A stretch of 33,997 nt of DNA from an uncultured Alistipes sp. (GTDB lineage Bacteria; Bacteroidota; Bacteroidia; Bacteroidales; Rikenellaceae). The first letter of the stretch is position 1. Every line of letters starts with the position of its first letter. Position numbers and translations under genes: made by a program. A model generated the notes under the pieces. That model worked only from the letters and a program-made list of their open reading frames with translations. It searched no databases and was not told the origin of the DNA. The stretch covers positions 1-33,997 of the forward strand of contig CAMWIG010000001.1 in the NCBI GenBank assembly GCA_947174295.1. The letters are read 5' to 3'. Positions 1-33,997 of this stretch are shown in pieces.

Positions 1-30
1 CTTTTTTCGCTGATTTTATGCGGCTGCCGA

Positions 31-62
31 TTTGGCCGCAAGCGAAATTTTGATTAACTTTG
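31..62 (+). promoter_or_regulatory. Bacteroidota sigma-A promoter for the SusR-like regulator
   Basis: TTTG (31-34), 20 nt spacer, TAACTTTG (55-62); matches the TTTG-N19-21-TAnnTTTG consensus. It overlaps the TTG start of the ORF track, so the true start is probably downstream. Confidence 0.7.
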
Positions 63-86
63 AGAATGAATCAACCGAAAGCCACG

Positions 87-1754
87 ATGAAGCGTTTTTT
101 TGCGATACTGACCGTTCTGCTGCTGCCGTACAGCGGCTTCGCCATCTCTGCGGAGCTCGATTCGCTGCTCACCGAACTCGACCGCACGATCGACCGGCGC
201 GAGCACTACCGAGCAATCCGCGAGGAGAGAATAAGCTACCTTAAATCGGTTCTCACGGGAATAGCGGACAATCGCACGCAGCTCTACAACGTAAACTCAA
301 TGCTGGCCGACACCTACGAACCGTTCCAGCTCGACTCGGCGCTGCACTACCTGAGCGAAAACCTCGCCGTAGCCGACCGCATGGGCGACACCCGCCGCCG
401 CAACGAGACCAATCTGCGCATGGCGCACCTCTACACCACCTCGGGATACTATGTCGAGGCGCGCGACATACTGCGCAAGAAAATCGACACGCTCGCCCTC
501 GACGACGAGCTTCTGGGCCGCTACTACGTCACCATGGCGCGCTACAACAACGAGAACCGCCAATACTCCCGCAACCCGCAGCTCAAATCGGACGCGCACG
601 AAGCATTCCTCTACTACACGCGCCGCATCATAGACCACTATCCGCCCGACCACGAGCGGCATCTGTGCGCCATGTACGACCTCTGCATCGACTTCGGCGA
701 GCTGGAACGCGCGGGCGAAATCGCCGACATGCTGCTCGCACGCGTCACGCCCGAGAACCTCAACTATGCGATGTACGCCTACATGAAGGCCATCGTCGAG
801 GAGCGTTCGGGCCGGTTCCAGTCGTTCAACAGCTGGCTGACGCGCTCGGCAATCGCCGACCTGCACGCAGCCATCCGCGACAACGCCTCTCTGACGAGCC
901 TCTCGAACAACCTCTTCCTCTACGACATCAACGCCGACCGCGCATTCGCCTACATCCAGGTAGCCACCAACGACGCCCTGTTCTACAACGCGCGCCTGCG
1001 CCCGTGGCAGATAGCCTCGATACTTCCGGCCATCGAGTCGTCGTACCTCACCAAACAGCGCCACCAGCTGAGAATCATCTCGTGGATGAGCATCGGCATC
1101 TCGGCGCTCTTCGTCATCGCGGGCATGATAGCCATCGTCGCCGTGCGGCGCGGCCGCCGCACCGAGCAGATGCGCCGAAAGTTGGAGCAGACCAACCTCC
1201 GCATGGAGGAGTACATACGCCGCCTGTCGGAGATAAACGACACGCAGACCGAGCTCAACAACGAAATCCGCGAGGCGAACGCCGTCAAGGAGGAGTACAT
1301 CGGTCTGTTCCTCGGCATCTGCTCCGACTACATCGACAAGATGAAGGAGTACCAGCGCTCGGTGCGCAAGCGTCTGGCCGCAGGTTCGGCCGCCGACGTA
1401 TACAAGGAGCTCGGCTCGTCGACGCTCATCGACTCCTACGTCGAGGAGTTCTACCGCACCTTCGACAACACCTTCCTCAGACTCTACCCCAACTTCGTGC
1501 AGGAGTTCAACTCGCTGCTGCGCGAGGAGGCGCGCATAGAGCTCAAAAAGGGCCGCTCGCTCAACACCGAGCTGCGCATATTCGCCCTGATACGTCTCGG
1601 CATCAACGACTCGTCGAAGATAGCCGCCCTGCTGCGCTACTCGGTCAACACCATCTACAACTACCGCGCGAAGGTGAAGAACAACGCCAGAGTCTCGCGC
1701 GAGGACTTCGAGGAGAAGATAAAAAAGATAGGTTCGTTCCAGGAGGAGCAGTAG
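87..1754 (+). CDS. SusR-like membrane-spanning transcriptional regulator (TPR-like periplasmic sensor, DUF6377, C-terminal HTH)
   Basis: Signal peptide MKRFFAILTVLLL from ATG 87, helical periplasmic region, TM helix (IISWMSIGISALFVIAGMIAIVAV), coiled coil, then NAVKEEYIGLFL...FDNTFLRLYPNFV...LNTELRIFALIRLGINDSSKIAALLRYSVNTIYNYR, typical of SusR/DUF6377. Confidence 0.9.
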   Translation: MKRFFAILTVLLLPYSGFAISAELDSLLTELDRTIDRREHYRAIREERISYLKSVLTGIADNRTQLYNVNSMLADTYEPFQLDSALHYLSENLAVADRMGDTRRRNETNLRMAHLYTTSGYYVEARDILRKKIDTLALDDELLGRYYVTMARYNNENRQYSRNPQLKSDAHEAFLYYTRRIIDHYPPDHERHLCAMYDLCIDFGELERAGEIADMLLARVTPENLNYAMYAYMKAIVEERSGRFQSFNSWLTRSAIADLHAAIRDNASLTSLSNNLFLYDINADRAFAYIQVATNDALFYNARLRPWQIASILPAIESSYLTKQRHQLRIISWMSIGISALFVIAGMIAIVAVRRGRRTEQMRRKLEQTNLRMEEYIRRLSEINDTQTELNNEIREANAVKEEYIGLFLGICSDYIDKMKEYQRSVRKRLAAGSAADVYKELGSSTLIDSYVEEFYRTFDNTFLRLYPNFVQEFNSLLREEARIELKKGRSLNTELRIFALIRLGINDSSKIAALLRYSVNTIYNYRAKVKNNARVSREDFEEKIKKIGSFQEEQ

Positions 1755-1847
1755 AAGCCTGCGAAGCGCCGGACAACCCGCCGCATGCGCGCCCGCAACC
1801 CGACGGCACCCTGCGGCTCCGGCCACCGGCCGCACCGGCACCTGCGT

Positions 1848-1876
1848 AAAAAACCGCCCCCACAAGGCGGTTTTTT
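1848..1876 (+). terminator. Rho-independent terminator after the regulator
   Basis: AAAAAACCGCC-cccacaa-GGCGGTTTTTT hairpin with U-tract. Confidence 0.7.
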
Positions 1877-1897
1877 CATGTCGGGCGGTTAACGGCA

Positions 1898-1989
1898 TCC
1901 ACTTTTTTGCCCGGCAGTCCGAAACACACAACACTGGCAATCAATCAATTGTCTTTTACAGCGAGGCATTTAATTCCACATTTTCGCCC
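1898..1989 (+). promoter_or_regulatory. Candidate SusR-like operator: 15-nt direct repeat with 77-bp period
   Basis: TCCACTTTTTTGCCC (1898-1912) and TCCACATTTTCGCCC (1975-1989), 13/15 identical, directly upstream of the PUL promoter. Confidence 0.55.
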
Positions 1990-1996
1990 CGCGGAA

Positions 1997-2027
1997 TTTG
2001 TCGGCGGAAGATTTATCCGTAATTTTA
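1997..2027 (+). promoter_or_regulatory. Probable PUL promoter
   Basis: TTTG (1997-2000), 19 nt spacer, TAATTTTA (2020-2027); near-consensus Bacteroidota promoter about 55 nt before the GH3 ATG. Confidence 0.5.
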
Positions 2028-2081
2028 TAGTACGAAAAACGAAACCCGATTTTTATTAAATTTTTAACGAATTTTACCTAT

Positions 2082-4349
2082 ATGAACCTCAGACGCAGCT
2101 TCATTCTCGGAACGACAGCCCTGCTGATTCTCGCCGGTTGCCAGGGTACGACACGCAATGCGCGGTACGATGCCCGCACCGAGCGCGAAATCGAGCGCCT
2201 GCTTTCGCAAATGACCCTCGCCGAAAAAATCGGACAGACCAACCAGCTCTCCTCCTACGGAACGGCGGAGGCCATGCACGACGTAATAGCCGAAGGCAAG
2301 GTCGGCTCCATCCTCAACGAGGTAGACCCCTACACCATCAACGCCATGCAGCGCATAGCCGTGGAGGAGAGCCGTCTCGGAATACCTCTTATTATAGGAC
2401 GCGACGTGATACACGGCTTCCGCACCGTGTTCCCCATTCCGCTGGGTCTGGCCGCGACGTTCGACCCCGAGCTCGTGGAGCAGGGGGCGCGCATCGCAGC
2501 CTTGGAGGCCACGGCCTCGGGCGTGAGGTGGACATTCTCGCCCATGCTCGACATTTCGCGCGACGCCCGCTGGGGACGCATCGCCGAAAGTTCGGGCGAG
2601 GACACCTATCTCAACAAGGTGATGGGTACGGCCATGGTTCGCGGATACCAGGGCGGCGGCGCAGGCGACCCGACCTGCATGGCGGCCTGCGCCAAGCACT
2701 TCGTCGGCTACGGAGCAGCCGAGGGAGGCCGCGACTACAACTCCACGAACATCCCGCCGCGCCAGATGCGCAACGTCTACCTGCCTCCGTTCGAGGCCTG
2801 CATCGTCGACGCCGGCGCGATGACGCTCATGACCTCGTTCAACGACAACGACGGAATACCCGCCACCGGCAACACGCATCTGCTGACCGACGTGCTGCGC
2901 AAGGAGTGGGGATTCGACGGCATGGTCGTGACCGACTGGAACTCGGCAGGCGAGATGATAGCCCACGGATTCGCCGACGACGGCAAGGATGCCGCACGCA
3001 AGGCCATCAACGCCGGTGTCGACATGGATATGATGTCGCACACGTTCGGTCTGAACCTCGAAGAGCTAATCGCCGAGGGTAAGGTCGACGAGGGCCGTCT
3101 GGACGACGCCGTGCGCAACATCCTGCGCCTGAAATTCCGACTGGGACTCTTCGACGACCCCTACGTCGACGCCGATGCGGCCCGCGACGCCTGCTACACC
3201 GAGGAGAACCTCGCCGCAGCATACCGCAGCGCCGCGGAGTCGGCCGTGCTGCTGCGCAACGAGAACAACACCCTGCCGCTCGACGCCTCGAAGCTGCGCC
3301 GCGTGCTGGTCACCGGCCCGCTGGCCGATGCTCCCTACGAACAGCTCGGCACATGGACGTTCGACGGCGAAGCGTCGCACACGGTCACCCCGCTCGCGGC
3401 TCTTCGCGAGACATACGGCGACCGCATCGCATTCGTCTTCGAACCCGCCATGGCCACGAGCCGCAGCCGCATGAGCGCCGCGCAGCTCGCCGCCGTGACC
3501 GCCAAGGCGGCACAGTGCGACGCCGTGCTCGTCTTCGCCGGCGAGGAGGCCATTCTCTCGGGCGAGGCGCACTGTCTGGCCGACCTCAACCTGCAAGGTT
3601 CGCAGAGCGACCTCATCGCAGCTGCGCGCCGCAGCGGCCGCCCCGTGGTGACGGTCATCATGGCCGGACGTCCGCTCACCGTCAAGCGCGACCTGGGCAA
3701 TATGGACGCACTGCTCTACTCGTTCCACCCCGGAACCATGGGCGGCCCGGCAATCGCCGACATTCTCTTCGGCAAGGTCTCGCCGAGCGGCAAGCTCCCC
3801 GCGACGTTCCCCGTGGCCGCGGGTCAGATTCCCATGCACTACAACCGCAACATGACCGGCCGTCCCGCCAGCGGCACGGAGGTTCTGCTCGACGACATAG
3901 TCCCCGGTGCGGGCCAGACGTCGCTCGGCTGCTCCTCCTACATGCTCGACACGGGCTTCGCGCCGCTCTTCCCCTTCGGATACGGACTCTCCTACACGAC
4001 CTTCGAGTACTCACGCCCCGAGCTCGACGCCGAGAGCTACTCCGCCGACGGCACGATTCGCGCCGCCTGCACGCTGCGCAACAGCGGCAGCCGCGACGCC
4101 GAGGAGGTCGTACAGCTCTACGTCCGCGACATGGTGGGCTCCGTCACCCGCCCAATCAAGGAGCTGAAAGCATTCCGCCGCGTGGCCGTACCGGCCGGCG
4201 AGACGGTGCGCGTAGAGATAGAGCTTCCCGTCGCGGAGCTGGCATTCTGGAACATCGACATGGAGCGCACGGTCGAGCCAGGCGAATTCCGCCTCTGGAT
4301 GGCCGGCGACAGCGACTCGGGTGAATACGCAACATTCCACGTAAAATAA
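2082..4349 (+). CDS. GH3 beta-glucosidase (BglX-like), lipoprotein
   Basis: Lipobox LAGC; QMTLAEKIGQ, SRLGIPLIIGRDVIHG, RDARWGRIAESSGED, CAKHFVGYG, nucleophile motif VVTDW, PSGKLP, LFPFGYGLSYTTFEY and a C-terminal Fn3-like domain. Confidence 0.95.
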   Translation: MNLRRSFILGTTALLILAGCQGTTRNARYDARTEREIERLLSQMTLAEKIGQTNQLSSYGTAEAMHDVIAEGKVGSILNEVDPYTINAMQRIAVEESRLGIPLIIGRDVIHGFRTVFPIPLGLAATFDPELVEQGARIAALEATASGVRWTFSPMLDISRDARWGRIAESSGEDTYLNKVMGTAMVRGYQGGGAGDPTCMAACAKHFVGYGAAEGGRDYNSTNIPPRQMRNVYLPPFEACIVDAGAMTLMTSFNDNDGIPATGNTHLLTDVLRKEWGFDGMVVTDWNSAGEMIAHGFADDGKDAARKAINAGVDMDMMSHTFGLNLEELIAEGKVDEGRLDDAVRNILRLKFRLGLFDDPYVDADAARDACYTEENLAAAYRSAAESAVLLRNENNTLPLDASKLRRVLVTGPLADAPYEQLGTWTFDGEASHTVTPLAALRETYGDRIAFVFEPAMATSRSRMSAAQLAAVTAKAAQCDAVLVFAGEEAILSGEAHCLADLNLQGSQSDLIAAARRSGRPVVTVIMAGRPLTVKRDLGNMDALLYSFHPGTMGGPAIADILFGKVSPSGKLPATFPVAAGQIPMHYNRNMTGRPASGTEVLLDDIVPGAGQTSLGCSSYMLDTGFAPLFPFGYGLSYTTFEYSRPELDAESYSADGTIRAACTLRNSGSRDAEEVVQLYVRDMVGSVTRPIKELKAFRRVAVPAGETVRVEIELPVAELAFWNIDMERTVEPGEFRLWMAGDSDSGEYATFHVK

Positions 4350-4356
4350 CTGACCT

Positions 4357-7300
4357 ATGAAAAAACTAATACTCATTGTCTGCTCGCTGCTGTGCGCCCT
4401 GACGGTCGCGGCACAGAGCATCACGGTGCAGGGTACGGTCACTTCGGCCGATGACGGAGAGCCTCTCCCCGGCGTCACCGTCATGATTAAGGGTACCTTC
4501 AACGGCATCTCGACCGACCTCGACGGCGGCTACAAGATTGCCGTGCCCAAGGGGGGGGGAATTTTAGTATTCTCCTACATCGGGTACAAGAACCGTGAAA
4601 TAAAGGTATCTCCCGCCGCAACCGTCGTCGACGTCGCGCTCGAATCCGACGCGATGATGCTCGACGAAGTAGTCGCAATCGGTTACGGCGTAATGCGCAA
4701 GAGCGACCTTACGGGCGCCGTAGCGTCGATTAGCGCAGACCAGCTCAAAAAGACCCCCGCGGCGGGTCTCGACCAGGCTCTCCAAGGCCGCGCGGCAGGC
4801 GTCACGGTCAACGCCAACTCCGGACAGCCGGGCGCCGCGGCCGACGTCCGCATCCGCGGTATCGGCACGGTCAACGACAGCTCTCCGATATATGTCGTCG
4901 ACGGAGTAATCACCAGCGACATCAACTATCTTAACGCGAACGACATCGCGTCGACCGAAATCCTCAAAGACGCGTCGTCGACGGCAATCTACGGTTCGCG
5001 AGGCGCCAACGGTGTAATCATCATCACCACCAAGAACGGCAGCGCCAACTCCAAAATCAACATCGACTTCAACGCCTACGTCGGTATCCAGAACCGCTGG
5101 AACAAACTCGACCTGATGGGCACCGACGAGTTCTCGAAGACGCTCGTCGCAATCTCCGGCAGCAACTCCGAACGCAAATACTTCGAGGCGAACGGCCTGA
5201 ACGAGTGGCTGTCGATGTACCGAATCGGCAACACGGCCGGAATGGCCGTGCCGCGCACGAGCCGCACGCCCGACGGTCTGGACTATTCGAAAATCGACAC
5301 CGACTGGCAGGACGAAGTATTCCGCAAGAACGCCGTCATCCAGAACTACCACCTCTCGCTCTCGGGCGGCAGCGACAAGACCACCTACGCCCTGTCGGGC
5401 AGCTGGTTCAGTCAGGACGGCACCATCATGGGCTCGTCGTTCGAGCGCCTCACGCTGCGCGCCAACTCCACGTACACGGTCTCCAAGTGGCTCAAAGTCG
5501 GCGAAAATCTCTCGCTCGTCACCACCAAGAGCCGCTGGGCCATGGTCAACAGCTCGTCGCCCGGCGCCTCGATTCTCTCGGCCGCAATCGCCATGTCGCC
5601 GTGGGACCCCACCCACTACCCCGAGGGCGCCTACGACGCGGCCGGCACCGACCTGAGCGGCTGCATCACGCCGAGCACCAACTTCAAGAACGTAGTCAAC
5701 CCCTTCTCCATGGTCGAGCACTCGCATCCCGACAACCGCGGCGAGCGCTGGATAGGCAACATCTTCCTCGAAATACAGCCCGTCAAGGGTCTCACGTTCC
5801 GTTCGGAGGTGAGCATGGACCTCGCATACAACCGCAACCGCGAGTTCAAGGAGGCCTATTTCCACTCGAACTACGACAAGATGGACAAGAACTTCCTGTC
5901 GAGCTCCATGGAGCGATACCTGACCATGCACTACGACAACACGCTGACCTACCGCGGCGACTGGGGACGCCACAGCCTGACGGCCATGGTCGGCCAGACC
6001 ACCGAGGAGTGGCAGTACTACTCCATCGGCGGCAGCGGCTCGTCGATTCTCAACCCGACACCCAACAACTGGTATATCAGCAACACCACCGCCGACCGCA
6101 ATTCGGCCAGCGACTCGGCCCAGCGCACGCGCATGGTCTCGCTGCTCGGCCGTCTGCACTACGCCTACGACAACCGCTACCTCATAACGCTGAACTTCCG
6201 CGCCGACGGCTCGTCGAAGTTCCCCAACCATCTGTGGGGCTACTTCCCATCGACGGCCGTGGCATGGCGCATCTCCGAGGAGAAGTGGCTGCGCGACAGC
6301 GACATTCTCGACAATCTCAAACTGCGCGCCGGCTGGGGCCAAATCGGCAATGACAAAATCGCTCAGGGCAGCTTCACCATGAGCATGGCCTCCTCCACCG
6401 GCTGGGGCTACGGATATCCGTTCGGCGGCATCGTCGGCTCGGTGTCGGACATCACGCCCGGAGCCACCATCGCCACCATCGTCAACCAGGGCGGCATGTG
6501 GGAGTCCACCGAGCAGTGGAACGTCGGCGTGGACTTCGGTCTGTGGGGCGGCAAGCTGACCGGTACGGTCGACGCATTCCTGCGCGACACCAAGGACATG
6601 CTCCTCACGGTCAAGGCGCCCGGACACGTCGGCACGCGCTTCGACTCGACGGCCAACGTCGGCACGGTGCGCAACCAGGGTATAGAAATCACCCTCGGCC
6701 ACTCTAACCGCATCGGCGAGTTGAGCTACGCCATCGGCGGCAACGTGTCGTTCATCAAGAACGAGCTCACGGCGCTCAACGGCGGCGAACGCGTCGACGG
6801 CACCTACAACATGTGCGACGTAGGGCTGCCCCTGTTCGCACTGTGGGGCTACAAGTACGAAGGCATCTACCGCACCGAAGAGGAGATTCTCTCGCACCTC
6901 TACACCTACACCTCGGAGACCCTTCCCGTAGGTCCCGGCTCGGAGCGCTTCGCCGACCTGAACCGCGACGGCAAAATAGGCAACGAAGACCTCACGCAGA
7001 TAGGCAATCCGTTCCCGTGGCTGACCTACGGTCTGAACTTCGACTTCGAGTGGAAGGGCATCGACCTGGGCATCTTCTTCCAGGGCGTCTACGGCAACGA
7101 CATCTTCAACGGAGTGCGCATGCGCACCGAGGGTACGGGCAACGACGCCACGCTGAGCACGGCGATGCGCGACGTGTGGACTACGTCGAACCCCGACGGT
7201 TCGATTCCGAGTCCGAAGTCGCCCTACCACAGCGCCTCGTCGAGCCGCTATGTCGAGGACGGTTCGTACCTGCGTCTGAAAAACCTGACCATAGGCTACA

Positions 7301-7485
7301 CGCTCCCCGAAAAGTGGACCAAGAAGATGCGCATCAACCGCTGGCGATTCTACGTCTCGATGAACAACCTGTTCACCGTGACGGGCTACACGGGCTACGA
7401 CCCCGAGGTCGGAACCAACGGACTCGACTGGGGCAACTACCCGCAGTCGCGCACCTTCATGTTCGGTACGAATATTAACTTCTAA
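4357..7485 (+). CDS. susC: SusC/RagA-family TonB-dependent transporter
   Basis: N-terminal carboxypeptidase-regulatory-like domain, LDEVVAIGYG, KSDLTGAVAS, ILKDASSTAIYGSRGANGVIIITTK plug signature, VEDGSYLRLKNLTIGYTLP and C-terminal YPQSRTFMFGTNINF. Confidence 0.97.
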   Translation: MKKLILIVCSLLCALTVAAQSITVQGTVTSADDGEPLPGVTVMIKGTFNGISTDLDGGYKIAVPKGGGILVFSYIGYKNREIKVSPAATVVDVALESDAMMLDEVVAIGYGVMRKSDLTGAVASISADQLKKTPAAGLDQALQGRAAGVTVNANSGQPGAAADVRIRGIGTVNDSSPIYVVDGVITSDINYLNANDIASTEILKDASSTAIYGSRGANGVIIITTKNGSANSKINIDFNAYVGIQNRWNKLDLMGTDEFSKTLVAISGSNSERKYFEANGLNEWLSMYRIGNTAGMAVPRTSRTPDGLDYSKIDTDWQDEVFRKNAVIQNYHLSLSGGSDKTTYALSGSWFSQDGTIMGSSFERLTLRANSTYTVSKWLKVGENLSLVTTKSRWAMVNSSSPGASILSAAIAMSPWDPTHYPEGAYDAAGTDLSGCITPSTNFKNVVNPFSMVEHSHPDNRGERWIGNIFLEIQPVKGLTFRSEVSMDLAYNRNREFKEAYFHSNYDKMDKNFLSSSMERYLTMHYDNTLTYRGDWGRHSLTAMVGQTTEEWQYYSIGGSGSSILNPTPNNWYISNTTADRNSASDSAQRTRMVSLLGRLHYAYDNRYLITLNFRADGSSKFPNHLWGYFPSTAVAWRISEEKWLRDSDILDNLKLRAGWGQIGNDKIAQGSFTMSMASSTGWGYGYPFGGIVGSVSDITPGATIATIVNQGGMWESTEQWNVGVDFGLWGGKLTGTVDAFLRDTKDMLLTVKAPGHVGTRFDSTANVGTVRNQGIEITLGHSNRIGELSYAIGGNVSFIKNELTALNGGERVDGTYNMCDVGLPLFALWGYKYEGIYRTEEEILSHLYTYTSETLPVGPGSERFADLNRDGKIGNEDLTQIGNPFPWLTYGLNFDFEWKGIDLGIFFQGVYGNDIFNGVRMRTEGTGNDATLSTAMRDVWTTSNPDGSIPSPKSPYHSASSSRYVEDGSYLRLKNLTIGYTLPEKWTKKMRINRWRFYVSMNNLFTVTGYTGYDPEVGTNGLDWGNYPQSRTFMFGTNINF

Positions 7486-7497
7486 CAGGCTATCTCA

Positions 7498-9045
7498 ATG
7501 AAAAAGATATTTTTCGCGGCACTCGCAGTGTCGACGATCGGGCTTGCCTCATGCCACGACTGGCTCACCGAAGAGGCTCCCGGCACGACGAAATACAAGG
7601 ACTTCTTCACCTCGGGCGAGACGGCCGTGCAGGTAACGACGGCAGCATACGTACCTCTGCTCTGGGAGTACAACAAAACATACTATCCCGAGTGGTTCAT
7701 CGGCGACGTCATGTCGGACGACGCCCTCAAAGGCGGCCAGAACCTCACGGACATGTCGACGGTCTACTTCCTCGAAAACTTCAAGACCGTGCCCGACAAC
7801 GACCTTCTACTCGACTTCTACCGCGCGCAGTATCAGGGCATCACCCGCGCCAATCTGGTGCTGCAAAACGTGCCCGACGTCGCGGGCGACGAACTGCTCA
7901 CCGACCGTCTGCGCTCGCGTCTGCTGGGCGAGGCGCACTTCCTGCGCGCCTACTACTACTTCCGCCTGGTGCGCTGCTTCGGCGGAGTGCCCCGCATCGA
8001 GACCGTCATCGACGACGCCGGCCGCTGGAAGCAGCCGCGCGCCACGGCCGAGTCGATTTACGAGCTCATCCTGAGCGACCTCGCCTTCGCCGAGAAGAAC
8101 CTCTGGCACAAGAGCGAGTACGAGCGCACCGACCTCGGCCGCGCCACGATAGGCGCCGCGCAGGCCATGCTGATGAAGGTCAACCTCTACCGCCACGACT
8201 ACGCCGAGGCGCGCCGCTGGGGCGCCGAGCTGATGAAGACGGCCGACGAGCTGGGCGAATACTCGCTCTGCCCCGTCTATGCCGACAACTTCACCGTCGA
8301 GGGCGAGAACGGCCCCGAGTCGATATTCGAATTGCAGTACGCCGCCGTCTCGTGGGGCGACTACGGCGACTCCTACATCGGCGGCAACTGCGCCACGGCC
8401 GGAACCTTCTCCACGGTTCTCATGCGTTCGCGGTCGAGCAAGCTCGGAGGCGGCTGGGGCTTCAACAAGCCCACGCAGAATCTCTACGACGAGTTCGAGG
8501 AGGGCGACCTGCGCCGCGACGTGGCGATATACAATCCGGCGGACGAGAACATGTCGTCGCCGAGCGAGGAGATCTACCTCGGCTCGCGCTACATCAACGG
8601 CAAGTACACCCTCATGGGCGAGGACGGACTGCCGCTTCCGCTGGCCGACAGCCACGCCTCGCGCGGCGAGCTCAACAACCGCCAGATACGCTTCGCCGAC
8701 GCACTGCTGATGTACGCCGAGGCGTGCCTCGAAAGCGGCGAAGACCTCGACAAGGGCGCCGAAGCGCTCAACCGTGTACGCCGCCGCGTGAATCTCGGCG
8801 ATGTGGCCCTCACGCGCGAGAATCTGCGCCACGAGCGCCGCGTGGAGCTGGCGATGGAGGGTCACCGCTGGTTCGACCTCGTGCGCTGGGGCATCGCCAA
8901 GCAGACGATGGACGCCTACAAGGCCTGCGAGAGCGACGAAGCACGCGCCGAGATGGGCGAATTCGTCGCCGGCAAGCACGAGCTGCTGCCGATTCCGGCC
9001 GAAGAGGTGCGCCTCGGAGGTCTGGAACAGAACCCCATGTATTGA
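7498..9045 (+). CDS. susD: SusD/RagB-family glycan-binding lipoprotein
   Basis: Lipobox LASC; GEAHFLRAYYYFRLVRCFGGVP, IRFADALLMYAEA, ERRVELAMEGHRWFDLVRWG and C-terminal QNPMY; directly after susC. Confidence 0.96.
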   Translation: MKKIFFAALAVSTIGLASCHDWLTEEAPGTTKYKDFFTSGETAVQVTTAAYVPLLWEYNKTYYPEWFIGDVMSDDALKGGQNLTDMSTVYFLENFKTVPDNDLLLDFYRAQYQGITRANLVLQNVPDVAGDELLTDRLRSRLLGEAHFLRAYYYFRLVRCFGGVPRIETVIDDAGRWKQPRATAESIYELILSDLAFAEKNLWHKSEYERTDLGRATIGAAQAMLMKVNLYRHDYAEARRWGAELMKTADELGEYSLCPVYADNFTVEGENGPESIFELQYAAVSWGDYGDSYIGGNCATAGTFSTVLMRSRSSKLGGGWGFNKPTQNLYDEFEEGDLRRDVAIYNPADENMSSPSEEIYLGSRYINGKYTLMGEDGLPLPLADSHASRGELNNRQIRFADALLMYAEACLESGEDLDKGAEALNRVRRRVNLGDVALTRENLRHERRVELAMEGHRWFDLVRWGIAKQTMDAYKACESDEARAEMGEFVAGKHELLPIPAEEVRLGGLEQNPMY

Positions 9046-9100
9046 TACACAATCGGATTTTCTCTGAAACATTTACTAACTAATTTAAAACCTTTCGATT

Positions 9101-10135
9101 ATGAAAAAATTGATGTTCATGTTCGCCGCAATGGCGACGATGGCTTTCGCAGCTTGCGGAAGCGACGACAACGGCGGTAACGAGCCCGGTGGAAAGCAGC
9201 GTCTCGCAACTCCCGCCCCCAAAGCCGAGGAGGTGACCGAGACTTCGTTCAAGGTGGCGTGGGCTGCCGTGGCCAATGCCGACAGCTACGTTTACACCGT
9301 GAACAACGGTGCCGAGAAGACCACCCTCACTCCTTCGGCTACCGTCGACGGTCTGAGCGCCAACACCGCCTACACCTTCAAGGTGAAGGCCGTTCCCGCC
9401 GACACCGACAAGTACAGCGAGTCGGCATGGGGCGAGGTCAAGGTCACGACCAAGGAGAGCGAAGGTCCTATCGTCGGCCCGGGCGATGTTCCCGAGTGCC
9501 TGAAAGGCAACAGCTACCTGCTCGTAGTTCTCGGCGAGGGTACCAAGGAGATGATTCCCGCTGAGAACATCGCAGCCGACTGGCGCACCAACGACTACAC
9601 CTGCTTCAACTACGTATGGAACGGCTACTACGGCAACGAGGCTGCGGCAGGTCCCAACTCGTGCGGCGTATTCGAGGGCTGGACGGCTCTGGTAACCGAC
9701 GGCGGATGGGCAGGCGGCGGCTACTGCTGCGGCGTGATTCCGGCCGACAACGCAGCCGACGGCAATGCCGTTCTGGCACAGATGAACGAGTGGCTGCCCA
9801 AGACCACCTCGGAGGAGGGCTGGTACCTGCACTTCGCGATGAAGAGCCCCGAGGGCGACAACCTCGTACACGCAATCCGCCTCTATCCTATCGGCGGCGA
9901 CGCGGTAGAGCTCAAAATCGGCGTTCCGGGCGACGGCAACGAGTTCAGCTACACCCGCGACGGCGACTGGCACGAGTTCGACGTACCGATGAGCTCGCTG
10001 GTGGCCAAGGGCTGCGTATTCCGCAACGGCGACTACACCAAGGGCGAGAATGTCGTGGGCTACGGTGCCGTCGCAGACCCCGTGCCGGCAGGCAAGGAGC
10101 TCAACCTCGACGCAGTATTCTTCTACAAGAAGTAA
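9101..10135 (+). CDS. Surface lipoprotein with FN3 domain and putative glycan-binding domain (SGBP-B position)
   Basis: Lipobox FAAC followed by an acidic stretch (GSDDN); FN3 pattern (VTETSFKVAWAAV...DGLSANTAYTFKVKAV); Trp/Tyr-rich C-terminal domain with RDGDWHEFDVPM; located immediately after susD. Confidence 0.75.
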   Translation: MKKLMFMFAAMATMAFAACGSDDNGGNEPGGKQRLATPAPKAEEVTETSFKVAWAAVANADSYVYTVNNGAEKTTLTPSATVDGLSANTAYTFKVKAVPADTDKYSESAWGEVKVTTKESEGPIVGPGDVPECLKGNSYLLVVLGEGTKEMIPAENIAADWRTNDYTCFNYVWNGYYGNEAAAGPNSCGVFEGWTALVTDGGWAGGGYCCGVIPADNAADGNAVLAQMNEWLPKTTSEEGWYLHFAMKSPEGDNLVHAIRLYPIGGDAVELKIGVPGDGNEFSYTRDGDWHEFDVPMSSLVAKGCVFRNGDYTKGENVVGYGAVADPVPAGKELNLDAVFFYKK

Positions 10136-10162
10136 TCCGGGCGTCGCTGAGACAATTCCACA

Positions 10163-10192
10163 GACCGAACGGGCCCGACCGCCCGTTCGGTC
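10163..10192. other. Intra-operon GC hairpin without U-tract
   Basis: GACCGAACGGGC-ccgacc-GCCCGTTCGGTC, perfect 12-bp stem between the surface lipoprotein and GH16. Confidence 0.6.
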
Positions 10193-10247
10193 ACTAACGG
10201 GCCGCACGACGGCCCGACCTCGAACGAAACGAAACAGCTACTACTGT

Positions 10248-11213
10248 ATGAACACCATCACGCGCAACATGGCGACGCTGCTCGTGGCAGCCGCCACGCT
10301 CTGCATCGCCTGCGGAAACGACAACGAAATAAACCGCACACCCGACCAGCCCGAGCAGCCGGGAAATCCCGAAGAGCCGGGCAACCCCGAGCAGCCCGGA
10401 ATAACGGTTCCCGAAGGTTACACGCTCTTCTGGGCCGACGAGTTCGACGGCACGCAGCTCAACCTCGAAGACTGGAACATCGAAGTCAACGGCGACGGCG
10501 GCGGCAACAACGAGCTGCAATACTACTGCGAGCGCGGCGTGGCCGTGGGCGAAGACCCCGCGAGCGGCTGCACATGCCTCATTCTCAAAGCAGTCAGAGA
10601 GACATACATGGGCAAGAAAGTGACCTCGGGACGCGTCAACACGCAGGGCAAGGTGACCTTCCGCCACGGCCGCATCGACGCACGCATCAAGCTCCCCTCG
10701 ACGGCCGACGGTCTGTGGCCGGCATTCTGGATGATGGGCGACGACTACCGCACGGTCGGCTGGCCCGCCTGCGGCGAAATCGACATTCTCGAAATGGGCA
10801 ACGCCGACGGAATACGCAACGGCACGCAGGACCGCTACTTCAACGGCGCATGCCACTGGGGCACGGCGTGGAACGACCACATGTCGTATGCCTACGGGGT
10901 GACATACGACTATCCGTTGCAGGACGACGAATTCCACCTGATATCCTGCATATGGGACGACACGCGCGTGTCGATGTACGTCGACCTCGACCGCTACCCC
11001 GACGCGGCGCCCTACTACGACATGAACATCGCCGCCAGCAGCGACCCGCGTTCTCCGTCGAACTACTTCCACAAGGCGTGCTTCGTAATCCTGAACCTCG
11101 CCGTGGGCGGCGACTTCACGGGAATCCACGACATCGACCGCGTGACGGCTCTCGCCGCCGGCGAAGCGCGCATGTACGTCGACTATGTCAGAATCTTCAC
11201 CAAAAACGAATAA
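10248..11213 (+). CDS. GH16 endo-beta-1,3-glucanase (laminarinase-like), lipoprotein
   Basis: Start refined to ATG 10248; lipobox IAC; Pro-rich linker; LFWADEFDG, GNNELQYY, SGRVNT, GLWPAFWMMG, catalytic WPACGEIDILE, LNLAVGG, MYVDYVR. Confidence 0.93.
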   Translation: MNTITRNMATLLVAAATLCIACGNDNEINRTPDQPEQPGNPEEPGNPEQPGITVPEGYTLFWADEFDGTQLNLEDWNIEVNGDGGGNNELQYYCERGVAVGEDPASGCTCLILKAVRETYMGKKVTSGRVNTQGKVTFRHGRIDARIKLPSTADGLWPAFWMMGDDYRTVGWPACGEIDILEMGNADGIRNGTQDRYFNGACHWGTAWNDHMSYAYGVTYDYPLQDDEFHLISCIWDDTRVSMYVDLDRYPDAAPYYDMNIAASSDPRSPSNYFHKACFVILNLAVGGDFTGIHDIDRVTALAAGEARMYVDYVRIFTKNE

Positions 11214-11219
11214 TCAGCA

Positions 11220-12560
11220 ATGAAAAGACTCTTCATCATCCTGTCCGTATTCGCGATTTCGGCCTCCTGCTCGTCGTCCGACAACGGAGGCCCCGACAAC
11301 CCCGACGGTCCCGAACCCCAGCCGGGCGAAGTGGCCTGCGAGGATATCGCGGCCGACTACACGCTCGCTCCGGAGCGCAGCGCCAAGCGCGGCGTATCGT
11401 TCAACTTCCAGTATACGGCCGACGTCGAGCTGCTGGGCGACGCCATCTCGTGGTTCTACAACTGGGGCCCCGACGTAGCCAATCCCGACGTCGTAGAGCT
11501 CTACACGTCGAAGAACATCGACTTCTTCCCCATGGCATGGAACGGAAATTACAGCGCCGCACGTATCCGCAACTACAAGGCCGCTCACCCCGAGTGCCGA
11601 TATCTGCTGGCGTTCAACGAACCTAACCTCACCGACCAGGCCCGAATGACCCCCGCCGAGGCGGCGGCCCTCTGGCCCGAACTGCGCGACCTGTGCCGCG
11701 AACTCGGTCTGAAAATCATCGCCCCGGCCATGAACTACGGCACGCTGCCCGATTACAGCGACCCCATCAAGTGGCTCGACGAGTTCTTCGGGCTGGTGCC
11801 CGTCACCGACTTCGACGGTCTGGCAATCCACTGCTACATGGGTTCGGCGCAGTCGCTCAAAAGCTACGTCCGCCGCTTCTACAAATACGGACTGCCCATC
11901 TGGATGACCGAGTTCTGCGCCTGGGAGCAGAACATCGGCAACTACTCGGCGCAGATGCGCTTCATGTGCGACGCGCTGAGCTACATGGAGGCCGACTCCC
12001 ATGTCGAGCGCTATGCGTGGTTCATGCCGCGCGGCAGCAATGTCGACGTCGACAAATACCCCTTCTACTCGCTGCTGACCAAGACGCAGCCGTTCGAACT
12101 CACGCCGCTGGGCCGCGTCTTCTGCGCATTCCCCGCAATCGGCAGCACGACGACATACGCCAAGGGCGAGGTGATACCCGCCGAGCGGTTCTTCCGTTCG
12201 AGCGCTACCGTCACGGCCGAAGAGGAGGCTTGGAGCGCCTCGCCCCAGCTGCGGCCGACGACCGACAAGGGCGGCGGCGTGCTCGAAGTCTACAACTTCC
12301 TGACCGGCCAGTGGCTGGACTACAACGTATCGGCTCCGTCGGGCAAGGCGCGCATCTACATCCGCTACGCCGCATATCTCGACTCGGCAGCCACGATAAC
12401 AGTCGGCAATACGGCCTACACGGTCGACCTCCCCTCGACGGGCGACGACGACGTGTGGTCGACGGCGATTCTCGAAAGCGAGCTCGCCTCGTCGGCGAAG
12501 ACCATGCGTATCAAGGTCGACAAGGGCATCCTCAACCTGAACTGGATAATGATACGGTAG
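11220..12560 (+). CDS. GH128-like (Glyco_hydro_cc) beta-1,3-glucanase lipoprotein with C-terminal CBM6-like domain
   Basis: Lipobox SASC; SAKRGV, ISWFYNWG, FFPMAW, YLLAFNEPN (acid/base), IHCY, YGLPIWMTEF (nucleophile), VERYAWF; C-terminal beta-sandwich ending in LNLNWIMIR. Confidence 0.82.
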   Translation: MKRLFIILSVFAISASCSSSDNGGPDNPDGPEPQPGEVACEDIAADYTLAPERSAKRGVSFNFQYTADVELLGDAISWFYNWGPDVANPDVVELYTSKNIDFFPMAWNGNYSAARIRNYKAAHPECRYLLAFNEPNLTDQARMTPAEAAALWPELRDLCRELGLKIIAPAMNYGTLPDYSDPIKWLDEFFGLVPVTDFDGLAIHCYMGSAQSLKSYVRRFYKYGLPIWMTEFCAWEQNIGNYSAQMRFMCDALSYMEADSHVERYAWFMPRGSNVDVDKYPFYSLLTKTQPFELTPLGRVFCAFPAIGSTTTYAKGEVIPAERFFRSSATVTAEEEAWSASPQLRPTTDKGGGVLEVYNFLTGQWLDYNVSAPSGKARIYIRYAAYLDSAATITVGNTAYTVDLPSTGDDDVWSTAILESELASSAKTMRIKVDKGILNLNWIMIR

Positions 12561-12589
12561 AGACGAAACACTTCTTATTTTCATTTCGG

Positions 12590-12626
12590 GACGCACCCCG
12601 CCGGACACGGTTCGGCGGGGTGCGTC
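12590..12626. terminator. Strong hairpin at the end of the PUL (probable terminator)
   Basis: GACGCACCCCGCCG...CGGCGGGGTGCGTC 14-bp stem; no clear U-tract. Confidence 0.5.
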
Positions 12627-12692
12627 GCAAGACGGCTGCACGCGCACGAATAAATTTCGCCGCAACGCGAGTGAATATCGAAATATCTTTGC

Positions 12693-12700
12693 TATATTTG
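12693..12700 (+). promoter_or_regulatory. Bacteroidota -7 promoter element for the GT2 operon
   Basis: TATATTTG 26 nt upstream of ATG 12727. Confidence 0.6.
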
Positions 12701-12726
12701 CGTTTCGAAAATCAGCAGATTCGGGC

Positions 12727-13881
12727 ATGCACTATCTCGACATATTCGTCTCGCACTACGGCTGGGAGGGTTTTGCACTCGCCTGCGCCGCTTCGGTCAT
12801 GCTCATCGTGCAGCTGTACTACTATCTGGCCGTGTACGGACGCGTACCGGGCTACAAGAACAACCGCCGCAAGTCGATACTCGACGCCGAACCTCCCGTG
12901 TCGGTCGTCGTGCCGATGTTCTCCGAAAATACGGCCTTCATCGAGGAGACCCTGCCGAAGCTCCTCGGGCAGGCATACCCCGAATTCGAAATCGTCGTGG
13001 TCTACGTCGGCTGCGACAGCGACTTCTACGAAGACCTCGTGCGTCTGAGGCAGGCCCTGCCCCGTCTGACGACGACGAAAATAGAGTACAATCCCCGTTT
13101 CCCGATTTCGGTCAAGATGGCCCTCAACGTCGGCATAAAGTCGGCCCGCTACGAGCATATCGTCTTCACCACCACCGACGCATGCCCCGCTTCGGCATCG
13201 TGGATAGCGATGATGGCCAAGGGGTTCCTCAAAAGCGACATCGTGCTCGGCTACTGCGGCATAGAACCCGCCAGGGGATTCGCCCGCCGCTTCATGCGCA
13301 CCGACCGCATGATGTCGTCCGCAGCATGGATTGCCGCCGCAGTGCGCCGCCGCCCTTATCGCGGCATACGCCACAATCTCGGCATCACGAAAAGCGTCTA
13401 CTTCGGCTCGAACGGCTTCAACTGCCTGAACATGAACATCGGCGAGGACGACCTCTACATGATGGAGGTCATGCGCCCCGACAACGTGAGCGTCATTCTC
13501 TCGCCGCGCGCCGCCGTCACGGAGCATCCCTGGGGCGGTCTGGGCTGGTGGACGGGCCGACGGCGCCACTTCGGCTCGACATTCATGTTCTACCCCGACG
13601 GCGTGAAGAGCTACATTCGCTACGAGACGGGAAGCCGCACGCTCTTCTTCCTGACGATTGCCGCAGCGCTGGCATTCATGCCCTTGGAGTACAAGGCTGC
13701 GGCTCTCGTGCTGCTCCTCGTCCGCTATGCCGCCGTGGCGGTCACCGTAAACCGTCTGTCCAAGCGTCTGGGCGAAAAGGGCCTCGTCGGCCGGTATTTC
13801 GTCTACGACATGCTCTCTCCGCTCTACGACCTCGCAGTACGCATCTCGATGGTGCGCAAAGACCGCACGGTATGGAGATAG
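12727..13881 (+). CDS. GT2-family membrane glycosyltransferase
   Basis: N-terminal TM helix, PPVSVVVP, YPEFEIVVV, KMALNVGIKSARYEHIVFTTTDACP, GEDDL and C-terminal TM helices. Confidence 0.85.
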   Translation: MHYLDIFVSHYGWEGFALACAASVMLIVQLYYYLAVYGRVPGYKNNRRKSILDAEPPVSVVVPMFSENTAFIEETLPKLLGQAYPEFEIVVVYVGCDSDFYEDLVRLRQALPRLTTTKIEYNPRFPISVKMALNVGIKSARYEHIVFTTTDACPASASWIAMMAKGFLKSDIVLGYCGIEPARGFARRFMRTDRMMSSAAWIAAAVRRRPYRGIRHNLGITKSVYFGSNGFNCLNMNIGEDDLYMMEVMRPDNVSVILSPRAAVTEHPWGGLGWWTGRRRHFGSTFMFYPDGVKSYIRYETGSRTLFFLTIAAALAFMPLEYKAAALVLLLVRYAAVAVTVNRLSKRLGEKGLVGRYFVYDMLSPLYDLAVRISMVRKDRTVWR

Positions 13882-14447
13882 AGGAGTACATCATCGCCGA
13901 CGACCGCCGTCTGGCAGCTTTGGTCGTCGAGGGCGACATCGCAGCCTTCGAGTACCTCTTCGACCGCTACCGCGACGCCATACGCCGTCTGTTCGTGCAG
14001 CGCACGGGCAACGCCGACGACGCCGACGACCTGTTGCAGGAGACATTCATCAAAGTATATATCAACATCCACCGCTACTCGCCCGACTACACCTTCGGTC
14101 AGTGGATTTACACCATCGCACGCAACACCTTCATCGACTTCGTGCGCAAGCGTCAGGACGACCTCTCCATCGACGAGAAGTACTCGATACCCGTCGCTTC
14201 GCCCGCGCCCACGCCCGAGGAGCGCTACATCAACATCCAGCAGCGCGCCCAAATCGACGGATACATGGAGCGCATGCCGGCCGACTACCGCAAACTGATA
14301 CGCATGCGCTTCTTCGACGAGCTCTCCTACGAAGAGATAGCCCAGCGTCTGGCCATGCCGCTCGGAACGGTCAAGACCCGCATACACCGCGCGCGCGAAA
14401 GGATGTGCAGGCTGATAACGGAGGGCGAGAAAAACGGATGCAACTGA
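13872..14447 (+). CDS. ECF sigma-70 factor (SigW/RpoE-like)
   Basis: Start at ATG 13872, overlapping the GT2 end; GDIAAFEYLFDRY, DADDLLQETFIKVY, FGQWIYTIARN (region 2), LSYEEIAQRLAMPLGTVKTRIHRAR (region 4). Confidence 0.93.
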   Translation: MEIEEYIIADDRRLAALVVEGDIAAFEYLFDRYRDAIRRLFVQRTGNADDADDLLQETFIKVYINIHRYSPDYTFGQWIYTIARNTFIDFVRKRQDDLSIDEKYSIPVASPAPTPEERYINIQQRAQIDGYMERMPADYRKLIRMRFFDELSYEEIAQRLAMPLGTVKTRIHRARERMCRLITEGEKNGCN

Positions 14448-14502
14448 CAACCAGCGAAGGATTCAGCAATCACCGGCCGCCGGCCGCAACTTCCGATACG
14501 AT

Positions 14503-15126
14503 ATGACAGAACTCATAACGAAATATTTTCCCGACATCACCGCGCATCAGCGCGAACAGTTCGCTGCGCTCTACGGGCTCTACGCCGAGTGGAATGCCAA
14601 GATAAACGTCGTCTCGCGCAAGGACTTCGACCAGCTCTACCTGCGGCACGTACTGCACTCGCTCGCCATCGCACGCGTATGCCGCTTCGAGGCGGGAGCG
14701 CGCGTGCTCGACGTGGGATGCGGAGGCGGTTTTCCGTCGATTCCGCTCGCAATCATGTTCCCCGACGCGCACTTCACCGCCGACGACTCCATAGGCAAGA
14801 AGATAACCGTGGTGCGCGGCGTGGCCGAGGGTGCCGGCATCGGCAACGTGCGGCCCGTGAACGCACGCGTCGAGCAGATAGGCGAACGCTTCGACTACGT
14901 CGTCTCGCGCGCCGTCACCGAGATGCCGACATTCGTCGGGTGGATATGGAACAAAATCGACCGCGGACAGCGCGGAACCCTGCCCAACGGCATACTCTAC
15001 CTCAAAGGCGGCGACCTCGCGGATGAACTCGCCCGCACGCGCATGCAGTGGCGCGAATATCCCATCGCGGAGTTCTTCGAGGAGGAGTTCTTCGAGACCA
15101 AGAAGGTGGTCTACACAGCCCGCTGA
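14503..15126 (+). CDS. rsmG: 16S rRNA m7G527 methyltransferase
   Basis: WNAKINVVSRKD, RHVLHSL, VLDVGCGGGFPSIPLAI, DSIGKKI, DYVVSRAV, LYLKGG. Confidence 0.95.
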   Translation: MTELITKYFPDITAHQREQFAALYGLYAEWNAKINVVSRKDFDQLYLRHVLHSLAIARVCRFEAGARVLDVGCGGGFPSIPLAIMFPDAHFTADDSIGKKITVVRGVAEGAGIGNVRPVNARVEQIGERFDYVVSRAVTEMPTFVGWIWNKIDRGQRGTLPNGILYLKGGDLADELARTRMQWREYPIAEFFEEEFFETKKVVYTAR

Positions 15127-15154
15127 CGCAGCACGAACGCCCTGCACGAAAACG

Positions 15155-15195
15155 ACGAACCTCCCGCGACCTTAAAGTCACGGGAGGTTCGTTTT
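15155..15195 (+). terminator. Terminator between convergent rsmG and thioredoxin genes
   Basis: ACGAACCTCCCG...CGGGAGGTTCGT stem followed by TTT. Confidence 0.65.
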
Positions 15196-15228
15196 CCGAA
15201 ATATCGGCGCCCCGACCATGGAGCATGT

Positions 15229-15657
15229 CTACTGCTTTTCGGTACGCTCGCGGTACTTGTCGACTATGGTCCGCATATCCTGCATGAAGTCGTACTTGGA
15301 GCGTGCGCCCGACGAACGGCCCACCAGCTCCATGTCGGGCGTAAGAACAAGGAACGTAGGCACGGACGACACACCGTACTCGCCGGCTATCTGCTTTCCG
15401 TCGCGCGAGTCGACGTCGACCTTCACGCACACGAACAGACTGTCCATGAAGTCGCCCACCTCCTTCTCGGTGAAGACGTAGCGGTCCATGGTCTTGCACG
15501 GCCCGCACCACGTGGCGTGCACGTCCATGAATATCAGTTTGTTCTGTTCGCGGGCCTCGCGGAGCACCTCCAACGGCGTCTTGTTCACGAACCGCGTCTG
15601 GGCCCCGGCGGCGAATGCTCCGGCAAGGAGCAGCAAAGTAAGGAAAATCCGTTTCAT
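15229..15657 (-). CDS. Exported thioredoxin-fold protein
   Basis: Signal peptide MKRIFLTLLLLAGAFAAGAQ (ATG at 15657); KLIFMDVHATWCGPCK active site; cis-Pro loop YGVSSVPTF. Confidence 0.88.
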   Translation of the reverse strand: MKRIFLTLLLLAGAFAAGAQTRFVNKTPLEVLREAREQNKLIFMDVHATWCGPCKTMDRYVFTEKEVGDFMDSLFVCVKVDVDSRDGKQIAGEYGVSSVPTFLVLTPDMELVGRSSGARSKYDFMQDMRTIVDKYRERTEKQ

Positions 15658-15696
15658 AAGTCGTTTTTCGGGTTTCGGTCGCAAAATCCGCACCAA

Positions 15697-17931
15697 TCAA
15701 ATCTTCTTATACTGCAAACTCTTCAACACGCCCTTGTTTTCGAGGAAGTAACGCTGCGCTTTGAGCAGGTTGCGCGATTGCAGCACCATGCCCTTCGTCT
15801 CGCTCAGAATACCCATGTAGAGCATGCTCGCCTTGGTGTTGGAGCTGTTCGACGTCACGCGCTCCAACTCGGTTTTTATGGCCTCGGCGATGAGTTCGAA
15901 GAGGTTGTCGCGCAGCGAGAGCACCATGTCGATATTCTCGAAGTTGCCCGTGCGGAGCATCGTGTTTATCTGGCGGTAAATCGACTCAACCTCGTCGTTG
16001 ATGTGCATGAGGTCTTCGACCTGCTCCTTCGACAGACCCTCGTGGTTGTTGTCGATATGCTCGAAGGCCGGACGCACGATGTGCAGCAGCGACTTGGTCA
16101 TTTCGTTCAGATAGTCCACCGCCTGCACGTAGTACTGGGCAGTGTCGAGATCGGCCTCCTTGAACTTGCGTATGGTCGGCAGCAGTGCGTACTTGCGGTC
16201 GCGCGAGAGCTGGAAGAGCTCCTCGGCCTCCTTCACCATCTCGCGCAGCACCTTGCGGTTCTCCTTGAACACGGCGATGAGCGTGCGGTCGTAGAGACGC
16301 GTCGTGAGCTCCATGGTCGTGCACACTTCGTCGGTGATGTTGGCCATGATATCCTCTTCGGTGCCGGCCTTGGCCGTGTCGTGCTTGTCGGTCTTCTTCT
16401 TGCCGCTCAGGTTGCGGTAGAGCATGTAACCGCAGACTACCGACGTCACGACTATCGCCGCCGTGCCGCCGTAGATGAGAATCAGCCCGACGACATATGC
16501 GATAAGGAAGCCGCCCAGCGCCGTCACGAACCAGCCCATGACCACGGTAATTACGCCTGTAATGCGGTACACGGCCGATTCGCGCCCCCACGCCCTGTCG
16601 GCCAGCGACGAGCCCATGGCGACCATGAAACACACGTAGGTGGTCGACAGCGGCAGCTTGAACGACGTAGCCATCGAAATCAGCATGGCCGACGTGGTGA
16701 GGTTCACCGCGGCGCGTATCATGTCGTAGGGAGCGCCGCTGTGCTCGACATCCGCATACTCGAACCGCTTGGACACGCGATTGCGGATCTTCTCGGGCAC
16801 GACGGCCTCGATCGCCGTGTTTATGTTGAGCGCCGCGCGAACCAGCGTGCGCGAAAATGCCGACGAATCGCTCTGCACGCCGCTGTCCTCCTGCGCCGAA
16901 GTGAGCGACATCTCGCGTTCGGTGAGCACCGCCATAGCCTTGCGCGACGTCCACAGAGCCACTATCATGATGGCGCCGGCCGTGAGCAGCAGGTAGAAGT
17001 TCGCCGGGACGTTGTCGTTCAGCGCATCCATCGGCATCGACGGGTTGCCCGTAGCCTGCGCCACGTTGTAGGCGTCGAAACCTGCCACCGGCACACCGAT
17101 GAAGTTCACCAGGTCATTACCGGCGAACGAGAGCGCCAGCGCGAACGAGCCCGACAGAATGGTTATGCGCAGGATGTTGATTTTCAGACGTTGCAGGAAG
17201 AACAGCACCAGCGAACACGCCACCCAGCACACGGCCAGCGACGCCAGCGTGTAGTCGTTGACGAACTCTATGACGGGATTGCCGTGCAGCACCGACTTCA
17301 AGCCCTTGAACACGGCCACGTAGACGATAGCCGTGAGCGATATTCCGCACCAGAATGCGCCGAAGCGGCGGAACATGGCCGTATAGCGGAACGAGAATAT
17401 CATGCGCGAAAGGTACATCACCAGCGAACCGCACGAGAATGCGAGCACCACCGAGAGCAGAATCGCCGAGACGATACCCATAGCGCGCGAGGTGTTGATG
17501 AACTCGCCCAAATCGCTTATCGTCAGCGCCTCGCTGTCGGCGATTTTATAGGTCGAGACGGCCACCGCCGAACCAAGCAGACAGAATATCAGCGACACGG
17601 TGGTCGACGTAGGCAGTCCGAGCGAGTTGTAGAGATTCAGCAGGACGATGTTGGCGAACATCACGCCGAGGTACAGCACCATGACTTCGTGGAAGGTGAA
17701 GAGCCCGGGATTGAACATTCCGTTGCGGGCCACCTCCATCATGCCGCTCGACGTCACCACGCCGATGATGATACCCGCCGAGGCGACCAGAAGAATCGTG
17801 CGCATCGATGCGGCCTTGGAACCGATTGCGGAGTTGAGAAAGTTGACGGCATCGTTCGTCACGCCGAAGAAGAGACCCGAAACGGCGAGAATGCCGAGGA
17901 TGACGACGATCGCCATGTAGAGTTCACTCAT
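15697..17931 (-). CDS. PiT/PHO4-family inorganic phosphate transporter with C-terminal PhoU-like helical domain
   Basis: GVTNDAVNFLNSAIGS and FAGNDLVNFIG signature repeats, GLPTSTT and LPLSTTY motifs, many TM helices and a soluble helical C-terminus; start refined to ATG 17931. Confidence 0.88.
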   Translation of the reverse strand: MSELYMAIVVILGILAVSGLFFGVTNDAVNFLNSAIGSKAASMRTILLVASAGIIIGVVTSSGMMEVARNGMFNPGLFTFHEVMVLYLGVMFANIVLLNLYNSLGLPTSTTVSLIFCLLGSAVAVSTYKIADSEALTISDLGEFINTSRAMGIVSAILLSVVLAFSCGSLVMYLSRMIFSFRYTAMFRRFGAFWCGISLTAIVYVAVFKGLKSVLHGNPVIEFVNDYTLASLAVCWVACSLVLFFLQRLKINILRITILSGSFALALSFAGNDLVNFIGVPVAGFDAYNVAQATGNPSMPMDALNDNVPANFYLLLTAGAIMIVALWTSRKAMAVLTEREMSLTSAQEDSGVQSDSSAFSRTLVRAALNINTAIEAVVPEKIRNRVSKRFEYADVEHSGAPYDMIRAAVNLTTSAMLISMATSFKLPLSTTYVCFMVAMGSSLADRAWGRESAVYRITGVITVVMGWFVTALGGFLIAYVVGLILIYGGTAAIVVTSVVCGYMLYRNLSGKKKTDKHDTAKAGTEEDIMANITDEVCTTMELTTRLYDRTLIAVFKENRKVLREMVKEAEELFQLSRDRKYALLPTIRKFKEADLDTAQYYVQAVDYLNEMTKSLLHIVRPAFEHIDNNHEGLSKEQVEDLMHINDEVESIYRQINTMLRTGNFENIDMVLSLRDNLFELIAEAIKTELERVTSNSSNTKASMLYMGILSETKGMVLQSRNLLKAQRYFLENKGVLKSLQYKKI

Positions 17932-17979
17932 ATATGCAGATAAGTTGGTTTGTTTTTCAACAGCAGTTTTTTCAGCTAT

Positions 17980-17987
17980 CAAAATTA
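17980..17987 (-). promoter_or_regulatory. -7 promoter element for the phosphate transporter
   Basis: Minus-strand TAATTTTG about 50 nt upstream of ATG 17931. Confidence 0.55.
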
Positions 17988-18085
17988 CGCCAAATAGTTC
18001 GGCCCGCCAACTCGGCGGACAAATGTTAACGTTTATTTAACATGCACGCTGCCCGCGCATTACCGCAGCCGGGCGCAGCCGACGC

Positions 18086-18117
18086 AAAAAACGGGTCAGC
18101 ACCGCAGTGCTGACCCG
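18086..18117 (-). terminator. Rho-independent terminator after the glsB-like gene
   Basis: 11-bp stem CGGGTCAGCAC/GTGCTGACCCG with an A6 tract on + (U-tract on -). Confidence 0.75.
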
Positions 18118-18138
18118 CCTCGCAGGTATGCGTGCCCG

Positions 18139-19131
18139 TTACTCCTGTCTCTTGCCGGTGAAGCGGGCGAGCCGCTCGTGCAGACGCCGGCGGAAGGCTT
18201 CGCGGCGCATGCGCAGATTCTTGCGCCAGCCCTCCCAGCGTATGTAGCGCAGTTTCTTCTCGGGATAGATATCCTTTATGGTCACGAGTATTCCCGTCTC
18301 CTCCACATCGCCGAAATCGGGATTCGACACCGTGTCGAACACGCGCATCGTCGGCGAGAGGTTCATATAGGAGTTTATCAGCGGCGGGATGTTCTCGTTG
18401 AACTCGCGCACGCGGCGCACCAGAATGCGGTGGTTCTCCTCGTAGGTCTCGCCCGAGAAGAGTTCGTCGTAGTAGGGGTCGTCGAGGTCGAGCTCTATGG
18501 GGTGTATGCCCTTCACCAGCGAGTCGGGGTCGGCGAAGTAGCGGCGCAGGAACCATATCAGGGCGTTGCGCGCCACGGTCTTGTAGGAGGTGTACATCGT
18601 CACCTTGCCGAACAGATACTTAGCCTTGGGGTTCAGCACTATGAGCGCACCCAGACCGTCCCACAGATTGTCCAGCGCATAGATGCTCTTCGAGTTGCCG
18701 CGCACCTGATAGGCCGGCTGCACGAACGAGCGGCCCAGCTCGATGGTGTAGGGCAGGAACTCGCGGCGGAAACGATCGCTGAACGTGAAGTAGTGCTCCG
18801 TGGAGAGATGGCGCGGCATCGACGTGGTGCAGACGATGAAGCGGTATCCGCCGACAATCTCCTGCGCCGCCGGGTCCCAGACGATGAGCTGGTAGTAGCC
18901 GTCGCCGGCCAAATCCTCGGCGTCGATGTCGACCTCCGCACCCGTACCGCCCCCGGCGGCACGGAAAGCCACCTCGCGCAGACGCCCCACCTCGCGCATG
19001 AGCGACGGGCACTCGGCGGCGTCGAATATGTATATCTCGTTCGATGCTCTCTTCGTATCGCGTATCTTGCGCTCGGCCGTCAGCTCGGCCAGCAGCAACG
19101 CCCGGTCTACGGGCTCGATGATCTCTTTCAT
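18139..19131 (-). CDS. GNAT-family N-acyltransferase (GlsB/OlsB-like amino-acid lipid synthase; often annotated hemolysin)
   Basis: MKEIIEPVDRALLLAEL start; LMREVGRLREVAFRAAGGGTG, QLIVWDP, IVGGYR, IELGRSFV, LDNLWDGLG, IPPLINSYMNLSP, NPDFGDVEETGI. Confidence 0.8.
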   Translation of the reverse strand: MKEIIEPVDRALLLAELTAERKIRDTKRASNEIYIFDAAECPSLMREVGRLREVAFRAAGGGTGAEVDIDAEDLAGDGYYQLIVWDPAAQEIVGGYRFIVCTTSMPRHLSTEHYFTFSDRFRREFLPYTIELGRSFVQPAYQVRGNSKSIYALDNLWDGLGALIVLNPKAKYLFGKVTMYTSYKTVARNALIWFLRRYFADPDSLVKGIHPIELDLDDPYYDELFSGETYEENHRILVRRVREFNENIPPLINSYMNLSPTMRVFDTVSNPDFGDVEETGILVTIKDIYPEKKLRYIRWEGWRKNLRMRREAFRRRLHERLARFTGKRQE

Positions 19132-19198
19132 TCGGAATCTGAGTTTGTGTCGGGACAAAGTTATTCGGTCCGCGACTTCGATATAATCGTATAAATAC

Positions 19199-20038
19199 CT
19201 ATTTATCCCTGTTTCGGGGCTTTTCGCGCAGTCCGTAGACCCGTTCGCGCACCATGCGGACCCTCTCGGCGGCCGAACCCGCCTTTGCGAGCTCCTCGTC
19301 CGTCACCGGCTCGCCGAACACGATGCGGAAACTGCGGCCCGACTGCCGCAGCATCTCGTCGGGCAGAAGAATCATCTCGGCGTTGAACTTCACGCCGAGC
19401 CGTTCGCGCAGACGCGACAACCGATAGAACCTGTCGGAGAGCGTGCCCTCGACAAACACGGGGACTATCGTGCGGCCCGACGCCGCGGCCCATTTGAGGA
19501 ACGACGTCCGCCACTCGGTGTCGGCGACCACGCCTTCGCGGCGGCGCGAGCACAGCCCCGCGGGAAATGTCAGCACGGGCATACCGCCCGAGAGACCCTC
19601 CTCCATGCGGCGGGCGTATGCGGCCGTCTGCCGGCCGTGCTTGTTCACCGGCAGCCATATCGGCGCCAGCGGCTCGACGTTCATCAGCAGGTCGTTCACC
19701 ACGACCCTCACGTCGCCGAAACGCTCCGTCAGCACATCGGCCAGCATCATGCCGTCCATGCCGCCGAACGGATGGTTGGCGACGAACATGTAGCGGCCCG
19801 TCTCGTCGAGCGCATCGAGCCCTTCGGTGCGGCAGGTTATATTCCAGCTGCGGAAAGTGGCCCGAATGAACTCCTGCGGCGGCAGATGCCAGTACGACGC
19901 GAGCACCTCGTTGAGCTCGCGCTCGCGGATGAGCCGCGCCAGCGCCCGCACGACGAATCCGGGTATGAACCGCGACAAGCGCGGAAGCCGAGCGCGCAGA
20001 ATGCCCGCCACGTCTATCTGTGGATATGTTCTCTCCAT
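19199..20038 (-). CDS. PlsC-like O-acyltransferase (GlsA-like)
   Basis: FVANHPFGGMDG (HX4D), VVVNDLLMN, LTFPAGLCSRR, IVPVF; paired with the GNAT gene; start refined to ATG 20038. Confidence 0.8.
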   Translation of the reverse strand: MERTYPQIDVAGILRARLPRLSRFIPGFVVRALARLIRERELNEVLASYWHLPPQEFIRATFRSWNITCRTEGLDALDETGRYMFVANHPFGGMDGMMLADVLTERFGDVRVVVNDLLMNVEPLAPIWLPVNKHGRQTAAYARRMEEGLSGGMPVLTFPAGLCSRRREGVVADTEWRTSFLKWAAASGRTIVPVFVEGTLSDRFYRLSRLRERLGVKFNAEMILLPDEMLRQSGRSFRIVFGEPVTDEELAKAGSAAERVRMVRERVYGLREKPRNRDK

Positions 20039-20128
20039 CGTATAACAAGGGAAACCGCCCCGCACGCGACCCCGCGAACCGGCGGAGCCGCCGACCGCAA
20101 AAGCGACGGCGCAGAACGATTATTGTTA

Positions 20129-20167
20129 CAAAGATAATCAATAAATTCGTAAAATTGCCTAACTTTA
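20129..20167. promoter_or_regulatory. Divergent promoter pair (acyltransferase operon and rsmH operon)
   Basis: Minus-strand TATCTTTG (20129-20136) and plus-strand TAACTTTA (20160-20167) in an AT-rich island. Confidence 0.55.
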
Positions 20168-20195
20168 CAGCCAAATCGACTCGTTACACGACAAT

Positions 20196-21098
20196 ATGCA
20201 AGACTATCACATACCGGTACTCCTCGAAGAGTCCGTCTCGCTGATGAACATCTCGCCGGACGACACCTGCGTCGACCTCACGTTCGGCGGCGGCGGCCAC
20301 TCGCGCCGCATACTCTCGTCGCTGGGCGACGGGGGACGCCTCTACTCGTTCGACCAGGACGCCGACACGCTGGCCAACCGTCCCGACGACGCGCGCTTCC
20401 ACTACGTGGAGAGCAACTTCCGATTCATGCGCGGCGCACTGCGTCTGCGCGGCGTCGAGCAGGCAGACTCCGTTCTGGCCGACCTCGGCGTGTCGTCGCA
20501 CCACTTCGACGCCGTGGAGCGCGGATTCTCGTTCCGCGGCGACGCTCCGCTCGACATGCGCATGAACCGCCGCGCCGGACGCACGGCCGCCGACCTCGTC
20601 AACGAACTGTCCAACGAGGAGCTCACGCGCATCTTCCGCGACTGGGGCGAGCTGGACACTCCGTGGAAAATAGCCAACTGCATCGAGCGCAGCCGCGCCG
20701 CGAAGCCCGTCGCCACGACGGCCGAGCTCGTCGAGGCCGTGCGCCCCTGCACCCCGCGCAAGGACGAGTCGAAGTTCCTCACCAAGCTCTTCCAGGCGCT
20801 GCGCATAGAGGTCAACGGAGAGATGGAGGCGCTGAAAATGGCCCTCGAACAGAGCCTGCGCGTGCTGCGTCCCGGCGGGCGGCTGGTCGTCATATCCTAC
20901 CACTCGCTCGAAGACCGTCTGGTGAAGAACTTCATGCGCAGCGGCCGATTCGACGGCGAGTGCGAGACCGACTTCTTCGGCCGACGTCAGACCCCGTTCG
21001 AGGTCATAACGCGCAAGGCCGTGACGCCCTCGGCCGAGGAGCTCGCCCGCAACCCCCGCTCGCGTTCGGCCAAGCTGCGCGCCGCAATAAAACTGTAA
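20196..21098 (+). CDS. rsmH: 16S rRNA m4C1402 methyltransferase
   Basis: YHIPVLLEES, VDLTFGGGGHS, FDQD, LADLGVSSHHFD, RGFSFR, PLDMRM, FQALRIEVNGE, ISYHSLEDRLVK, NPRSRSAKLR. Confidence 0.97.
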   Translation: MQDYHIPVLLEESVSLMNISPDDTCVDLTFGGGGHSRRILSSLGDGGRLYSFDQDADTLANRPDDARFHYVESNFRFMRGALRLRGVEQADSVLADLGVSSHHFDAVERGFSFRGDAPLDMRMNRRAGRTAADLVNELSNEELTRIFRDWGELDTPWKIANCIERSRAAKPVATTAELVEAVRPCTPRKDESKFLTKLFQALRIEVNGEMEALKMALEQSLRVLRPGGRLVVISYHSLEDRLVKNFMRSGRFDGECETDFFGRRQTPFEVITRKAVTPSAEELARNPRSRSAKLRAAIKL

Positions 21099-21102
21099 CA
21101 CG

Positions 21103-21897
21103 ATGAAAGCACTGCTGCACAGAATACTCTACCGCACGCTGCCGCTCGAAGGCTACCTCCGCACGGTGAGCCGGCTCTTCTTCGTCGCCTACCGTCTCGG
21201 GCTGGGACGCCGCTCCCCCGCCACGGAGTATGTCTACCACCTGCCGCAGATTGTCCGCCGCGGCGACACGTGCATCGACATAGGCGCCAATCTGGGCTAC
21301 TACTCGCGGCCGCTGTCGCAAATCGCCGGTCCCGAGGGCCGCGTCTACGCCGTGGAGCCCGTGCCGGTCATCGGCCGGGTGCTGCGCCGCAACCTGCGCG
21401 GCTGCCGCAACGTCGAGATACTGCCCTACGCGCTGGGCGGGGAGAACCGTCCCGTGCGGATGTCGAACGACTCGGCACGCACCACGGGCTACTTCGGCAC
21501 GGGGCAGAACTACGTCGACGACAGCGGCGCCGGGGCGTGCGCCACGTTCGAGGCCGAGATGCGGCGCGGCAGCGAGCTCTTCGCCGGACTCGAACGGCTC
21601 GACTTCATCAAGTGCGACATCGAGGGCTACGAGCTGCACGTCATGCGCGAGCTGTGGCCTCTGTTGGAGCGCTTCCGCCCCACGGTGCTCATCGAGACCG
21701 GCGGCAGCAACCGCCCGCAGATAATCGAGCTCTTCCGCTCGCTGGGATACGAGGGCTACACCCTCGACCGCGGCCGCCGCGTGCCGCTCGCGCCCGACAG
21801 CGGGAAGGACATTGTCTTTCGAATTCAAAATTCAGAATTCAAAATTGAGGATTCGAAGACCGGGATAAAAAAGATTGAACGACAAATTAAAGTATAA
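21103..21897 (+). CDS. FkbM-family SAM-dependent methyltransferase
   Basis: CIDIGANLGYYS, VYAVEPVP, LPYALG, LDFIKCDIEGYE; the C-terminal tail runs through a heptamer array. Confidence 0.9.
   Translation: MKALLHRILYRTLPLEGYLRTVSRLFFVAYRLGLGRRSPATEYVYHLPQIVRRGDTCIDIGANLGYYSRPLSQIAGPEGRVYAVEPVPVIGRVLRRNLRGCRNVEILPYALGGENRPVRMSNDSARTTGYFGTGQNYVDDSGAGACATFEAEMRRGSELFAGLERLDFIKCDIEGYELHVMRELWPLLERFRPTVLIETGGSNRPQIIELFRSLGYEGYTLDRGRRVPLAPDSGKDIVFRIQNSEFKIEDSKTGIKKIERQIKV
21821..21848 (+). repeat. Heptamer array, forward arm 1
   Basis: GAATTCA AAATTCA GAATTCA AAATTGA inside the 3' end of the FkbM gene. Confidence 0.9.
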
Positions 21898-21972
21898 TGC
21901 AATTCGAATTTCGGGATTCTCCGACTGACTCCGCGCCGGCTGCCGCATACCCGGCAACCCGCATACGGTCAA

Positions 21973-22007
21973 TCAATTTTGAATTTTGAATTTTGAATTT
22001 TGAATTT
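21973..22007 (-). repeat. Heptamer array, reverse arm 1
   Basis: TCAATTT (TGAATTT)x4, ending 6 nt before the trmD ATG. Confidence 0.92.
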
Positions 22008-22013
22008 CACGAT

Positions 22014-22718
22014 ATGCGTATAGACATAATCTCCTCCGTTCCCGAACTGATGACCTCGCCTCTGAGCGAATCCATCCTGCGCCGCGCACAGGAGAAGGGC
22101 CTGGTCGAAATCGTCGTGCACAACCTCCACGACTACGCCCACGACCGCCGCAAGACCACCGACGACTATCCGTTCGGCGGCGAGGCGGGCATGGTCATGA
22201 AGTGCGAACCGGTATTCGAACTCGTCGAGAAGCTCCAGTCGGAACGCCGCTACGACGAAATCATCTACACCTCGCCCGACGGCATCCGCTACGACCAGCA
22301 CGAGGCCAACCGCCTCTCGACACTCGAAAACATCATCATCCTCTGCGGCCACTACAAGGGCATCGACCACCGCATCCGCGAGCACCTCGTCACGCGCGAG
22401 ATCTCGATCGGCGACTACGTGCTCACGGGCGGCGAGCTGGCGGCCTGCATCATCGCCGACTCGGTGGTGCGGCTCATCCCGGGCGCGATAGGCGACGAGT
22501 CGTCGGCCCTGACCGACTGCTTTCAGGACGACATGCTCGCCCCGCCGGTCTACACGCGCCCTGCCGAGTTCCGCGGCTGGAGCGTTCCCGACGTGCTGCT
22601 CTCGGGCAACTTCGCCGAAATCGAGAAGTGGCAGGACGAGCAGTCCTACGAACGAACGCGCCGCCTGCGGCCGGACCTTCTGGAAATTCAGAATTCAGAA
22701 TTCAAAATTCAAAATTAA
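22014..22718 (+). CDS. trmD: tRNA (guanine-N1)-methyltransferase
   Basis: MRIDIIS start, [70 protein letters not shown], then repeat-encoded [11 protein letters not shown]. Confidence 0.97.
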
Positions 22719-22730
22719 TCGAATTCCGAA
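22684..22730 (+). repeat. Heptamer array plus unique extension, forward arm 2 (left arm of the 44-bp inverted repeat)
   Basis: AAATTCA GAATTCA GAATTCA AAATTCA AAATTAA TCGAATTCCGAA; contains the trmD stop codon. Confidence 0.93.
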
Positions 22731-22743
22731 ATCCGACAGCAGC

Positions 22744-23103
22744 ATGAAGGCCGGCAACATCGTACTCGACAAAAGTTTCTCGTTCGCAGTCCGCACAGTG
22801 AACATATACAAGGCATTGCAGAACGGGCAGGAGTACACTCTCTCGAAACAGCTGCTGCGCAGCGGAACGAGCATCGGCGCCAATATCCGCGAGGCCCTGC
22901 GCGGCCAGTCTCGCAACGACTTCATATCGAAGATGAACATAGCCCTGAAAGAGGCCTACGAGACGGAATACTGGCTCGAACTGCTGCATGCGACAGGTTA
23001 TCTGGACAAACCGCAGTTCGACGACGCGTTCGCGGAGTGCCGCGACCTGACCAACATACTGTCGAAGATAATCATATCTTCAAGACGAAACGATAATGTC
23101 TAA
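22744..23103 (+). CDS. Four-helix-bundle protein (23S rRNA IVS-protein / TIGR02436-like family)
   Basis: 119 aa; KSFSFAVR, LSKQLLRSGTSIGANIREA, SRNDFISKMNIALKEAYETEYWLELL, characteristic of this family. Confidence 0.92.
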   Translation: MKAGNIVLDKSFSFAVRTVNIYKALQNGQEYTLSKQLLRSGTSIGANIREALRGQSRNDFISKMNIALKEAYETEYWLELLHATGYLDKPQFDDAFAECRDLTNILSKIIISSRRNDNV

Positions 23104-23114
23104 CTCTCTCGATA

Positions 23115-23158
23115 TTCGGAATTCGATTAATTTTGAATTTTGAATTTTGAATTTTGAA
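23115..23158 (-). repeat. Reverse arm 2 (right arm of the 44-bp inverted repeat)
   Basis: TTCGGAATTCGA TTAATTT (TGAATTT)x3 TGAA; reverse complement of 22687-22730 with 2 mismatches; ends 8 nt before the lpxB ATG. Confidence 0.93.
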
Positions 23159-23166
23159 CTGATAAT

Positions 23167-24315
23167 ATGAAATATTATCTCATTGCCGGCGAGCCGTCGG
23201 GCGACCTGCACGGCGCCAACCTGATAAAAGGGCTGAAAAAGGCCGACCCCGAGGCTGAGTTCCGCTTCTGGGGCGGCGACAAGATGGCCGAGGCGGGCGG
23301 TGCGGAGAACCTGCGCAAGCACTACCGCGAGACGTCGTTCTTCGGCATCGTCAACGTGCTGCTCAACATGCGCACCATCTCGCGGCAGATGCGCGAATGC
23401 CGCGCCGACATCGAGAGCTACGCACCCGACGTGCTGATACTCATCGACTACCCGGGCTTCAACATGAAGATGGCCCGCTTCGCCCACGAGCGCGGCATCC
23501 GCACCTTCTACTACATCGCCCCCAAGGTGTGGGCATGGCGCGAGCACCGCGTGAAGGCCATCCGCCGCTACGTCGACCAGCTCTACATCATCTTCCCGTT
23601 CGAGCGCGAATACTTCGCACGCCACGGCATCGACCCCGTTTTCGAGGGCAATCCTCTGGTCGACGCTCTGGCCGCACGCCGCGGCACGCTTCCCTCGCCC
23701 GAGGAGTTCCGCCGCCGCAACGGACTCGACGAGCGCCCCATCGTGGCGCTTCTGGCAGGCAGCCGCCGCGGGGAGATCCGCGACAACCTGCCCCTCATGG
23801 CCGAGCTGTCGCGCCGCTTCCCCGACCGGCAGTTCGTCGTGGCGGGAGTCTCGTGGCTCGACCGCGCGATTTACGAGAAGTACATGGCCGGCAGCGACAT
23901 ACGCTACGTCTGCGACCAGACCTACGAGACGCTCCGCGCCGCCGAGGCGGCCGTCGTGACGTCGGGCACGGCGACGCTCGAAACGGCGCTTATGAACATT
24001 CCCGAGGTGGTCGTCTACCGCACCTACGAGTGGCAGGTTCGCCTGCGGCCCTATGTGCTGAAAGTGCCGTTCGTGTCGCTCGTGAACCTCAACCTCGGGC
24101 GCGAAGCGGTACGCGAAATCATACAGTCGACACTCGACGTCACCGAGGCCGAGGCCGAGCTGCGCGCCATACTCGCCGACGGCTCGAAACGCGAGAAGAT
24201 GCTCGTCGACTTCGACGAGCTGCGAGTGGTAATCGGCAATGCGGGCGCCAGCGAACGCTTCGCCAGGCGAATGGTGGAGGAAATTCAAAATTCAAAATTC
24301 AAAATTCAGAATTAG
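23167..24315 (+). CDS. lpxB: Lipid-A-disaccharide synthase
   Basis: MKYYLIAGEPSGDLHGANL, ILIDYPGFN, YYIAPKVWAWR, IFPFE, FEGNPL, LLAGSRRGEI, VTSGTATLE, then repeat-encoded [11 protein letters not shown]. Confidence 0.97.
   Translation: MKYYLIAGEPSGDLHGANLIKGLKKADPEAEFRFWGGDKMAEAGGAENLRKHYRETSFFGIVNVLLNMRTISRQMRECRADIESYAPDVLILIDYPGFNMKMARFAHERGIRTFYYIAPKVWAWREHRVKAIRRYVDQLYIIFPFEREYFARHGIDPVFEGNPLVDALAARRGTLPSPEEFRRRNGLDERPIVALLAGSRRGEIRDNLPLMAELSRRFPDRQFVVAGVSWLDRAIYEKYMAGSDIRYVCDQTYETLRAAEAAVVTSGTATLETALMNIPEVVVYRTYEWQVRLRPYVLKVPFVSLVNLNLGREAVREIIQSTLDVTEAEAELRAILADGSKREKMLVDFDELRVVIGNAGASERFARRMVEEIQNSKFKIQN
24281..24315 (+). repeat. Heptamer array, forward arm 3
   Basis: (AAATTCA)x4 GAATTAG; the last three bases are the lpxB stop codon. 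Confidence 0.92.
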
Positions 24316-24396
24316 CGACCGACGACCGGCTCCTCAGGACGCGAGCCGTACCCGACGACGTATTGGCATCCGAACGACACCGCACACACAAAACGC

Positions 24397-25143
24397 ATGA
24401 GTCCGACACCCTACATAATCATGGCTGCCGTTTGGGGCCTCGCCGGCGCGTTCGTCGCCCGCTGGCCGGAGACGATGGCAGGCTACAACACGATGCCGCC
24501 CGAACGGCGCGCCGCCGTCGACATACGCGGCGCGGGAGGTTTCGCCGCACGCGCGTTCCACCTCTCGGCCGTCGTATCATTAGCCGGAGCCGCTGCCGGC
24601 GAGCAACTCGGCCGCACGATGCTGATGCTCCCCATAGGGATAGTGCTCGCCGCCGCGGTGGCGGGACAGCGCTACGACATGTACGTCATGGCCCGCCGCG
24701 TCCGCCACAACAAGGAGCGCTTCATGCCGCTGCTGCTTGTCGGCGACGAGTCGGAACGAATGATACGCAGCTACCTCGACCGTGCGGAGCTCTACGTCTG
24801 CCGCCGGTACGGGCTGTTCGGCCGGCCGATTGCCGTCTGCGCCGTTACGGACGATGGCGGCGGAGTCTTCGAAGTGAAGAACCTCGCCGTCGACGCCGCA
24901 TTCCGCAGCCGCGGACACGGACGACGGATGCTCGCCGCCATGGCGTGGCGCTGCCGCCGCGGAGAGTGGCTCACGCTCGGCACGGGCGAAACGCCCTCGA
25001 CGCTGGCGTTCTACCGCTCGTGCGGATTCCGCGAGTACGGACGCATCGCCGGCTTCTTTACCGACAACTACGATCGGCCGATAGCTGAGGAGGGCGTCAC
25101 GCTGCGCGACATGATACTGCTAAGGAAACGTCTGCGGAGCTGA
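24397..25143 (+). CDS. Fusion of a DUF3784-like membrane domain and a GNAT N-acetyltransferase
   Basis: N-terminal hydrophobic helices with MAGYNTMPPERRAAVD; C-terminal KERFMPLLLVGDESERMIRSYL, FEVKNLAVDAAFRSRGHGRRM (acetyl-CoA motif), GTGETPSTLAFYRSCGF, FFTDNYDRPI. Confidence 0.75.
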   Translation: MSPTPYIIMAAVWGLAGAFVARWPETMAGYNTMPPERRAAVDIRGAGGFAARAFHLSAVVSLAGAAAGEQLGRTMLMLPIGIVLAAAVAGQRYDMYVMARRVRHNKERFMPLLLVGDESERMIRSYLDRAELYVCRRYGLFGRPIAVCAVTDDGGGVFEVKNLAVDAAFRSRGHGRRMLAAMAWRCRRGEWLTLGTGETPSTLAFYRSCGFREYGRIAGFFTDNYDRPIAEEGVTLRDMILLRKRLRS

Positions 25144-25160
25144 CTCCGCCCAACGACCAT

Positions 25161-25491
25161 ACGACGCGGAAGGGACTACTCCGTGTATTTCCCTTTCGCA
25201 GAGAAAGAGACGGGGCGGAAGGCGCCCTATGCACGAAACCGCTTTTCGATTTTAGAGAGGCGGATTTCGACACGACGACTGCACGACGCGCAAGGGACAT
25301 ACTCCGTGTATTTCCCTTTCGCGGAGAAAGAGACGGGGCGGAAGGCGCCCTATACACACGGAAGCCGCTTTTCGATTTTAGGGAGGCGGATTTCGACACG
25401 ACGAATGTACGACGCGGAAGGGACATACTGCTCGTATTTCCCTTTCGCGGAGAAAGAGACGGGGCGGAAGGCGCCCTATAAAATCGAAAAG
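25161..25491. repeat. Tandem array of about 2.6 copies of a structured ~122-126 bp intergenic unit (REP/MITE-like)
   Basis: A ~70-bp core ACGACGCG.AAGGGAC.TAC...GTATTTCCCTTTCGC.GAGAAAGAGACGGGGCGGAAGGCGCCCTAT starts at 25161, 25283 and 25409, with near-identical linkers between copies. Confidence 0.9.
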
Positions 25492-25493
25492 AG

Positions 25494-26117
25494 ATGAAGA
25501 TTATTTGCATAGCCAGAAACTACTCCGACCATGCTGCGGAGTTGAGCAACATCGCGGCAGGCAGCGATGAACCCGTATTTTTCATGAAGCCCGACACGGC
25601 GCTTCTGCGCAACAACGACCCTTTCTACATCCCGCGATTCTCGAACGAAGTGCACTACGAGTGCGAACTGGTGGTGAGAATCAACCGCGTGGGCCGCGCC
25701 ATCGAGGAGCGGTTCGCACACCGCTACTACGACGAGGTGGGCCTCGGCATCGACTTCACGGCCCGCGACCTGCAACGCCGTGCCGCCGAGGCAGGACTTC
25801 CGTGGGAAGCGGCCAAGGCATTCGACCGCTCGGCGGCGCTGTCGCCGGAGTTCGTGCCGCTGGCCGAGCTGGGCGGCGACGTGCAGAGGCTGCATTTCGA
25901 GCTGCTCGTCGACGGCGAGGTGCGCCAGCGGGGCGACACGTCGCAGATGCTCTCGTCGGTCGACCGCATCATCTCGCATGTGTCGAAATTCATCACGCTC
26001 AAAATGGGCGACCTGATATACACCGGAACACCGGCCGGCGTCGCCGCCGTACACCCGGGCGAGGTGCTCGTCGCCAGGTTGGAGGGCCGCACGCTGCTGG
26101 ACTTCGACGTAAGGTAA
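25494..26117 (+). CDS. Fumarylacetoacetate hydrolase family protein
   Basis: MKIICIARNYSDHAAEL, PVFFMKP, VHYECELVV, GIDFTARDLQ, PWEAAKAFD, TLKMGDLIYTGTPAGV. Confidence 0.93.
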   Translation: MKIICIARNYSDHAAELSNIAAGSDEPVFFMKPDTALLRNNDPFYIPRFSNEVHYECELVVRINRVGRAIEERFAHRYYDEVGLGIDFTARDLQRRAAEAGLPWEAAKAFDRSAALSPEFVPLAELGGDVQRLHFELLVDGEVRQRGDTSQMLSSVDRIISHVSKFITLKMGDLIYTGTPAGVAAVHPGEVLVARLEGRTLLDFDVR

Positions 26118-26265
26118 TACACAATGAGTAATTATCAGTTGGTAATGAGCAATTAATATCGCCCGCTGCAACCGCGCTCTTTCATGCACGATGCCCGCGC
26201 CGCGCGAAGCGGCGGGACGGCATACGAACCGAACCCGATTACTAATTTCCGATTTATCCAAGATT

Positions 26266-26877
26266 ATGCTTTTACACGAAAAACTGCTCCCCTACCGACT
26301 GCTGCTGGCGTCGCAGTCGCCGCGCCGCCGCGAGCTGCTCACGGGCTGCGGTCTGCGCTACGAACTCGCCCCGCGCTACGATGTCGAGGAGACCTATCCG
26401 GCCGACATGGCCGCCGCCGACGTTCCGCTATACCTCTCGCAGCTCAAAAGCGACGGATTTCCGCGACCGCTCGCCGAGGGAGAGATTCTGCTCACGGCCG
26501 ACACGGTAGTCATCGCCGGCGGCGAGATTCTCGGCAAGCCGCACGACCGAGCCGATGCGCTGCGCATGCTTCGCAAGCTCTCGGGAGCACGGCACACGGT
26601 CATTACCGGCGTCACGCTCCGCACGGCCGACCGGCGCCGCAGCTTCACGGCTGCGAGCGAGGTCACGCTCCGCACCCTCACCGACGAAGAGACAGCCTAC
26701 TACGTCGACACCTTCCGGCCCTACGACAAGGCGGGCTCATACGGCATTCAGGAGTGGATAGGCTACGCCGCCATCGAGCGCATCGACGGTTCGTTCTACA
26801 ACGTCATGGGGCTGCCCGTGCAGAGGGTCTACGTGGAGTTGGAGCGCTTCATCGGAGAGCTGTCGCAACAAAACTGA
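26266..26877 (+). CDS. maf: Maf-family nucleoside triphosphate pyrophosphatase
   Basis: LLLASQSPRRRELL, LTADTVV, ILGKP, HTVITGV, DKAGSYGIQ, IDGSFYNVMGLP; start refined to ATG 26266. Confidence 0.93.
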   Translation: MLLHEKLLPYRLLLASQSPRRRELLTGCGLRYELAPRYDVEETYPADMAAADVPLYLSQLKSDGFPRPLAEGEILLTADTVVIAGGEILGKPHDRADALRMLRKLSGARHTVITGVTLRTADRRRSFTAASEVTLRTLTDEETAYYVDTFRPYDKAGSYGIQEWIGYAAIERIDGSFYNVMGLPVQRVYVELERFIGELSQQN

Positions 26878-27146
26878 AAAACCGGCATCGGACTCTTCGC
26901 CTAACGCGGCCGCCAGCGCAATGAATCGCCGCCGGCACGAGACCCGATGCCGCAACCGACCTCCGCGACTTCGTCATCCGCAACCTGCCGACCCTGAACT
27001 CCTCCCATCCGCCCCCCAGGAACCCGACACCGCCACGGGCCGCAACCACGGGCGGCAGCATCGTCTGCGAAGAGACATCGCCACCGCCCGGCCCGGCTGC
27101 GTAAAACGAGCCGGGAGTTCCGGCCACGGAGACTTCCGGGCTACAC

Positions 27147-27187
27147 GAAACGAAAAACCGCACAAAACATTTTGTGCGGTATTCGTT
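27147..27187 (-). terminator. Rho-independent terminator oriented on the minus strand (possibly bidirectional)
   Basis: ACCGCACAAAA-ca-TTTTGTGCGGT stem (27157-27180) with a plus-strand A-tract to its left. Confidence 0.6.
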
Positions 27188-27511
27188 ATCTGCGACGCAA
27201 AAAAAGAAGAGCTGACGCTTCGATTTTACCCCCACCATTCAACAACCAAACACCTTTTTTTGGAATAAAATCATGAATGAAACGCCAGCCCTGTATCTTT
27301 GTGCCGATATGAATCATGTTTGGTATTGCAAATGTAAAACAAAATATCGAATAAAACAACTGATTTCATGATTTTTTTCGATATTTTTCCATACCGTCCG
27401 CCGGACATGGCATGCGCAGGGTAAAATAGCTGATACGACGCACGATAGAGCCGTCGAAAAATTTACTGTTATTTTCCAAACAATAGCCGCATGTATTTTA
27501 AAAAAATTTAC

Positions 27512-27519
27512 TAACTTTG
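27512..27519 (+). promoter_or_regulatory. -7 promoter element for yeiH-mdh
   Basis: TAACTTTG in an AT-rich context, about 70 nt upstream of ATG 27587. Confidence 0.6.
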
Positions 27520-27586
27520 CCGGGCAAACCGATACGCGAACGCGCCCGACACGGCAAGTCGCCGATAACGTTAAGCTATTGCAATC

Positions 27587-28597
27587 ATGATAAGCGAAAA
27601 TAGAGTCAATACTCTGCATGGCATCCTGCTCATAGCACTATTCTCCTGCTCGGCGTTCTACATCGCCGACACGCAGTTCGTGCGCAGTCTGTCATTCAGC
27701 CCGCTGATAGTCGGAATCATCCTCGGCATGCTCTATGCCAACTCGCTGCGCAACCGCCTGCCGGAGACGTGGGTTCCCGGCATCAGGTTCTGCACGAAGC
27801 AGATTCTGCGCACGGGAATCGTCCTCTACGGCTTCCGCCTGACGTTCCAGAGCGTCGTCGAGGTGGGTCTCGCAGCCGTAGCGGTCGACACGGCGATAGT
27901 CGTCGGCACGATTCTGCTCGGAATCGTCATCGGACGCCTCCTGAAAATGGACAGCGACCTCACGCTTCTGACATCCACCGGCAGCGCGATATGCGGAGCC
28001 GCAGCCGTGCTGGGCGCAGAGCCCGTAGTGGGCGGACAACCCCACAAAACGGCCGTCGCAGTCTCTACGGTCGTGATTTTCGGCACGGTGTCGATGTTCC
28101 TCTACCCCGCTCTGTGGCGCGCCGGAGCTTTGGCGCTCGATCCCGCGCAGATGGGCGTCTACACGGGTGCGACGCTCCACGAGGTGGCTCACGTAGTCGG
28201 AGCCGGCGACGCCATGGGTGGCGAAATAGCCGACACGGCAATCATCGTGAAGATGATACGCGTGATGATGCTCGCTCCCGTGCTGCTCGTCATGAGCCTG
28301 CTGCTCTCGCGCGGCAAGGAGGGCGGCAAGGGCGGCAGCCGCAAAATCACGATTCCGTGGTTCGCATTCGGATTTCTCGCCGTCATCGGCTTCAACTCGC
28401 TGGACTTGCTTCCCGCACCGATGGTCGGAGCGATAAACTACGCCGACAACTTCATGCTCACCATGGCCATGACGGCCCTCGGCGCCGAGACGAGCATCGA
28501 CAAGTTCCGCCAGGCGGGCGCCAAGCCGTTCCTGCTGGCCGCAGTGCTGTATGCGTGGCTGCTCGCGGGAGGCTACATGCTTGCAAAATCGATTTAA
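27587..28597 (+). CDS. YeiH/UPF0324-family (PSE) inner-membrane transporter
   Basis: About 10 TM helices; LRTGIVLYGFRL, GSAICGAAAVL, GVYTGATLHEVAHVV, IVKMIRVMMLAP, PWFAFGF, MAMTALG. Confidence 0.9.
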   Translation: MISENRVNTLHGILLIALFSCSAFYIADTQFVRSLSFSPLIVGIILGMLYANSLRNRLPETWVPGIRFCTKQILRTGIVLYGFRLTFQSVVEVGLAAVAVDTAIVVGTILLGIVIGRLLKMDSDLTLLTSTGSAICGAAAVLGAEPVVGGQPHKTAVAVSTVVIFGTVSMFLYPALWRAGALALDPAQMGVYTGATLHEVAHVVGAGDAMGGEIADTAIIVKMIRVMMLAPVLLVMSLLLSRGKEGGKGGSRKITIPWFAFGFLAVIGFNSLDLLPAPMVGAINYADNFMLTMAMTALGAETSIDKFRQAGAKPFLLAAVLYAWLLAGGYMLAKSI

Positions 28598-28610
28598 CAC
28601 ACAATAGACT

Positions 28611-29609
28611 ATGGAATTTCTGACAAACGAAAAACTTACAATCGTCGGTGCAGCCGGCATGATCGGCTCCAACATGGCGCAGACCGCCATGATGATGCAC
28701 CTGACTCCCAACATCTGCCTCTACGACCCCTTCGCTCCGGCATTGGAGGGCGTGGCCGAGGAGCTCTACCACTGCGCTTTCGAGGGAGTGAACCTCACCT
28801 TCACCTCCGACATAGCCGAGGCTCTGACCGGCGCATCGTATGTCGTATCGTCGGGCGGCGCAGCCCGCAAGGCAGGCATGACCCGCGAGGATCTGCTCAA
28901 AGGCAACGCCGAAATCGCCGCCCAGTTCGGCAAGGACCTGCGCAAGTACTGCCCCGACGTGAAGCACGTGGTCGTAATCTTCAATCCGGCCGACATCACG
29001 GGTCTCATCACGCTGCTCTACTCGGGCCTGAAACCCTCGCAGGTGACCACCCTCGCAGCCCTCGACAGCACACGTCTGCGCAGCGAGCTGGCCAAGTACT
29101 TCAAAATCTCGCCCGACGCAATCCGCAACTGCCGCACCTACGGCGGTCACGGCGAGCAGATGGCCGTCTACGCGTCGACGACGATGGTCAGCGACAAGCC
29201 TCTCTCCGAGCTCATCGGCACCGAGATGCCCGTCGAGGATTGGCAGGCGCTGCGTCAGCGCGTCATTCAGGGCGGCAAGAACATCATCGACCTGCGCAGC
29301 CGCTCGTCGTTCCAGAGCCCCGCATACGTCTCGATATGTATGATTGCGGCGGCCATGGGCGGACGCAAGTTCGACTACCCGGCAGGCGTGTATGTATCGA
29401 CTCCCGAGTTCGACCACATCGTAATGGCCATGGAGAGCACCATCAGCCGCGACGGCGTGAGCTACACGACCGTGGAGGGCACTCCCGAGGAGCATGCCGC
29501 ATTGGCCGAGAGCTACCGCCACCTCTGCACGCTTCGCGACGAGGTCATCGGCATGGGCATCATCCCCGCGATTTCGGAGTGGAGCACAATCAACCCCAAT
29601 CTGAAATAA
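28611..29609 (+). CDS. mdh: Malate dehydrogenase (LDH/MDH family)
   Basis: KLTIVGAAGMIGS Rossmann motif, GGAARKAGMTREDLLKGNA substrate loop, NPAD, LDSTRL, YGGHGE. Confidence 0.9.
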   Translation: MEFLTNEKLTIVGAAGMIGSNMAQTAMMMHLTPNICLYDPFAPALEGVAEELYHCAFEGVNLTFTSDIAEALTGASYVVSSGGAARKAGMTREDLLKGNAEIAAQFGKDLRKYCPDVKHVVVIFNPADITGLITLLYSGLKPSQVTTLAALDSTRLRSELAKYFKISPDAIRNCRTYGGHGEQMAVYASTTMVSDKPLSELIGTEMPVEDWQALRQRVIQGGKNIIDLRSRSSFQSPAYVSICMIAAAMGGRKFDYPAGVYVSTPEFDHIVMAMESTISRDGVSYTTVEGTPEEHAALAESYRHLCTLRDEVIGMGIIPAISEWSTINPNLK

Positions 29610-29640
29610 TCAGGGCGGCGACACGCCGCGAAACAGCACG

Positions 29641-29677
29641 GAAAATCCCCTCTGCTTCGGTTGCAGAGGGGATTTTC
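29641..29677. terminator. Bidirectional terminator after mdh
   Basis: GAAAATCCCCTCTGC-ttcggtt-GCAGAGGGGATTTTC, 15-bp stem between convergent genes. Confidence 0.75.
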
Positions 29678-29835
29678 ATATACGGGCCCGAACCGGCGGG
29701 CGGATTGCAGCGGCAATATTTGCAAAGCCGCACTGCCTGCCTACGCGACGCCGCAGCCGCCGTACAAGCAGGCTATCGTCGCACGGACAAGCCTTCGCGC
29801 CGCACGCGCTTCGCATCACGTCACGGCCGCACTGC

Positions 29836-30864
29836 CTACCGTATGCCTCCTTCGCGGGCGAACTCCTCGACCGAACGGCGGAAGTGCTCGATGGTCTCCT
29901 CCATGGAGACGTAGGATTTGCCTCCCGCAGCATTTCGGTGGCCGCCGCCGTCGAAATATTTGCGTGCGAAGACATTGACGTCCACATCGCCGCGCGAGCG
30001 CAGCGACACGCGTATGAACTTGCGATGGGCCAGGAACATGGCCGACATCTTCATCTTCTTTATTGTCAGCGCATAGTTGACGAAACCCTCGCTGTCGCCC
30101 TGCTGAAAGCCGAAGCGGCGCATCTCATTCTCCAACAGCGACATGTAGGCCACCTGCCCGTCGTGGATAATCTCCATCTTGCGGTTTATGGCATAACCGA
30201 ACAGCCGGGCGCGGCCCTCGGTGTAGGCATTGTAGACATTGTTGTGAATCTGCGGAATATCTATCCCCTTCTCGGCGAGTACGGCCACGGCACGGTAGAG
30301 CGCCGGTGTGAGCGTCGAGAACGAGAAGTTGCCCGTATCGGTCATCATGCCCACGTAGAGCGACGCCGCGACATCGGCCGAAATGGCATCGGTGCCCTCC
30401 ATGGCCTCGATAATCGAATATACGAGGAAAGAGGTGCTCGACATCTCGGGATGCGAGAACACGAGGTCGAACTCCTCGCCCGGCGAGAGGTGGTGGTCGA
30501 TGAGAATCCGGCGCGCCGAGGTGTTGGCGGCTATGGTGTCGGAGAGTATTTCCAGACGCGAAAGAGTGTTGAAGTCGAGACAGAAAATCATGTCGGCCTG
30601 CTCGACGGCACGGCGTGCACGGCCCTCGGTGTCGGTCTTGAATATCACGATATTCTCTATTCCCGGCATCCAGTCGAGGAAATAGGGGTATTTGTTCGGC
30701 ACGACGCACGTCACCTCATGCCCCATTCTGAGGAGCATTTCGCGCCACGCCAGCGACGAGCCCACGGCGTCGCCGTCGGGGTTCGTGTGAGCTACTACGA
30801 CTATCTTCGACGGCACGGCGAGCATTTCGCGCAGGCGTCCGATATTTTCCATTGACAGTTGCAT
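29836..30864 (-). CDS. nrnA: DHH-family phosphoesterase (NrnA-like oligoribonuclease/pAp phosphatase)
   Basis: HTNPDGDAVGS, CLDFN, LIDHH, GMMTDTGNF, RVSLRS, GGGHRNAAGG (DHHA1). Confidence 0.9.
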   Translation of the reverse strand: MQLSMENIGRLREMLAVPSKIVVVAHTNPDGDAVGSSLAWREMLLRMGHEVTCVVPNKYPYFLDWMPGIENIVIFKTDTEGRARRAVEQADMIFCLDFNTLSRLEILSDTIAANTSARRILIDHHLSPGEEFDLVFSHPEMSSTSFLVYSIIEAMEGTDAISADVAASLYVGMMTDTGNFSFSTLTPALYRAVAVLAEKGIDIPQIHNNVYNAYTEGRARLFGYAINRKMEIIHDGQVAYMSLLENEMRRFGFQQGDSEGFVNYALTIKKMKMSAMFLAHRKFIRVSLRSRGDVDVNVFARKYFDGGGHRNAAGGKSYVSMEETIEHFRRSVEEFAREGGIR

Positions 30865-30905
30865 AAGACGAGGGTTTTACGCCCCTAAACCGAGGCTATC
30901 ATCCG

Positions 30906-30913
30906 CAAATATA
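30906..30913 (-). promoter_or_regulatory. -7 promoter element for the DHH gene
   Basis: Minus-strand TATATTTG about 40 nt upstream of the start. Confidence 0.55.
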
Positions 30914-31005
30914 CTAAAAAAAGAGACAACCGCAAAAATGCGGTCGTCTCCATGTCGTTCAGGCCCGGCCGGCAGTCCTGCCGCCGCCCGAAACCGCGCA
31001 TCAGG

Positions 31006-32721
31006 CTACTCCTCGTCCCGGGGGATTACGATAGCACCGCGCGAAGGTACGACGGGATTGTGGATTCCGACGAACTGCGGCATCCTGGTCTGCATCTTCG
31101 CCGCTGCGGGAGCCGAGCCCGTGATGAGCTCCAAAGCCTTGTCGAGCAGCGGGTCGCCCGCCACGCCCCAGTCGGCGTAACCTATCTCCTGGCTCCACTC
31201 CTTGACTTCGTAGTCGGGAATCTGACCTTCGGGATTGCCGGTTTCGTTCTTGGCATTGTAGCTCTGGAAGGTGATGGGCGCGAACACATAGCTGTAACCG
31301 CCGTAGTTGAACGTCTGCGTCTCCATGCCGACGTTCTTTCCCTCGGTGCGCTCGCCGATGAGCGTCACGGGGAAGTCGATGCCGCGCAGCGAGTTGAACG
31401 TGAGCTCCGACGACGAAGCCGAGTTGCCCGTCACGAGCAGATAGAGGCGGTCCATCGAGAGATAATGGCTCGTGCTGTATATGGACTGTCCGGACGCAGC
31501 GCCGAAATACTCCATTCTCATCTTGTCGGGGAACGACCAGCCGTTCTTGGCCATTCGGGTGTCGTTGTAGCGATACTTCTCGAACACCTTTCCGTCGGCC
31601 TTGTCGCCCGCCACGACGCTGGTAATCATCTGCGACGACATCACGTGACCGCCGCCGTTCAGACGCAGGTCGATGACTATATCGTCGATGCCGGCCGCCT
31701 TGAACGAGCTGAATGCGGCGAGAACCTCGTCGTCGAACGACGCCTCGAACGCCGAATAGACCAGATAACCGATCTTCTTCGAGCCCTTGTTTATCACCTC
31801 GTAGTGCAGCACGGGATTGCAGTACATGCTCTGAGCGGAGAGCGTCATCGTGCGGCCGTCCAGCAGGCCGACGTTGTAGGTCGTGCCCGTACCCTGCGTA
31901 AGCAGGTTGTAATAGTAGGTGTTGGCATTGCTTGCCGTGAGTTTCGTGCCGTTCACCGACGTAATCATGTCGCCGCGCTTCAAGCCGGCCTTGGCCGCCG
32001 GAGAATCGGGATAGACGCCTCGCACAGCCAGGGCATAGCCGCTGGCGCCCAGATTGACGAACGTAAGATTAGGGAAGATGCCGTTCGTCACCTCGGCCGT
32101 CTTCGCCACTGCCGCACGACCCGAACCCGAGCGGGTGATGTAGGAGTAGAGGTAACGGCTGCCGTCGGAGTTCCTGCCGCCGTCGAGGTCGTTGGTCGTC
32201 ATCGAGAGCAGCGTGTTTTTGAGGAACGCATCGTATGCCTGCGCATAGTCGCGCTCGATGGAGTTATACTCGTCGTTCCAGAGGTAGTTCTCGCTCAGGA
32301 TGCGGTCTATCTGGCTGACGTTGACGTCGAAATCGGGATGGCTGCCGGCCACTCCCTGCGTCACGGTAACCAGAGTCACGTCGTCGTAACCGCTCACCGA
32401 CATCACGATGCTTCCCGAGCGCGTCGCGCCGGTCTCGTTCTTCGTAGTGCGTATCGTCATGGTCGACGTGCCTTTCGAGCCGCTCTTGGCGCTCGTGATA
32501 GTAAGCCATGCCACATTGGTGCTCTTGGCCGTCCACGCCGCCGAAGCCGTGAACTTCACGGTCAGCGTCGACTCGATGGTCGACACGCGAACCTCGTCAT
32601 CGCAATCCTTGTAGGTTATCGGGCCGTTGCCCGGAACCGGCGTATCGCCGGTGCTGTCGCTGCCGCACGCGGCGACGAAAGCCGCCGTGCAAATCAGCAT
32701 CAATCGAAAAATGTTTTTCAT
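31006..32721 (-). CDS. S41-family peptidase lipoprotein with BACON and PDZ domains
   Basis: Lipobox VAAC; BACON-like WTAKSTNVAWLTI...NETGATRSGSI; ENYLWN; PDZ VYPDSPAAKAGLKRGDMI; IDLRLNGGG, SASSSE, IGERTEGKNVG. Start at 32721, or 32730 per the ORF track. Confidence 0.88.
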   Translation of the reverse strand: MKNIFRLMLICTAAFVAACGSDSTGDTPVPGNGPITYKDCDDEVRVSTIESTLTVKFTASAAWTAKSTNVAWLTITSAKSGSKGTSTMTIRTTKNETGATRSGSIVMSVSGYDDVTLVTVTQGVAGSHPDFDVNVSQIDRILSENYLWNDEYNSIERDYAQAYDAFLKNTLLSMTTNDLDGGRNSDGSRYLYSYITRSGSGRAAVAKTAEVTNGIFPNLTFVNLGASGYALAVRGVYPDSPAAKAGLKRGDMITSVNGTKLTASNANTYYYNLLTQGTGTTYNVGLLDGRTMTLSAQSMYCNPVLHYEVINKGSKKIGYLVYSAFEASFDDEVLAAFSSFKAAGIDDIVIDLRLNGGGHVMSSQMITSVVAGDKADGKVFEKYRYNDTRMAKNGWSFPDKMRMEYFGAASGQSIYSTSHYLSMDRLYLLVTGNSASSSELTFNSLRGIDFPVTLIGERTEGKNVGMETQTFNYGGYSYVFAPITFQSYNAKNETGNPEGQIPDYEVKEWSQEIGYADWGVAGDPLLDKALELITGSAPAAAKMQTRMPQFVGIHNPVVPSRGAIVIPRDEE

Positions 32722-32752
32722 CGTTATCATGTTTTAATTCTTCCCGATAGTG

Positions 32753-32760
32753 CAAAGATA
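32753..32760 (-). promoter_or_regulatory. -7 promoter element for the S41 peptidase
   Basis: Minus-strand TATCTTTG about 30 nt upstream of the start. Confidence 0.55.
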
Positions 32761-32798
32761 ACGTTTTATGCCGAAAAAACGTATGCCGCACACCATTT

Positions 32799-33443
32799 TT
32801 ACAGCGCCGCCTCTTCGGCCCGCGACCTGCACCACTGCGCGATGCCGCACTCGCCGCACTTCGGGCGGCGGGCCGTGCACACGTAGCGCCCGTGCAGTAT
32901 CAGCCAGTGATGGGCCACGGGAAGCAGATGCGACGGGATGTGCCGTTCGAGCTGCAACTCCGTCTGCAACGGGGTTTTGGCGCCCCGCGTGAGACCTATC
33001 CGGGCCGAGACGCGGAAGACGTGCGTGTCGACCGGCATGACCTCCTTCTGCCATATGACCGCTCCGACGACGTTCGCCGTCTTGCGGCCCACGCCGGGCA
33101 GACGTTGCAGCGCGTCGAGGTCGCTCGGCACCTCGCCGCCGAACTCATCGCACAACATGCGGGCCATACCGGCCAGATTGCGCGCCTTGTTGTTCGGATA
33201 GGATATGCTGCGTATGTATTCGTAAATCTGCTCCTGCGATGCGGCAGCCATGGCCTGCGGCGTGGGGAACGCCTCGAAGAGGGCGGGCGTGGTCATGTTC
33301 ACGCGCTTGTCGGTGCACTGGGCCGAGAGAATCACGGCCACCAGCAGCTGGTAGGGATTCTCGTATCGCAGTTCGCTCTCGGCCACCGGCATATTCTCGG
33401 AAAACCAAGCGATTACTCCGTCGTAACGTTGTTTGAGTGTCAT
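32799..33443 (-). CDS. nth: Endonuclease III
   Basis: LLVAVILSAQCTDKRVN, HhH motif LPGVGRKTANVV, PVDTHVFRV, 4Fe-4S motif CTARRPKCGECGIAQWC. Confidence 0.97.
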   Translation of the reverse strand: MTLKQRYDGVIAWFSENMPVAESELRYENPYQLLVAVILSAQCTDKRVNMTTPALFEAFPTPQAMAAASQEQIYEYIRSISYPNNKARNLAGMARMLCDEFGGEVPSDLDALQRLPGVGRKTANVVGAVIWQKEVMPVDTHVFRVSARIGLTRGAKTPLQTELQLERHIPSHLLPVAHHWLILHGRYVCTARRPKCGECGIAQWCRSRAEEAAL

Positions 33444-33466
33444 AGTCTTCTACCTCCCGGGCACGC

Positions 33467-33781
33467 CTACGCTTCGCCGAGCTTGCCGCCGAAGTGCGGA
33501 TCGGACGGCGAGGGCTCAGGCTTTCCGATTTCGATTTTCCCAACGTTGCTCTCATATCGCGTGACGTTGTCCTGCAACGACATCAGAAGACGCTTGGCAT
33601 GTTCCGGGGTGAGGATTATGCGGCTGTTCACGCGCGCCTTCGACATGCCCGGCAGCACCGCCGCGAAGTCGAGCACGAATTCCGACACCGAGTGCGAGAT
33701 TATCGCAAGATTGGAATATTTGCCTGCCGCCACCTCGTCCGGCAGCTCTATGTCCATGCCTATTTTTTTGATTTCCGTCAT
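33467..33781 (-). CDS. DUF3467-family protein
   Basis: IELPDEVAAGKYSNLAIISHSVSEFVLDF...KARVNSRIILTPEHAKRLLMSLQDNVTRYE. Confidence 0.88.
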   Translation of the reverse strand: MTEIKKIGMDIELPDEVAAGKYSNLAIISHSVSEFVLDFAAVLPGMSKARVNSRIILTPEHAKRLLMSLQDNVTRYESNVGKIEIGKPEPSPSDPHFGGKLGEA

Positions 33782-33804
33782 TTCGTTTCCGTTTTAATGC
33801 GAAG

Positions 33805-33812
33805 CAAATATA
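33805..33812 (-). promoter_or_regulatory. -7 promoter element for DUF3467-nth
   Basis: Minus-strand TATATTTG 24 nt upstream of the start. Confidence 0.55.
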
Positions 33813-33939
33813 AGATTTTCATCGCAATATACTGCCATTCGCATACATTATTTTTCAACAATCGGCAACATCCGCGCCGGTGCGCATGCGCGAAACGTTT
33901 TTTTTGCATGCGAAACAACGCAATACGGATTATTTTCCG

Positions 33940-33947
33940 TATCTTTG
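33940..33947 (+). promoter_or_regulatory. -7 promoter element for a gene beyond the window
   Basis: TATCTTTG near the right edge, divergent from DUF3467. Confidence 0.45.
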
Positions 33948-33997
33948 GCTATCGCCTTAGATACTCCCGCTCGGCAATGCTCAAATAAATTTGGCAT

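What the first reader, a model, noticed from the sequence alone, without database searches (positions are those of the whole stretch)
22684..23167. Four-helix-bundle gene in the loop of a 44-bp inverted repeat between trmD and lpxB: a candidate mRNA 'intervening sequence' cassette
Seen: 22687-22730 and 23115-23158 are reverse complements over 44 nt, made of heptamers plus a unique 12-nt inner extension (TCGAATTCCGAA/TTCGGAATTCGA). The only two mismatches (G at 22691 and 22698) face T in the partner arm. In the plus-strand transcript they are G-U wobbles, so the stem would be unbroken as RNA but imperfect as DNA. The loop holds little beyond the 119-aa four-helix-bundle ORF. Established: members of this protein family were first found inside 23S rRNA intervening sequences, which are stem-bounded inserts excised by RNase III. 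The family shares its fold with Avd of diversity-generating retroelements, and its function is unknown. Inference: this is a small, possibly mobile cassette that inserts between genes of an essential operon and loops itself out at the RNA level, perhaps with RNase III cleavage, so flanking genes are undisturbed. The protein may bind or propagate the heptamer stem. No transposase, integrase or RT is present in the window. I cannot verify how much of this is already published.
Basis: partly seen in the sequence, partly recalled or inferred. Interest (0 to 1): 0.85.

Follow-up and report, generated by a model that had tools for sequence, protein, structure and literature searches.

The report
Pentamer gene with five-unit repeat arms
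A small gene of unknown function sits between two housekeeping genes, bracketed by mirror-image runs of five 7-base repeats; it is likely a tiny mobile element whose predicted five-part protein would grip those repeats, which would link a large unexplained protein family to the unexplained 7-base repeats of bacterial genomes.

Summary
The inverted repeat and gene are real (42 of 44 pairs, two G-U; TIGR02436/PF05635; 57% identical to the five-chain structure 2RLD). It is one copy of a widespread cassette, which this scan has reported before on other genomes. This genome has 59 arrays of the same heptamer, 15 as inverted pairs, only one holding the gene. Arrays peak sharply at five units. Of 91 relatives, 10 carry a cassette at trmD-lpxB, from at least three protein lineages with different heptamers (single origin rejected, p-AU 8e-11). 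Others show gene-less pairs, apparent scars or short empty spacers. Also, 32 of the 44 left-arm bases lie inside trmD, so a cut there would remove its stop codon. Best reading: a selfish, enzyme-less cassette whose pentamer recognises five-unit arms and borrows a host function to insert at stop-start spacers. Binding and the moving enzyme are untested. I found no paper describing it in eight searches.

The parts
22684..22730 (+). Left arm: five AATT cores at 7-nt spacing (22685-22716) plus a 12-nt inner extension; its first 35 nt are the last codons and stop (22716-22718) of trmD
22744..23103 (+). Four-helix-bundle gene, 119 aa, TIGR02436/PF05635; GC3 0.73 against 0.84-0.86 in neighbours
23115..23160 (+). 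Right arm, reverse complement of the left arm; five cores (the outermost reads AGTT on the minus strand); the 44-nt stem ends 8 nt before the lpxB ATG
22014..22718 (+). Host gene trmD; about ten C-terminal residues ([10 protein letters not shown]) are read from the left arm
23167..24315 (+). Host gene lpxB; its own 3' end is another arm read in frame ([10 protein letters not shown])
21821..22007 (+). Gene-less arm pair (21821-21848 and 21973-22007, 124-nt loop) at the FkbM-methyltransferase/trmD junction
24281..24315 (+). Solo five-core arm overlapping the lpxB stop

Best explanation
This is likely a minimal selfish cassette, one four-helix-bundle gene between two inverted five-unit heptamer arms, whose predicted pentameric protein would bind one unit per subunit and would rely on a host enzyme to copy the cassette into the short stop-to-start spacers of housekeeping operons. 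Shown: the anatomy; its recurrence across phyla; five units per arm; repeated occupation of the same junction by different lineages; purifying selection on the gene; many gene-less arms of the same unit in carrier genomes. Inferred: pentamer (from 2RLD, 2GSC, Avd); binding to the arms (about 0.6); recognition of the A-rich strand at each end, so a single-stranded DNA rather than RNA step (about 0.55); co-transcription with the host operon as the source of expression; loss of the gene or the whole cassette by hairpin-promoted deletion between AATT cores, leaving gene-less pairs, solo arms and short scars. The enzyme that inserts it is not identified.
For: Architecture: 59 of 72 genus genes and 64 of 77 loci from at least 11 phyla (63 with period 7) have inverted arms. 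Five units: in this genome arrays with 4/5/6 cores number 7/49/5 against 0 in shuffles; a sixth core occurs in 13 of 100, 5 of 90 and 1 of 14 arms; cores read A(A/G)T(T/G) equally in both arms. Pentamer: 2RLD, five chains, 57% identity, TM 0.87; 2GSC TM 0.8; Avd 4DWL TM 0.76; all five Avd protomers contact one RNA stem-loop through flipped-out bases (10.1101/2023.10.23.563531, passages). Mobility: 10 of 91 relatives filled, 9 changes on the host tree; one origin rejected, p-AU 8e-11; 72 genes fall at about 29 junctions. Selection: dN/dS 0.03-0.10 in 10 of 14 measurable pairs. Gene and arrays go together: 23 of 25 gene-bearing against 5 of 34 gene-less high-quality genomes have 10 or more five-core matches; all 11 genomes with an AAATTCA-type cassette and all 7 with an AAAAGTG-type cassette (or its sister protein) have that unit genome-wide. 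Relics: gene-less AAAAGTG pairs at trmD-lpxB in G155, G055, G049 sit in the clade of the filled G023; 20-27-nt scar-like spacers in G065, G074, G044, G147 are nested among filled genomes.
Against: No binding or transposition has been observed. No transposase, integrase or RT is in the cassette; none of PF00078 or PF01797 in this genome (84.5% complete). No target duplication or matched filled/empty strain pair was found. Loops of the 14 gene-less pairs show no trace of the gene and little likeness to each other, although their arms are near-perfect, which simple decay does not explain. Arrays persist without a detected gene in 28 of 93 genomes, and this genome has a second family (AATTAG-type, about 22 arrays) with no cognate gene found. 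Two close pairs give dN/dS near 0.8-0.9 at very low dS, two give 0.20-0.25. Five units could also reflect copying of a fixed-length end rather than pentamer binding. Kin are not independent, so the co-occurrence p-values overstate.
Confidence: 0.5

Rival explanations
1. One reading: an mRNA intervening sequence that folds into a long stem and is cut out by RNase III, as in 23S rRNA, possibly spreading through an RNA copy with a borrowed reverse transcriptase and the protein acting like Avd.
For: The stem folds strongly and C-D is the best pairing among the five local arms (-59 against -30 to -39 kcal/mol). RNase III is present. The Coxiella IVS has terminal inverted repeats, heptamers before the ORF and RNase III cleavage in vitro (PMC4990558, passages). 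The gene is co-oriented with the upstream gene at 25 of 25 junctions with an identified neighbour. This genome's own pairs lean to G-U.
Against: No general G-U bias. Transversion mismatches dominate (123 and 83) and only 5 of 80 exact five-core pairs are unbroken as RNA; real pairing is no better than unit-shuffled pairing (157 vs 156.5; 176 vs 170). A cut in the outer 32 bp would leave trmD without a stop; 7 genes of this genome end inside an arm. Arrays do not track RT genes (24 of 50 vs 51 of 101). Co-orientation is also expected from the need to be transcribed.
Confidence: 0.2
2. A host-adopted regulator: the pentamer binds the arrays on mRNA at stop/start junctions and tunes translation or decay of housekeeping operons and of its own gene.
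For: 45 of 59 arrays abut or overlap a stop (29) or start (16); purifying selection; near-perfect arms around unrelated loops; the same role was proposed for TAACTGA repeats (PMC4679880, abstract, introduction, passages).
Against: The gene is patchy and repeatedly replaced at one junction by lineages with other units; arrays outlast the gene; post-stop and pre-start arms are complementary sequences on the mRNA, so one protein would read only half of them; dozens of 33-nt sites still need a copying mechanism.
Confidence: 0.2
3. An old resident gene inherited vertically and often lost, with arms produced by replication slippage of an AT-rich microsatellite.
For: Within lineages the cassette is inherited at one site (for example G161, G131, G107, G006). 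Slippage was proposed for bacterial heptamers (Mrazek et al. 2007 as cited in PMC4679880).
Against: Single origin at trmD-lpxB rejected; copy number peaks at five instead of falling off; both arms always share a unit in opposite orientation across 11 phyla; many relatives have no arrays at all.
Confidence: 0.05

Closest known systems
ORF-bearing intervening sequences (IVS) of rRNA, e.g. the Coxiella burnetii helix-45 IVS with S23p (PMC4990558, passages; also PF05635 ORFs in CPR 16S/23S inserts, 10.1101/2024.02.27.582315, passages)
   Same: PF05635 ORF, about 430-480 nt, terminal inverted repeats, heptamer repeats just before the ORF, patchy distribution, ORF-less versions at the same sites.
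   Different: Sits in a protein-coding operon, overlapping a stop codon; both arms are five-unit heptamer arrays; the ORF is under purifying selection; dozens of gene-less arms in the genome; excision untested here.
Avd of diversity-generating retroelements (4DWL, 8UB7; 10.1101/2023.10.23.563531 and PMC10053308, passages)
   Same: Same fold (TM 0.76, 14% identity); pentameric nucleic-acid-binding barrel.
   Different: No RT, template or variable repeat nearby; no hit to NF033474. The one Avd-like gene beside an RT that I examined has no arms (L204).
REPIN-RAYT systems (PMC3116915, abstract)
   Same: One cognate gene plus many gene-less inverted doublets and singlets in intergenic space, family-specific repeat per gene.
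   Different: No HUH transposase; arms are tandem heptamers, not palindromes; placed at stop/start spacers; loops unrelated.
Bacterial heptamer repeats: TAACTGA repeats (PMC4679880), cyanobacterial STRR (recalled), long SSRs of Mrazek et al. 2007 (seen only as cited)
   Same: 7-nt units in short runs, one orientation just before start codons and the reverse after stop codons.
   Different: That paper does not mention four-helix or intervening-sequence genes (0 hits in the main text; supplements not read) and offers no transfer mechanism; here the repeats are the ends of a gene cassette.

Membership tests
rRNA intervening sequence (S23p type) | Located inside an rRNA gene | tested here: not met
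   Between trmD and lpxB; no Rfam match in 21700-25600
rRNA intervening sequence (S23p type) | Terminal inverted repeats able to form a long stem | tested here: met
rRNA intervening sequence (S23p type) | PF05635/TIGR02436 ORF in the loop | tested here: met
rRNA intervening sequence (S23p type) | Excision by RNase III without ligation | not testable with these tools
   RNase III gene present; no RNA data available to lay on the locus
Diversity-generating retroelement (Avd) | Avd fold | tested here: met
   4DWL TM 0.76
Diversity-generating retroelement (Avd) | Linked reverse transcriptase with template and variable repeats | tested here: not met
   No PF00078 in G000 (84.5% complete); neighbours are trmD and lpxB
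REPIN-RAYT | Cognate HUH (Y1) transposase | tested here: not met
   No PF01797 in G000; the cassette protein is all-helical
REPIN-RAYT | Many intergenic inverted doublets and singlets of a gene-specific repeat | tested here: met
   15 pairs and 29 solos; unit tracks the resident cassette
IS / MITE | Transposase in an autonomous copy | tested here: not met
   Only ORF is PF05635
IS / MITE | Target-site duplication | tested here: inconclusive
   None evident by eye; no close filled/empty pair
IS / MITE | Non-autonomous copies share internal sequence | tested here: not met
   Loops largely unrelated
Bacterial intergenic heptamer repeats (TAACTGA/STRR type) | Short 7-nt tandem runs polarised to start and stop codons | tested here: met

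The most novel reading that the evidence does not exclude
A new class of mobile element with no catalytic gene: a pentameric Avd-like protein reads five heptamers at each end of its own cassette, one per subunit, and mobilises it into operon junctions and rRNA genes; rRNA intervening sequences, DGR Avd and the dispersed heptamer repeats of many bacteria are all offshoots of it.
Probability: 0.35. Interest if true: 0.9.

Novelty: new variant of a known kind. Interest (0 to 1): 0.7.

Why it matters
If true it gives a first testable ligand (five A(A/G)T(T/G)NNN units) for PF05635/TIGR02436, a large family with solved structures and no known function, and a source for the polarised heptamer repeats of bacterial genomes that published work leaves unexplained. 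It would also show that rRNA intervening sequences are one landing place of a wider element, and that such elements add repeat-coded tails ([10 protein letters not shown]) to essential proteins.

Tried and rejected
RNA reads: no RNA holder listed for window 21100-24400. Rfam: no match. Promoter/terminator scan: nothing above chance; it does not cover Bacteroidota promoters. Gene remnants in gene-less loops: none by HMM, nhmmer or tblastn. RT as helper: no association with arrays or gene. G-U bias: four counts on overlapping sets; one search gave 46:26 (p 0.02) but had a faulty five-core filter with misregistered windows and was redone, where the two larger sets show no bias. Weak PF05635 hits as the missing cognate genes: of 20 loci fetched, 5 were recognised by my profile; three checked are TIGR04258 suffix proteins, whose flanks show longer (about 9-nt) units by eye, and one is Avd-like beside an RT. 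The stop/start polarity was considered as evidence for RNA-level targeting and rejected: an inverted pair reads the same on both strands. No complex prediction was run, since a homo-oligomer would pass by likeness to 2RLD. Literature: eight searches found no paper joining this gene family to heptamer arms in mRNA operons; subscription journals and supplements were not covered.

Full report
Observation. The two arms are reverse complements over 44 nt with mismatches at 22691 and 22698, both G against T. The RNA fold keeps the whole stem, z = -6.8. The loop holds a 119-aa TIGR02436/PF05635 gene; the flanks are trmD and lpxB. The host is a Bacteroidales member by inference: the best GTDB hit of the protein is labelled Alistipes.

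The genome. A scan for three or more AAATTCA units found 59 arrays in 2.07 Mb; block-shuffled sequence gave 0 where 41 were observed (first 60 of 257 contigs). Thirty arrays form 15 close inverted pairs, always A-rich arm first; one pair holds the gene, the only PF05635 match in the assembly. The 14 other loops (55-274 nt) have no gene remnant and are largely unrelated. With my own codon-model gene calls (imperfect at starts), 45 of 59 arrays abut or overlap a stop (29) or a start (16); 8.6% of random intergenic positions lie within 20 nt of a gene end on one side. Seven genes end inside an arm with an IQNS(K/E)FKIQN-like tail. Sites cluster mildly (16 of 44 within 8 kb, mean 7.4, p 0.0125). 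Array length peaks at five AATT cores: 7, 49 and 5 arrays with 4, 5 and 6 cores, none in shuffles.

The genus. PF05635 scored over the cut-off in 60 of 151 genomes. I took 72 of the 76 over-cut-off matches; 59 have inverted arms above a shuffle control, with many different units shared by both arms of each cassette. They fall at about 29 junctions. At 29 representative junctions the upstream neighbour is co-oriented in 25 of 25 cases where Pfam or NCBIfam identified it, and the downstream neighbour in 20 of 23; two sister genes lie against their flanks. dN/dS was 0.03-0.10 in 10 of 14 measurable pairs, 0.20-0.25 in two and 0.8-0.9 in two with dS under 0.03; three more pairs were saturated.

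The trmD-lpxB junction. Of 110 loci examined, 91 genomes had trmD (or the cassette) next to lpxB; 10 hold a full cassette (in G107 trmD is off the contig). On a TrmD+LpxB tree the filled state needs 9 changes, no more clustered than shuffles. The ten proteins are 43-91% identical and carry AAATTCA, ACAATTC or AAAAGTG arms; holding them as one clade is rejected (52 rows, p-AU 8e-11). The group was defined by site but after I had seen the first tree; the divergent subfamily, long branches, two near-duplicates and short rows were left out. Gene-less AAAAGTG pairs (G155, G055, G049) lie in the clade of filled G023, and 20-27-nt spacers that look by eye like the two outer ends joined (G065, G074, G044, G147, G153, G101) occur, four of them nested among filled genomes. 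Hot junctions recur: this genome's gene-less arrays touch 4 of 38 gene ends that host full cassettes elsewhere, against about 83 of 3260 ends overall (p 0.015).

Gene and arrays. Ten or more five-core matches occur in 47 of 58 gene-bearing and 28 of 93 other genomes, and in 23 of 25 against 5 of 34 high-quality ones; several gene-bearing exceptions use units outside the pattern. RT presence is unrelated. Kin are not independent. Beyond the genus, 64 of 77 GTDB loci with usable flanks (80 returned) have arms, 63 with period 7, median 33 nt, in 11 named phyla; 19 of 77 also score in direct orientation because AATT is palindromic.

The wobble test. G-U against A-C mismatches in sense orientation: 59:56 in 59 genus cassettes, 12:6 by site (p 0.24); 44:36 outside the genus; in fixed five-core register 63:49 (41 pairs) and 26:30 (39 pairs), with 83 and 123 transversion mismatches and only 5 of 80 pairs unbroken as RNA; true pairing is no better than unit-permuted pairing. 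Copies within one genome share ancestry, so I read the lean as inherited. Each arm appears to match a consensus on its own, A(A/G)T(T/G)NNN five times, rather than to be kept paired.

The protein. AlphaFold gives four helices, pLDDT 93, matching 2RLD (five chains, 57% identity, TM 0.87), 2GSC and Avd. 2GSC is a homopentamer (PMC4990558 and PMC10053308, passages), and all five Avd protomers contact one RNA stem-loop through flipped-out bases (10.1101/2023.10.23.563531, passages). Five subunits and five units per arm is the main reason to infer binding; the idea that the protein reads its own arms came to me from earlier finding e1-2372739, and e1-9967355 reports the same five-unit count elsewhere.

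Mechanism. Most likely a selfish, enzyme-less cassette: the pentamer would grip the A-rich strand at each end, a host function would insert it at an AT-rich stop-start spacer, the operon would transcribe it, and hairpin-promoted deletion would remove gene or cassette. Insertion chemistry is unknown: no RT or Y1 transposase was found in this 84.5%-complete genome. Routine RNase III excision is possible but would cost trmD its stop unless the cut fell in the inner 12 bp (inference from the sequence). A regulatory role is not excluded.

Known work. Closest are ORF-bearing rRNA IVSs, Avd, REPIN-RAYT (PMC3116915, abstract) and TAACTGA repeats (PMC4679880, abstract, introduction and passages). It works like an IVS in build and like a REPIN system in its gene-plus-doublets population, but is a member of neither. 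Eight searches found no description of the cassette in operons; supplements and subscription journals were not seen. PMC8700078 (passages) only lists such genes. This scan has noted the same design in many other genomes (1013 findings held the search words).

Verdict. Observation confirmed; cassette interpretation supported; RNA-wobble and harmless-excision arguments not supported. New variant of a known kind, interest 0.7.

Noticed in passing
window 25153-25489: A 126-nt unit in about 2.7 tandem copies between the DUF3784/GNAT gene and the fumarylacetoacetate-hydrolase-family gene; one more copy on contig C38 (74%) and single copies at the trmD-lpxB junction of G011 (81%) and near lpxB in G121. 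A second, unrelated kind of intergenic repeat.
   Followed up: partly
G000 contigs C4, C14, C15, C31, C38, C42, C44, C46 and others: A second heptamer family (AATTAG/AATGAG type, about 22 arrays) with no cognate gene found in the assembly; the unit matches cassettes at the chloride-channel/ychF junction of other genus members.
   Followed up: partly
L200:774-1319, L208:754-1302, L192:713-1258, L210: Longer (about 182 aa) four-helix-bundle proteins, three confirmed as TIGR04258 suffix type, are flanked by repeats of about 9 nt (by eye), inverted in at least L200 and L210: a sister cassette type.
   Followed up: partly
L103 (G009) trmD-lpxB gap, 767 nt: The same junction holds a tandem array of a ~115-nt repeat; other relatives hold unrelated genes there (G002, G070, G075, G085, G054, G146), so the junction is a general insertion hot spot.
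   Followed up: no
L025 (G001), L170 (G135), L160 (G089): At trmD-lpxB the two ends carry arms of different heptamer families around a 1.1-1.3-kb insert, suggesting successive invasions.
   Followed up: no
L089 (G052): A 77-bp near-perfect inverted repeat that extends past the heptamers, like the window's 12-nt extension; may reflect recent copying of one arm onto the other.
   Followed up: no
window 24397-25143: Fusion of DUF3784 and a GNAT acetyltransferase domain directly after lpxB.
   Followed up: no
G000 array-adjacent genes: Many look like core genes (polA, valS, lon, murG, def, secA, mraY, nusA, purL, pyrD); these names are recalled from N-terminal sequences and come from no call.
   Followed up: no
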